A DNA stretch of 53,299 nt from Stellaceae bacterium (GTDB taxonomy: Bacteria; Pseudomonadota; Alphaproteobacteria; ATCC43930; CGMCC-115725). Below the pieces are notes generated by a model, which saw only the letters and a list, made by a program, of their open reading frames with translations, made no database searches and had not been told where the DNA came from. Position numbers and translations under genes: made by a program. Below, in pieces: positions 1 to 53,299 of the stretch (its first letter is position 1; each line of letters starts with the position of its first letter). The DNA is taken from contig DASZLY010000338.1 in the NCBI GenBank assembly GCA_035552135.1, positions 1-53,299 of the forward strand, given 5' to 3'.

Positions 1-1019
1 TTGGTGATTCCCCGGTCGGAATTGACCATGGCCAGGCCAGGCTGCTTCGCGTAGGTGGCCTGGATATCGGCCTTGATCGCCGCCTTTTCAGCCTCCGGCA
101 AATTCTCGATCCGGGTCAGCATGTCGCCCACGCCGTTATCGGGATCAACGCCCAGGCGGGCCAGTGTGGCGCCATGCTTCTCGAACACATCGGCGAAGAA
201 CACGGAAACGCAGTGGCCGAAGATGATGGGATCGGAGATCTTCATCATGGTCGTCTTGACGTGCAGCGAGAACAGGATCCCGTCCTTCCTCGCGGCGTCG
301 ATCTGCGCGGCGAAGAAGGCGCGCAACGCGTTGCGGTTCATCACCGACGAATCGATGATCTCGCCGGTCTGAAGCGGCGTCTTCGGCTTCAGCACCGTGA
401 CCGCGCCATCTCTGCCGACCAGCTCGATACGGGCATTGGTCGGCGCCGCAATGGTCGTCGCCACCTCCGAACCGTAGAAATCGCCGCCCGACATGTGCGC
501 GACGCGCGATTTCGAGTCCTTGCTCCAGGCGCCCATCTTATGCGGATTGTTGCGCGCGTACTGCTTCACGGCGCCGGCGGCGCGGCGGTCGGAATTGCCC
601 TCGCGCAGCACCGGATTGACGGCGCTGCCGAGCACCTTGCCGTAGCGGGCGCGGATTTCCTTATCCGCCGGCGTCGCGTCGCTGTCCGGATAGTCCGGCA
701 CGTCGTAGCCCTTGCTCTGCAACTCCTTGATCGCAGCCTTCAGCTGCGGGATCGAGGCGGAGATGTTGGGCAGCTTGATGATATTGGCCTCGGGGCGCAT
801 CGCAAGCTGGCCAAGTTCGGCGAGCTCGTCGTTGATCTTTTGCGCCGGCGTCAGTTTGTCGGGAAAGTTGGCGATGATGCGGCCGGTCAGCGAAATGTCT
901 TTCAGCTTCATCTTCACACCGGCCGCCCCCACGAAGGCTTCGACGATCGGCAGAAGCGAAAACGTAGCAAGCCCAGGTGCTTCATCAACCTTCGTCCAGA
1001 CGATTTCGAGATCTGACAT
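1..1019 (-). CDS. icd: NADP-dependent isocitrate dehydrogenase, monomeric type (5' part only; gene continues past window start)
   Basis: Not in the ORF track because there is no stop in the window. Hand translation of the minus strand from ATG 1019 (GGAGG 7 nt upstream) gives [106 protein letters not shown]. This is collinear with the Azotobacter-type monomeric IDH N-terminus. The plus-strand ORFs here are antisense artefacts. Confidence 0.9.
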
Positions 1020-1099
1020 GCTTGCACCTCCGCGCGCGCCGCTTTCGTTTCGGCTAAGTTGATCTATTGACGATTATGCCCCGTCTTGTCGCACTGACG

Positions 1100-1216
1100 T
1101 GAGGCGTCGCGGCTCTCCATGCCGAGGTCGTACTATTTCAAGTCGATGTCGAGATGGGGCAGGATCAGCTTGTTCTTGAGCTCGACGACGGGGTTCTTCA
1201 TCTTGATTTTCGGCAT
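1100..1216 (-). pseudogene. Relic of homodimeric (eukaryote-like, typical alphaproteobacterial) NADP-isocitrate dehydrogenase: N-terminal about 38 codons with an in-frame deletion and a nonsense codon
   Basis: Minus strand from ATG 1216 reads MPKIKMKNPVVEL-KNKLILPHLDIDLK-TAG-YDLGMESRDAS. The rhizobial Icd N-terminus (recalled) is [52 protein letters not shown]. About 13 residues ([13 protein letters not shown]) are missing, TAG (1133-1135) replaces the first Tyr of YYDL, and similarity ends near 1100. Confidence 0.6.
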
Positions 1217-1617
1217 CGACATCATCCTTGAAAGCGGGCGCGCCCAATCCGCATCCCGGAGCCGCTGGCCGGGTTGAAACAGGCGGCGCACGATAATGGC
1301 CGGGCCGGTGCGATTCAAGCCGCCGGCCCCCAATCGGTCCGAGGCAAGGCATCAATGCAGCGAAATTATCAACACCGGCGAAGACGCGCCGCTTTCACGG
1401 CAAATTTATCCGGTTTGCAAACAGCTCACGCGCAGTTTACCGACCGGTTACAATTACGCGACAGCCGCCAGAAGCGCATTTGCTGAAAATCAATGGCTTA
1501 GGAAGTTCGCCTAAAAATTAGGCAAACCCTTGTTGCACTTGGCTTACTTGGCGCGAAAGCCAAGGTTGCATGTTTCCCCACAAACTTATCCACCGGAATC
1601 GGGGATAGCTGCGGCGG

Positions 1618-2148
1618 TCAGGCGAGCGCCGCGAAAAGCGCCCCGACATCCGGCACGAACGACACCAGCCCGGGCACCAGCGGCGCCGCAAAGCGGGCGG
1701 CGACGATGTGCTCGAACAACGCCGCAAGGGGCGACCAGTAGCCGCCGACATCGATCACGAAGAGCGGCTTTTCATGCAGGCCGAGCTGGCGCCACGACAG
1801 GATCTCGATCGTCTCGTCGAGCGTGCCGACGCCGCCCGGCAGCACCGCGAACGCGTCGGCGCGCTCGGCCATCACCCGCTTGCGCTGGTGCATGTCGGTG
1901 ACGACAACCAGCTCGTCGAGCCCTTTGTGCGCGACCTCGCGGTGTTCGAGATGCACCGGAATGATGCCGGTCACACGGCCGCCGCCGGCGAGCACCGCGT
2001 CGGCGAGCGCGCCCATCAGCCCGTTGCGGCCGCCGCCATAGACGAGCTCCATTCCGCGCGCCGCGAGGCCCGCGCCGAGCTCGACCGCGGCTTCGCGATA
2101 GCGCGGGTCGGCGCCGGCCGACGACCCGCAATAGACGCAAAGCCGCAT
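1618..2148 (-). CDS. LOG family protein (cytokinin riboside 5'-monophosphate phosphoribohydrolase-like, TIGR00730)
   Basis: ORF 1618..2172; MRLCVYCGSS..GGGRNGLMGA..PGGVGTLDE motifs. ATG at 2148 gives the canonical N-terminus. Confidence 0.85.
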   Translation of the reverse strand: MRLCVYCGSSAGADPRYREAAVELGAGLAARGMELVYGGGRNGLMGALADAVLAGGGRVTGIIPVHLEHREVAHKGLDELVVVTDMHQRKRVMAERADAFAVLPGGVGTLDETIEILSWRQLGLHEKPLFVIDVGGYWSPLAALFEHIVAARFAAPLVPGLVSFVPDVGALFAALA

Positions 2149-2279
2149 GATCTTTCCGGGCGCAGGCTGCACGGCGCGACAACTCGCTGGGGGATTTGGT
2201 GTTCCGTCATCCTCCGAACCGGACGCGATTGCAAGCCGCCAGCACGCGGCCTAATGTTCGCGCCAGGGGAGTGCGGATC

Positions 2280-3239
2280 GTGCGACGTCTGTGGATGGGG
2301 CTGGGCGGCCTCGCGCTGGTGATTGCCGGCGTCGCCTTCGTGCTGTGGAGCAACAGCACCACCCCGCCGCCGAAACCGGTGCCCGCCGCCCCGCCACAGG
2401 CGAACCTGCCACCGCCGCCGCCGCCCGCCCCATCGCCGGCGGTGCCGAGCTTCGATATCGTCAAGGTCGATCCGAGCGGCCATGCGGTGATTGCCGGCCG
2501 CGCCGCGCCGGGCTCCAAGGTCATCGTGCTCGACGGCGACAAGCCGATGGGCGACGTCACCGCCGACGAGCGCGGCGAATGGGTGCTGGTGCCGACCGTG
2601 CCGATGAGTCCCGGCGAGCGCCAGCTGACCCTCGAAGCGATCGACCCGAAGACCGGCGCCAAGACCAAATCGACCGACACCGTCGCCCTCGCCGTAGCCA
2701 CGCCGGCGCAGGGGCCGGGCACGGTCGCCGTATTGCTGCCCGGCAACGCCAACGAGCCGGCGCAGACGCTGCAAACTCCCAGCGCGCGCAACGGCAGCCT
2801 GGCACTCGACACCGCGGAATACGGCGCGAACGGCGATCTGCTGCTGTCCGGCCACGCCGCGCCGGGGGCGACGCTCAGGCTTTACGCCGACAACCAGCCG
2901 GTCGCCACGGTGACCGCCGACGATCAGGGCAAATGGTCGTCCGCGACGCCACGCCCGAAAAATGCGGCGCAGGCCAAAATCGATCTCCGGGTCGACCAGC
3001 TCGCCGCCGACGGCTCGGTCGCGCAACGCATCGCCGAGCCGTTCGAGCCGCCGCAAGCCGCGAGCGCGGCATCCACCGGCCAGTACACCGTGGCGGCCGG
3101 CAACTCGCTCTGGGTGATCGCCCGCAAGGCCTACGGCAACGGCCAGCACTACACGGTGATTTTCGGCGCCAATAAAGAGCACATCCGCGACCCGAACCTG
3201 ATCTATCCGGGCCAGATCATCACCCTGCCGAAGTCGTAG
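2280..3239 (+). CDS. LysM peptidoglycan-binding protein with N-terminal membrane anchor, Pro-rich linker and two Ig-like repeats
   Basis: ORF 2196..3239. The C-terminus YTVAAGNSLWVIARKAYGNGQHYTVIFGANKEHIRDPNLIYPGQIITLP is a LysM domain. TM segment LGGLALVIAGVAFVLW. GTG 2280 is preceded by AGGGGAG; ATG 2295 is an alternative start. Confidence 0.8.
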   Translation: MRRLWMGLGGLALVIAGVAFVLWSNSTTPPPKPVPAAPPQANLPPPPPPAPSPAVPSFDIVKVDPSGHAVIAGRAAPGSKVIVLDGDKPMGDVTADERGEWVLVPTVPMSPGERQLTLEAIDPKTGAKTKSTDTVALAVATPAQGPGTVAVLLPGNANEPAQTLQTPSARNGSLALDTAEYGANGDLLLSGHAAPGATLRLYADNQPVATVTADDQGKWSSATPRPKNAAQAKIDLRVDQLAADGSVAQRIAEPFEPPQAASAASTGQYTVAAGNSLWVIARKAYGNGQHYTVIFGANKEHIRDPNLIYPGQIITLPKS

Positions 3240-3248
3240 GAGGTTCTT

Positions 3249-3331
3249 CGTCATTGCGAGCGTAGCGAAGCAATCTCATGCCAATCGCGACTCCCTGGCG
3301 CGAGATTGCCGAGGCGCCCCGGGGCGCCTCG
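3249..3331. repeat. REP-like composite palindromic element (cattgcgagcgtagcgaagcaatc type plus GC hairpin)
   Basis: gcaatctc (3270-3277) pairs with gagattgc (3302-3309). cgaggcgcc (3310-3318)/ggcgcctcg (3323-3331) form a 9-bp stem with a ccgg loop. The element creates the spurious peptide MRLLRYARNDEE in ORF 3220..3552. It lies between the convergent LysM and alkA-like genes. Confidence 0.5.
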
Positions 3332-3346
3332 CGATAACGGTTCGTC

Positions 3347-4012
3347 CTAAGCGTAAAGCTCCGCCGGCAGCACCGGCGCGGTGCGGTTACGCGCATGCAG
3401 GTAGGACTGCCAAAAGAGGCACGCCGCGACGGTGCGCCACGGCCGCCAGCGCTCGCCGAGTTCACGCAGTGCGCGCTCGGCGAGCCGGTCGCCGAGCCCC
3501 AGTTCGGCGGCGACGCCGAACTGCAGCCCGAGATCGGCGGCCGGCCACACATCGTCGCGGCCGAGTGCGAAGATCAGGTAGATTTCGGCGCTCCACCGGC
3601 CGATGCCCTTGAGCGCGATGAGCGCGGCCAGTGCGGCGTCGTCATCGGCCGCGGCAAGTCGCGCGAAATCGAGCGCGCCGCTCGTCACCGCCTCGGAAAG
3701 GCCGCGGCCGTAACGCGCCTTCTGCCGGCTGAAGCCGCAGCGCCGCAGCGTCGCCTCGTCGAGCGTGAGGAACCCCGCGGGGGTCAGCGGCCGGCACTCG
3801 GTGTTCAGCCGGCGGAACATCGCCGCGGCGGCGTCAATCGACACCTGCTGCTCGAGGATGATGTGGAGCAGTGTTTCGAACCCGTTGCGCCGGCGACGGA
3901 AGCGCGGCGCGCCGGCGCGTGCGAGGATCGCCGTGAAAACCGGCTCGCCGCCAAGCGCCGCGATTCCCTCGGCGAGACCCAGCGGCGCCAGCGCCGGCTC
4001 CGCTAGCCCCAC
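3347..4012 (-). CDS. DNA-3-methyladenine glycosylase II family (HhH-GPD, AlkA-like)
   Basis: ORF 3347..4012 (GTG start). GFETLLHIILEQQVS..LKGIGRWSAEIYLIFALGRDDVWPAADLGL is a helix-hairpin-helix/GPD signature. Confidence 0.8.
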   Translation of the reverse strand: MGLAEPALAPLGLAEGIAALGGEPVFTAILARAGAPRFRRRRNGFETLLHIILEQQVSIDAAAAMFRRLNTECRPLTPAGFLTLDEATLRRCGFSRQKARYGRGLSEAVTSGALDFARLAAADDDAALAALIALKGIGRWSAEIYLIFALGRDDVWPAADLGLQFGVAAELGLGDRLAERALRELGERWRPWRTVAACLFWQSYLHARNRTAPVLPAELYA

Positions 4013-4995
4013 AATTCGGGCTCCGGCGGATAGACCGTGCTGCCCTCGTAGCGCAGCCGCTGATTGCGGTCGGCCGCCAGCAGCAGCGGCCCGTCGAGAT
4101 CGACGACGCTCGCCAGCTGCGCAACGAGGATTGCCGGCGCCATCGCGAGCGAGGTGCCGATCATGCAGCCGACCATGATCCCGAAGCCGCGTTCTTTCGC
4201 CGCCGCGGCCAGTTTCAGCGCCTCGGTGAGCCCGCCAGTCTTGTCGAGTTTGATATTGATAGCATCGTATTTGCCAACCAGCCGGTCGAGATCAGCCGTG
4301 GTGTGGCAGGATTCGTCGGCGCAAACCGGAATCCGGTGCGGCAGTTCGGCGAGGGCATTGTCGTCATCCGCCGGCAGCGGCTGCTCGATGAGCTCGACCC
4401 CGAGCGCCGCGAGGCGCGGCGCCAGCTCGGCGAAATGTCGCGCCGTCCAGCCCTCGTTGGCATCGACGATGAGCCGCGACGTGGGCGCTTTGTCGCGCAC
4501 CGCCTGGACCCGGTCGAGGTCGCCATCGCCGGTCAGCTTCAGCTTGAGCAGCGGCCGGGTGCGGTTCGCCGCCGCCGCCGCGCCCATGCGCTCCGGCGTG
4601 TCGAGCGACAGGGTATAGGCGGTGACCAGCGGTCTCAGCGGCCCGATCCCGGCAAGCGCCGCGGCGGAGCTGTAGGCGCGTTTCGCTTCGATGTCCCAGA
4701 ACGCCGCATCGAGCGCGTTGCGCGCCGCGCCGGGCGGCATCGCCTCCTGCAGGCTGTCGCGGTTAAGTCCCGAGAACACCGCGCCCTTCATCGCCTCCAG
4801 CGCCGCGACGACGCTGTCGACGCTCTCGCCGTAACGCGGATAGGGCACGCACTCGCCGCGGCCTTGGGAATCGCCGTCATGCAGCTCGGCGACGACGACC
4901 TCGGCGGTTGTCCGGCTGCCGCGCGAGATCGTGAACGCCTGGGCCAGCGGCCAGGCGCGGCGGGTGACATGGAGGCGTTGCGGGTGTGGTGCCAT
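4003..4995 (-). CDS. Enolase-superfamily dipeptide epimerase / N-acyl amino-acid racemase (L-Ala-D/L-Glu epimerase or DgcA-like)
   Basis: ORF 4003..4995. FTISRGSRTTAEVVVAEL..GRGECVPYPRYGES..KLKL..IVDANEGW..IEQPLP..CADES..INIKLDKTGGLTE are muconate-lactonizing-enzyme subgroup motifs. It overlaps the alkA-like start by 10 nt. Confidence 0.8.
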   Translation of the reverse strand: MAPHPQRLHVTRRAWPLAQAFTISRGSRTTAEVVVAELHDGDSQGRGECVPYPRYGESVDSVVAALEAMKGAVFSGLNRDSLQEAMPPGAARNALDAAFWDIEAKRAYSSAAALAGIGPLRPLVTAYTLSLDTPERMGAAAAANRTRPLLKLKLTGDGDLDRVQAVRDKAPTSRLIVDANEGWTARHFAELAPRLAALGVELIEQPLPADDDNALAELPHRIPVCADESCHTTADLDRLVGKYDAINIKLDKTGGLTEALKLAAAAKERGFGIMVGCMIGTSLAMAPAILVAQLASVVDLDGPLLLAADRNQRLRYEGSTVYPPEPELWG

Positions 4996-5268
4996 GCGAA
5001 CCTCAGCCGATAGTCATGCCGACGATGACGGTCCTGACCCCGGCCTCGGCGGCCGCGTCGATCGTCATGTCGGGGAAGCCGGGATCGGCCTGGCAGTCCG
5101 GCAAACCAGCTGCCCGAGGCACGCTTCGGGGCGCCACAACATAGCGCCGGCGGCGGTCTTCGCCGCGAGCTGGCCGGGCGCATCGCCGATAAACATCAGA
5201 TAGGAGGTGCGAATGGCCACGTCTCAACTCTTTCGCGGTCACGTCCGCGATCTTAGGGGAGCCGCCCG

Positions 5269-5284
5269 CCCGGCGGAAGCCGGG
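5269..5284. repeat. Short REP hairpin cccggc-ggaa-gccggg (same 16-mer as at 51947-51964)
   Basis: Exact 16-nt palindromic unit, shared with the element downstream of rho. Confidence 0.4.
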
Positions 5285-5344
5285 AGTCGACACCGCCGCG
5301 CGCAGCCGCCACTCTGCCGCCCGCGACAGGAACGGGAGGGGACG

Positions 5345-5626
5345 ATGCGGCGAGCAGCCTGGCTGGGTCTGTGCGGGCTTGGCGCACTCGCCGGCGGCTG
5401 CACCCAGTCGCCGCAGAACGTGGTGATGCGCGGTAGCGCGGACGGCGTGATCATCAATTATTACGGCGACGTCGGCGCGACCCTGCCGCTGGCGCGTCAG
5501 CACTGCGCGCAATACGAACGCGTGCCGGTGCTGCACGAGACCAAGGAAAGCAATGCCGTCTATTTCTGCGTAAGGCCCGGCGAGGAGCCGCGGCCGGCGA
5601 CGTTGCCGCAACAGTCTTTGCGGTAG
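5345..5626 (+). CDS. Small lipoprotein, unknown function
   Basis: Internal ATG 5345 of ORF 5207..5626, preceded by GGGAGGGG. MRRAAWLGLCGLGALAGGC carries a lipobox (LAGGC). Confidence 0.6.
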   Translation: MRRAAWLGLCGLGALAGGCTQSPQNVVMRGSADGVIINYYGDVGATLPLARQHCAQYERVPVLHETKESNAVYFCVRPGEEPRPATLPQQSLR

Positions 5627-5705
5627 ATGCCGGGCTTTTAACCGGCAATTAACCTTAATGGTCGATTGATAGAGCGGCGAGGCCAGACCCCGGGACCCGA
5701 TCTTC

Positions 5706-7319
5706 ATGACCGTGCGCAAGCCAGATCTCCCCTACGCCGCGGCGCTGCTCCGCCGGCACGGGACGATCGCGGCGCTGGCGATGCTGGCGCTCGCCGGCTT
5801 TGTCGCGCTGGCGGCGATGGGGATCGGCGACGGGCGCGACGGGGCAGCTCGTGCCGCGCAATCCGCCATCGCCGGCGACGCCGATCGGGCGCGCGCCATC
5901 ATCGACCGCGAGCGTGCCGCGCTCGACCGGCTCGCGATGTACGCCGCCACCGCATCCGACGCGGCGGCTCAGCATCTCCTCGACGGCATCGTTCCCGGCA
6001 CGCCGGGGCGGCGCGGCGCCGCCCTTGCCGACGGGGCGGGGATGGTGCAGCTGCGCGCCCGCACCGCGCTTGACGAGACCGCGCTCGCCGCGCTTGCCGC
6101 CAATGCGGCGCGCCTGGCCGAGACGCAGCCGCAAGCCGCTCTACTGGTGACGCAAACCCTGCGCGATGGCGACGACGCGGCGCTGGTCGGCCTCGCGCGC
6201 CCCTGGTTCAAGCCCGACGGCAGCCTCGGCGGCGTTGCGCTGATCGCGATCGACCGCACCGCTTTCCCCGGCCTCGATGTCGCGCGTGCCGACGGCTCGC
6301 CGCTTTTCGCCGCCGATAGCGCCGCGATGCGTGACGTCGCGCTCGGCGATCTTCCGCTGCTGCTGCGCTACGCGCCGCCGGCGCCCGCATTCTGGACACG
6401 GCACGGCCCGGCGCCGCTGGTCGCGCTGGCGGTCGCCGGCATCCTCGCGCTGTTGGGCTTGCTCGCGGTGCTCAGCGCCCGCCTTGCCGCCGCCGATCGC
6501 GACAAGGCCAGCGCCGCGGCCGTCGAACAGGAATTGCGCGAGCGGTTGGCCGATTCGGCCCAGGCGGCTGGCCGAATCGACGAGCTGAGCCGCACCAAGT
6601 CGCAATTCTTTGCCCAGGTGACGCACGAGTTGCGCACGCCATTGAACGCGATCCTTGGCTTTTCCGAGACGATCCGCCAGGAGATGTTCGGCCCGGTCGC
6701 CAACCCGCGCTATCGCGAATATGCCGGGCTGATCCACGACGCCGGCGCGCATCTCTTGTCGCTGATCAACGATTTGCTCGACGAGGCGCGCATCGAATCC
6801 GGCAAGATGGAGATCGCGCCGATCCGCGTCTCGGCGCCGGCGCTTGCCCGCTCGGCGCTCGACCTGGTCGAGCTCCTCGCCGAGGGCCGCGACATCGCGC
6901 TCGCGACGAACGGGTTGTCGTCCTGCCCCGATCTCAACGTCGACGCGCGGGCGATGAAGCAGGTGCTGGTCAACCTGCTGTCGAACGCGATCAAGTACAC
7001 GCCGCCCGGCGGGCGGATCGAGCTGCGCTGCGCCGCACATGACGACGGCGCGGTGTTCGAAATCGCCGATACCGGGATCGGCATGTCGGAAGAGGATATC
7101 GCCGTCGCGTTCGAGCCGTTCGGCCGCGCCGGCGGCATCGAGGCGCGGCGGCAGCAGGGTACCGGGCTCGGCCTGTCGCTGGCACGCGCGCTGGTGCGGC
7201 TGCACGGCGGCGATCTGACGCTGTCAAGCCATCTCGACGACGGCACCACCGCGATCATCACCTTGCCGCCGAGCGCGGTCTTCCCGGTGTCCGCGACCGA
7301 AGCGGCCAGGGCGGCCTGA
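5706..7319 (+). CDS. Membrane sensor histidine kinase (HisKA + HATPase_c; PleC/DivJ-like dimerisation domain), orphan
   Basis: ORF 5706..7319. H-box FFAQVTHELRTPLNAILGFSE..FGP..RYREYAGLIHDAGAHLLSLINDLLDEARIESGK. N/G boxes NLLSNAIKYT, DTGIGM, GTGLGLS. Two predicted TM segments. No adjacent response regulator. Confidence 0.85.
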   Translation: MTVRKPDLPYAAALLRRHGTIAALAMLALAGFVALAAMGIGDGRDGAARAAQSAIAGDADRARAIIDRERAALDRLAMYAATASDAAAQHLLDGIVPGTPGRRGAALADGAGMVQLRARTALDETALAALAANAARLAETQPQAALLVTQTLRDGDDAALVGLARPWFKPDGSLGGVALIAIDRTAFPGLDVARADGSPLFAADSAAMRDVALGDLPLLLRYAPPAPAFWTRHGPAPLVALAVAGILALLGLLAVLSARLAAADRDKASAAAVEQELRERLADSAQAAGRIDELSRTKSQFFAQVTHELRTPLNAILGFSETIRQEMFGPVANPRYREYAGLIHDAGAHLLSLINDLLDEARIESGKMEIAPIRVSAPALARSALDLVELLAEGRDIALATNGLSSCPDLNVDARAMKQVLVNLLSNAIKYTPPGGRIELRCAAHDDGAVFEIADTGIGMSEEDIAVAFEPFGRAGGIEARRQQGTGLGLSLARALVRLHGGDLTLSSHLDDGTTAIITLPPSAVFPVSATEAARAA

Positions 7320-7344
7320 GGATTTTCATCTATAAGCTGCCCGA

Positions 7345-8538
7345 ATGACAGACACGACTAGCCCCGCGCGGCGCGGGGCGGTGCTGCTCGCGCTGCTGTG
7401 GCTGGTCGGCATGCAGTTGCGGCTGACGATCCTCGCCGTGCCGCCGGTGCTGCCGCTGATCCATCGCGATTTGGGGCTCAGCGAGAAGGCGGTGGGCGTG
7501 CTGTCGGCGCTGCCGGTGCTGCTGCTGGCGCTGGCCGCGGTGCCGGGGTCGCTGATGGTGGCGCGGCTTGGCGCGCGGCGCGGCTGCATACTGGGGCTGG
7601 CGATCGTTGCGCTGGCAGGCGCCGCGCGCGGTCTCGGCCCGTCGGCGCCGATGCTTTACGCGATGACCTTCGCGATGGGGCTCGGCGTCGCGCTCATGCA
7701 GCCGACCTTGCCCGCGCTGGTCGGCCAGTGGTTCGCCGCGCGCCCCGGTTTCGCGACCGCGGTCTATGCCAATGGCCTGCTGATCGGCGAGGCGGTGCCG
7801 GCGGCGATCACCCTGCCGCTGGTGCTGCCGCTGGTCGGCGGCGATTGGGGCTGGAGCTTCGCGTTGTGGTCCGTCCCGGTCGCGCTGACGGCGATCCTCG
7901 TCGCGACGCTGACGCCGCATGTCGAACGGCCGCTCGCGGCCGGCGATTACCGCTGGTGGCCGGATTGGCGCCGCGCGCTGCCGCTGGGCCTGCTGATCGG
8001 CGGCACGGGCGGGCTTTATTTCTCCGCCAACAGCTTCATTCCCGACTATCTGCATGCGATCGGCCGGCCCGAGCTGGTCGGCCCGGCGCTGAGCGCGCTC
8101 AATATCGGCCAGCTTCCGGCCTCGGCGGTGATCCTCGCCTTTTCCCGCCGGCTGACCGGCAGCCGCGCGGTCTTTGTCGTCTCGCCGCTGGTCGCACTCG
8201 GCGGCATCGCCGCGCTGCTGTCGCCGGCGCCGGAGACGATCGTTGCGGCGGCGGGCCTTATCGGTTTCTGCTGCGGGATACAGCTCATCCTGTCGCTCGC
8301 CCTCCCGCCGTTCCTGGCGGCGGCCGACGACGTCCACCACCTCTCGGCCGGAATGTTCGCGATCGGCTATTTCGTCTCGTTCCTTATGCCGCCGCTGGGC
8401 GGTGCGATCTGGGACGCGACCGGCGTGCCTACGACCGCATTCGCCGCCGCCGCGCTCAGCACCGTGCTAGTGCTCGGCGCGGCCCTGACAATGGCGCCAC
8501 TTAGAACTGCACCCGCTGGGTCAGCGCCCCGTCGATGA
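7345..8538 (+). CDS. MFS transporter (CynX/NimT-like)
   Basis: ORF 7345..8538; 12-TM-like hydrophobic profile; N-terminus [33 protein letters not shown] is typical of the cyanate-permease-like MFS subfamily. Confidence 0.8.
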
Positions 8539-9262
8539 TGAGATTGGTGCCGGTGATGAAGCTGGCGCGCGCGCTGGCGAGAAACACCACCGCGTCCGCG
8601 ACCTCTTGCGGCGTCCCCATCCGCCCCATCGGGTTGCGCGCGATCATCGACTTGAAGAAATCGGGGTTGTTGCGCTCGACCTGGCCCCAGACCCCTTCGG
8701 GGAAATAGACATTGCCTGGCGACACCAGATTGGCGCGCACGTTCTTCGCCGCAAGATTGCGCGCCAGCCCTTTGACGTAGGGCACCAGCGCCGCCTTGAC
8801 CGCAGCGTAGGAGCGGTTCGGCCCATAGATTTCGGCCATCGCCGTGCTGCCGACAACGACGATCGCCCCGGCGCCCGATTTTTCGAGATGCGGCAGCGCC
8901 GCCTCGCAGCCGAACACCGTCGCCAGCACGTCGATCTCGAAGCCGCGCCGCCACGATTCCTCGTCCATGCCCTGGGCCAGCGCGCTGACATTGGCGACGA
9001 AGATATCGACGCCGCCGAGCGCACCCGCCGCCTCGTCGACCCAGCGCTGCTGCGCCTCGATCTTGCTCACGTCGACCGCCATGCCATGCGCGCGGACGCC
9101 CTTCTTCTCGAGTGCGGCGACGGTTTCGGCAAGCGGCCCGGCGCTGCGCGCGCACAACGCGACGTCGCAACCTTCCTCGGCGAGCCGCTCGACGATGGCG
9201 CGGCCGATGCCGCGCGTCGCGCCGGTGACCAGCGCCTTTTTGCCCTTGAGCCCGAGATCCAT
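8501..9262 (-). CDS. SDR family oxidoreductase
   Basis: ORF 8501..9262; [15 protein letters not shown] (TGxxxGIG), [12 protein letters not shown] (YxxxK). Confidence 0.85.
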
Positions 9263-9380
9263 CGCTGCTGCATCCCATTAAAGCAGGGCCCCGCCGACCC
9301 GGCTCCGGTGTACACTACAAAGCTGCGGCCGGGCCAACAACCGGCCGCGCGCGGGAATCGCCTGGTAGACTTTCGAGCAC

Positions 9381-10652
9381 ATGCCTCCTTCCGAGCGGGC
9401 CGGACCGGCACCGGCCACCACGGCGATCGGCCCCGCCGCCACATCGAGCCGTTCCGCCCGCTGGCTGTTCGCGCTGCCTGATTTCCGCCGGCTGTGGACG
9501 ATCGGGCTCGTCGTGTTCGCGGTGCGCTGGCTCGAGATGCTGGTGGTCGGCGTCTTTGTCTATCAGCGCACCGGCTCGGCCTTTCAGGTCGCGCTGATGA
9601 CACTATTGCGCATGGCGCCGATGATGCTTTTCGGGCCGCTGATCGGCGCCTATGTCGAGCGCATGGAGCGACGCCGCGCGCAGATCATGGTCAGCCTGTC
9701 GATGCTGGCGACCGCGATCGTCGTCGCCGCGCTGGCCTTCGCCGGGCGGCTCGAAGTCTGGCACCTCGCGCTCGCCGCGTTTTGCAACGGCATCGCCTGG
9801 GCGGCCGACAACCCGGTGCGCCGGGTGATGATCGGCGAAGTCGTCGGGCCGGAGCGCATGGGCTCGGCAATGGCGATCGATGTCGGCGCCAATAATGCCA
9901 GCCAGATGCTCGGGCCGACGATCGGCGGGTTGGTGCTAAGCAGCTTCGGCATCGCCGGCGCGTTCTCGATCAGCGTAGCCGCCTATGCGATCGCGGTCGC
10001 GGCGGCGCTGCGCCTCGGCCACCGCAATGCCATCGCGCCGACCAAGAGCGGCGCCGTGCTCACCCATGTGCTCGAAGGGCTCTTGATGGCGAGCCGCGAC
10101 CGGCGCCTCGTCGCGATTTTGATCATCACCGTCGTCTATAACGTCTTCGGCTGGCCGTTCACCAGCATGATCCCAGTGATTGGCCAGGACGCGTTGCACC
10201 TCGACCCGGGCGGTATCGGCATTCTCGCCAGCATGACAGGGGTCGGCTCGTTCATCGGCGCGATCGCGATCGCCTTGTGGGCGCGCCAGCGCCACTTCAC
10301 GACGCTCTACGTCACCGCGGTGCTGGGCTACCTGACGCTGATGATGGGGGTGGCACTGGCGCCGGTCGCCACGCTCGCGGGCGGCGCGCTGTTCGCGACC
10401 GGGCTCGCCAATTCCGGGTTCAGCGTGATGCAGGCGACGCTCATCTACCTCGCCGCTCCGGCCGAGATGCGCAGCCGGCTTTATGGCGTGCTGTCGTTGT
10501 GCATCGGCTCGGGGCTCGTTGGCTTTCTGAACATCGGCTTGATGGCCGAATGGGCCGGCGCGCCGGCGGCGACGGTGCTGAGCGGCATCGAAGGCCTCGC
10601 CGCGATGGCGCTGACCTGGCGCTGGTGGCGCGACATCGGACGAACCGCCTGA
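9381..10652 (+). CDS. MFS transporter (EntS/MFS_3-like)
   Basis: ORF 9381..10652; FRRLWTIGLVVFAVRWLEMLVVGVFVY plus multi-TM profile. Confidence 0.8.
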   Translation: MPPSERAGPAPATTAIGPAATSSRSARWLFALPDFRRLWTIGLVVFAVRWLEMLVVGVFVYQRTGSAFQVALMTLLRMAPMMLFGPLIGAYVERMERRRAQIMVSLSMLATAIVVAALAFAGRLEVWHLALAAFCNGIAWAADNPVRRVMIGEVVGPERMGSAMAIDVGANNASQMLGPTIGGLVLSSFGIAGAFSISVAAYAIAVAAALRLGHRNAIAPTKSGAVLTHVLEGLLMASRDRRLVAILIITVVYNVFGWPFTSMIPVIGQDALHLDPGGIGILASMTGVGSFIGAIAIALWARQRHFTTLYVTAVLGYLTLMMGVALAPVATLAGGALFATGLANSGFSVMQATLIYLAAPAEMRSRLYGVLSLCIGSGLVGFLNIGLMAEWAGAPAATVLSGIEGLAAMALTWRWWRDIGRTA

Positions 10653-10682
10653 CGCCGCGCCACCCGAGCGAGGGACGCGCCG

Positions 10683-11552
10683 CTAGAGCAGCGCGTCGCG
10701 GTGATCGCCGCCGATCTTGGCGCAGACACCGGCGATGAAGACGCCGACCAGCATCGAGAAGGCGGTAAAGAGCGCGATATCGCGCGCCACCTTGCGCGCC
10801 GCATCGGCGTCTTCCTTGGCCTTCTGCTCGGTCTGCTTGGCCTGGGCGATGGTGGTGTCGACCCGCTTTTGCGCGTCGTCCTGACTCAGGCCGGTGCGCG
10901 CCGCGACAAGCTGGGCAAGATAGGCGCGGTCAGGCTGCGGCACGTCGCCGTTCTTGAGGCCACTGGCGACGATGCGCGTCACCTCGCCGCGTGCATCCTG
11001 CGGGCTCGCATTGGCGTCGGGCGTGGCCTTGCGGAAGAGGGTATCGACCAGGTAGCCGCTCGGCCTGTCGGGATTGTTGTTCTGCGCCGCGCCCTGCGCC
11101 GTGCCTTGCGCGAGCGAGCCCGCGACGGTCGCCACGCTGTGCGCGGTTCCGCCGATCAGCGAAGACGCTGCGGCGCCGAGCAGCCCGGCGGTAATGACCG
11201 CGGCCACCGCCCAGGCGACGATGCCGCGCGCGGTGTCGCGGAACGCGACTTCATGGACGTGCCGCGTCGCCAGCTCGGGGCCCAGGCGCCCGGCCATATA
11301 GCCGCCGATGCCGGCCGACACCCACTGCACGATGATGAGCCAGATGCCGCCCCAGATCGCGAATTTGGTCGCGCTCGGGTTCTGGCCGGCCCAAGGCGAG
11401 ATTGCCCCCAGCCCGAAGCCGGCGCCGAGGATGGTGAGGATAATCGCGATCGCCGCCATGACGACCGCGCCGGCAACGATGGCCCGCCAGGAGATGCCGC
11501 GCGCCACCGGCGTCTCCACGACATCGACCTGTTCGACAAAAGTGGTCGCCAT
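10683..11552 (-). CDS. Conserved hypothetical membrane protein (3-4 N-terminal TM, charged helical linker, C-terminal TM)
   Basis: ORF 10683..11552; GGAGG SD directly upstream; coding-like composition versus the R-rich antisense ORF 10701..11705. Confidence 0.7.
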   Translation of the reverse strand: MATTFVEQVDVVETPVARGISWRAIVAGAVVMAAIAIILTILGAGFGLGAISPWAGQNPSATKFAIWGGIWLIIVQWVSAGIGGYMAGRLGPELATRHVHEVAFRDTARGIVAWAVAAVITAGLLGAAASSLIGGTAHSVATVAGSLAQGTAQGAAQNNNPDRPSGYLVDTLFRKATPDANASPQDARGEVTRIVASGLKNGDVPQPDRAYLAQLVAARTGLSQDDAQKRVDTTIAQAKQTEQKAKEDADAARKVARDIALFTAFSMLVGVFIAGVCAKIGGDHRDALL

Positions 11553-11561
11553 CGCCCCCTC

Positions 11562-11636
11562 CTAATGCCACAGAAGAATGAGGATCAGGATGATCGGCAA
11601 TGGAATGCCCAGCAGCCAAAGCAGGATATAGCCCAT
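11562..11636 (-). CDS. Unlisted 24-aa hydrophobic small protein MGYILLWLLGIPLPIILILILLWH
   Basis: Below the ORF-track size cut-off. ATG 11636 with GGGAGGG about 8 nt upstream. TAG at 11562-11564 lies 9 nt before the next gene's ATG, and that gene's SD (GGAGG) overlaps the stop. Confidence 0.5.
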   Translation of the reverse strand: MGYILLWLLGIPLPIILILILLWH

Positions 11637-11666
11637 ATTCAAAACCCTCCCGAAGAGCGAACGGCA

Positions 11667-11691
11667 AACGGCGCCGCGCAACCGGCGTTCC
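11667..11691 (-). promoter_or_regulatory. Sigma-EcfG (general stress response) type promoter GGAAC-N16-CGTT
   Basis: Minus strand reads GGAAC (11687-11691), 16 nt, CGTT (11667-11670), about 30 nt upstream of the small-ORF ATG. This is an exact match to the alphaproteobacterial EcfG/SigT/RpoE2 consensus. Confidence 0.5.
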
Positions 11692-11753
11692 CAGGAAGTG
11701 ATTAAATCCGCGGCAGGTCGCCGCCCGCGCCGGAAGGCCGCGCGGGCCGGGCC

Positions 11754-13250
11754 TCACTCCACAAGTGCGCCGTAGCGATGGACGTGGTAGGGCATCCGCG
11801 CCAAGCCCGGGCAATAGCTGCCGACAACCGGCTCCAGCGCCGCGTAAAGCGCCCGGTTATCGGCATTGGCGGCATAGAGCCGCTCGCGCGCCGCCTCGGC
11901 CTGCTGCCGCAGCCGCGCCAGGTCGATGCCGACCGGCTTGCGGTCGCGCACCACCATCCGGCCGCCGATCATCACGCTGTCGACCGCGGTGCCGTCCTCG
12001 CAATGGACGAGCTGGTTGACCGGGTTGTTGAGTGGCAGCCAGTTCGGGTGGTCGAGGTCGAGGAAGACGAGATCGGCCTTCCAGCCCGGCGCGATCCGCC
12101 CGATCCGGTCGCCGAGGCCGAGCGCGCGGGCGCTGCCCTCGGTTGCCGCCAGCGCCGCCTCGCGCGCGGTCAGCCAGCGCCGCCATTCCGGCCCCTGCAC
12201 TTTGGAGACCAGCGAGGCCAGCCGCATCGCCTCGTACATGTTCTGGTTGTCGGCGCAGGTCGCGCCGTCGGTGCCGATGCCGAGATTGACCCGGCGCTCG
12301 AGCATCGTCCGCGCATCGGCGAGGCCGCTGCCGATGCGCATGTTGCTCCCCGGGTTATGCGCCACCGAGGCGCCGTGGTCGCCGAGCCGGGCCATGTCGT
12401 CGGGGTCGAGCCAGACGCCGTGCGCCACGGTGAAATGCGGCCCCAAGACGCCCAGCGCATCGAGATGCGCGGTCTGCGTCTTGCCGTAGACCTGGCGGCT
12501 CACCACCGCCTGCACCTTCGATTCGGCGACATGGCTGTGCAGCCCGACCGTGAAGTCGCGCGCCAGGCCGGCACAGCCGAGGATGAAATCGTCGGAGCAG
12601 TGATGCGGGATGGTCGGCGCCACCGCCGGGCGCACCAGGGCGCGGTCGGCCGGCCAGTGATCGAAGGCGTCGCGGATCGCCGCGATCGTCGTCGCGCCGG
12701 GCGCCAGCTTGAGCGCGCCCACCCGCTCGCGCAGCGCCGCCGGCAGCGCCTCGGCCAGGCCGGGGATCGCCTCGAAAAAGCTACGGTCGGCGACCATCGG
12801 CGCGACCACCGCGCGCATGCCGAGCTCGGCATAGGCGCCGGCCACCGCCACCATGCCCTCGCGCGTCGGCACCGGCCATTCAAAGAACAAATCATAGCAG
12901 GCGGTGCAGCCCTTGAGCATCATCTCGATCGCGCCGATCTGTGCCGAGAGCCGCAAATCCTCGGTGCCGCGATGGCCGGTCAGCATCGGTGCCGCGGTGA
13001 GCAGCAATTCGAGCGGCCAGCAATCGCCCATCCCCTTGCCGAGATTGCCGTGCGAATGAGTGTGCGCGTTGACGAGGCCGGGATGGATCAGCCGGTTCGC
13101 GGCATCGATCTCGGCTGCCGCTTCGGGCGCGGCGAGGCCGGGAGGGCCGATTTCGCCGATCGTGTCGCCGTCGATAAGGATGTCGGCCGGCGCCGCGGTT
13201 CCGGCGGCAATGTCGAGAACGCGCGCGCCGCGCACGATCGCATGGGCCAT
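11754..13250 (-). CDS. Amidohydrolase family protein (chlorohydrolase/aminohydrolase, guanine/cytosine-deaminase-like)
   Basis: ORF 11754..13250; PGLVNAHTHSHGNL metal-binding HxH motif; ..HVAES..; ..GTDG.. motifs. Confidence 0.85.
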   Translation of the reverse strand: MAHAIVRGARVLDIAAGTAAPADILIDGDTIGEIGPPGLAAPEAAAEIDAANRLIHPGLVNAHTHSHGNLGKGMGDCWPLELLLTAAPMLTGHRGTEDLRLSAQIGAIEMMLKGCTACYDLFFEWPVPTREGMVAVAGAYAELGMRAVVAPMVADRSFFEAIPGLAEALPAALRERVGALKLAPGATTIAAIRDAFDHWPADRALVRPAVAPTIPHHCSDDFILGCAGLARDFTVGLHSHVAESKVQAVVSRQVYGKTQTAHLDALGVLGPHFTVAHGVWLDPDDMARLGDHGASVAHNPGSNMRIGSGLADARTMLERRVNLGIGTDGATCADNQNMYEAMRLASLVSKVQGPEWRRWLTAREAALAATEGSARALGLGDRIGRIAPGWKADLVFLDLDHPNWLPLNNPVNQLVHCEDGTAVDSVMIGGRMVVRDRKPVGIDLARLRQQAEAARERLYAANADNRALYAALEPVVGSYCPGLARMPYHVHRYGALVE

Positions 13251-13331
13251 TGCAAGACTCCTTCAGGCAATCCAACGCAAGCGTAGAACGGATCGCCGCG
13301 GTGCGATATGGCCCGCAGGCGCCGCCAGGTT

Positions 13332-13356
13332 TGAACCCGCCAGCGAAGCCCGCGTT
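13332..13356 (+). promoter_or_regulatory. Possible EcfG-like promoter TGAAC-N16-CGTT upstream of the DUF4142 gene
   Basis: tGAAC 13332-13336, 16 nt, CGTT 13353-13356, 35 nt upstream of ATG 13392. One mismatch to the consensus. Confidence 0.3.
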
Positions 13357-13391
13357 GGCCTCTGAGACAAACCCTCACCGAGGAGCCTTAA

Positions 13392-13973
13392 ATGAAAACC
13401 GCACTCCAGGGCGCGACGGCCGCGATCGCCATCCTCGCCAGCACCACCGCTTTCGCTCAGACCGCCGCGACCCGTCCCGGCCCCGCGCCGGCACAGGCGC
13501 CGGCCGCATCGACCGCGTCGGGCGGGGCGGGGCGGCTGAGCGGCACCGACCAGAAATTCATCGACAGTGCCGCGATCGGCGGCATGTTCGAAGTCAATGC
13601 CGGCAAGCTCGCGGAAAAATCGGCGAGCGGGCAAGTGAAGCAGTTCGGCGCCCGCATGGTGCACGACCACAGCGCTGCCGACAGCAAGCTCAAGCAGATC
13701 GTCAGCGCCGAGGGCGGCACCGTGCCGCAAGCGCTCGACCAGGACCACCAGCAAAAGCTCGACCAGCTGGCCGCGCTAAAAGGCCAAGATTTCGACCGCA
13801 CCTACATGCAGATGATGGTCAAGGACCATGACGAGGATTCGCAGGATTTCGGCAAGGCCGCGCAGAACCTCGACAACCCGCAGCTCAAGCGGTTTGCCGC
13901 GCAGACGCTGAAGGTGATCGAGAGCCACGACAAGATGGCGCACCAGATCACCGACAAGACGGCGGCGAAATAG
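13392..13973 (+). CDS. DUF4142 domain-containing secreted protein
   Basis: ORF 13392..13973; signal peptide MKTALQGATAAIAILASTTAFA; DQKFIDSAAIGGMFEVNAGKLA..MVHDH..DFDRTYMQMMVKDHDED. Confidence 0.8.
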   Translation: MKTALQGATAAIAILASTTAFAQTAATRPGPAPAQAPAASTASGGAGRLSGTDQKFIDSAAIGGMFEVNAGKLAEKSASGQVKQFGARMVHDHSAADSKLKQIVSAEGGTVPQALDQDHQQKLDQLAALKGQDFDRTYMQMMVKDHDEDSQDFGKAAQNLDNPQLKRFAAQTLKVIESHDKMAHQITDKTAAK

Positions 13974-14027
13974 CCGGGCGGAAAGCGCGGCGCCAGGGAC
14001 TATTAGTAGTAGGGACTGTTGGCCGGG

Positions 14028-14246
14028 CTATTCTCTGCCATCGTCTCTGGCGCAGCGCGCCGGCCGGTATTTCCCGTGCGCAATATACCCCGCCTCTTCC
14101 CAGTGGGTTCCGGGCGGGCATGCTGGCGGCTGCGCCGGCGCGTTGGCCGCGGGAGGCGAAGTCGGCGGGCTGTTGGACTGTTGCGCCATCGCCGGCAGCG
14201 CCATCGCGCATCCGAGAAAAACCGAAAGAAGCACTCTGCCGATCAT
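14028..14246 (-). CDS. Small exported protein (72 aa, two Cys), unknown function
   Basis: Internal ATG 14246 of ORF 14028..14450 with GGGAGG SD; signal peptide MIGRVLLSVFLGCAMALPAMA. The upstream part of that ORF is the tRNA gene and is not coding. Confidence 0.5.
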   Translation of the reverse strand: MIGRVLLSVFLGCAMALPAMAQQSNSPPTSPPAANAPAQPPACPPGTHWEEAGYIAHGKYRPARCARDDGRE

Positions 14247-14290
14247 CCTGGCCTCCCTAGGCTCGCGAGAACGACCAAATGCTGGATGGG

Positions 14291-14366
<76 letters not shown>

Positions 14367-14421
14367 GGCCGAAACCGATTCGCCCCGAGTGGCGCCGCTG
14401 GTCCAGCGCCGGGCGCGGCGG

Positions 14422-14450
14422 ACTATGGGGAAGGGGCTAGGGGCTGTCAA
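14422..14450 (-). promoter_or_regulatory. Candidate sigma70 promoter for tRNA-Ala: TTGACA-N17-CATAGT
   Basis: Minus-strand TTGACA (14445-14450), 17-nt spacer, CATAGT (14422-14427), about 55 nt upstream of the tRNA 5' end. Confidence 0.45.
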
Positions 14451-14582
14451 GCGCGCCCCAGCAATTGCTTTGCCCGCGGAAATACTGGCTAAACACGGCG
14501 CCGCCCCGCGCCCGGTCGCGCTTGCAGATCGCTCGGGCTGCGGCTACCGTCGCGCGAATAATTAGGGCCGGCGGACAAACCA

Positions 14583-14885
14583 ATGCGCGCGATCCTGTGG
14601 CTGATCAACACGATCATCGAGATTTACGTCTGGCTCTTGATCGCGCAGGCGATCCTCAGCTGGCTGCTCGCCTTTGGCGTCATCAACCGCTACAACCGCG
14701 GCGTTTCGGTGATCGGGGATTTCCTCTACCGGGTGACCGAGCCGGCGCTGCGCCCCATTCGCAGCATTCTGCCGAATTTCGGCGGCATCGACATCTCGCC
14801 GATCGTGCTGATTCTCATCCTCTATTTCGTCCGCGTGCTGATCGACGAGGATCTGGCGCCCTATCTGCTCGGCTACGTTCCCTAG
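14583..14885 (+). CDS. YggT family membrane protein
   Basis: ORF 14583..14885; IIEIYVWLLIAQAILSWL..NRYN..LYRVTEPALRPIR..GGIDISPIV. Confidence 0.85.
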   Translation: MRAILWLINTIIEIYVWLLIAQAILSWLLAFGVINRYNRGVSVIGDFLYRVTEPALRPIRSILPNFGGIDISPIVLILILYFVRVLIDEDLAPYLLGYVP

Positions 14886-15012
14886 AAGCCGCGGCGGATC
14901 CGCCGTTTGCGAGGCGGCGCTGCAGGCTCGGCTGGCTCGGCGAGCTGAGCCGGATCGCGAGCGTCCCGCCCGCCCTTCCGGCCGCCATGCAGGCGAGGCG
15001 CCTGCGGTCCGG

Positions 15013-16239
15013 CTACTTCCGCACCCGTCTTGCCGCCAGCCGCAGGCGCAGCGCGTTCAGCTTGATGAATCCCTCGGCATCGCGCTGGTCGTAGACCGCG
15101 TCCTCCTCGAAGGTGACGTGCGCCTGGCTGTAGAGGCTGTTAGGCGATTGCCGGCCGACGACGCCGACCGAGCCCTTGTAGAGCTTGAGGCGCACCCGGC
15201 CTTCGACCTTTTCCTGGCTCTTGTCGATCAGCGCCTGGAGCATCTCGCGCTCCGGCGAGAACCAGAAGCCGTTGTAGATCAGCTCGGCGTAGCGCGGCAT
15301 CAGCTCATCCTTGAGGTGCATCGCGCCGCGGTCGAGGCAGAGGCTTTCGATGCCGCGATGCGCCGCCTGGAGCACCGTGCCGCCCGGGGTCTCGTAGACG
15401 CCGCGCGACTTCATCCCGACAAAGCGGTTCTCCACCAAATCGAGCCGGCCGATGCCGTGCGCACCGCCCAGCTCGTTGAGCCGGGTGAGCAAGGCAGCGG
15501 GCGACAGCGCCGCGCCATCCACCGCGACCGGGTCGCCCGCCTTGAAATCGATCTCGACATATTGCGGCCGGTCGGGCGCCCTCTCGGGCGCGACGGTGCG
15601 GCTGTAGACGTATTCCTCGGGCTCCTGCCACGGGTCTTCGAGCACCTTGCCCTCGGCTGAGATGTGCAAGAGGTTGGCATCGACCGAAAACGGCGCCTCG
15701 CCGCGCTTATCCTTGGCGATCGGGATCTGGTGCTTCTCCGCATAGTCGAGCAGCGTTGTGCGCGATGTCAGGTCCCACACCCGCCACGGCGCGATGACCT
15801 TGATGTCGGGCTGCAGCGCGTAATAGCTGAGCTCGAACCGCACCTGATCATTGCCCTTGCCGGTCGCGCCGTGCGCCACCGCATCGGCGCCGGTCTCGCG
15901 CGCGATCTCGATCTGCCGCTTGGCGATCAGCGGCCGCGCGATCGAGGTGCCGAGCAGATATTGTCCCTCGTAGAGCGCATTGGCGCGAAACATCGGGAAG
16001 ACGAAATCGCGGACGAATTCCTCGCGCAGATCGTCGATATAGATCTGCTTGACGCCGAACAGCTCGGCCTTCCGGCGCGCCGGCTCGAGCTCCTCGCCCT
16101 GGCCGAGATCGGCAGTAAAGGTCACCACCTCGCAGCCGTACGTCTCCTGCAGCCATTTGAGGATGACCGAGGTATCGAGCCCGCCCGAATAGGCCAGCAC
16201 TATTTTTTTTACACCGTTCTGCTTCACCATCTCGACCAT
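15013..16239 (-). CDS. argG: Argininosuccinate synthase
   Basis: ORF 15013..16239; [44 protein letters not shown]. Confidence 0.95.
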
Positions 16240-16320
16240 GTAGCCATCCCGTAAATCGCGCCGCCCTTTCTGTCATCGCGATGGCGGGGAGGCAATCGCG
16301 GGCGGTTGTAGCCCTCGCAT

Positions 16321-16704
16321 CTACGGCCCCTGCAGCACAGCTCGGCCGCGCAGACACAACGTGATGCGCCGACCAAGCTTCAACGCCGGGTATAAGACCG
16401 CCGACAGCAATCTGCTTGAAAATATCGCCCTGTTCAGCCGGTTGGCGAGCGACGATGAGGTTGATAGGCCGGCCAAAACGTAAATGGCCTCGCTGCCGTG
16501 ATGGACGATTCCCCTATAGACGAACAGCATGCCTTCATTCAGGTCGTAACCCTCTTTCCAATAATGGAGCAACCGAGGGTCGCCCGAGCGAGCATCGAGC
16601 AATTCAACGGGCCCGACGGTTTCGCGCAAGTGAAGCAGGCGAACGTAATTATGGCAAAAGATGCATTCCCCGTCGTAAATGATTAGCGCCGGTTGATCGG
16701 TCAT
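16321..16704 (-). CDS. DCC-family (DUF393) thiol-disulfide oxidoreductase
   Basis: Internal ATG 16704 of ORF 16321..16848. MTDQPALIIYDGECIFCHNYV carries the DGxCxxC signature. Starts 8 nt after the stop of the upstream HTTM gene. Low GC. Confidence 0.8.
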   Translation of the reverse strand: MTDQPALIIYDGECIFCHNYVRLLHLRETVGPVELLDARSGDPRLLHYWKEGYDLNEGMLFVYRGIVHHGSEAIYVLAGLSTSSSLANRLNRAIFSSRLLSAVLYPALKLGRRITLCLRGRAVLQGP

Positions 16705-16712
16705 TGACCCAG

Positions 16713-18626
16713 CTAACGATAGAGAATGCCACCGAAGAAATCGTAAGAATGCCCTGAGTTTTCCGTCACGCGAATGACGATCGGGTACCAGCTCGAGGGC
16801 AACTTGGCATAGTAATTGGGATCGAAGGTGAATATTGCTCCCTTCCATGTTCCCAAAGGAACGAGCAGCGGGCCGGTCTTGTAGTTCTTCCAGGGGTCGT
16901 TCGCAAGCAGGATGTCATAGCGCGCGACGTCCATGCCCTGGCTTACAACATCCACGACAGCGTTGTTCCCGGCGGAGCTCACCCCGCCAGCGGCGGCGAT
17001 GACGCGGCCGCTGTTGCGCTCGTACCGTCCCACGAGGGCATGAAAGCCCAGTGCGAACCTCACCGTTTCGGGATAGGGTGGGATATCGAGCACCGAGGAG
17101 TAGAGATCGATGGCGCTATAGTCGCGAACATCGACCAACCCGACACAGTCGGGCACTTTGGACTCGGTTTCGCTCTTTACTCGCTCCACTACGCCGCGGA
17201 TCGCGCCGATCTGTTCGGTCAATTTTTCCGTCAGGTTGTCGTCACGGAACGTCATTACATAAAGCGAGTTGATGTTGGGGTAGCACGACCATTTGCGGCG
17301 TGTGTCATCGGGATATTCGAGCTCCAACTCCGCATAGGGGAAAGGGTAGTGCAGGTGCTCGGAATATGGTTTCCGGGCCGCGACGTTTGAATAGAATGTC
17401 ATCGACGAGAACGGGTACGCACGATTTCCGAACTCGTCCAGCCGCGCCAAGATCACCACTAGATTGGCTGCCATGAACGCCGCCGCATAAGCGACGATTA
17501 AGCGGCCGTGGGCAACCGGCCGCGCCGGTTCCTTTGATGGAAGGCGCAGCCGCAGGCGGCCTAGAAAATAGTCCCAATCGACGAAGAAGGCGGCAAGGAG
17601 GATCCATTGCGGATTCCAGAACGCCATGACCTCCTTCAAGAGGACCGTTCCGGCAACGAAAATCAGCCCCTCCAGCAAGCGAACATACGGCTTGGTGAGC
17701 GATAGAACCGCGAAGATCGGCAAGGCCTGGGTCGCCAGATGGCCGAAAGCGGCAAGTCTCCAGATCCAGGGGTGGTTGACGATCAGGCTGACCTGCGGCG
17801 GCAAGGGTCGGCCAAAGATCAACCACGGCAGAGAAACCGAATTCCGCAAATTGTCGGAAAACACCCATGCCAAGTCGTAGGTAAAGTTGGGGCTCGACCA
17901 TTTGGCGTAAAATCCCCCGAAATACACGGCTGAAGCGCCGAACATTCCGAGAATGACCGGCCACCAATAAACCTCGCGATCGAGCGCGATCGGGCGGCGC
18001 AGGACATAGCGCGCGATCAGACTATCGACCGATAGCGTATCGCCGGCGCGGCCCAACATGAAACCGATGCCGGCCAGCAATTCGCCGTTGTAGGGGTGAG
18101 ACCACAACGGCTCCCAGGAATAGAGAAACGCTCCGAGAAAGCACATGCATAGAACGCTGACGATCATCGTCACACGCGTCAGAAAACCGACGAGGGCGCA
18201 CAGCGTCGCTGCTGGGCCGATAAACAGCAGAATCTGAATCAGGGAGGCGGGGGGCGGGAAGTTCGGAAACAGAAGCCAGACAAGCCCTTTCGGGTAATAG
18301 GCCGCGAGATCGACCATCTGATAATAGTGCGTCGGATCGCCGATCCCGTTTGCCAAGGCGCCCCAGTAAACGTGAATGAAGAGGCAGCCGAACAAAGCCA
18401 TCCGGCAGATTGCGATGGAATAGGCGCCGCCCGGCCTGAAGAAGTATCGGCGAATAGCCGACGCCATGCGCGCCCAGATCGATCCGCCGGGCAGGGCTAT
18501 CGCATATGGCATCGGCGAATACTTCGCGGGCGAAGCCCTCGCAATTTTCGAATCCAAAAGTTCGCGAGACGCGACTTTCGAATCGCGAGATGGCTGCGCC
18601 CGCATCAATCGAATCCAAATTTCCAT
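16713..18626 (-). CDS. HTTM domain (vitamin K-dependent gamma-carboxylase-like) polytopic membrane protein with an unassigned about 230-aa C-terminal domain
   Basis: ORF 16713..18665. ATG 18626 has AGGAGA 7 nt upstream. At least 8 hydrophobic segments. AYSIAICRMALFGCLF, ..SWEPLWSHPYNGELLAGIGFML..SVDSLI.. and ..VYFGGFYAKW.. parallel HTTM/GGCX core motifs (recalled from memory). The gene is AT-richer than its neighbours. Confidence 0.75.
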   Translation of the reverse strand: MEIWIRLMRAQPSRDSKVASRELLDSKIARASPAKYSPMPYAIALPGGSIWARMASAIRRYFFRPGGAYSIAICRMALFGCLFIHVYWGALANGIGDPTHYYQMVDLAAYYPKGLVWLLFPNFPPPASLIQILLFIGPAATLCALVGFLTRVTMIVSVLCMCFLGAFLYSWEPLWSHPYNGELLAGIGFMLGRAGDTLSVDSLIARYVLRRPIALDREVYWWPVILGMFGASAVYFGGFYAKWSSPNFTYDLAWVFSDNLRNSVSLPWLIFGRPLPPQVSLIVNHPWIWRLAAFGHLATQALPIFAVLSLTKPYVRLLEGLIFVAGTVLLKEVMAFWNPQWILLAAFFVDWDYFLGRLRLRLPSKEPARPVAHGRLIVAYAAAFMAANLVVILARLDEFGNRAYPFSSMTFYSNVAARKPYSEHLHYPFPYAELELEYPDDTRRKWSCYPNINSLYVMTFRDDNLTEKLTEQIGAIRGVVERVKSETESKVPDCVGLVDVRDYSAIDLYSSVLDIPPYPETVRFALGFHALVGRYERNSGRVIAAAGGVSSAGNNAVVDVVSQGMDVARYDILLANDPWKNYKTGPLLVPLGTWKGAIFTFDPNYYAKLPSSWYPIVIRVTENSGHSYDFFGGILYR

Positions 18627-18678
18627 ATGCGATTCTCCTGATCCGCGGAGCGGGGAGATCAGCATCGCGGTAATATAA

Positions 18679-19767
18679 TTACCGGTGCCGCGCCTTGACG
18701 CTGACCGATTTGAGCTGGCCGCAAGCGGCGAGGATATCGCGGCCGCGCGGCGTGCGCACCGGCGCGGAGTAGCCGGCGGCGAAGACGATGTCGGAAAACG
18801 CCGCGATGGCCGCGTCGGTCGAGCATTCGTACGGCGCGCCGGGCCACGGGTTGAACGGGATCAAGTTGACCTTGGCCGGGACGCCCTGGAGCAGCCGCAC
18901 CAGCTCCCGCGCCTCGGCTGGGCTGTCGTTGACGTCTCTCAACATCACGTATTCGAAGGTGATGCGTCGGGCGTTGCTCGACCCCGGATAGGCGCGGCAG
19001 GCATCGAGCAGCTCGCCGATCGGATATTTCTTGTTGAGCGGCACAAGCACATCGCGAATGTCGTCGCGTACCGCATGCAGCGAGATCGCCAGATTGACCC
19101 CCAGTTCGCTGCCGCAGCGCGCGATCATGGGCACCACCCCGGCGGTCGACAGGGTGATCTTGCGGCGCGAGATCGCCAGTCCTTCCGGGTCCATGACGAT
19201 CTTCATCGCCGCCGCGACATTGTCGAAATTATAGAGCGGCTCGCCCATGCCCATCAGCACGATATTGGTGAGCTGGCGGTCTTCCCCAGCTCCATTTGGG
19301 GACGATGGCCATTCGCCGAGCGCGTCGCGCGCCAGCATGACCTGGCCGACGATCTCCGCCGTGCCGAGATTGCGCACCAGGCGCTGAGTGCCGGTGTGGC
19401 AGAAGCGGCAGGTCAGCGTGCAGCCCACCTGCGATGAGACGCACAGCGTGCCGCGGTCCTCCTCGGGGATGTGGACGGTCTCGACCTCCTGCCCGTCGGC
19501 GAAGCGCAGCAGCCATTTGCGCGTCCCGTCCTGTGAGGCCTGCACTGCCGCGACGTCCGGGCGGCCGAGCACGAAGCGTTCGGCGAGCTGCGCGCGAAAT
19601 CCCTTGGCGAGGTTGGTCATCGCCGCGAAATCGGTGACCCCGCGGTGGTAGATCCAATGCCAGAGCTGGCGTGCGCGGAACGGCTGGGCAGCGAGATCGC
19701 CCAGCGCATCGGCCAATTCCGCCCGCCCGAGGCCGACAAGATTGGGCTTTTCGATATCGATATCCAT
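18679..19767 (-). CDS. rlmN: 23S rRNA/tRNA (adenine-C2)-methyltransferase, radical SAM
   Basis: ORF 18679..19767; [18 protein letters not shown] radical-SAM cluster motif; overall RlmN collinearity. Confidence 0.95.
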
Positions 19768-20348
19768 CAGCGCTTCACATCACAGGCTTTGTCGATCAGC
19801 GCCAGCGCCTTGGAAAATCCGGCCAGCGAATAGGTGTCGGTCGTCGCACGGCCTTTCTTGGGCGCGGCCTTGACCACTGCCTGCCTCTCCTTGGTCATCG
19901 CGGCGACAATCGCCTTGTCGATCTCGGAGGTGCGGGCCCAGGCCGTATCGTCCTTGGCGAAGAGAGGATATTTCTGCGACCCCACCTCGAGGACCACATC
20001 GTTGTCCTCGTTGAGCGGGTAGCCCTCGTCGAAGCTCACGACATTGCTGACATTATCTTCGGTGCGATGGGTGATCATCGCCATCACGGGGCGGCGCTGC
20101 GCCGCGGCCGGCGCGCTCTTTTCCGGCTGGCCGACCAGATAGCACACCTTGCCGGCCTTGTTCTGCGCGAGATAGGCGGTCCAGGACCCGGCGCTGCCGA
20201 GCGATTTCGCCGGGCCCGGATCGGCGCTCGGCGCGGCCGCGGCGGAAGCCGGCTTGGCCTTGGGCTTTCTCGCCGCGGCGAGATTCGGCGCAGCCGGGAC
20301 AAACGCGAGGCAAAGAGCGCCGAGAAGCAGCGGCCAAGTTTTCATCAT
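19767..20348 (-). CDS. Invasion-associated locus B (IalB) family protein
   Basis: ORF 19767..20348; signal peptide; [16 protein letters not shown]..; the usual alphaproteobacterial neighbour of rlmN. Confidence 0.85.
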
Positions 20349-20443
20349 CGCTCAAAGATAGTCGCCGCGTGGAATCATTGCCACCGCGCCAAATGTCCGA
20401 GCCGCCCCTCCCCAGACGGGGCAAAACCGGGCACAATGCGCAC

Positions 20444-21007
20444 ATGGCCACGGGGAGCGACATCACGGTCCGAACCGCCCGGCTCGACGATGCCGCGCCG
20501 ATCGGCGGGCTCGACGTCGAGACTTGGCAGGCGGCTTATGCCGGGATCCTCGGCACGCCCTATCTCGCCGGCCTCAGCGCGGCCCGCCGCGAGGCTGGCT
20601 GGAGCCATGTGATTCGGCGCGATCCGGCGAGCGTCTATGTCGCCATCGCCGCTGACGGCGCGATCGTCGGCTTCGGCAGCTGCGGCGCGGCGCGCGGCGA
20701 GCCGAGTTTCACCGGCGAGGTGTTCACCCTCTACGTGGCGCCGGACTGGCAGAACCAGGGCATCGGGCGCCGCCTGCTGCTGGCAATGTTCGCCCGGCTC
20801 GCGGCCCAGGGCCACAAATCCGCGGTGATCTGGGTGCTGCGCGAAAACTCAGCACGGTTCTTCTATCAGCGACTCGGCGGCCGCGAGATGCGCCACAAGC
20901 AGCTGCCGTTCAACGGCAGCGAGGTCGCGGCGGCGGGCTATGGCTGGAGCGACCTGCCCGGCTATCTGGCGGCACACACGGCCGCGGACCGCGAGCCCAA
21001 GGCCTAG
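20444..21007 (+). CDS. GNAT family N-acetyltransferase
   Basis: ATG 20444 inside ORF 20369..21007; LYVAPDWQNQGIGRRLL acetyl-CoA binding motif (Q/RxxGxG/A). Confidence 0.8.
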   Translation: MATGSDITVRTARLDDAAPIGGLDVETWQAAYAGILGTPYLAGLSAARREAGWSHVIRRDPASVYVAIAADGAIVGFGSCGAARGEPSFTGEVFTLYVAPDWQNQGIGRRLLLAMFARLAAQGHKSAVIWVLRENSARFFYQRLGGREMRHKQLPFNGSEVAAAGYGWSDLPGYLAAHTAADREPKA

Positions 21008-21483
21008 CGGAAATGCGCCGGGGGCGGGCCGGCGAGCGCGCTGGCGTCACCGCCTTCCTGCCAGTGCCCGCTCTTCTTCAGCGCCGCGGCGACTTCGGGC
21101 GGCATGTATTTCTCGTCATGCTTGGCGAGAATCGTGCCGGCGACAAAGACCCCGTCCTTGATCCGCCCCTCGGCGACCACCCCCTGCCCCTCGCGAAACA
21201 GGTCGGGAAGCATGCCGTCATAGCTGACCGCGATGTCGGTCTTGCCGTCGGTGACGCGAAACGCGACGCGGCCTCCGTCCTCGTGCACCACGCTCTGCGT
21301 CTCGACCAACCCGCCGATGCGCAATCGCCCCTCAGCGAGCGCCGGCTTCGTCAGGAGCTCGGTCGGACTGTAGAAGAACACTAGATTGTCGCGAAACGCC
21401 GCCAGCACCATGGCCGTCGCGCCGCCCAGCGCGACCAGCCCGACGACCAGGATCGCCAGGCGCTTCTTCTTGCGGCTGGTCAT
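21004..21483 (-). CDS. ccmE: Cytochrome c maturation heme chaperone CcmE
   Basis: ORF 21004..21483; FFYSPTEL..LRIGGLV..VLAKHDEKYMPPEV (heme-binding His). Confidence 0.95.
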   Translation of the reverse strand: MTSRKKKRLAILVVGLVALGGATAMVLAAFRDNLVFFYSPTELLTKPALAEGRLRIGGLVETQSVVHEDGGRVAFRVTDGKTDIAVSYDGMLPDLFREGQGVVAEGRIKDGVFVAGTILAKHDEKYMPPEVAAALKKSGHWQEGGDASALAGPPPAHFR

Positions 21484-21644
21484 CGCCCGCCGCGCTGCAG
21501 CCGGTCGAGTTCGCGCAGGCTGGCGCGATAGCGCCGCACCGACTGCACCGCGATCCCGCCGAGCACGGCGAGCGCGACCGCATAGGCCGGCCAGACAAAA
21601 GCCGCGTAGCCGCCCATCGCCGCCCAGCCGGCAAGGCCGCTCAT
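21480..21644 (-). CDS. ccmD: Heme exporter protein CcmD
   Basis: ATG 21644 within ORF 21480..21881; MSGLAGWAAMGGYAAFVWPAYAVALAVLGGIAV; ATGA overlaps with ccmC and ccmE. Confidence 0.8.
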   Translation of the reverse strand: MSGLAGWAAMGGYAAFVWPAYAVALAVLGGIAVQSVRRYRASLRELDRLQRGGR

Positions 21645-22405
21645 CGCAGCGCCGGGCTCGCGCCGGGCACCGGCGCGTCGCTGCGCCGGGCCGGCGCGGC
21701 GAGCCGCAGCGCGCGCGCCTTGCGCTCGTTCAATGCCGTACGCATGCGGACGAAGAGCAGCGCCTTGAACAGCAGCAGATAGCCAACCGCCATCACCAGC
21801 AGCGGCCACAGCATCGACGCGTCGATCGTCGGACCGCCCATGCGAAAGACGCTGTCGGCCTGGTGCAGCGTGTTCCACCAATCGACCGAGAATTTGATGA
21901 TCGGCAGGTTGACCACCCCGACCAGCGCCAACACCGAGCCGGCGCGCGCGCCGCGGCCGGGATCATCAAACGCGTTCACCAGTGCGATATAACCGAGATA
22001 GAGGAAGAACAGCACCAGCACCGAGGTCATCCGCGCGTCCCACGCCCACCACGTGCCCCACATCGGCCGGCCCCACAGCGAGCCGGTGACGAGGCAGACC
22101 AGGGTGAAGGCCGCGCCGAGCGGCGCCGCGGCCTGGGCGGCAATTTCCGCCAACGGATGCTTCCACACCAGCGCAACCGCGCTCGCCACCGCGACGACGA
22201 GGTAGGCGAAGAGCGCCAGCCACGCTGCCGGGACATGGACGAACATGATCTTGACGCTCTCGCCCTGCTGGTAGTCGGGCGGCGCCACGAACAGTGCGAG
22301 ATAGAGTCCCGCCGCCAGCATCGCCACGGCCGCCAGGCCAAGCGCGGGCAGCATGGCGCCGCTCCACCGCATAAAGCGCGCCGGGTTGGCGAGATAGGTC
22401 AGCAT
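21641..22405 (-). CDS. ccmC: Heme exporter / heme lyase component CcmC
   Basis: ATG 22405 within ORF 21641..23236; WGRPMWGTWWAWDARMT (WGxxWxWD Trp-rich motif). Confidence 0.9.
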   Translation of the reverse strand: MLTYLANPARFMRWSGAMLPALGLAAVAMLAAGLYLALFVAPPDYQQGESVKIMFVHVPAAWLALFAYLVVAVASAVALVWKHPLAEIAAQAAAPLGAAFTLVCLVTGSLWGRPMWGTWWAWDARMTSVLVLFFLYLGYIALVNAFDDPGRGARAGSVLALVGVVNLPIIKFSVDWWNTLHQADSVFRMGGPTIDASMLWPLLVMAVGYLLLFKALLFVRMRTALNERKARALRLAAPARRSDAPVPGASPALR

Positions 22406-22431
22406 GGCGGCAAGTCTACCCCAAAACCCCG

Positions 22432-23097
22432 TCAGTCGAGCGCCTGGCGCAATGCCGCGGCCGTGGCGAGGGGCGCCAACGGTAGTGCCGCGAGGCTTAG
22501 CGCGCCGAGGAGCAAGAGATGGGGACGCGCGCCGCCCCCGGCAATTCCGGCCTCGACCGCCCCCGCGCCGAAGATCAGCACCGGCAGATAGAGCGGCAGC
22601 ACGATCAGCGATGACAGCACGCCGGGCCGCCGCGCGCCGAGGGTCAGCGCCGCGGCAATTGCCCCCAGAAGGCTCAGCGCCGGCGTGCCCAGCAGCAGCC
22701 CCAGCGCCAACACGGCCATGGAGCGCGCGTCGAGATCGAGCAGCAGCGCGAGAAACGGGCTGATGATCGCGAGCGGCAGCCCGGTCGTCACCCAATGCGC
22801 CGCGCATTTGGCGACGACCGCGCCCTCCAGCGGCATCGCCGATAGCGCCAGGAGGTCGAGCCCGCCATCGGCGTAATCGGCGGCGAACAGCCGGTCGAGG
22901 CTCAGCACCGCGGCGAGCAGCGCGGCGACCCAGATGATTCCGGCGCCGATCTGGCGCAGCGTTTCCGCCTCCGGCCCGACGCCGAGCGGAAACAGCATCA
23001 CCGCCAGCACGAAAAACCCGAGCGCCAGCCCGATCTCGCCGCCCTGGCGGAAGGCGAGCAACACATCGTGCCGAAAGAGGCCGAGATAGGGGCGCAC
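22432..23097 (-). CDS. ccmB: Heme exporter permease CcmB
   Basis: ORF 22432..23097; six-TM profile; LFAADYADGGLDLL motif. Confidence 0.9.
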   Translation of the reverse strand: MRPYLGLFRHDVLLAFRQGGEIGLALGFFVLAVMLFPLGVGPEAETLRQIGAGIIWVAALLAAVLSLDRLFAADYADGGLDLLALSAMPLEGAVVAKCAAHWVTTGLPLAIISPFLALLLDLDARSMAVLALGLLLGTPALSLLGAIAAALTLGARRPGVLSSLIVLPLYLPVLIFGAGAVEAGIAGGGARPHLLLLGALSLAALPLAPLATAAALRQALD

Positions 23098-23099
23098 CC

Positions 23100-23774
23100 T
23101 CAGAACCCGCCGGACATCTCGCCGGCGTGTGGCGGTGCCGCGAAATCCTCCAGCGCCAGGCGGTGCGGGCCAGACAACCCCAGCGCCTGATGCGTGGCGA
23201 TCGCGACGCGCCCGCCAGCCGCGCGATGCGCCTCAATCACCGTCAGGAGACGCTGTTCGCCATCGGCGTCGAGCGCGGCGGTCGGCTCGTCGAGCAGCCA
23301 GATCGCCGCCGGCGCCGCGATCAGGCGGGCGAGCGCCAGCCGGCGCCGTTGCCCGGCGGACAGCCAGCGGCACGGCCAATCGGCGATCGTGTCAAGGCCG
23401 AACGCGGCGAGCGCCGCATCGAGGCGCGGCGCCGCGATGCCGCGAAGCCCGGCCCAGAACGCCAGCGTCTCGCGCACCGCCAGCGCCGGCTTGATCGCGT
23501 CGAAGTGCCCGACATAATCGAGGCTAGCGCGGTAACGGCCGGGGTCGTAAACGACGGGCGCGCCGTGCCAGACCAGCTGTCCCGCCGCCGGCGCCAGCAG
23601 CGTCGCGAGCAGCCGCAAGAGGCTCGACTTGCCGCTGCCGTTGGCGCCCGTCAGCACCAGAGCGCCGCCCGGGGGCAGCACAAAACCCAGCCCGGCGAAG
23701 ACCAGCCGCTCGCCGCGCCGGCAGGCCAGTCCCTCGGCGATGAGATCACTGTCGCCGACAGCGAGTTCAGTCAT
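23100..23774 (-). CDS. ccmA: Heme ABC exporter ATP-binding protein CcmA
   Basis: ATG 23774 within ORF 23100..24053; Walker A GANGSGKSSLLR, signature LSAGQRRRLAL, Walker B IWLLDEP. Confidence 0.9.
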   Translation of the reverse strand: MTELAVGDSDLIAEGLACRRGERLVFAGLGFVLPPGGALVLTGANGSGKSSLLRLLATLLAPAAGQLVWHGAPVVYDPGRYRASLDYVGHFDAIKPALAVRETLAFWAGLRGIAAPRLDAALAAFGLDTIADWPCRWLSAGQRRRLALARLIAAPAAIWLLDEPTAALDADGEQRLLTVIEAHRAAGGRVAIATHQALGLSGPHRLALEDFAAPPHAGEMSGGF

Positions 23775-23788
23775 TGCCGGGCGCGGGC

Positions 23789-23825
23789 AAAAAAAGGCGG
23801 CTCCGGAGGGGGAATCCGGAGCCGC
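23789..23825 (-). terminator. Intrinsic terminator-like hairpin (11-bp GC stem, 7-nt loop, U7)
   Basis: RNA sense GCGGCUCCGGA-UUCCCCC-UCCGGAGCCGC-C-UUUUUUU (stem 23797-23807/23815-23825, A-run 23789-23795 on the plus strand). It ends only 14 nt before the ccmA ATG. Confidence 0.7.
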
Positions 23826-23850
23826 TTGGCTCCCGTCCGAGCAAATCGGC

Positions 23851-23901
23851 CGGATGCGAGGTTTGGGGGACAAACCTGTAAGGACCTGCCTTACCCATCC
23901 G
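23851..23901 (-). promoter_or_regulatory. Structured RNA element (closing stem plus two hairpins), candidate leader aptamer or sRNA body
   Basis: Closing stem cggatg (23851-23856)/catccg (23896-23901) encloses aggtttg-gggga-caaacct (23859-23877) and gtaagg-acctg-ccttac (23878-23894). In RNA sense the loops are C-rich (UCCCC). Confidence 0.35.
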
Positions 23902-23991
23902 ACATTGCCCCCCGATTGCGTCGCCGCGTTGAATAAATTGAGGCGTTTTGATGAATTTGCCGAAGCCCCGCTGCTGCACTCGGCTCGCGTG

Positions 23992-25239
23992 CTAGCCGAT
24001 CGGCCGGCGGTCTTCGATGAGCCGCCCGTCTTGCGGCAGGCTGCCGGCAGCAACGCAGGAAACCGCGGTGCGCAGCTTAGTCACGGCCTGCGCCGTCGCG
24101 GCGATCGCGTCCGCTTCGCCCGGCGCATCGGTTTCCACCAGCAGCGTCATTGCATCGGCATTCGCCGGGCGCTCGATCACCAGGCGCACGCGGCGCACCG
24201 CCGGGTGGCGGCGGACGATCTCGCCGACCTGCGAGGGATGGACGAACATGCCGCGCACCTTGGCCGACTGGTCGGCGCGGCCGAGCCAGCCCTTGATGCG
24301 CTGATTGGTCCGCCCGCACGGACTCGGCTCGGTGAGCACCGCCGACAGATCGCCGGTGGCGAAGCGAATCAGCGGGTATTCCGGCGTCAGCGTCGTCACC
24401 ACGACCTCGCCGACCTCGCCCGGCGCTACCGGCGTGCCGCCGCCCGGCTCGACGATTTCCAGGATCACCCCTTCGTCGACCACCATTCCGTCGCAGACCG
24501 CACCGTCGGGGCCCGTCGTCTCATAGGCGATGAGACCGAGATCGGCCGTGCCGTAGCATTGCAGCGCGGCAATGCCCTTCGCGGCGAATTCGGCCCGCAA
24601 GACGCCGGGAAAAGCCTCGGCGCCGACCATCGCCTTTTTCAGCGAGGAGATGTCGCTGCCGGTCTCAGCGGCGCGGTCGATCAGGATCTTGAGGAAGGAC
24701 GGCGTGCCGACATAGGCGACCGGCCGCAGATCGGCGATCGTCTTGAGCTGCTGCTCGGTCTGTCCCGTGCCGGCCGGGATTACCGGGCAGCCCAGCGCCA
24801 GAGCCGCGCTTTCGAGCATCGCCCCAGCCGGGGTCAGGTGATAGGAGAACGTGTTGTGCACCAGATCGCCGGCACAAAAGCCGGCAGCGTGCAGCGCCCG
24901 TGCCATGCGAAAGAAATCCGGCCGCCGCGCCTCGATCTCGTAGATCGGCCCGGGCGAGGCGAAGACCCGCGCCACGGCGTCCATCGTCACGGTGGTGAAC
25001 CCGCCGAACGGCGGGTTGCGCCGCTGCACGTCGAGCAGCTCCGACTTCCGCGTGAGCGGCAGCGCCGCGAGGGTGGGGCGGCTGTCGACGGCCTCGGGGC
25101 GGATGCCGGCGAGAAGCTCGCGATAGGCCGGCGCGTGACGCTGCGCCGCGCCGACGAGTTGCGGCAACGCCGCCATCAACGCCGCCTCGCGCGCCGCCGG
25201 GTCGCGCGTTTCGCTGTTGTCGTAGAAGGACACCGCCAC
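23992..25239 (-). CDS. Phenylacetate-CoA ligase family protein (PaaK-like adenylate-forming enzyme)
   Basis: ORF 23992..25329; YDNSETRDPAAREAAL..LPLTRKSEL..GTPSFL..YGTADLG..IRFATGDL..KVRGMFVHP. The start is probably GTG 25239 or 25233, because the porin terminator occupies 25327-25361. Confidence 0.8.
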   Translation of the reverse strand: MAVSFYDNSETRDPAAREAALMAALPQLVGAAQRHAPAYRELLAGIRPEAVDSRPTLAALPLTRKSELLDVQRRNPPFGGFTTVTMDAVARVFASPGPIYEIEARRPDFFRMARALHAAGFCAGDLVHNTFSYHLTPAGAMLESAALALGCPVIPAGTGQTEQQLKTIADLRPVAYVGTPSFLKILIDRAAETGSDISSLKKAMVGAEAFPGVLRAEFAAKGIAALQCYGTADLGLIAYETTGPDGAVCDGMVVDEGVILEIVEPGGGTPVAPGEVGEVVVTTLTPEYPLIRFATGDLSAVLTEPSPCGRTNQRIKGWLGRADQSAKVRGMFVHPSQVGEIVRRHPAVRRVRLVIERPANADAMTLLVETDAPGEADAIAATAQAVTKLRTAVSCVAAGSLPQDGRLIEDRRPIG

Positions 25240-25326
25240 CAGACCCGCCCCGTGCACCCCAGCTCGACCGCTTCCGGTGTACACCGGCGGGCGCAACGGC
25301 GCCAGACGCGGCGGCGCGGTTGCAGG

Positions 25327-25361
25327 CAAAGAAAAACCCGCCGGCCGGGGCCGACGGGTTT
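25327..25361 (-). terminator. Intrinsic terminator downstream of the porin gene
   Basis: Arms 25334-25346/25349-25361 (13 bp, one mismatch), followed on the minus strand by UUUUUCUUUG. Confidence 0.6.
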
Positions 25362-25388
25362 CCTATCTCGCTCCGAAGAGCGAAGCGG

Positions 25389-27002
25389 CTAGAAGCGGAA
25401 CGCGAACTTGCTGATCAGTACGTTCTGCGTGCCGGTCGAGTTGTTCAGCACGGTGCGCTGGCTCCACATGTACTCGAGGCCGATATCGACGAACGACACC
25501 GGGTTCCAGATCAAATTGGCGTGCGCCGTCATGATCTCCTTGTTGATCGAGCCCGCCTGGGCCGCGCCGACCAGCTTAATCGGGATGCCGCTATGCGCGT
25601 TGAAGCCGGCATTGACGTTGCTGCGCAGATTGTCGAGCCACCAATGCTGGTAGCCGAGCTCCGCACCCATCTCCTGCGTCGGCTTGAAGATGATCGCCGA
25701 TGCCGAGGCCGCGCTGGTCGGGCCGTTGAACCCGCCATAGGTCCCGGCCGAGGCCGAGGTCGAGGGCAGGCCGTAATTCGTCGCCAGGTCGAAATTGGTG
25801 CTGGCGTTGAGGAACGGGCCGATCGTATCGCCGGCGGTGAAGTGCATGATGATGTCGTCCTTCACCCAACCGAACCAGCCCGGCTTGATGTCGATGCCGA
25901 CATGACCGCCGTAGCCGATGTAGTCCTTGGCGAAGAAGTGGCCGTCGGTGACGTCGATGCCGGGACGCAGCACCGCGGAGAGGTCGATATGGCCCCAGGG
26001 CTGCGGCAGGTACCAGGCCGCGGTGAAGTCAGGCGCGGTCGCCTTGGCGACGTTGAGCGGGGTGACCCCGCTGGTCAGCAGCGTGGTCGAGCAGGTCGAG
26101 GTCGCCGCACTGACCGCCGCCGGCGCACCCGCGGTGCAGCTGGTGGTCGCGGTCGGGATGACGCCGGCATCGTTCGCCTCGACGCCGTTGGCGGTGGCGA
26201 CGATGGTCTCCGGCTGCTCGGCCGAGAACGACAGCGAGGCGCCCCACCAGGCGGGCATCGTCCAGCGCACCTGCGGGATGCGGACATGGCCCGGCTCGCC
26301 GACATTGCCGCCGAAGTCGAGGGTTTCGCCGTTGGCGTCGGGATCGGAGAAGTTCGAGGTCGCCTGACCGGCCAGGAGGCCGCCTAACGTGCCGTAGGCG
26401 TAGCGCAGGCGGGGCGCGAGGTTATCCGACACCGAGGTCGGGTCGCTGCCGCCCGGGACAAACGAGCCGGCTTCGGTCCAGTCCCACTCCAAGACGGTGC
26501 GGGCTTCGCCGAACGGGGTCGGGGTGCGGCTCTCGAAGCCGATCTTCGATTCACGCGGGGTCTGCTGGAACACCCCGCCGCCGCGCGCCGCCGCCACGCT
26601 GCCGTGCAGCGGGGTGTTCTGCGCAAAGCCGTTGTCGCCAATGGTGGTGTTGGACGGGCTGGTGTTGACCGCGACGCCGCCGCCCGACATCCAGTAGTCC
26701 ATAATCTCGGTGATCTGACCGTAGATCTTGATCGAGGTGTCGGTGCCGGGGATCAGGATCGAACGCGGGAAGCTGCCCGCGGTGACCGCCGCGCCCGCCG
26801 CCTTGTTCTGATCGACCGAGAACACGGCGCCTTGGCCGGGCTGCAGCCCGACCGCGGCGAGCTGATCGATGCGCGTGTTGAGGATCTGCTGGTTGACTTG
26901 CAGATCGTCGGCGCGGGCGCCTGCGAGGCCGGTCAACATCGCCAGCGCTGCCGTGCTGCCGCCGAGCGCGACGATGGTGCCGATTTTCCGATTGATAATC
27001 AT
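25389..27002 (-). CDS. Outer-membrane porin (DcaP-like, Bradyrhizobiaceae/Beijerinckiaceae type)
   Basis: ORF 25389..27002; signal peptide ..LAGARA; N-terminal coiled segment DLQVNQQILNTRIDQL; alternating beta-strand pattern; C-terminal ISKFAFRF. Confidence 0.85.
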   Translation of the reverse strand: MIINRKIGTIVALGGSTAALAMLTGLAGARADDLQVNQQILNTRIDQLAAVGLQPGQGAVFSVDQNKAAGAAVTAGSFPRSILIPGTDTSIKIYGQITEIMDYWMSGGGVAVNTSPSNTTIGDNGFAQNTPLHGSVAAARGGGVFQQTPRESKIGFESRTPTPFGEARTVLEWDWTEAGSFVPGGSDPTSVSDNLAPRLRYAYGTLGGLLAGQATSNFSDPDANGETLDFGGNVGEPGHVRIPQVRWTMPAWWGASLSFSAEQPETIVATANGVEANDAGVIPTATTSCTAGAPAAVSAATSTCSTTLLTSGVTPLNVAKATAPDFTAAWYLPQPWGHIDLSAVLRPGIDVTDGHFFAKDYIGYGGHVGIDIKPGWFGWVKDDIIMHFTAGDTIGPFLNASTNFDLATNYGLPSTSASAGTYGGFNGPTSAASASAIIFKPTQEMGAELGYQHWWLDNLRSNVNAGFNAHSGIPIKLVGAAQAGSINKEIMTAHANLIWNPVSFVDIGLEYMWSQRTVLNNSTGTQNVLISKFAFRF

Positions 27003-27264
27003 TGCTCCCCCAATTTCAGGTTGCCCGAATGGCAGGCGAGGGCACCTGACCCTCTTGCTTTATGATATTGCGTCGAGATATTGCGCGCTAGCATGATCAA
27101 CGCGGTTTACGCGAAAAAGTGACGTTTTCAACGCAGCGTGGCCTGACGGCAACACTGCCCTTTAAATATTTGTTCTGCCGGGATTTTCAGCCGCCGAGAC
27201 GCGTGTTTTCGCGGCCCCGCTGCGCGATTCGGATCGCTCGGCCGGCTCTAGCGCAGCAAGCGAA

Positions 27265-27897
27265 TTAGAATTTGAAGCCGATGCGGCCGCCGGCGCTGGT
27301 AATGCCGGCATTGTGTCGCGCGAGGTTGGCGTTCGAGATGTGATCGAGGATCGCCGACACGCTGATCGTCGGCGTGATCTGGTAGCCGACCTCGGCGCTC
27401 TCGCGGAACAGCACCGGCGAGCCCAAATTCTTGCGCCCGACCGGGGCGGTGCCCGTGAAGCCGTCCTGATAGGCGCCGCCCAGGCTGCCATTGGCGAAGA
27501 TATAGTCGCCCGGGTGGAACAAATTCTGGATCAGCGAGACGCCCCAGGTGAGGCCGATATAGCCGTCGCTGGTCTCGCCGGCGGTATTGATATCAGCGCC
27601 GATATGCGGCCGTGGCGAGCCGATCACCGCGAGCAGGTCGGGCGAGGTGAACAGCATCTCCAGATTGACGTCGGGCCCGTGCTCGATGTTGTCGCCGAGA
27701 AAGCCGACATCGTGGCCAAGCGCGCCGAGCTTGACCTCGTCGATGATCTGGCCGGGCGTCGCGTTCGGGTTCGGCGGCAGCGCCGCAAAGCCGAAAGTCA
27801 TGCCCTGGCCTTGCGCCGCGGCCAAATGCGGCAGCAGCGCGACGCTCGCCGCGATCGTCACCCGCGTCGCCCAATGCATCAGAGATTGCTCGCCCAT
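27265..27897 (-). CDS. Acyloxyacyl hydrolase / lipid A 3-O-deacylase (PagL-like) family outer-membrane protein
   Basis: ORF 27265..27957 (TTG). ATG 27897 or 27879 is the likely start, followed by signal peptide MHWATRVTIAASVALLPHLAAA. DHISNAN (HxSN catalytic motif); C-terminal GFKF. Confidence 0.7.
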   Translation of the reverse strand: MGEQSLMHWATRVTIAASVALLPHLAAAQGQGMTFGFAALPPNPNATPGQIIDEVKLGALGHDVGFLGDNIEHGPDVNLEMLFTSPDLLAVIGSPRPHIGADINTAGETSDGYIGLTWGVSLIQNLFHPGDYIFANGSLGGAYQDGFTGTAPVGRKNLGSPVLFRESAEVGYQITPTISVSAILDHISNANLARHNAGITSAGGRIGFKF

Positions 27898-27960
27898 CAC
27901 GCTCGCATCGCCCCCGTCACTTGCCGGTAAGTTACCCGGCACCGTGTCTTTTGCCAACCG

Positions 27961-28593
27961 CTAACCATGCACCCGGAACGGGTTGAGCGCCTTCAGCCGC
28001 GCCGTCCAGACATGGCGGCGCAGCTCGTGGCGCACCACGTTATCGTCCGTCACCCAGTTGAGTTGCACCGACTGGCGCTTGCCGATATGCGCCTGGTGGC
28101 CGTGGAATGACGATGCGCTGCGCCGGAAGGCGAGCATCGTCCCGGCGAGCGGCGCAATTTCGGCGGCGTAGTCCTCGAGATCGCCCGGCCCGCGCAGCAC
28201 CCGGAGCCGTCCAGCCGGGTCGTCCCATGCGTGGTTCATATAGATCAGCAAGGTGATCAGCTTGGTCGCCGAATCCGTGTGGATCGCGCCATCCTTGCCA
28301 TCGCTGTAGCCGCGCAGCGTGATCATGGTCGGCCGGCCGGCGAGGTCGAGCGCGAATTTATCTTCGATCGCACGGCGCACCGCCTCGCCTTCGAGTTCGC
28401 GCATGAGCCGCACGAAAAGCGGCGGGGCGGCGACCGTCGAAAGCGGGTAGCTGCCATGGCCGGGAACCGCGGGAAACGCGTCGACCAGCGCCGGTGCGCT
28501 ATCGGCGGCGAAAAAATTCTCGACGATGACATGGTCGTACGGGTCGCGGCAGAGCGGCGCATCGCGCAGCCGGGCGAGATCGAGCAGGGTCAT
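27961..28593 (-). CDS. 2OG-Fe(II) oxygenase family protein
   Basis: ORF 27961..28593; GAIHTDS (HxD) and SSFHGH distal His; 3-nt gap to the PagL-like ORF. Confidence 0.75.
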   Translation of the reverse strand: MTLLDLARLRDAPLCRDPYDHVIVENFFAADSAPALVDAFPAVPGHGSYPLSTVAAPPLFVRLMRELEGEAVRRAIEDKFALDLAGRPTMITLRGYSDGKDGAIHTDSATKLITLLIYMNHAWDDPAGRLRVLRGPGDLEDYAAEIAPLAGTMLAFRRSASSFHGHQAHIGKRQSVQLNWVTDDNVVRHELRRHVWTARLKALNPFRVHG

Positions 28594-28733
28594 CGCCTGG
28601 CATCATCGCCGTTTTCGCGGCAGACGCAATCCCGTCGCGCGAGCGCGCCGCGATGGGCAATTCGCCGCTCGCCGCCGACGCCGCTCTGGGGTAGAGGTAG
28701 CGCCGCCAACCGCAACCGTACCGACGAGAGGTC

Positions 28734-30488
28734 ATGGAACAGCGCTGGGGCCTGCCCCTCATCGCCTGGCCCTCGCGGCTGCGCCCGAATTACTGGGACC
28801 TGGTGGCCCTGCCGCTAGTGCTCGGACTGATCGCGCTGGTCTGCTGGGGCGGCATGGCGATGGGGGCGCATTATCAAATCGGCGACGCGCTGCCGATCAG
28901 CCTCGATCCGTGGAAATTGCCGCAATACGCGCTGCGCACGGTGTTGCGCATGGGCGCGGCGCTCGTCGCCTCGCTGCTGTTCAGCCTTGCCTATGCGGCG
29001 CTCGCGGCGAAGAGCCGGTCGGCCGAGAAGATCCTCATCCCGGTGCTCGACATCCTGCAATCGGTGCCGATCCTCGGCTTCCTGTCGATCACCGTGACCG
29101 GCTTCATCGCGCTGTTCCCCGGCCGGCTCCTGGGCGTCGAGTGCGCCGCGATCTTTGCGATCTTCACCTCGCAAGCCTGGAACATGACGTTCAGCCTCTA
29201 CCAGTCGCTTCGCACCGTGCCGGGCGAGCTGGTCGAGGCGGCGCGGATGTACCACCTATCGACATGGCAGCGGTTCTGGCGCCTCGAAGTGCCGCACGGC
29301 ATCCCGGCGCTGGTGTGGAACATGATGATGTCGGTGTCGGGCGGCTGGTTTTTCGTCGTCGCCTCGGAGGCGATCACCGTCTCCGGCCAGACGATCATGC
29401 TGCCGGGCATCGGCTCGTATATCGCCACCGCGATCCAGCAACGCAATCTCGGCGCGATCGGCTACGCGGTGCTGGTCATGCTGGTCGTCATCATTCTCTA
29501 CGACCAGCTGCTGTTCCGGCCGCTGCTCGCCTGGTCGCAGAAATTCAAGGACACGCTCGGCGACGACGAGGACAACGTACGCCCGTGGTTCCTGATGGTG
29601 ATGCAGCGGGCGCAGCTCTTCGATCTGGTGCAGGCCGGGGTGCTCGGCCTCAACCGCGGCGTCGACAATATCTTTACCGTGCTTGGCCGTGCCCGGAAGC
29701 TGCGCCGCTGGACGGCACGGCCGCGCGAGGCCGTACCCGCGCCAAACTGGATCGAGCGGGCGTTCGACATCGTCCTGCTGCTCGCGACGCTGACGCTGAT
29801 TGTCTGGCTGGTGAGATTCATCCTCGCGACCGTGACGCCGGGCGAGATCGGCTGGACCTTTGTCCTCGGCGCGATCACCGCAACGCGCGTCCTGGTGCTG
29901 ATCGCCGTCGCTTCCTTGATCTGGGTGCCGATCGGCGTGTGGATCGGCCTGCACCCGCGGGTTGCCGACCGTGCCCAGCCGATCGTGCAGTTTCTCGCCG
30001 CCTTTCCGGCCAATCTGTTTTTCCCGGCGGCGGTCGTGCTGATCCTGCGGTTCAGCCTCAACCCGGAAATCTGGCTGGCCCCGCTGATGATCCTCGGGAC
30101 CCAGTGGTACATCCTGTTCAATGTGATCGGCGGCACGATTTCGCTGCCGACGGAACTGCGGCTGGCGGCGAGCAATCTCGGCGTGCGCAACTGGCTGTGG
30201 TGGCGGCGGGTCATGCTGCCGGCGATCTTCCCGGCCTACGTCACCGGCGCGGTGACCGCGGCGGGCGGCTCGTGGAACGCCAGCATCGTCTCCGAGGTCG
30301 TGCAATGGGGCAGCACGACGTTGACCGCCACCGGGCTCGGCGCCTATATCGCCCGCTATACCGCCGAGGGCGACGCGGCGCGGATCACCTTGGGGATCGG
30401 CGTGTTGTGCCTCTATGTGCTCGCCTTCAATCGGCTGTTGTGGCGGCGGCTTTACAATATGGCAGCGGAGCGGCTGAGACTTGACTGA
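28734..30488 (+). CDS. ABC transporter permease, duplicated BPD-type domains (NitT/TauT family)
   Basis: ORF 28734..30488; about 12 TM; two repeats of the permease fold; GAGAGG SD. Confidence 0.85.
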   Translation: MEQRWGLPLIAWPSRLRPNYWDLVALPLVLGLIALVCWGGMAMGAHYQIGDALPISLDPWKLPQYALRTVLRMGAALVASLLFSLAYAALAAKSRSAEKILIPVLDILQSVPILGFLSITVTGFIALFPGRLLGVECAAIFAIFTSQAWNMTFSLYQSLRTVPGELVEAARMYHLSTWQRFWRLEVPHGIPALVWNMMMSVSGGWFFVVASEAITVSGQTIMLPGIGSYIATAIQQRNLGAIGYAVLVMLVVIILYDQLLFRPLLAWSQKFKDTLGDDEDNVRPWFLMVMQRAQLFDLVQAGVLGLNRGVDNIFTVLGRARKLRRWTARPREAVPAPNWIERAFDIVLLLATLTLIVWLVRFILATVTPGEIGWTFVLGAITATRVLVLIAVASLIWVPIGVWIGLHPRVADRAQPIVQFLAAFPANLFFPAAVVLILRFSLNPEIWLAPLMILGTQWYILFNVIGGTISLPTELRLAASNLGVRNWLWWRRVMLPAIFPAYVTGAVTAAGGSWNASIVSEVVQWGSTTLTATGLGAYIARYTAEGDAARITLGIGVLCLYVLAFNRLLWRRLYNMAAERLRLD

Positions 30489-31830
30489 CGCGATTGCAGC
30501 CCCGAGCGAAAGCCGGCAGGCGGCCGCCCTGGCGGGCGACCCGCAGCCGCTGCTGCGCGCCGCCGCGGTCTGCAAGACCTATCGCACGCCCGACCATATC
30601 GGCCGGCTGGTGCTCGACCGTCTCGACTTCACGCTGCGCGAGGGCGAGATCGTCGCGATCCTCGGCAAGTCGGGTTCGGGCAAATCGACCTTCCTGCGCA
30701 TCCTCGCCGGGCTGATCCCACCGAGCGACGGCGGCGTCCACTACCGCGGCCAGTCGGTGCGCGAACCGGCTCAGGGCATCGCAATGGTGTTCCAGAGTTT
30801 CGCGCTGTTTCCGTGGCTGACGGTGCTCGGCAATGTCGAGCTCGGGCTCGAGGCGAAGGGGATCAGCGCCGCCGAGCGCCGCCGACTCGCCGTCGAGGCG
30901 ATCGACCTCATCGGCCTCGACGGGTTCGAAAACGCCTATCCCAAGGAATTGTCGGGTGGGATGCGGCAGCGCGTCGGCTTTGCCCGCGCGCTCGTCGTCA
31001 ACCCCGACATCCTGCTGCTCGACGAACCCTTCTCGGCGCTCGACGTGCTCACTGCCGAGACCTTGCGCAATGACCTCCTCGATCTGTGGAGCGAGAGCAA
31101 AATCCCGACCAAGGGCATCCTGATGGTCTCGCACAATATCGAGGAGGCGGTCGAGATGGCCGACCGCATCCTCATCTTCGGCAGCGATCCCGGGCGCATC
31201 AACGCGGAGATCCCGGTGCCGATGGCGCATCCGCGGGTGTGGGACAGCCCGCAATTCCGCCAGATCGTCGACCAGGTCTACGGCCTGTTGACCACGGTGC
31301 CCGGCCGCGACGGCAGGCGCGGCGCCAAGCCCGAGCCGATCGGCGTCGGCTACCGCCTGCCCGATGCGGCGGTGCAGCAGCTGACCGGCCTGATCGACAG
31401 CCTGACCGAACCGCCGTTTCACGGCCATGCCGACTTGCCGCATCTGGCGGACGAAGTGCAGCTCAACGACGACGAGCTGTTCCCGCTATTGGAGGCGCTG
31501 CAGCTTTTGGGCTTTGCGCATGTCAGCGGCGGCGATATCGACCTGACCGCGCCGGGCCGGCACTATGCCGATGCCGACATGCAGGAGCGCAAGCAGAGTT
31601 TCGCCGACGCGGTGATGCGGAACATCCCGCTCGCCGCGCATATCCGGCGGGTGCTCGACGAGCGGCCCGGACATCGCGCGCCGGCCGCGCGTTTCCTGCG
31701 CGAGCTGGAGGATCACCTCTCCGAAGAAGAGGCCGAGCGCGTGTTCGACACCCTCATCAACTGGGGCCGGCACGCGGAAATCTTTGCCTATGATGCCGAC
31801 GACGGCGTGCTCAGCCTGGAAAACTTTTAG
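30481..31830 (+). CDS. ABC transporter ATP-binding protein with C-terminal AAA-associated domain (NitT/TauT family)
   Basis: ORF 30481..31830 (TTG start overlapping the permease stop); GKSGSGKST, LSGGMRQRVGFARAL, ILLLDEPFSALD; about 190-aa extra C-terminal domain. Confidence 0.85.
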   Translation: MTDAIAAPSESRQAAALAGDPQPLLRAAAVCKTYRTPDHIGRLVLDRLDFTLREGEIVAILGKSGSGKSTFLRILAGLIPPSDGGVHYRGQSVREPAQGIAMVFQSFALFPWLTVLGNVELGLEAKGISAAERRRLAVEAIDLIGLDGFENAYPKELSGGMRQRVGFARALVVNPDILLLDEPFSALDVLTAETLRNDLLDLWSESKIPTKGILMVSHNIEEAVEMADRILIFGSDPGRINAEIPVPMAHPRVWDSPQFRQIVDQVYGLLTTVPGRDGRRGAKPEPIGVGYRLPDAAVQQLTGLIDSLTEPPFHGHADLPHLADEVQLNDDELFPLLEALQLLGFAHVSGGDIDLTAPGRHYADADMQERKQSFADAVMRNIPLAAHIRRVLDERPGHRAPAARFLRELEDHLSEEEAERVFDTLINWGRHAEIFAYDADDGVLSLENF

Positions 31831-31836
31831 CGCTGC

Positions 31837-31897
31837 GGACCGCTTGCGTCTCGCCCGCCCGGCGGCATCAAGAAAGCGGGCGAGACGCAAGCGGTCC
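31837..31897. terminator. 22-bp perfect inverted repeat between convergent genes (possible bidirectional terminator or RNA-stability hairpin)
   Basis: ggaccgcttgcgtctcgcccgc (31837-31858) and gcgggcgagacgcaagcggtcc (31876-31897), 17-nt loop, no U-tract on either side. Confidence 0.5.
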
Positions 31898-32364
31898 TAC
31901 ATCCGCATCTCGGCCAGCGCGACCTGCGGCGGCATCAGCCAGGCGTAGAACGTGTCGCGGCGGAACTCGGTGCGGTCGCCGCTCGACATCAAGGTCGGGT
32001 CGTCGAGGATCTTGATGTAGACCGTCTGCCCGGCGGCGAGCGTCACGTCGCGGGTCTGGTTGGTGTCCTGGCCAAAGCTCTCGGGTGAGATGTGGTACGG
32101 CCCGGGCGCCACATCGACAAAGACCGGCGGCCCGCTAGGCGCCACCGACGCCGCCCGGGCGCCGTTGAGATCGACATTCGCGAGGTTGCGGCTGAGCGAC
32201 GGGTCGTAGACTCTGTAGAACCAGATGCGCGCTGCGCCGGGCGCGACCGGCCCCGGCGGGGCGGCGGCCATTTGTTGCGGCACCGCGCAACCGGCGAGAA
32301 GCACCAGCCCGGCAAGCGCTCCGGCGCGCTTTATCAGCTTTGCCGGATTGAGGGCGATCGTCAT
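31897..32364 (-). CDS. DUF2846-like lipoprotein
   Basis: ORF 31897..32364; LVLLAGC lipobox. Confidence 0.7.
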   Translation of the reverse strand: MTIALNPAKLIKRAGALAGLVLLAGCAVPQQMAAAPPGPVAPGAARIWFYRVYDPSLSRNLANVDLNGARAASVAPSGPPVFVDVAPGPYHISPESFGQDTNQTRDVTLAAGQTVYIKILDDPTLMSSGDRTEFRRDTFYAWLMPPQVALAEMRM

Positions 32365-32546
32365 GTGCCTTCCTCCTCTCTGCTCGTCCGGGGGCGGCGC
32401 CCGCGCTTCGCGACAGCCACGTTTACGACAGTTGGACCGGGACGCCCTGCGGAAGGTCGGCCCTCACTAAACCGAACCGCGACAAATTGGCAAAACACAC
32501 TTTCGCGACAGCACCCGGCGGTTTCTGGAATGCCGCGCGGCGGCGC

Positions 32547-32552
32547 TATAAT
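32547..32552 (+). promoter_or_regulatory. Perfect TATAAT -10 hexamer, candidate promoter of the small lipoprotein gene
   Basis: tataat at 32547-32552, 39 nt upstream of ATG 32591. The -35 is poor (ctggaa/tggaat). Confidence 0.3.
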
Positions 32553-32590
32553 GTAGTGGCCGCAAGTCGCCACCACCGGGGTTTTCGAGC

Positions 32591-32857
32591 ATGCGTTACC
32601 TTTTGCCGCTGATCGCCGTCGTGCTCGCCGGCTGCGCGCAAGGCCAGTCTGATTTCACCCGCATCGGCGAGCGGTCGTTCCGGATTGAAAGCCAGCCGAT
32701 CCCCGGCGGCGCGACGGGCCCCAACCAGCGCCTGGCGCAGCAGCTTTGCCCCGCCGGCTATCGCGTGCTCGACTCGAAATCGAACAAAGGCGGCGTCGAC
32801 CGGGCGATCTACGACGAGCAGAACACCACCACGGTCTGGGTCATCAAATGCATCTAG
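32591..32857 (+). CDS. Small lipoprotein, unknown function
   Basis: ORF 32591..32857; MRYLLPLIAVVLAGC lipobox. Confidence 0.65.
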   Translation: MRYLLPLIAVVLAGCAQGQSDFTRIGERSFRIESQPIPGGATGPNQRLAQQLCPAGYRVLDSKSNKGGVDRAIYDEQNTTTVWVIKCI

Positions 32858-33256
32858 TCAGCTTTTGACTGAAGACCGGTTCAGGGCGACAGCCGCTAGA
32901 ACCAGCGCCTTAAAGGCATCGCCGTCGATTTCTTCGCCCTCGTGAAGGTCGATGGCGCGCCTGGTATTGCCTTCGAGGCCGGCGTTGAACAGACCTGAAG
33001 GGTCGTCGAGCGCGGCGCCCTTGGCGAAGGTCAGCTTTACGACGCTTTTGTATGTCTCGCCGGTGCAGATGATCCCCTTGTGCGACCACACTGGAACGCC
33101 GCGCCACTTCCACTCCTCGACCACGTCTGGGTCGGCCTCTTTGATGAGCGCGCGGACATGCGCAAGCGACCGGCCCCGCCAGTCGCCCAGTTCCGCGATC
33201 CGCGAGTCGATCAGCCGGGAGGGAGTCTCGCCCGCAGTCGTCACGCGGGTTTTCAT
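32858..33256 (-). CDS. DUF1801 (YdhG-like) domain protein
   Basis: ATG 33256 in ORF 32858..33355, ATGA overlap with the lysS stop; ..WRGRSLAHVRALIKEADPDVVEEWKWRGVPVWSH. Confidence 0.75.
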   Translation of the reverse strand: MKTRVTTAGETPSRLIDSRIAELGDWRGRSLAHVRALIKEADPDVVEEWKWRGVPVWSHKGIICTGETYKSVVKLTFAKGAALDDPSGLFNAGLEGNTRRAIDLHEGEEIDGDAFKALVLAAVALNRSSVKS

Positions 33257-34725
33257 CGCGGCCGCATCGTTGGAAAGGCGATGACGTCGCGGATCGACGG
33301 GCTGTCGGTCAGCAGCATGACAAGCCGGTCGATGCCGATGCCGAGCCCGCCACACGGCGGCAACCCGTATTCGAGCGCCGTGACGTAATCCTCGTCGAGC
33401 GGCTGCGCCTCCTCGTCGCCGGCGGCGCGCGCCTGCATCTGCGCCTCGAAGCGGCTGCGCTGGTCGATTGGGTCGTTGAGCTCGGAGAACGCGTTCGCGA
33501 CTTCCCAGCCGTAGATGTAGGTCTCGAACCGCTCGACGAGACGCGGGTCGTTGCGGTCGGCCTTGGCGAGCGGCGAGATGTCGCGCGGAAAGCCGGTGAC
33601 ATGCACCGGCTGGATCAGCGAATCCTCGACCCGCGCGGCAAACGCCGCTTCGAGCGCGTGGCCCCAGCTCGGCACGTCCGGGTCGATCTGCAGCCGGCGC
33701 AGCGCATCGCGGGCGCCGCCGGCGTCGAGCGCCAGGAAATCGATCCCGGTCGCCGCCTCGACCAGCGCGGCCATCGTGCGCCGCGGCCAGGGCGGCGCGA
33801 GGTCGATCGTCGTGCCGCCGTACTCGATCGTCGAACCGCCGGTCACGGCCGTCGCGAGATGCGCGACCAGCGTCTCGGTCAGCTGCATCATCGCCGTGTA
33901 GTCGACATAGGCGACGTAGATTTCGAGCGAGGTGAATTCCGGGTTGTGGCGCGGCGACAGCCCCTCGTTGCGGAAGCAGCGGTTGATCTCGAAGACGCCG
34001 TCGGCGAGCCCGCCGACGATCAGCCGCTTCAGATGCAATTCGGGCGCGATGCGCAGATAAAGCTCGATGTCGAGCGCGTTGTGATGCGTCACGAACGGCT
34101 TCGCCGAGGCGCCACCCTGGATCGCATGCAGCATCGGCGTCTCGACCTCGAGATAGCCGCGTGCGGCGAGGAAGGCGCGCATCTCGCTGACCACCCGGCT
34201 GCGCCGGCGCAGCGTCTCGCGGCTTTGCGGGTTGACGATCAGGTCGACATAGCGCTGGCGATAGCGCGTCTCGATATCGGCGAGGCCGTGAAACTTCTCG
34301 GGCAGCGGCCGCAGCGCCTTGGCGAGCACGGTGACAGACGCAGCATTGACCGTCAGCTCGCCGCGCGGGGTACGGCGCACCTGGCCCTCGACGCCGATTA
34401 CATCGCCGATATCGAGCAGCTTCAACAGCGCCAGCCCCTCGGCGGAGAGAAAATCCTTGTGGCCGAAAATCTGGATCTTGCCCGATGCATCGTGCAGGTC
34501 GATGAACATCCCGCTGTTGCGGATCGCCCGGATGCGCCCGGCGACGCGCACCGTGTCGCCGGTATCGGTGCCGACCGGCAGCTCGGCATAGCGCGCGTCG
34601 AGCGCCGCCGCCTCGTCGCTGCGCGCGAAGGCGACCGGGTATGGGTCGACCCCGAGCGCGCGCAGCGCCTCCAGCTTCGAGAGCCGAACCGCGCGCAGCG
34701 GGTCGTCCCCGGTACCGTCATTCAT
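33253..34725 (-). CDS. lysS: Lysine-tRNA ligase, class II
   Basis: ATG 34725 in ORF 33253..35202; RYRQRYVDLI, FLEVETPML, INRCFRNEG, GLGIGIDRLVMLLT class II motifs. Confidence 0.95.
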   Translation of the reverse strand: MNDGTGDDPLRAVRLSKLEALRALGVDPYPVAFARSDEAAALDARYAELPVGTDTGDTVRVAGRIRAIRNSGMFIDLHDASGKIQIFGHKDFLSAEGLALLKLLDIGDVIGVEGQVRRTPRGELTVNAASVTVLAKALRPLPEKFHGLADIETRYRQRYVDLIVNPQSRETLRRRSRVVSEMRAFLAARGYLEVETPMLHAIQGGASAKPFVTHHNALDIELYLRIAPELHLKRLIVGGLADGVFEINRCFRNEGLSPRHNPEFTSLEIYVAYVDYTAMMQLTETLVAHLATAVTGGSTIEYGGTTIDLAPPWPRRTMAALVEAATGIDFLALDAGGARDALRRLQIDPDVPSWGHALEAAFAARVEDSLIQPVHVTGFPRDISPLAKADRNDPRLVERFETYIYGWEVANAFSELNDPIDQRSRFEAQMQARAAGDEEAQPLDEDYVTALEYGLPPCGGLGIGIDRLVMLLTDSPSIRDVIAFPTMRPR

Positions 34726-34739
34726 GGCGTTTCTTTCCC

Positions 34740-36467
34740 TTATTTCGCCGCCGCTTCCGACACCTTCTCGCGTCCGAGATCGACGACCGCGCCGTGGAAG
34801 CGGGTCAGCGACCGGTGATGCCCGACGCTGACGATCGTCGGCCGCCAATCGGCTTCGCGCAACAGGCGATAAAGCTGGGTCTCCCCCGCTTCGTCGAGCG
34901 CCGAGGTCGCTTCGTCGAGGAACACGATCTGCGGCCGCGTCAGCAATACGCGGGCAAAACCCAGCCGCTGCTGCTCGCCGCCCGACAGGCGCTGCGCCCA
35001 ATTGCTGTCGTCGTCGAGGTGCTCGACGAGGTGCATGAGGCCGACGGCGCGCAGCGCGCTCCCCATCGTGTCGCGATCGGGGCGCACGTCGCCCGGGTAT
35101 TTGAGCGCGTCGGCCAACGTGCCGAGCGGCAGATAGGGCCGCTGCGGCAGGAACAGCACAGTGCCCTCGGCCAGCCGAATCCGGCCACGACCGAACGGCC
35201 ACAACCCGGCGATCGCGCGCAGCAGCGTGCTCTTGCCCGAGCCGGTCGGGCCGGTGATCAACACCGGGTTGTCGGCGCCGCCGACGAGCGACAGCTCGCG
35301 CTGCAGCGCGACGCCGTCGGGCAGGTCGAGATCGAGCCCGCCGACCTCGACGCCGGCGCCGCCGCGCGCGATGTTAATTGGGCGGTCGTGCTCCTGCACG
35401 TCGGCGATCGCCGAGATGCGCCCGTGGAAGCCGCTGAGGCGCTCGACCACCGCCTGGTATTCGGCGATCGAGGTGTAACTCGTGACGATGAACGACAGCG
35501 CGTCCTGCACCGAGCCGAATGCCGAGATCACCTGCATCAGTCCGCCCAATTGGATCTGCTTGGCGAAGAAGGACGGCGCCGAGACCAGGAACGGAAAGAT
35601 CACCGCGACCTGCGAATAGCCGGTGGTGAACCAGGACAGCCGCTTGCGCCGCCGTATGATATCCCACCAATTGCCGACCACCCGGCCGAAACGCCGGTCG
35701 AACACGCCATATTCGTGCCCCTCGCCACCATAGAAGGCGACGCTCTCGGCATGCTCGCGCAGGCGCACCAGGCTGAAGCGGAAATCCGCCTCGAACCGCT
35801 GCTGGTTGAACATCAGCCCGACCAGCGGTCGGCCGATCACCTGCGTCAGCCAGGTGCCGGCGGCGGCATAGATGAAAGCCGCGAAGACCAGATAGCCCGG
35901 GATCGCGATCGAATGCCCGCCGCCGAGCGGGATCGTCAGGGTCGGCGACAGGCTCCACAAGATCACGATGAACGAGCCCAGCGTCACCACCGAATTGAGC
36001 AGCCCGAGCGACAGGCTGAGGCTCAGCGAGGCAAAGCTGTCGAGGTCGTCGGCGATGCGCTGGTCGGGGTTGTCGGTCGTCGACTGGTCGATCTGGATGC
36101 GGTAATAGGCTTGATGGCTCAGCCAACCCTTGAGCGAGCGCTCGGTCAGCCAGCGGCGCCAGCGGATATGCAAAATCTGCCGCAGATAAAGCTGGTAGAC
36201 GCCGACCGCCACCCACACCGTGGCGAGCATGCAAAACACCGCGAACTGCCACAGGAAGCGCGGCCAATCGTATTCCTGCAACGCGTCGTAGAAATCGCGG
36301 TTCCACAGATTGAACCGCACGCTGAGGTAGACCGCGGCCAGATTGAGCACGACGACCGCGACAAGCAGCCCCGTCGCGCTCCATTTCTCGTCGCCGCGCC
36401 AATAGGGCCACGCCAGCTTCCACGCCTCGCGCAGAAAGCCCGCTTTCGCCAATGCCTTTCTCACCAT
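34740..36467 (-). CDS. ABC transporter ATP-binding/permease fusion (SbmA/BacA-related, YddA-like)
   Basis: ORF 34740..36497 (TTG); ATG 36467 more likely. NLWNRDFYDALQ.., TDNPDQRIADD; Walker A GPTGSGKST, LSGGEQQRLGFARV, VFLDEATSALD. Confidence 0.85.
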   Translation of the reverse strand: MVRKALAKAGFLREAWKLAWPYWRGDEKWSATGLLVAVVVLNLAAVYLSVRFNLWNRDFYDALQEYDWPRFLWQFAVFCMLATVWVAVGVYQLYLRQILHIRWRRWLTERSLKGWLSHQAYYRIQIDQSTTDNPDQRIADDLDSFASLSLSLSLGLLNSVVTLGSFIVILWSLSPTLTIPLGGGHSIAIPGYLVFAAFIYAAAGTWLTQVIGRPLVGLMFNQQRFEADFRFSLVRLREHAESVAFYGGEGHEYGVFDRRFGRVVGNWWDIIRRRKRLSWFTTGYSQVAVIFPFLVSAPSFFAKQIQLGGLMQVISAFGSVQDALSFIVTSYTSIAEYQAVVERLSGFHGRISAIADVQEHDRPINIARGGAGVEVGGLDLDLPDGVALQRELSLVGGADNPVLITGPTGSGKSTLLRAIAGLWPFGRGRIRLAEGTVLFLPQRPYLPLGTLADALKYPGDVRPDRDTMGSALRAVGLMHLVEHLDDDSNWAQRLSGGEQQRLGFARVLLTRPQIVFLDEATSALDEAGETQLYRLLREADWRPTIVSVGHHRSLTRFHGAVVDLGREKVSEAAAK

Positions 36468-36496
36468 CCCGTCACGCCTCTCCCGCCAATACCACA

Positions 36497-36979
36497 ATGA
36501 CCCGCGACCCCGCCGCGCCCGCCGGCGCGCTCTTCGCCGCTGAAACGCTTACCGCGGCGCTTCTCGCCCGCGGCGTCTGCCGCGCGTTGGAGCAGCTCGG
36601 CTATGCCAGTCTCCTCGAATTCCCGCTCGCCAATGGGCGGCGCGCCGACATCCTCGCCCTCGGCCGGGGCGGCGATCTCGTCATCGTCGAGATCAAAAGC
36701 TCGGTCGCGGATTTCCGCGCGGACCGCAAATGGGTCGAGTATCGCGATTTTGCCGACCGTTTCTATTTTGCCGTCCCAAACTATTTTCCCCCGGCGCTCA
36801 TCCCCGAGGATTGTGGCCTCATAGTGGCGGATGCGTTCTCCGCCTCGTTAATTCGCGACGGCGGCGGCGCCGCGCTGGCGCCGGGCCGGCGCCGGGCGCT
36901 GACGCTCCGCTTCGCGCTAGCCGCGGCGGCGCGGTTGCGCCGCCACCTCGACCCGCAAGCCGGCCTCGCCGGGTTCTGA
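36497..36979 (+). CDS. MmcB family DNA-repair protein (PD-(D/E)xK nuclease fold)
   Basis: ATG 36497 in ORF 36452..36979; RRADILALGRGGDLVIVEIKSSVADFRADRKW. Confidence 0.75.
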   Translation: MTRDPAAPAGALFAAETLTAALLARGVCRALEQLGYASLLEFPLANGRRADILALGRGGDLVIVEIKSSVADFRADRKWVEYRDFADRFYFAVPNYFPPALIPEDCGLIVADAFSASLIRDGGGAALAPGRRRALTLRFALAAAARLRRHLDPQAGLAGF

Positions 36980-37966
36980 ATGCGTCTCGCCCGCTAGCGA
37001 GGCGGCAAGCTCGCCGGCCGCGGCGACTGCGGTGCCGGGCTTGCCGCCGACAATGCCGACCGCGAGACCGGCGAGATGCGTCGCATCGCCGAGCGCCAGG
37101 CCGGCGCCGAGCCCTGCAGCCAGCGTCGCCACCGCGGTATCCTCGGTGCCCCCCGGATCGTAGCTTTCGCCGTGCGCGATCGTCTCGAACACGGCGCTGC
37201 CTGCCGGCTCGACGAGGATCAGCCCGTCGCGGCCGAGCGACACGACCACCGCGCCGAAATCGCAGCGTTCGATCAGCACGCGCGCCGCCGTGACGATCTC
37301 GGCCTCGTTTCCCGCCGGCATCCCGGTCGCCTCGGCCAGCTCGCGCCGGCTCGGCGTTACCAGATCGGCGCCTCGATAGCGGATATGGTCGCCGCCTTTC
37401 GGCTCGACCACGACCCGCGCGCCGGCTTCGCGCGCGGTCTGGATGATCTCGAACGCGACCCCGTCGGTCAGCACGCCCTTGGCGTAATCGGACACGACGA
37501 CGACATTGTGGCTCGTCACCGCCTCGCGCACGAGGCGCAGCAGATCGTCGCGGATATAAAGGCCGAGCGGCGCCGGACTTTCCCAATCGGCGCGCAGCAG
37601 GTGCTGGTTGACCGCGATGAACCGGGTCTTGACCGTGGTCTTGCGCTGCGGTTGCACCAGCACGTGGATTTCCGCGCTGTCGAGCGCCGCGAGCAGGTTC
37701 TGCACCTCGCGCCCGGCATCGTCATTGCCGATCACCGAGACGAACGAGACCCCAGTGCCGAGCGCGGCGAGATTGCGCAACACGTTACCGGCGCCGCCGA
37801 GGCTGCGCGTCTCGCTGTCGACCGCCAGCACCGGCACTGGCGCCTCGGGCGATACGCGGCCGACCTCGCCATAGACATAATGATCGAGCATCACATCGCC
37901 GATGCACAGCACCCGCGCGTCCCGCAGCCGGTCGATATCGAGCATAAGCTCGCTGCCCTCCGCCAT
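36917..37966 (-). CDS. PfkB-family sugar kinase, D-glycero-beta-D-manno-heptose-7-phosphate kinase (RfaE domain I / HldA)-like
   Basis: ATG 37966 in ORF 36917..38476; VLCIGDVMLDHYVYGEVGRVSPEAPVPV..SLGGAGNV..SDYAKGVL.. collinear with the E. coli HldE N-domain. Confidence 0.8.
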   Translation of the reverse strand: MAEGSELMLDIDRLRDARVLCIGDVMLDHYVYGEVGRVSPEAPVPVLAVDSETRSLGGAGNVLRNLAALGTGVSFVSVIGNDDAGREVQNLLAALDSAEIHVLVQPQRKTTVKTRFIAVNQHLLRADWESPAPLGLYIRDDLLRLVREAVTSHNVVVVSDYAKGVLTDGVAFEIIQTAREAGARVVVEPKGGDHIRYRGADLVTPSRRELAEATGMPAGNEAEIVTAARVLIERCDFGAVVVSLGRDGLILVEPAGSAVFETIAHGESYDPGGTEDTAVATLAAGLGAGLALGDATHLAGLAVGIVGGKPGTAVAAAGELAASLAGETHSEPGEAGLRVEVAAQPRRRG

Positions 37967-37986
37967 TCGCGATCTCACCCGGCGGC

Positions 37987-38505
37987 TCAGCCGGTCCGTG
38001 TGCGCCGCAGCATAACGTAAAGCGCCCCCGCCCCGCCATCCCGCGGCTGCGCGGTGGCAATCGCCAGCACATGCGGCCGGAATTCCGGCTCGTCCAGCCA
38101 GCGCGGCACGGCGCTCTTCAGCACGCCGCCGCCCGGCCCCTTGCCGCTGCCGCGCCCGGTGACGATCAGCACGCAGCGCCTGCCGGCGGCCCGCGCGCCG
38201 CGAATGAACGACGCGAGTTCGCGATGGGCCTCGGCCTGGGTCATTCCGTGCAGGTCGAGCCGCGCCTCGATCGCGCGCTTGCCGCGCTTCAGCCGCTCGG
38301 CATTGGCGCGGTCGATGCCGGCGAAACGGTCGAGCGTCAAGGGAGGCAACGCGGAGACCGCGGGCGGACCGGCGGGAGCGGCCGGCGGGTTCGCTGCCGG
38401 CTTTGGCGGCGGGGGCGGCGCCGGCGGCGCCGCGCGCAGCGGCAGCGGCTTCACCCCGTGCATCGCCCGCTGCCACAGCGCGCGATCCGCGCTCGCTTTA
38501 GCCAT
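37987..38505 (-). CDS. Smr/MutS2-related domain protein
   Basis: ORF 37987..38505; LDLHGMTQAEAHRELASFI..LIVTGRG; Pro-rich linker. Confidence 0.8.
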   Translation of the reverse strand: MAKASADRALWQRAMHGVKPLPLRAAPPAPPPPPKPAANPPAAPAGPPAVSALPPLTLDRFAGIDRANAERLKRGKRAIEARLDLHGMTQAEAHRELASFIRGARAAGRRCVLIVTGRGSGKGPGGGVLKSAVPRWLDEPEFRPHVLAIATAQPRDGGAGALYVMLRRTRTG

Positions 38506-39181
38506 CGACCAGGATCACGTGCAGCCGCCGCGGGCCATGCGCGCCCAGCTCGATGCGCTGCTCGATATCCCCGGTGCGCGACGGGCCGGTGATGAAATTG
38601 ACCGTGCGCGGCAGCGCGTCCCCACTGCGGACTAAATTATCGCGCAGCAAATCCCAGCCGTCCTCGTAGCTGGCGACGACCTGGCCGGCGCGCAGCACGA
38701 CGATATGCGTGTCGGGGAGGAAATTGAGCGTTGTCGGCGTCGTCTCGCCCGAGATGAGCATCAGCGTCCCGGTCTCGGCGACCGCGGCGAGGCACGGCGT
38801 CAGCGACACCGCGTCGCCCGGCTCGGCCTTGCCGCGGTTGACCTGCAGCAGTGGCCGCTCGCCCCACGGCAGCGCGTCGAGCGCCGGATCGGGCGCCGCC
38901 CTGATTTCGGCCGGCAGGTTCTCGGCGGCGAGATAGCGCGCCACCTCCCCCGGCACGTCGGCCGCGGCGGCGACCCGCGCCACGCTCGTCTGCACCGCCT
39001 CGGCCATCGTGACAAAGAGCTCGACCCTGCCCGCCGCGTCGAGCGCGGCGGCGCGCGCCGGGATCAGGTTGCGGCGATGCGCGGCGACCCGCGCCGCCAG
39101 CTCGCCGGCGGCGTCGCCCATCATCGCGCCGCGGCCGAGGCTGCGGCGGATGCCGCCGATTATGTCGTCGCGCGCGGTCAT
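38498..39181 (-). CDS. lutC: Lactate utilisation protein C (LUD domain)
   Basis: ATG 39181 in ORF 38498..39610, ATGA overlap with lutB; ..AETGTLML..SRTGDIEQ. Confidence 0.85.
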   Translation of the reverse strand: MTARDDIIGGIRRSLGRGAMMGDAAGELAARVAAHRRNLIPARAAALDAAGRVELFVTMAEAVQTSVARVAAAADVPGEVARYLAAENLPAEIRAAPDPALDALPWGERPLLQVNRGKAEPGDAVSLTPCLAAVAETGTLMLISGETTPTTLNFLPDTHIVVLRAGQVVASYEDGWDLLRDNLVRSGDALPRTVNFITGPSRTGDIEQRIELGAHGPRRLHVILVDG

Positions 39182-40617
39182 CGCGGGGCGCCGCGCCCCT
39201 GCGCCCGCTGCCGCTCGGCCCATAGCGCGTGAAAGCTGCGGCCTTCGGGCGCCGGCATGTCGCGCGCCCGGGTCCAGCCCGAGGCCAGCGGCAGGCTGCG
39301 AAACCGCCCGCGCCGGCCGCCGAGCCAGCCGAGCATCCGCGCCTTCAATTCGACCATTCCGTGATAGAGGCCCGGCCGCTGCGCCACCCAGGCCCACAGT
39401 CTGAGCCCGTAGCGATAGGCCGACGGCGCCTTCCCCTGCGCGAATTGCCGCTCGCGCCAGTGCCGCATCATCTTGGGCAGCGGGATTTTCACCGGACAGA
39501 CGCTCTCGCAGCGGCCGCAAAAACTCGACGCGTTGGGCAGGTGCCCGGCCTCGTCGAGACCGATCAGCGCCGGGGTCAGGACCGCGCCCATCGGCCCCGG
39601 ATAGACCCAACCATAGGCGTGCCCGCCGATCGCGGTATAGACCGGGCAGTGATTGAGACAGGCAGCGCAGCGCAGGCAGCGCAGCATGTCCTGGAACTCG
39701 CCGCCGATCAGCGCCGCGCGGCCGTTATCGACCAGCACGACATGGTACTGCCCCGGCCCGTCGAGATCGCCCGGGCGGCGCGGCCCGGTCGACATCGTCG
39801 TATAGGACGAGAACTCCTGACCCGTCGCCGAGCGCGCGAGGAGGCGCAGCAGGGTCGCCGCGTCTTCCAGCGTCGGCACGATCTTCTCGATGCCGGTGAC
39901 AACGATATGGGCCTTTGGCAGGGTCTGCGTCAGATCGCCATTGCCTTCGTTGGTGACGATGATGCTGGAGCCGGTTTCGGCGACGATGAAATTCGCGCCG
40001 GTGATGCCGACATCGGCGGCGAGAAAGCACGGCCGCAACATCGCGCGCGCCTCGGCGCAGAGCTGCGGCGCCTCGGCGAGCACGCGGGCTGGATCGAGTT
40101 CGGTATGTGCCGCGCGGAACGCCTCTTCCACCTGCTCCTTCATCAGGTGGATCGCCGGCGCGATGATGTGACTCGGCGGCTCGTGGCGCAGCTGGATGAT
40201 GTATTCGCCGAGATCGGTCTCGACCGGGGTGATGCCGTTTGCTTCGAGATGCTCGTTGAGGCCGATCTCCTCGGCCACCATTGATTTGCCCTTGGTGACG
40301 ATCTTGGCGCCGAGCGAGCGGCAGATTTCCAGCACCGCCGCGCGCGCCTCGGCGGCGTCGCGCGCCCAGTGCACCACGCCGCCCGCCGCGGTCACGTTCT
40401 TCTCGTAGAGTTCGAGGTAGTAGTCGAGATGGGCGATTGTATGGTCCTTGATCGCCTTGCCCTGGTCGCGCAGCGTCTCGAATTCCGGCAGCCGCGCGAT
40501 TGCTTCGGCGCGGCGCGCGGGGAAGCCGGTGCCGGCCATGCCGAGCGCCCGGCGCAGCACCGGATTGGCCAGCTCGCGCCGGGCGTTTTCGGTAAAATCG
40601 CGGCTTGTCGCGTGCAT
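39178..40617 (-). CDS. lutB: Lactate utilisation iron-sulfur protein LutB
   Basis: ORF 39178..40617; CLRCAACLNHCPVY and FCGRCESVCPVKIP 4Fe-4S motifs. Confidence 0.9.
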   Translation of the reverse strand: MHATSRDFTENARRELANPVLRRALGMAGTGFPARRAEAIARLPEFETLRDQGKAIKDHTIAHLDYYLELYEKNVTAAGGVVHWARDAAEARAAVLEICRSLGAKIVTKGKSMVAEEIGLNEHLEANGITPVETDLGEYIIQLRHEPPSHIIAPAIHLMKEQVEEAFRAAHTELDPARVLAEAPQLCAEARAMLRPCFLAADVGITGANFIVAETGSSIIVTNEGNGDLTQTLPKAHIVVTGIEKIVPTLEDAATLLRLLARSATGQEFSSYTTMSTGPRRPGDLDGPGQYHVVLVDNGRAALIGGEFQDMLRCLRCAACLNHCPVYTAIGGHAYGWVYPGPMGAVLTPALIGLDEAGHLPNASSFCGRCESVCPVKIPLPKMMRHWRERQFAQGKAPSAYRYGLRLWAWVAQRPGLYHGMVELKARMLGWLGGRRGRFRSLPLASGWTRARDMPAPEGRSFHALWAERQRAQGRGAPR

Positions 40618-40620
40618 CGT

Positions 40621-41388
40621 CTAGCCCCCCGGCGCGCCGATCGGCGGCACGGTGTCGGTCATGTCGGCGAGCACCTCGGCGACGTGCCGCGCCTCGACCC
40701 GGCTGCCGAGCCGCGTCAACTTGCCGGCGATGTGCAGCAGGCAGCCGAGATCCCCGGCGAGCACGCATTGGGCGCCCGTTGCCGCGATGTCGGCCACCTT
40801 GTCGCTCGCCATCTTGTCGGAGATGTCGGGGTATTTGACCGCGAAAGTCCCGCCGAACCCGCAGCAGATTTCCGCGCCCGGCAGCTCGGCGAGCTTGAGC
40901 CCGGCGACGCTGCCGAGCAGGCGACGCGGCTGCGCCTTGACCCCGAGCTCGCGCAGGCCCGAGCATGCATCGTGATAGGTCACGGTCTTGTCGCACCGCG
41001 CCGCGACATCGGTCATGCCGCGAATTTCGGTGAGAAACGCCACCAGCTCCCAGGTGCGCGCCGCCAGCGCCTCGGCCTGAGGCAGCATCGCCGGCTCGTC
41101 GGCGAAGAGCTCGGGGTAATGCACCCGCACCATCCCGGCGCACGATCCCGATGGCGCGACCACGTAGTCATAACCGGCAAAGGCGGCGATCACCTGGCGC
41201 GCGATCGCCTTGGCGTCGGCCTTGTCGCCCGAATTGTAGCCCGGCTGGCCGCAGCAGGTCTGCGCGCGCGGCACCTCGACCGTGCAGCCGGCTTCTTCGA
41301 GCAGCTTGACCGCGGCAAAGCCGATGCTCGGCCGGAACAGATCCACAAGGCAGGTCACCAGCAGGGCGACCCGCGCCGGCTCGGCCAT
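40621..41388 (-). CDS. lutA: Lactate utilisation (Fe-S)-binding protein LutA (CCG domains)
   Basis: ORF 40621..41388; VALLVTCLVD..QTCCGQP..ICCGFGG. Confidence 0.9.
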   Translation of the reverse strand: MAEPARVALLVTCLVDLFRPSIGFAAVKLLEEAGCTVEVPRAQTCCGQPGYNSGDKADAKAIARQVIAAFAGYDYVVAPSGSCAGMVRVHYPELFADEPAMLPQAEALAARTWELVAFLTEIRGMTDVAARCDKTVTYHDACSGLRELGVKAQPRRLLGSVAGLKLAELPGAEICCGFGGTFAVKYPDISDKMASDKVADIAATGAQCVLAGDLGCLLHIAGKLTRLGSRVEARHVAEVLADMTDTVPPIGAPGG

Positions 41389-41438
41389 TCATATTCTCCT
41401 GCAACGCGACGCGAACATAGAAAGAGCGCAAGCCGCAA

Positions 41439-42575
41439 TCAATCGCCCCCGGCGCCGCCGGCGCTCTGCATCGTCCGCTGCGCCACTGCGCGCGGCACCA
41501 AGAGCGCATAGCGCCCGCTCGCGTTCATCGCGCCGGCCTGACGGCCTGCCTCGTCGCCGCTGCCCCAATAGAAATCGCCGCGCACCGGCCCCTTGATCGC
41601 ACCGCCGGTATCCTGCGCCACGACCAGCTTGCGGACCGTGCCCGCAGTGAATCGCTGAGTGGCGTCGAGCCAGAGCGGCATGCCGAGCGGGATGAACCGG
41701 CGGTCGACCGCGAGACTGCGCTGCGCGGTCAGCACCACTCGCTCGCTGCCATACGGCCCGGTCGTGCCCGCGACCTCATTGAAGAACACGAAAGACGGGT
41801 CCTCGCGCATCAGCGCCTTGCCCGCTTCGCCATGCGCGGCGATCCAGTCGCGCAGCCGCGGCATCGTCATGTCCTTGAGCGGCACCTCGCTGCGCTGGAC
41901 GAGCAACCGTCCGATCGAGACAAAGGGCTTGCCGTTGCTGCCGTCATAGCCGAGGCGGATACTTTTGCCGTCCGCCAGCCGGACGATCCCCGAGCCTTGG
42001 ATTTGTAGGAAATAGGCTCCGATCGGATCGTCGACCCAGAGCAGTTCGAGCCGCTGCCCGGCGAGCGCGCCGCCATCGATCTGCGCCCGCGTATAGGCTT
42101 TCGGATCGGCCGGGCGGCGATAGATCGGCGTCTGGTATTTCCCGTCGCGGCGCAGCGAGCCGTCGAGCACGATCTCGTAATAGCCGGTGAACAGCCCGTC
42201 GCTGTTGCCGCGATTGCCCGCCAGGAGCGGCATGAACTCCCGCTCGAAAAAACCCCGTGCCGCGACATCGGAGGCCGGCAGCTGCGCCGCCGCCGCGCAG
42301 ACCGGCCGCCAGTCGCCGACCGTTCCGAAATCGCCGGACTTGACGACCGGAGCGAACGCCTCGCCGTCACCGCGCGCCGTAACCTTGGCGCAGGATTTGA
42401 CAAAGGCCGGCACCGCGGCGGCGATGCTGTCATCCATCCAACCGTCGAGCGCGTCGTAATGCAGCGGCTTCAGCGTGAGTTTCGGCGGCAGCGGGTAGTA
42501 GTGCCGGTAGAGCCCGGCGGCCAGCCCGATCGCCAGCGCGACGATGACGAAAGCCGCCGCGCGTCGCCTCCACAT
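41439..42575 (-). CDS. mltA: Murein transglycosylase A
   Basis: ORF 41439..42575; MltA-specific and 3D domain pattern (..FTGYYE.., ..AVDRRFIPLG..DTGGAIKG..RGDFYWG). Confidence 0.85.
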   Translation of the reverse strand: MWRRRAAAFVIVALAIGLAAGLYRHYYPLPPKLTLKPLHYDALDGWMDDSIAAAVPAFVKSCAKVTARGDGEAFAPVVKSGDFGTVGDWRPVCAAAAQLPASDVAARGFFEREFMPLLAGNRGNSDGLFTGYYEIVLDGSLRRDGKYQTPIYRRPADPKAYTRAQIDGGALAGQRLELLWVDDPIGAYFLQIQGSGIVRLADGKSIRLGYDGSNGKPFVSIGRLLVQRSEVPLKDMTMPRLRDWIAAHGEAGKALMREDPSFVFFNEVAGTTGPYGSERVVLTAQRSLAVDRRFIPLGMPLWLDATQRFTAGTVRKLVVAQDTGGAIKGPVRGDFYWGSGDEAGRQAGAMNASGRYALLVPRAVAQRTMQSAGGAGGD

Positions 42576-42587
42576 CGCCTGGGAGGA

Positions 42588-43265
42588 TCAGCCGCCGCCG
42601 GTCGCGACCAGCAGCCAGTTCGGATCGGACGAGCGCGTGTCGCGCGCGAACGTCCAGGAGTCGGTCTTTTCGATCAGGTTTTGCGGATCGCCGTCGACGA
42701 CGCTGCCGTCATGCGCGCGCAACACGTTGACCTGGTCGGAGACCAGCTTGAGGGTGACGCGCGCCGCCGGGCCGTCCATGCCCGCCTCAACAATGTCGAT
42801 ATCTTTAAGCTTGTCGACGCGCGTTTCGAGGGTTTCGCCCGCCGCCTCGCGCTCGTCGATCGCTGCGGCAAAGGATTTGTACGTGTCGTCGCTGAGGAGG
42901 GGCCGTAGGCCGGCTTTGTCGCCCTTGGCGAAGGCGGCGACGATCAGCGCGAACGCGCCGCGCGCGCCATCGAGGAAGCCGGATGCCTCGAATGCCGGAT
43001 CGACGGCGCTAATCTGCGCCAGCCCGCCGGCGACGGTGTTGGGCGGTGGTGCGCCGGCGGCGAGCGGGGTCGGGGTCGGTCGTTGCGTCAGGGTGATGAT
43101 CTTCTTGCCGAGCTTGTCGGTCGGCGTGGCCGGCCCGCGGGCATAGAGGTCGCGGCGGCGCTCGTTGCCGGTGCGGCGGCCGAGCACGCTACGCAGCCGC
43201 AACACAAGAAACGCGGCGACCATCGCGAACAGGATGATGTCGAAATAATGCGGGAGGTCGCCCAT
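42588..43265 (-). CDS. Tim44-like domain protein
   Basis: ATG 43265 in ORF 42588..43544; N-terminal TM FDIILFAMVAAFLVLRL; C-terminal Tim44 fold pattern; divergent from secB as in other alphaproteobacteria. Confidence 0.8.
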   Translation of the reverse strand: MGDLPHYFDIILFAMVAAFLVLRLRSVLGRRTGNERRRDLYARGPATPTDKLGKKIITLTQRPTPTPLAAGAPPPNTVAGGLAQISAVDPAFEASGFLDGARGAFALIVAAFAKGDKAGLRPLLSDDTYKSFAAAIDEREAAGETLETRVDKLKDIDIVEAGMDGPAARVTLKLVSDQVNVLRAHDGSVVDGDPQNLIEKTDSWTFARDTRSSDPNWLLVATGGG

Positions 43266-43457
43266 TAAGGTCCTGCCAAGGCTCGGATACGCTCCGCGCC
43301 GCAATAGCCTCTGATATGCGATTACATAAGGGTTCCGTGCCCGGCCGGCAAGCAGCGCCGGCAAGACCACCCCGCGCACCACCGGGCGCCGCGTCGGTTG
43401 CGGCCGCCGGGTGATCCGTGATAGCGGAGCGCCGGGCTTGGACAAAGCGGGGTTATC

Positions 43458-43970
43458 ATGGCGCAGACGACGGGCGGCAACGGGCAGGAACCGACTCCGG
43501 GCGCAGGTGCCGAAACCGCGCAGCGGCTGATCGTCAACGCGCAATACATCAAGGATTTGTCGTTCGAGAACCCGCGCGCGCCGCAGAGCTTGACGCAGCA
43601 GCCCTCGGCGCCCGCGGTCGACATCAATGTCGACGTCAACGCGCAGAATCTCGGGCCCGACACATACGAGGTGGTGCTCACCGTCAAGGCCAGCGCCAAG
43701 ATCAACGACGACCCGCTCTTTATCCTCGAGCTGGTCTATGGCGCGGTGGTGACGGTGCGCAACGTACCGCGCGATATGCTGCCGTCGGTTCTCCTGGTCG
43801 AGACGCCGCGGCTGCTGTTTCCGTTCGCGCGCAACATTGTCGCCGACGCGACGCGCGACGGCGGCTATCCGCCGCTGATGGTCAACCCGATCGATTTTTC
43901 CGAGCTGCTGCGCCGCAGCGCCGAGCAGGCGCCCGACGCGGCCGCCAACGACCCGCCGTCAGCCGGCTAA
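43458..43970 (+). CDS. secB: Protein-export chaperone SecB
   Basis: ORF 43458..43970; LIVNAQYIKDLSFENP..LLFPFARNIVADATRDGGYPPLMVNPIDF. Confidence 0.9.
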   Translation: MAQTTGGNGQEPTPGAGAETAQRLIVNAQYIKDLSFENPRAPQSLTQQPSAPAVDINVDVNAQNLGPDTYEVVLTVKASAKINDDPLFILELVYGAVVTVRNVPRDMLPSVLLVETPRLLFPFARNIVADATRDGGYPPLMVNPIDFSELLRRSAEQAPDAAANDPPSAG

Positions 43971-44650
43971 GCGGCCGCCTGGTCCCAGAGCGGGCCAATG
44001 ATCGTCGCCAGTAGCGCACGGTGCGCCACCAGTTCCTCGGGCGAGGCGGCATGCGGCCGCGCCGGACGCACCGGCCGGTCGATTACCGCCGCGATGTTCA
44101 TCGCCGCTTCCGCGTCGGCGGTGGTGAAGTCCAGCCCCGGCTGCCGCCCACCCAACAGCTCGACATAGACCTCGGCGAGGAGGCTGCAGTCGATCTCGGC
44201 GCCGTGCTTGTCGCGGCCCGACAGGTCGACCGCAAAGCGTCGGCACAGCGCATCGAGGCTCGCCGGTGCGCCGGGGTAGCGCTTGCGCGCCATAGAGAGC
44301 GTATCGACAAACGCCGCCGCCAGGACCGGCAGACCGGCGCGGACCAGCTCGGCGTTGAGAAAGGCGATGTCGAACTCGGCATTGTGGATGACCAGCGGAT
44401 CGCCGGCGATAAAGGCGAGAAAATCGGCCGCCGTGGCGGCAAAGGGCGGGTGACCCGCAAGAAATTCGGCGCTCAGCCCGTGCACCGCATAGGCCTCTTC
44501 CGGCATGTCGCGCTCGGGATTGACATAGCAGTGGAATTTCCGGCCGGTCGGCACGTGGTGCAGCAACTCGATCGCGGCGATCTCGACGATGCGATGCCCG
44601 CTTTGCGGGTCGAGCCCGGTCGTCTCGGTATCGAGCACTATTTCCCGCAT
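43967..44650 (-). CDS. dnaQ: DNA polymerase III epsilon subunit (3'-5' exonuclease)
   Basis: ATG 44650 in ORF 43967..44695; MREIVLDTETTGL (Exo I), HNAEFDIAFL (Exo II), HGAEIDCSLLAEVY (Exo III). Confidence 0.9.
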   Translation of the reverse strand: MREIVLDTETTGLDPQSGHRIVEIAAIELLHHVPTGRKFHCYVNPERDMPEEAYAVHGLSAEFLAGHPPFAATAADFLAFIAGDPLVIHNAEFDIAFLNAELVRAGLPVLAAAFVDTLSMARKRYPGAPASLDALCRRFAVDLSGRDKHGAEIDCSLLAEVYVELLGGRQPGLDFTTADAEAAMNIAAVIDRPVRPARPHAASPEELVAHRALLATIIGPLWDQAAA

Positions 44651-45291
44651 GCGGCCCTCCCCCGGAGGCGCCGCAACCGTGCGCTGCGCCGCCACGCCCC
44701 TTGTCGTACGCGCCGGATGATGGAGGCAAGCTGCTGCGCGGCAGCCGCACGGCTCAAGGCGGTGCTGACGACAAAATCCGCGCGGCGGCGCTTTTCGCGG
44801 TCGGCGAGCTGCGAATCGACGATTGCAGCAAACCGCGCGACGGTCATTCCCGGTCGCCGCATGACCCGTTCGCGCTGCAGCCGCAGCGGCGCCGAGACGA
44901 CAATCACGCCATCGACCCGGTCGATCCGGTCGGTCTCGAACAGCAGCGGGATGTCGAGCACGACCAGCCGCGCACCCCCCTGCGCCCGCTGGCGCGCGAC
45001 CCAGCGGTGTTCGACCGCGCGCACCATCGGGTGGAGGATTTTTTCCAGCCGCCGCAGCTCGTCCGGCTTGCCGAAGACGCGCGAGCCAAGAAGCCGCCGG
45101 TCGATGCCGCCATTCTCGCCGCGAACGCCGGGGAAGGCGGCTTCCACCGCCGCCACCGCCGCCCCGCCCGGCCCCAGCATCTTGTGGATTTCCGCGTCGG
45201 CGTCGTAAAGCGGCACGCCGAGCCGGCGCAGCGCCGCCGCCGCGGTGCTTTTGCCCATACCGATCGAGCCGGTCAGGCCGAGGACGATCAT
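44638..45291 (-). CDS. coaE: Dephospho-CoA kinase
   Basis: ATG 45291 in ORF 44638..45357; MIVLGLTGSIGMGKST P-loop; DIPLLFE. Confidence 0.9.
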   Translation of the reverse strand: MIVLGLTGSIGMGKSTAAAALRRLGVPLYDADAEIHKMLGPGGAAVAAVEAAFPGVRGENGGIDRRLLGSRVFGKPDELRRLEKILHPMVRAVEHRWVARQRAQGGARLVVLDIPLLFETDRIDRVDGVIVVSAPLRLQRERVMRRPGMTVARFAAIVDSQLADREKRRRADFVVSTALSRAAAAQQLASIIRRVRQGAWRRSARLRRLRGRAACGK

Positions 45292-46145
45292 CCGCGGAAT
45301 GTCGCCAGCATCGCCTGGCGCAACTCCCGCGTCACCCGTGGCGCCGCGCCAAACCATGCCGCAAAGCCGGGCCGCCCCTGATGGAGCAGCATCCCGAGCC
45401 CGTCGACCGCCGTGTAGCCGCCCCGTCGCGCCGCCGCGAGCAGCCCCGTCTCCAACGGCACATAGACGATATCGACAACGACCGCATCGCGCGGCAGGAT
45501 GGAGATATCGATATCGAGCGACGGTTCTTTCTCCATGCCGAGGCTCGTCGTGTTGACGAGGATCCCGGCATCGCCCAGCACTGCGGCGCGCGACGACCAG
45601 GGATGGACGGTGATCCGCGTCTCCGGCGCGGCGAGCTCGCGGGCCAGGGTTTCCGCACGGTCGAGCGTGCGGTTAATGAGACGGATTTCGCCCACCCCGG
45701 CGGCCGCCAGCCCGGCGACGACCGCTCGTGCGCTGCCGCCAGCCCCGAGCACGACCGCGGGCCCCGCCGCCGCATTCCAGTCCGGCGCCTGCTCGCGGAG
45801 ATTCTCGCGAAAGCCGAACACGTCAGTGTTGCTGCCTTCGAGGCTGCCGTCGGCGGCGACGATGACGGTATTCATCGCCCCGACACGGCGGGCGAAATCG
45901 TCGACGCGGTCCATGATTTTCAGCGCGGCCTGCTTATGCGGGATCGTCAGGTTGCAACCGCGAAAGCCGAGCGCCGGCAGCGCTCGCAGCGCCTGTTCCA
46001 GCTGCCCCGGCGGCACCGCGAGCGGCACATAGGCGCCGTCGATACCGTGCTCGTTCAGCCAGAACCCGTGCAGCGCCGGCGAGCGCGAATGCGCCACTGG
46101 CCAGCCCATGATGCCGGCGAGCCGCGCCGCCCCGGTTATCGGCAT
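45288..46145 (-). CDS. aroE: Shikimate dehydrogenase
   Basis: ORF 45288..46145; GWPVAHSRSPALHGFW..GCNLTIPHK..NTD..GAGGSARAV. Confidence 0.9.
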   Translation of the reverse strand: MPITGAARLAGIMGWPVAHSRSPALHGFWLNEHGIDGAYVPLAVPPGQLEQALRALPALGFRGCNLTIPHKQAALKIMDRVDDFARRVGAMNTVIVAADGSLEGSNTDVFGFRENLREQAPDWNAAAGPAVVLGAGGSARAVVAGLAAAGVGEIRLINRTLDRAETLARELAAPETRITVHPWSSRAAVLGDAGILVNTTSLGMEKEPSLDIDISILPRDAVVVDIVYVPLETGLLAAARRGGYTAVDGLGMLLHQGRPGFAAWFGAAPRVTRELRQAMLATFRG

Positions 46146-46155
46146 GGTTCACTCC

Positions 46156-46776
46156 TCACGCCCCGACAAGGCCGCGCTCGCGCAGAAAGCCGAGCAGCTC
46201 GATCAGCGGCAGGCCGAGGATCGCAAAGTAATCGCCCTCGATCCGCGCGAAGAGCTGCACGCCGCGTCCCTCGATCCGGTACGCCCCGACCGAGCCGAGC
46301 ACGGCGTCGCCCTCGGCGGCAATATACCCGGCGAGAAACGCTTCGCCAAAGCGCCGCATTGTCAGCCTTGGCGTCGACATCGCCTGCCAGAGGATTGCGT
46401 CGCCCTGAACGGCGCAGGCGGCGGTCACCAGCGCGTGCTCGCGGCCGCGCAGGCGCCGCAGATGTGCCGTGGCTTCGGCGAGGTCGTGAGGCTTGTCGAA
46501 CCAGTCATCGCCCGCGACCAGCAGCTGGTCGGCACCGACGACGATCGCGTCCGGACGCCGCGCGGCGACGGCCTTCGCTTTGGCGACCGCCAGCGCCATC
46601 GCGCAAGCCTCGGCAGCGCCGCCTGCATCGCGATACCGGCGCTTGATCGCCGCCTCGTCGATATCCGCCGGGTCAGCGGCAAATTCCACACCCGCCTGGC
46701 GCAGCAGCGCCGCACGTGCGCTGCTCGCCGAGGCAAGGATCAGCCCGGGCCTGGTCGCCTCAGGCGTCGAGGCCAT
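46156..46776 (-). CDS. maf: Maf family nucleotide pyrophosphatase (septum formation protein)
   Basis: ATG 46776 in ORF 46156..46908; LILASASSARAALLRQAG..VVGADQ..GAYRIEG. Confidence 0.85.
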   Translation of the reverse strand: MASTPEATRPGLILASASSARAALLRQAGVEFAADPADIDEAAIKRRYRDAGGAAEACAMALAVAKAKAVAARRPDAIVVGADQLLVAGDDWFDKPHDLAEATAHLRRLRGREHALVTAACAVQGDAILWQAMSTPRLTMRRFGEAFLAGYIAAEGDAVLGSVGAYRIEGRGVQLFARIEGDYFAILGLPLIELLGFLRERGLVGA

Positions 46777-47590
46777 GCCGGCGGGCAAGCAGCTTGTAGA
46801 TCGCCGCCGCGGTCTCCTCGATCGAGCGCCTGGTGACGTCGATGACCGGCCAGTGATGCTCGGCGCAGACGCGGCGCGCCTCGCGCACCTCGGCGCGCAC
46901 CGCCTCAATGTCGGTGTAGTCGGTCTCGCCGTTATGGTCGAGCATCGATAGGCGGTTGCGGCGCAGGTGGATCAGCCGCTCGGGGTCGTTGGTCAGCCCG
47001 ACGATCAACGGCCTGGTCGCCGCGAGCAGCTCGGGCGGCAGCTTCACGCCGGGCACAAAAGGCACATTCGCGGTCTTGATACCGCGATTGGCGAGATAGA
47101 GGCTGGTCGGCGTCTTCGAAGTACGCGACACGCCGACGAGGCATACATCGGCATCGTCGATGCCCCAACTCGACTGGCCATCATCGTGGTTGATCGCAAA
47201 GGTCATCGCGTCGATGCGGGCGAAGTACTCGTTGTCGAGCAGATGCTGCTTGCCGGGCATGCCGCGCATCTTGGCGCCGAGATAGGCCGAGATCGCACCG
47301 AGCACGGGATCGAGGACCGGGATCGTCGTCACCCCGAGCCGCCGGCAGTTCTCCTGCAGCGCCTGGCGCAGCGCGTCGTTGACCAGCGTATAGAGCACGA
47401 TCCCCGGGTTGGCCTCGACCCCGGCAATCACCCGGTCGAGCTGGCCGTGTGTGCGCACCATGCTCCAGACATGCTCGATCGCCTGCGCGTCGTCGAATTG
47501 CACGAGACAGGCACGCGCCACCGAATGGACTGTATCGCCCGTCGAATCCGACACGAGATGAAGGTGAAACCGGGTTGTCGCCACAGACAT
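46760..47590 (-). CDS. Pyruvate,phosphate dikinase / PEP synthase regulatory protein (DUF299, PpsR/PDRP family; RP001 homologue)
   Basis: ORF 46760..47590; FHLHLVSDSTGDT..VGVSRTSKTPTSLYLANRG. Confidence 0.9.
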   Translation of the reverse strand: MSVATTRFHLHLVSDSTGDTVHSVARACLVQFDDAQAIEHVWSMVRTHGQLDRVIAGVEANPGIVLYTLVNDALRQALQENCRRLGVTTIPVLDPVLGAISAYLGAKMRGMPGKQHLLDNEYFARIDAMTFAINHDDGQSSWGIDDADVCLVGVSRTSKTPTSLYLANRGIKTANVPFVPGVKLPPELLAATRPLIVGLTNDPERLIHLRRNRLSMLDHNGETDYTDIEAVRAEVREARRVCAEHHWPVIDVTRRSIEETAAAIYKLLARRHGLDA

Positions 47591-47997
47591 TCCTCGTCGG
47601 TTTATCCCACCCGCCCGGCGGATCGCTTTGGCAAACCGGGGACAACCGGCCGGCTTATCCCCAGCGCGCTCAGATCAGCCAAATCCGCTCCCGCTCCCGC
47701 CTGTCTCATCCTGCCGCCTTTCCCCAGCGGATAACTTCCTGCTCGCCCGGCCACAAGGCGGGATAAAAACCACTCACCGCGGGATTATCCCGCTTATCCC
47801 CGCAATCCGTCACCGCACAAACCTTGCCGGGACGTGCCTATCATAGCTTTTTTCACCGGACGTCCAGACTTGCCGAAGCGATCTCAGCTTTTGTGGGATT
47901 TTATCGGGACAGAATCTAATCCCCGCTATACCCGGCCCCACTACTACCACCTCCCTTTAAGAATCTTTTATGTATGAAGAGGAAGGAGGCGCGAACG
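47591..47997. other. Probable chromosomal replication origin (oriC) in the DUF299/hemE intergenic region
   Basis: 407-bp non-coding spacer at the position of Caulobacter Cori. DnaA-box-like motifs: TTATCCCAC 47602-47610; TTATCCCCA 47655-47663; TTATCCGCT (minus) 47726-47734; TTATCCCGC (minus) 47758-47766; tandem TTATCCCGC 47785-47793 plus TTATCCCCG 47794-47802; AATCCCACA (minus) 47892-47900; TAATCCCCG 47917-47925. AT-richer stretch 47838-47990. Two GANTC sites (47912, 47961). Confidence 0.65.
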
Positions 47998-49041
47998 ATG
48001 GCGAAAAATACCGCGGGCAGACCGGTAAAACCGTTGCTGCGCGCGCTGGCCGGCGAAACGGTTGCCCATCCGCCTTGGTGGCTGATGCGTCAAGCGGGGC
48101 GGTATCTGCCGGAGTACCGAGCGGTCCGGGCCAAGGCCGGCGATTTCATTACCCTTTGCCTGACCCCGGATTGGGCCGCCGAGGTGACGCTGCAGCCGGT
48201 ACGCCGGTTCGGCATGGATGCCGCGATACTGTTTTCCGACATTCTGCTCGTGCCACGCGCCTTGGGCCAGCGCCTGTCGTTCGAGAATGACGGCCCAAAG
48301 CTCGAACCGGTGTCGAGCGTCGACGTGCTGCGCCCGGCGGATATGGCGATGCTGGCGCCGGTCGGCGAGGCGGCTCGCCGGGTTCGCGCCGCATTGCCGG
48401 ACAAGACCGCGTTGATCGGCTTTGCCGGCGCGCCGTGGACCGTCGCGACCTACATGGTCGAGGGCGGTACCAGCCGCGATTTTCACCGCGTCAAGGCATG
48501 GGCGTACCGCGACCCCCCCGGGTTCGCCGCGTTGATCGAGCGGATTTCCGCCGCGACCCTGGAATTTCTCGCGATCCAGATCGTGGCGGGCGCGGAAACA
48601 GTGCAGCTTTTCGACTCTTGGGCCGGCGCCCTGGCGCCGGATGGTTTCGAGCGCTGGGTCATCGCGCCGACAAAACATCTGGTCGCCGCACTGAAAAAGC
48701 GGTTTCCGCAGATACCCGTCATCGGCTTTCCGCGCGGTGCGGGGGTAATGGTCGACCGCTACGCGGCGGAGACCGGGGTCGATGCGGTCGGCCTGGATAC
48801 TGTAACGCCACCGGGTTTTGCCCGCGACCGGCTGCAGCCGCAGGTCGCGGTGCAGGGCAATCTCGACCCTGTGCTGCTGCTGGCTGGGGGCCCGGCTTTA
48901 ATCGAGACGGCAAACAATATCCGGCAGACGCTCGGCGCCGGGCCGTTCGTCTTCAATCTCGGGCACGGCATCCTTCCCGAGACGCCGCCCGAGCATGTTG
49001 CCGCGCTGGCGCGGCTGCTCAACGAGCCGCCCGGCGCGTGA
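47998..49041 (+). CDS. hemE: Uroporphyrinogen decarboxylase
   Basis: ORF 47974..49041; ATG 47998 has GGAGG 8 nt upstream; PPWWLMRQAGRYLPEYR..AAILFSDIL. Confidence 0.95.
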   Translation: MAKNTAGRPVKPLLRALAGETVAHPPWWLMRQAGRYLPEYRAVRAKAGDFITLCLTPDWAAEVTLQPVRRFGMDAAILFSDILLVPRALGQRLSFENDGPKLEPVSSVDVLRPADMAMLAPVGEAARRVRAALPDKTALIGFAGAPWTVATYMVEGGTSRDFHRVKAWAYRDPPGFAALIERISAATLEFLAIQIVAGAETVQLFDSWAGALAPDGFERWVIAPTKHLVAALKKRFPQIPVIGFPRGAGVMVDRYAAETGVDAVGLDTVTPPGFARDRLQPQVAVQGNLDPVLLLAGGPALIETANNIRQTLGAGPFVFNLGHGILPETPPEHVAALARLLNEPPGA

Positions 49042-49042
49042 G

Positions 49043-49990
49043 ATGGCGCGGCGCGCGATCGTGCTGATGAATCTCGGTGGCCCGGATTCGCTTACCGCGG
49101 TGCGGCCGTTTCTGACCAATCTGTTCAGCGACAAGGCGATCATCGACCTGCCGCTGCTCTTGCGCTGGCCGCTGGCGTGGTTGATCGCCCGGCGGCGAGA
49201 GGCCGTGGCACGCGACATTTACGATCATCTTGGCGGCGGATCGCCGCTCGTCGCCAACACCAAAGCGCAAGGCGATGCGCTCGAAGCTGCGCTCGGGCCG
49301 GGCAATCGCTCGTTTGTCGCGATGCGCTACTGGCATCCGCTGACCGGGGAGACCGTCGCACAGGTCAAGGCGTGGCAGCCGGATGAAATCGTCTGCCTGC
49401 CGCTCTATCCGCAATTCTCGACGACCACAACCGCATCGTCGTTGGCGGCATGGCAACGCGAGGCGGCGCGCCAAGCGCTCGCTTGCCCGACGCGGATCGT
49501 CCCGCCTTATCCTGCGGCGCCCGGCTTTATCGCCGCGCTGGCCGGGTTGATCGGGCCGGTGCTCGACGCGGCCGCGCGCGACCAAAAAACCCGCCTGCTG
49601 CTCAGCGCGCACGGTTTGCCGCTAAAGATCGTGCAGCGCGGCGACCCCTATCCGCAGCAGATCGAGCAAACCGCTACCGCACTCGTCGCGGCGCTCGAGC
49701 GGCCGGAACTCGATCGGGTGGTCTGCTACCAGAGCCGGGTCGGCCCGCTCGCTTGGCTCGGGCCGGCGACCGACGACGAAATCCGCCGTGCCGGGCGCGA
49801 CGGGGTCGCGGTAGTGGTGGCGCCGATCTCCTTTGTCTCGGAGCATTCGGAAACCTTGGTCGAGCTCGACCGCGACTATCGCCGCCTCGCCGAGACCGCC
49901 GGCGTTCCGGCCTATTACCGCGTCCCGGCGGTCGGCACCGACCCGCGCTTTATCACCGCCCTCGCCGCACTGGTCGAGGCCGCCGCATGA
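49043..49990 (+). CDS. hemH: Ferrochelatase
   Basis: ATG 49043 in ORF 48995..49990; IVLMNLGGPD..FLTNLFSD..YPQFS..SAHGLP..FVSEHSETL. Confidence 0.9.
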   Translation: MARRAIVLMNLGGPDSLTAVRPFLTNLFSDKAIIDLPLLLRWPLAWLIARRREAVARDIYDHLGGGSPLVANTKAQGDALEAALGPGNRSFVAMRYWHPLTGETVAQVKAWQPDEIVCLPLYPQFSTTTTASSLAAWQREAARQALACPTRIVPPYPAAPGFIAALAGLIGPVLDAAARDQKTRLLLSAHGLPLKIVQRGDPYPQQIEQTATALVAALERPELDRVVCYQSRVGPLAWLGPATDDEIRRAGRDGVAVVVAPISFVSEHSETLVELDRDYRRLAETAGVPAYYRVPAVGTDPRFITALAALVEAAA

Positions 49991-50436
49991 GCGGCGCGCT
50001 CGTCGCCGCCTATCCGTGGATCAAGGCGCTGCATATCGTCAGCGTGATCGCCTGGATGGCGGGGCTGCTCTATCTGCCGCGGCTTTTCGTCTATCACGCC
50101 GCCGCGGCCCCCGGTTCCGAGACGGCGGAAACCTTCAAGGTCATGGAGCGTCGGTTGCTGCGCGGCATCATGCATCCGGCGGCGATCATGGTGGTGTTGT
50201 TTGGCGCGCTGCTTGCCGCGACGCCGGGCGTCATCGACTGGCGCCAGGGCTGGATTTGGGCGAAGCTCGCCCTGGTCTTTGGCCTGGGCGTTTTTCACTT
50301 GATGCTTGCCGCATGGCGCCGCGAATTCGCCGCCGGCCGGGTGCCCCACACCGCCCGCTTTTTCCGCATGGTCAATGAATTGCCGACGCTGGCGCTGATT
50401 GCCATCGTCATTCTTGTTGTCGTCCGGCCGTTCTGA
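49987..50436 (+). CDS. hemJ: Protoporphyrinogen IX oxidase HemJ family membrane protein
   Basis: ATG 49987 (ATGA overlap with hemH) in ORF 49450..50436; YPWIKALHIVSVIAWMAGLLYLPRLFVYH. Confidence 0.85.
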   Translation: MSGALVAAYPWIKALHIVSVIAWMAGLLYLPRLFVYHAAAAPGSETAETFKVMERRLLRGIMHPAAIMVVLFGALLAATPGVIDWRQGWIWAKLALVFGLGVFHLMLAAWRREFAAGRVPHTARFFRMVNELPTLALIAIVILVVVRPF

Positions 50437-50517
50437 AGAAAAACCGCAGCAATGGCGGCACTTCGCCCTTGCAAAGGTGTTTGACTTGCATATCTGCATT
50501 CGGTAAGGGATGAACCG

Positions 50518-50539
50518 AGCCGGCCACCGGCTTTTCTTC
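50518..50539 (+). terminator. Weak hairpin plus T-tract between hemJ and rho (hemJ terminator or rho-leader attenuator)
   Basis: agccgg-cca-ccggct (50518-50532) followed by tttcttc. Confidence 0.35.
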
Positions 50540-50674
50540 AGACTTTCCCAGCACAGTACAGCGCAACTTCCCCGCCCGCCGGACTCGTTCCGCGCCCGGC
50601 ACCCATAGACGGGCAGGCCCCGTCCTCACCGCCCTGGTTTCATTGCCCTTGGGCCATATCGCGACGAAAGCTCC

Positions 50675-51931
50675 ATGAACCTCGACGAACTCAAGCGGAA
50701 AACCCCCGCTGAACTCCTCGCCTTTGCCGAAGAACTGCAGATCGAAAACGCCTCGTCCCTGCGCAAGCAGGAACTGATGTTCGCGATCTTGAAACAGCTC
50801 GCGGAAAACGACGTACCGATCTCCGGCACCGGCGTGCTCGAAGTCCTGTCGGACGGCTTCGGCTTTCTGCGCTCGCCCGAGGCGAACTACCTCGCCGGCC
50901 CCGACGACATCTATGTCAGCCCCAACCAGGTGCGCCGCTTCGGCCTGCGCACTGGCGACACGGTCGAGGGCCAGATCCGCAGCCCGCGCGACGGCGAGCG
51001 CTATTTCGCCCTGGTCAAGGTCGAGCGGATCAATTTCGAGGAGCCCGACCGGCTGCGCCACCGGATCAATTTCGACAACCTCACGCCGCTCTACCCCGAA
51101 GAGAAGATCAAGCTCGAGCTTGACGATCCGACCAAGAAGGATCTGACGACTCGGGTCATCGACCTTATCACCCCGCTCGGCAAGGGGCAGCGGGCGATCA
51201 TCGTCTCGCCGCCGCGCGCCGGCAAAACGGTAATGCTGCAGAACATCGCCAGCGCGATCGCGGTCAACCATCCCGAAATCTTCCTGATTGTCCTCCTGAT
51301 CGACGAGCGGCCCGAGGAAGTCACCGACATGGCCCGCTCGGTGCGCGGCGAGGTGGTCAGCTCGACCTTCGACGAACCGGCGGTGCGCCATGTGCAAGTC
51401 GCCGAGATGGTGATCGAAAAGGCCAAGCGCCTCGTCGAGCACAAACGCGACGTGGTGATCCTCCTCGACTCGATCACCCGCCTCGCGCGCGCCTACAACA
51501 CCGTCGTGCCGTCCTCGGGCAAGGTGCTGACCGGCGGCGTCGACGCCAACGCGCTGCAGCGGCCAAAGCGCTTCTTTGGCGCCGCGCGCAATATCGAGGA
51601 AGGCGGCTCGCTGACCATCATCTCGACCGCGCTGATCGACACCGGCTCGCGCATGGACGAGGTCATCTTCGAGGAGTTCAAGGGCACCGGTAACTCGGAA
51701 ATCGTGCTCGACCGCAAGGTCGCCGACAAGCGCACCTTCCCGTCGATCGACATCACCAAATCCGGCACCCGCAAGGAGGAGCTGCTGGTCGACCGCGGCG
51801 TCCTCTCCAAGATGTGGGTGCTGCGCCGTGTGCTGATGCCGATGGGCACCGTCGACGGCCTCGAATTCCTGATCAATAAGCTCAAGGAATCGAAGAGCAA
51901 CGCCGAATTCTTCGACGCCATGAATACGTAG
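50675..51931 (+). CDS. rho: Transcription termination factor Rho
   Basis: ORF 50675..51931; [21 protein letters not shown].., Walker [18 protein letters not shown], overall collinearity. Confidence 0.95.
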
Positions 51932-51945
51932 TTTTCTGGGATGTC

Positions 51946-52018
51946 GTCCCGGCGGAAGCCGGGACCCACTCTTCAGCCTTTCGAGCCGTGGATATGTGGA
52001 TACCGGCTTGCGCCGGTA
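51946..52018. repeat. Two REP-type hairpins downstream of rho (gtcccggc-ggaa-gccgggac; taccggc-ttgc-gccggta)
   Basis: Stems 51946-51953/51958-51965 and 52001-52007/52012-52018. They produce the spurious peptides GPGFRRDD (ORF 51493..51969) and SYRRKPVS (ORF 50408..52024). Confidence 0.5.
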
Positions 52019-52042
52019 CGACATTCGGAAAGTGCCAAATCC

Positions 52043-53017
52043 TCAGACCGTAAACACCGTCTGCCCGGTGGTCTTGCGGCTTTCGAGGTCGCGATGTGCC
52101 TGCGCCGCGTCGCGCAGGGCGTAGGTCTGGTTGACCATGATCTTGACCGCGCCGCTCTTCACCACGTCGAACAACTCACCCGAGGCGGTCAGCAGTTCCT
52201 CGCGCGTCGCGGTGTAGTTGCCGAGCGTCGGCCGCGTCACATAGAGCGAGCCCTTGCCGGCGAGGATGCCGAGATCGACCGGCGGCACCGCCCCCGACGA
52301 CTGCCCGAACAGCGCCAGGAGGCCGAGCGGCGCCAGGCAGTCGAGCGATTTGAAGAACGTGTCCTTACCGACCGAATCGTAGACCACGGGCAGCTTCTTG
52401 CCGCCGGTGATCTCATTGACCTTGGCAACGAAATCCTCGCTGCGATAGAGGATCGGGTGGTCGCAGCCATGCGCCTTGGCGAGCGCCGCCTTGTCCGCGC
52501 TGCCGACCGTGCCGATCACCGTCGCGCCGAGATGCTTGGCCCACTGGCAGGCGATGAGCCCGACCCCGCCCGCCGCGGCGTGAACCAGGATGGTCTCGCC
52601 CGGCTTCACGACATGGGTGCGGCGGACGAGGTACCACGCGGTCATGCCCTTGAGCATCATCGCCGCGGCTTCCTGGTCGGAAATGCCGTCCGGCACCGGC
52701 ACGAGGCGGTCGGCCGGCATCACCCGTTCCTCGCTATAAGCGCCGAGCGGCCCGCCGGCATAGGCGACGCGATCGCCCGGCTTCAGCCCGGTGACGCCCG
52801 AGCCGACTTCCTCGACCACGCCGCAACCCTCGCCGCCGAGCCCGCTCGGCAGCGCGACCTGGTAGAGCCCGCTGCGCTGATAGGTGTCGATGTAGTTGAG
52901 CCCGACCGCCTTGTGCTTCAGCCGCACCTGGCCGGGGCCGGGCTTGTCGACGCTGACCTGCTGCCATACCAGCACCTCGGGGCCGCCGGTCTTCTCGAAA
53001 CGGATCGCCTGCACCAT
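52043..53017 (-). CDS. qor: NADPH:quinone oxidoreductase (zeta-crystallin/MDR family)
   Basis: ORF 52043..53017; GLNYIDTYQRSGLY..GGEGCGVVEEVG..HAAAGGVGL. Confidence 0.9.
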   Translation of the reverse strand: MVQAIRFEKTGGPEVLVWQQVSVDKPGPGQVRLKHKAVGLNYIDTYQRSGLYQVALPSGLGGEGCGVVEEVGSGVTGLKPGDRVAYAGGPLGAYSEERVMPADRLVPVPDGISDQEAAAMMLKGMTAWYLVRRTHVVKPGETILVHAAAGGVGLIACQWAKHLGATVIGTVGSADKAALAKAHGCDHPILYRSEDFVAKVNEITGGKKLPVVYDSVGKDTFFKSLDCLAPLGLLALFGQSSGAVPPVDLGILAGKGSLYVTRPTLGNYTATREELLTASGELFDVVKSGAVKIMVNQTYALRDAAQAHRDLESRKTTGQTVFTV

Positions 53018-53098
53018 GGTTCTATCCTCCCGAATTCGCCGGGAGGGGTTTTAGAAGCGTGGGGCCGAAAAGCGAAGCGTCTTCCGCCGAGCGTGCCC

Positions 53099-53299
53099 TC
53101 ACGCGATCCCGAGCGAGGCACGCGCCCCGGCGAGGGGCAGCGCCATCAGCGGCCAGAAATCCCAGCCGGTCGACAGATCGGTATTGACCCGCGCGCCGCG
53201 CTCGTTCGCCTCGATAAAGCGCGCCGCAACTCCCGGCTCGGCGAGGATGCCGGTCATCGTCGGCTGCGGGTTCGGGGTCACGTTGACCCCGGTGCCGAA
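53099..53299 (-). CDS. C-terminal fragment (about 66 codons) of an unidentified protein; gene starts beyond the window end
   Basis: Open frame from the window edge to TGA at 53099: FGTGVNVTPNPQPTMTGILAEPGVAARFIEANERGARVNTDLSTGWDFWPLMALPLAGARASLGIA. Coding-like composition, family not recognised. Confidence 0.45.
   Translation of the reverse strand, partial: FGTGVNVTPNPQPTMTGILAEPGVAARFIEANERGARVNTDLSTGWDFWPLMALPLAGARASLGIA

Follow-up and report, generated by a model that had tools for sequence, protein, structure and literature searches.

Organization of the Cassette

The window analyzed is a stretch of 53,299 nucleotides from a Stellaceae bacterium (contig DASZLY010000338.1), and its minus strand carries a cassette of two genes. 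The first gene (16713..18626) encodes a polytopic membrane protein, hereafter the large protein, assigned as HTTM/GGCX-like from its ORF, an AF2 model, and Foldseek searches. The ORF is intact from the ATG at 18626 to the stop codon at 16713-16715 and specifies 637 aa, the numbering used below; the longest version begins at 18665 (650 aa) and an alternative start at 18467 gives 584 aa. The 637-aa protein described in the earlier note exists as an ORF, and the best Shine-Dalgarno sequence (AGGAGA) is found at ATG 18626, but the true start is probably ATG 18512, which yields 599 aa. This choice was made because homologues are 597-616 aa long, residues 1-46 are unconserved and have pLDDT < 50, and the database gene call is 584 aa.

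The second gene (16321..16704, minus strand) was identified as a DCC1-like thiol-disulfide oxidoreductase from a PF04134 match and an alignment of 10 partner proteins. Its ORF runs from ATG 16704 to 16321, encodes 127 aa, and begins MTDQPALIIYDGECIFC. The large-protein stop and the DCC start are separated by an 8-nt spacer, CTGGGTCA (16705..16712, minus strand). The two-gene operon with an 8-nt gap proposed in the earlier note holds at the level of gene structure, and the spacer is consistent with translational coupling or an operon. Upstream, the region from the rlmN stop to the likely large-protein start (18513..18678, minus strand) is a probable 5' leader or regulatory region, judged from its sequence features: it contains two exact copies of TTGGATTCGA at a distance of 61 nt, and the rlmN stop is spanned by a perfect palindrome that is AT-rich. 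Searches for a sigma-70 or other promoter consensus found none, and terminator-like sites were no more frequent than in shuffled sequences. The cassette has a G+C content of 57.5%, compared to 67.8% in the remaining window.

The DCC Protein and Its Coupling to the Large Protein

The small protein matched Pfam PF04134 (DCC1-like/DUF393) with an E-value of 4.8e-9 and 37.9 bits (gathering cut-off 27.8), covering profile positions 1-107 of 113. The alignment of 10 cassette-linked DCC proteins revealed a redox motif of the DxxCxxC type, Y10-D11-G12-E-C14-I-F-C17 (codons 16654..16677, minus strand), in which Y10, D11, G12, C14, and C17 are invariant (10/10). These data bear out the DUF393/DCC assignment with its CxxC motif. 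The protein has a basic C-terminal tail (LYPxLKLGRR) and lacks both a signal peptide and a TM segment; a search of PDB sequences returned no relative. It appears to be cytoplasmic, given the missing signal peptide and its placement in fusion proteins, where DCC is either N-terminal or located in a predicted cytoplasmic loop.

Bacterial HTTM proteins are often tied to DCC CxxC proteins. Here the DCC gene lies directly 3' of the large-protein gene in 13/13 scorable distinct loci, namely the window and L001, L003, L004, L005, L006, L009, L010, L012/L020, L013, L018, L024, and L026, and across the branch the coupling is kept in every scorable sampled locus except one. In other loci the two genes overlap by up to 32 nt or are separated by up to 31 nt, and DCC identity across loci parallels that of the large protein. 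Two relatives carry DCC and the membrane domain in one polypeptide: in P0180 DCC makes up the N-terminal part, and in P0084 it follows the membrane core, inserted at the position of the K/R-rich loop 358-373. The adjacency and the two independent fusion architectures exclude a chance neighborhood and support the two genes as a conserved unit, so the co-localization anticipated in the earlier note was borne out. A small MauE/DoxX-like gene adjoins the fused version in L014/L015, and the cassette has no third conserved gene.

Relationship of the Membrane Domain to GGCX

The transmembrane (HTTM-like) domain spans residues 64-400 (17427..18437, minus strand) and was delimited by secondary structure, loop K+R content, and hhalign. 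The AF2 model of the large protein (pLDDT 87.3, pTM 0.85) was compared with 350,542 PDB chains using Foldseek. At E <= 1e-3, 16 chains were retrieved, and all were human GGCX (E 1.9e-8 to 2.6e-4, probability 1.00); the best match to any other protein had an E-value of 0.016. Global TM-scores against GGCX were 0.31-0.45. Profile-profile comparison of the wide-family alignment (A2) with GGCX paired query residues 64-246 with GGCX 57-222 over 163 columns (E 9.2e-5). The score of 43.5 compares with <= 21.5 for controls consisting of 24 local shuffles and the reversed sequence, whose best E-value was 0.089. The alignment reproduced the three motif parallels to human GGCX set out in the earlier note. 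Sequence identity is ~12%, and the hhalign probability is 36-59%; with a vertebrate-only GGCX profile it was 26-36%, compared with 59% for a single GGCX sequence. Vertebrate orthologues alone were among the best 120 matches listed for human GGCX, so the profile on the GGCX side was shallow.

Domain libraries gave a different picture. The large protein matched none of the Pfam, NCBIfam, PHROG, or PADLOC models, and a Pfam scan of the whole protein and its halves at E <= 10 returned no HTTM/VKG_Carbox (PF05090) match and none of any other kind. PF05090 was likewise absent from the relatives (0/59), whereas vertebrate GGCX sequences carry PF05090 and PF22777. The HMM check set out in the earlier note thus succeeded for DCC and failed for HTTM, in the protein and in its 59 relatives alike. 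When all PDB sequences were searched with HMMER profiles built from the close-family (A1) and wide-family (A2) alignments, GGCX was not recovered; the remote kinship is seen only by profile-profile and fold comparison. Repeating the protein search with the diverse A2 alignment recovered the same 35 proteins and added nothing, and an exhaustive profile search yielded about 800 unannotated clusters (50% identity). Pfam DoxD, a family of quinone-binding membrane subunits, gave weak matches over the TM2-TM4 region in 9/59 relatives (best E 4.3e-8), several of them under the 22.7-bit cut-off; the window protein has no DoxD match. Collectively, these results support a remote relationship between the large protein and the GGCX/HTTM transmembrane domain, in structure as well as in profile. 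Its branch is an HTTM-like family that current domain libraries miss.

Conserved Residues and Membrane Topology

Nine membrane crossings are predicted for the large protein, with the N-terminus inside and the C-terminus outside, and the loop K+R counts obey the positive-inside rule. Lys242, in the FYAKW motif (codon 17901..17903, minus strand), was singled out by hhalign, conservation, and topology: it is invariant (59/59 relatives, 32/32 sequences) and is paired by hhalign with K218, the catalytic lysine of GGCX (PMC12647623). The WSH motif, Trp175-Ser176-His177 (codons 18096..18104, minus strand), is also conserved, with H177 present in 53/59 relatives and W175 in 49/59. By hhalign, H177 corresponds to GGCX H160 and W175 to GGCX W157, which together with N159 belong to the Glu-carboxylate binding site (W157..N159-H160) of GGCX (PMC12647623). 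The N159 position is Ser in the large protein and Ser, Cys, or Gly across the family. Conservation of the lysine and histidine positions, foreseen in the earlier note, is thus evident in a proper alignment.

Strong conservation extends to R261 and Q300 (each 59/59) and to D201 and D258 (each 58/59). The invariant polar residues placed inside TM helices (K242, R261, Q300, and D350) argue for catalysis or ligand binding, as judged from conservation. A periplasmic loop past the last TM helix, R402-M409 (RAYPFSSM, 17400..17423, minus strand), was recognized from conservation and a low-confidence alignment; P405 occurs in 59/59 relatives and F406 in 53/59, and position 404 is Y or F. In that low-confidence alignment the YPFSSM loop may tentatively be paired with the GGCX LL9 loop LYGYSWDM (Y395, M401). 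The hhalign alignment is of low confidence past residue 246, where it places the invariant Q300 within about one residue of GGCX D263, and the CO2-pocket and Lys-relay residues of GGCX (F299, D263, and W223) could not be mapped onto the large protein. By predicted topology, the conserved residues cluster where the membrane meets the periplasm; they include K242, the WSH motif, and the YPF loop.

The C-Terminal Periplasmic Domain

Residues 425-637 (16716..17354, minus strand) form a C-terminal periplasmic domain, which was defined by a separate AF2 model and Foldseek. Modeled alone, it is a tandem β-sandwich with a pLDDT of 90.5. A Foldseek search of this model against the PDB gave nothing at E <= 1e-3, and only Ig/FnIII-like sandwiches were found at E >= 0.01. 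A Cys448/Cys494 pair is conserved (31/32 and 30/32), which fits a periplasmic location. The GGCX lumenal clamp domain (PF22777) gave no Pfam match in the large protein, and the modeled C-terminal domain did not match GGCX in fold. Conservation of the whole GGCX architecture, lumenal domain included, was considered and rejected since the isolated C-terminal domain has no GGCX match. The HTTM-like family is distinguished by its own periplasmic domain.

Mobility and Genomic Context

In the window, and likewise in 9/12 loci, the G+C content of the cassette is below that of either flank. Tail-fiber genes adjoin it in L006, L012, and L013, and one copy was found in a 45.7-kb IMG/VR viral contig, between terminase/portal genes and a tail-fiber module. 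This contig was reached only via the distant members P0041 and P0034; an IMG/VR scan with the close-family alignment found none. The large-protein gene was not found by tblastn among INPHARED isolated phages or PLSDB plasmids, and neither the two cassette proteins nor the relatives P0041, P0084, P0180, and P0034 matched PADLOC or PHROG models. Transposases or integrases flank the cassette in L005, L010, and L014, and clusters with glycosyltransferase, epimerase, and AsnB genes flank it in L003, L004, and L024. These context associations are drawn from about 15 loci. In the window the neighbors are the housekeeping genes rlmN and argG, with a tRNA-Ala gene 2 kb off, past argG, and a search for island boundaries found no convincing flanking direct repeats. 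There are two cultured carriers, Aureimonas leprariae YIM 132180 and Hoeflea sp. YIM 152468. The cassette is horizontally acquired and mobile, occurring with phages, IS/integrase elements, and glycan loci. Neither this mobility nor the non-GGCX nature of the C-terminal domain featured in the earlier note.

Discussion

The explanation we favor is a mobile two-gene cassette that pairs a GGCX-fold membrane enzyme with a cytoplasmic DCC partner; taken as a whole it is tentative, with a chance of being correct that falls a little short of even. The first gene would encode an inner-membrane enzyme whose nine-helix domain represents a very divergent HTTM/GGCX (DoxD-like) fold, with K242, H177, and the post-TM9 loop positioned at the periplasmic interface beneath a family-specific double β-sandwich. 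The second would supply a cytoplasmic DCC1-like CxxC protein as the obligate partner. The membrane domain may bind a membrane quinol, which in these Alphaproteobacteria would presumably be ubiquinol. K242 would deprotonate the quinol, and oxygenation of the quinol could then generate a strong base or oxidant that alters a substrate held at the periplasmic face. DCC might hand on reducing equivalents from the cytoplasmic thiol pool, so that quinol is regenerated from the spent quinone or epoxide. The substrate is probably a generic component of the host envelope rather than a dedicated co-encoded peptide, because there is no third conserved gene and the cassette occurs in phage receptor-binding, IS/integrase, and glycan-locus contexts.

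To our knowledge, GGCX chemistry, in which quinol oxygenation produces a base that deprotonates a carbon acid, is known from animals and one bacterial natural-product pathway. Alphaproteobacteria are expected to make ubiquinone, not a naphthoquinone, and we know of no case in which GGCX-type epoxidation has been established for ubiquinone. The analogy with VKOR drawn in the earlier note, in which the CxxC protein recycles the quinone, is not straightforward. The predicted topology places DCC in the cytoplasm and the GGCX-type residues in the periplasm, that is, with the CxxC reductase and the putative quinone-oxygenating site on different faces of the membrane, which makes it unlikely that DCC recycles the quinone directly at that site in the manner of VKOR.

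In a competing interpretation, which we regard as somewhat unlikely, the cassette would be a thiol:quinone oxidoreductase module of the DoxX/DoxD/MauE type that lacks GGCX-like substrate chemistry. The membrane domain would bind quinone and trade electrons with the DCC CxxC motif, as in DsbB-DsbA, VKOR-Trx, and MauE-MauD, thereby connecting the quinone pool with the thiols of the cytoplasm, e.g., as protection from redox stress, and the β-sandwich would serve periplasmic docking or sensing. Pairing with a thiol oxidoreductase is common among membrane proteins of the DoxD-like clan. The proposal gains from the DoxD matches in 9/59 relatives as against 0/59 for HTTM, from the MauE/DoxX-like gene beside the fused version in L014/L015, and from the obligate coupling or fusion with a thioredoxin-like CxxC protein. 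However, GGCX is the best and exclusive structural match over the whole transmembrane domain, and the residues of GGCX catalysis are the most conserved (K242 59/59, H177 53/59) and face the periplasm, opposite DCC. A large conserved periplasmic domain and phage or glycan contexts would also be unexpected for a housekeeping redox shuttle.

Those same contexts raise a further interpretation, namely that the cassette serves lysogenic conversion or surface remodeling by modifying, at the periplasmic face, a glycan that is lipid-linked or exposed on the surface, or some other phage receptor, which would alter phage adsorption or serotype in the manner of prophage Gtr/Oac systems. The chemistry might be GGCX-like proton abstraction at a carbon beside a carboxylate (e.g., in uronic acids) or something unrelated. 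In L006, L012/L020, and L013 the cassette adjoins tail-fiber/receptor-binding genes as a separate transcription unit; one copy resides in a predicted viral genome and a phage gene is present in L009 too. The cassettes of L003, L004, and L024 lie amid GT4 glycosyltransferases, epimerases, Wzm/Wzt, and AsnB-like genes, and GT4 and a β-helix protein adjoin that of L014. A polytopic TM domain combined with a periplasmic β-sandwich resembles known periplasm-facing glycan modifiers, and no co-encoded peptide substrate was found. On the other hand, this is guilt by association at about 8 loci, and the window neighbors (rlmN and argG) are housekeeping genes. The proteins show no likeness to known glycan-modifying families, with no PHROG or PADLOC match, and the gene is absent from INPHARED isolated phages and PLSDB plasmids. 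We consider this interpretation unlikely as an alternative; it overlaps the favored GGCX-type explanation, specifying a substrate rather than excluding it. That the fold likeness is convergent or uninformative, with the large protein a non-enzymatic transporter, scaffold, or exclusion protein and DCC an unrelated neighbor or regulator, is very improbable: TM-scores < 0.5, the unmatched HTTM HMM, and an hhalign probability of 36-59% would fit it, but 16/16 significant matches among 350,542 PDB chains are to one protein, the invariant Lys aligns exactly on the catalytic Lys in an alignment that beats all shuffles, polar TM residues (K242, R261, Q300, and D350) are invariant, and DCC adjacency extends to 13/13 loci and two fusion architectures.

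The most far-reaching form of the favored explanation is an unlikely one: temperate phages and other alphaproteobacterial mobile elements might carry a self-contained, ubiquinol-driven "strong-base" oxygenase of the GGCX type, recharged by a cytoplasmic DCC reductase, that chemically modifies the host envelope, for example by carboxylating, epimerizing, or in some other way changing a surface polysaccharide or receptor on the periplasmic side. If a phage-borne envelope oxygenase of this kind exists, vitamin-K-type chemistry would have been recruited for lysogenic conversion, and the pairing of HTTM with DCC would gain its first physiological role. Envelope modification would introduce new chemistry into phage-host surface warfare; should that reading prove false, the analysis still provides a useful annotation fix in the form of a new HTTM-like family whose periplasmic domain sets it apart. 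In either case, the locus defines a branch of the superfamily wholly missed by current domain libraries, and the compact two-gene unit is experimentally tractable and should be portable to a heterologous host.

Comparison with Known Systems

GGCX shares with the large protein a multi-helix TM fold (the only significant PDB match) with N-in/C-out topology, a catalytic Lys (K218/K242) at the outer end of TM5, a W-x-x-H motif after TM3, and an S-V-D motif. Both have an extracytoplasmic β-rich domain on top and, probably, a conserved aromatic loop after the last TM helix. The two differ in the replacement of N159 by Ser, in the C-terminal helices of GGCX, which are missing from the large protein, and in the extracytoplasmic domain, where the clamp A/B propeptide-binding domain of GGCX contrasts with an unrelated tandem β-sandwich. 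The partner of GGCX is VKOR, whereas here it is a DCC protein and the hosts are presumed to use ubiquinone.

DoxD, DoxX, and MauE (PF04173, PF07681, and PF07291) belong to families that we take to share the DoxD-like clan with HTTM. They work with quinones and thiol/sulfur redox partners, and their resemblance to this family is reflected in the weak DoxD matches of 9/59 relatives. Unlike the large protein, they are small (about 140-170 aa), have four helices, and lack a periplasmic domain. The prophage GtrABC systems and Oac/OafA-type acyltransferases resemble the cassette in that temperate phages carry them next to receptor-binding genes and that they also occur inside polysaccharide loci. 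Like the large protein, they are polytopic and have a periplasmic domain, but they have no sequence or fold relationship to the cassette proteins and no redox partner.

The HTTM-DCC link itself is less novel than the earlier note implied because a natural fusion has already been described in Melghirimyces thermohalophilus, where HTTM-DCC1-like fusions with a DUF5819 partner (A0A1G6IBF2, A0A1G6IAS5) are reported and the conserved Lys and a modeled menaquinol site are identified (bioRxiv 10.64898/2026.08.19.745780). As in the cassette, an HTTM-type domain is coupled to a DCC1-like CxxC domain, and DCC follows the membrane core as in P0084. The Melghirimyces fusions are recognized by the Pfam HTTM model and the window family is not, and DCC is usually encoded by a separate gene in the latter. 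The extracytoplasmic module of Melghirimyces is a separate single-pass DUF5819 protein, whereas here it is a fused double β-sandwich in which Pfam found no DUF5819 match. The statement in the earlier note that an assigned physiological role is lacking for all bacterial HTTM proteins is contradicted by MloH from Streptomyces (Law et al. 2018), a bacterial vitamin K-dependent carboxylase that, by the accounts in PMC12647623 and bioRxiv 10.64898/2026.08.19.745780, carboxylates an aspartyl residue in malonomycin biosynthesis. As described there, MloH resembles the large protein in being a GGCX-like membrane enzyme that joins its HTTM core to an extracytoplasmic domain. It belongs to a dedicated PKS-NRPS biosynthetic cluster and has a defined substrate, whereas the cassette consists of two mobile genes that stand alone, without biosynthetic neighbors. 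On that description, MloH demonstrates that in bacteria the fold can catalyze reactions on non-Gla substrates.

A low-G+C two-gene cassette between rlmN and argG

The gene for the polytopic membrane protein (the large protein) is an intact open reading frame on the minus strand, running from an ATG at 18626 to a stop at 16713 and encoding 637 residues; the maximal ORF opens at 18665 and would encode 650. An 8-nt spacer, CTGGGTCA, separates its stop from the ATG of the second gene (16704 to 16321, minus strand), which encodes a 127-residue DCC1-like CxxC protein (DCC) beginning MTDQPALIIYDGECIFC. Together these genes (the cassette) share their strand with the 5′ neighbor rlmN (18679–19767, minus) and the 3′ neighbor argG (15013–16239, minus). 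Their G+C content is 57.5%, vs. 67.8% in the remaining window, and the low-G+C stretch extends from near 16250 to near 18650. The sole tRNA gene of the window, tRNA-Ala(CGC) (14291–14366, minus), stands beyond argG, 2 kb away from the cassette, and is therefore not an evident point of integration for the low-GC insert. The region is flanked by genes for a member of the IalB (invasion-associated locus B) family (19767–20348, minus) and a DUF4142 protein (13392–13973, plus); IalB is typical of Alphaproteobacteria, which would fit the alphaproteobacterial host given in the earlier note. Judged from translations, a run of ORFs at 21004–24053 (minus) resembles a cytochrome c maturation cluster, with a CcmE-like ORF of 159 aa (21004–21483, minus), an ABC ATPase-like ORF (23100–24053, minus), and membrane ORFs like CcmC and CcmB.

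The best Shine-Dalgarno sequence (AGGAGA) belongs to ATG 18626. The real start of the large gene is more likely ATG 18512 (599 aa), because residues 1–46 of the 637-residue reading show no conservation and have pLDDT < 50 in the structural model, homologues are 597–616 aa long, the database gene call for the identical sequence is 584 aa, and short DNA repeats occur within 18513–18626. In the interval 18513–18683 (minus), two exact copies of TTGGATTCGA (18609–18618 and 18548–18557) lie 61 nt apart with the similar GATTCGAAAG between them, and the rlmN stop codon falls within an AT-rich perfect palindrome, CGGTAATTATATTACCG. The repeats and the palindrome may constitute an operator or leader of the cassette, and they point to codons 1–38 of the 637-residue reading being non-coding. 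Residue numbers below follow that reading.

The large protein contains a divergent HTTM/GGCX-fold domain

The earlier note had assigned the large protein to HTTM, the membrane-domain family that holds human vitamin K-dependent carboxylase (GGCX). HMM searches did not bear this out: Pfam gave no match to the whole protein or its halves even at E ≤ 10, nor did NCBIfam, PHROG, or PADLOC models match the protein, and family HMMs searched against PDB sequences did not reach GGCX. With 32 homologues as input, AlphaFold2 gave a confident model (pLDDT 87.3, pTM 0.85). When this model was searched with Foldseek against 350,542 PDB chains, 16 matches were obtained at E ≤ 1e-3 and all 16 were human GGCX structures solved by cryo-EM (E 1.9e-8 to 2.6e-4, probability 1.00, TM 0.31–0.45); the best match after GGCX had an E of 0.016 and a probability of 0.2. 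The family profile was also aligned by hhalign with the human GGCX sequence, which equals the PDB sequence at 758/758 residues. Query residues 64–246 aligned with GGCX 57–222 (E 9.2e-5, probability 59%) at a score of 43.5, vs. ≤ 21.5 for reversed and locally shuffled GGCX controls (E ≥ 0.089). The alignment reproduced the three GGCX motif pairs given in the earlier note. The Lys and His positions on which the proposed homology hinged were likewise recovered: K242 pairs with K218, the general base of GGCX (PMC12647623), and H177 with H160. Among 59 relatives with 19–38% identity, K242, R261, Q300, and P405 are kept in every protein, D201 and D258 in 58 each, and H177 in 53. GGCX N159 is replaced by Ser. 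In a permissive alignment, GGCX loop LL9 (LYGYSWDM, with Y395 and M401) finds a low-confidence counterpart in RAYPFSSM, the loop past the last helix. Pfam DoxD, which shares a clan with HTTM, also matches 9 of the 59 relatives weakly. We therefore regard the transmembrane domain as a highly divergent version of the HTTM/GGCX fold in which the catalytic Lys and His are retained.

The sole viral predicted structure resembling the large-protein model was BFVD entry A0A5K0UBG6 from Yasminevirus, an 822-aa protein named "desaturase" (E 4.9e-4, 367 columns), in which a lipid desaturase may be joined to an HTTM-like domain.

Topology and the C-terminal domain

Helix positions and loop K+R counts fit nine membrane crossings, with the N terminus inside and the C-terminal domain outside. 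The count is 12 for the cytoplasmic N terminus and 5 and 4 for cytoplasmic loops 190–220 and 358–373, against 1, 0, and 2 for periplasmic loops 93–126, 169–179, and 244–285. In this topology, the WSH motif and the YPF loop join K242 at the periplasmic interface, paralleling the lumenal interface of GGCX. The C-terminal 213 residues, modelled separately (pLDDT 90.5), form two β-sandwiches with a conserved Cys448/Cys494 pair. A fold search with this domain alone did not match GGCX and returned just generic Ig/FnIII-like matches (E ≥ 0.01); unlike the transmembrane domain, it is not GGCX-like.

Pairing with a DCC1-like protein

The earlier note's assignment of the small protein holds: it is a genuine member of the DCC1-like family, matching Pfam PF04134 above the cut-off (37.9 vs. 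27.8 bits, E 4.8e-9), and the motif Y-D-G-x-C-x-x-C is invariant in 10 of 10 cassette-linked DCC orthologues. DCC is most likely cytoplasmic because it has no signal peptide and because natural fusions place it either at the N terminus (residues 6–115 of P0180) or past the membrane core, at the position of the K/R-rich loop (residues 330–438 of P0084).

The close family of the large protein is small and rare. A word-indexed search yielded 34 proteins, all of them lacking Pfam domains. The 185,579 species-representative genomes contained five loci, each alphaproteobacterial: one in Aureimonas leprariae, one in Hoeflea sp., one in a Pseudolabrys MAG, and two in uncultured MAGs. The wider family is much larger, with 818 clusters reaching E ≤ 1e-3 in an exhaustive profile search and 188 reaching E ≤ 1e-30. 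The expected co-localisation of HTTM-like and DCC genes was upheld in each distinct locus long enough to score: a DCC homologue lies directly downstream in the window and in L001, L003, L004, L005, L006, L009, L010, L012/L020, L013, L018, L024, and L026, loci of relatives in other genomes. One of these downstream genes had been overlooked by the public gene caller. DCC identity (33–68%) tracks that of the large protein. P0067 is the sole sampled member without an adjacent or fused DCC; its neighbor encodes planctomycete-associated PSCyt/PSD1 domains. No third gene is conserved alongside the pair across loci. In two MAG loci, L009 (5850–6214) and L010 (4001–5777), a frameshift splits the DCC gene (L009) and the large gene (L009 and L010), reflecting either assembly error or cassette decay.

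The cassette is mobile

Neighbors of the cassette vary between loci, and its G+C content is usually below that of its flanks. In L006, it sits between an endolysin gene and tail-fibre/baseplate genes, and in L012 and L013 it has tail-fibre genes and a protein of BNR/sialidase-like type next to it. The L012 gene recurs, at 99% identity, in a viral contig of 45.7 kb from IMG/VR, where terminase/portal genes lie on one side of it and a tail-fibre module on the other. L009 has a siphovirus gene close by, and transposases or integrases are found at L005, L010, and L014. Three phage-type loci (L012, 2541–3905; L020, 5425–6822; L013, 1879–3156) also encode a 425–465-aa protein that separates the cassette from the tail-fibre gene. 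It matches phrog_23037, and in L013 also Pfam BNR_4 (sialidase-like), and may be a glycan-degrading receptor-binding protein functionally tied to the cassette. No cassette gene was found in INPHARED isolated phages or PLSDB plasmids.

In L003, L004, and L024, the cassette lies amid GT4 glycosyltransferases, sugar epimerases, Wzm/Wzt, and AsnB-like amidotransferases; the AsnB-like glutamine amidotransferase and GT4 glycosyltransferases are the recurrent neighbors in these otherwise unlike glycan loci. L003 and L004 also share transglutaminase-core proteins and NAD-dependent epimerases beside the cassette, and the fused version in L014 adjoins a GT4 and a β-helix protein. Collectively, these loci demonstrate a conserved mobile two-gene cassette.

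At L014/L015, positions 4089–4571 encode a small MauE/DoxX-like membrane protein, just upstream of the HTTM-like/DCC fusion P0084 and next to genes for an 878-aa NosD/β-helix protein and a GT4 glycosyltransferase.

Proposed function

The cassette combines an HTTM/GGCX-fold membrane protein, with its catalytic Lys and His retained on what is predicted to be the periplasmic side, and a DCC CxxC protein that is most likely cytoplasmic. Our best estimate of its mechanism, each step of which we infer, is quinol oxygenation. K242 would deprotonate a membrane quinol, which would then be oxygenated, and the strong base or oxidant so formed would act on a substrate at the periplasmic face, below the β-sandwich domain. 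Regeneration of the quinol would fall to DCC, with electrons drawn from the thiol pool of the cytoplasm. The substrate is more likely a generic envelope component than a dedicated peptide, since the cassette is autonomous and is found beside receptor-binding genes and in glycan loci. Carboxylation by the large protein is putative; no counterparts were assigned to GGCX residues D263, F299, and W223 of the CO2 pocket and Lys relay, and the hosts are presumably ubiquinone users.

A role in lysogenic conversion would refine the quinol-oxygenation reading without contradicting it. One rival explanation sees in the cassette a simple DoxX/MauE-type thiol:quinone oxidoreductase. The other rival treats the large protein as a non-catalytic membrane protein.

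Comparison with known systems

Bacillus SdpB, annotated as HTTM-like, is required for maturation of the SDP toxin. The earlier note had held that no bacterial HTTM protein has an assigned role, a claim contradicted by MloH, a bacterial GGCX homologue with a defined role according to the passages citing it in PMC12647623 and bioRxiv 10.64898/2026.08.19.745780. HTTM-DCC1-like fusions have also been described; for one, from Melghirimyces, a model includes menaquinol as well as a DUF5819 partner (bioRxiv 10.64898/2026.08.19.745780). The central claims of novelty were therefore overstated. What is new is a branch represented by the large protein that current domain libraries do not see, the distinct periplasmic domain carried by that branch, and the occurrence of the cassette as cargo of phages and other mobile elements.
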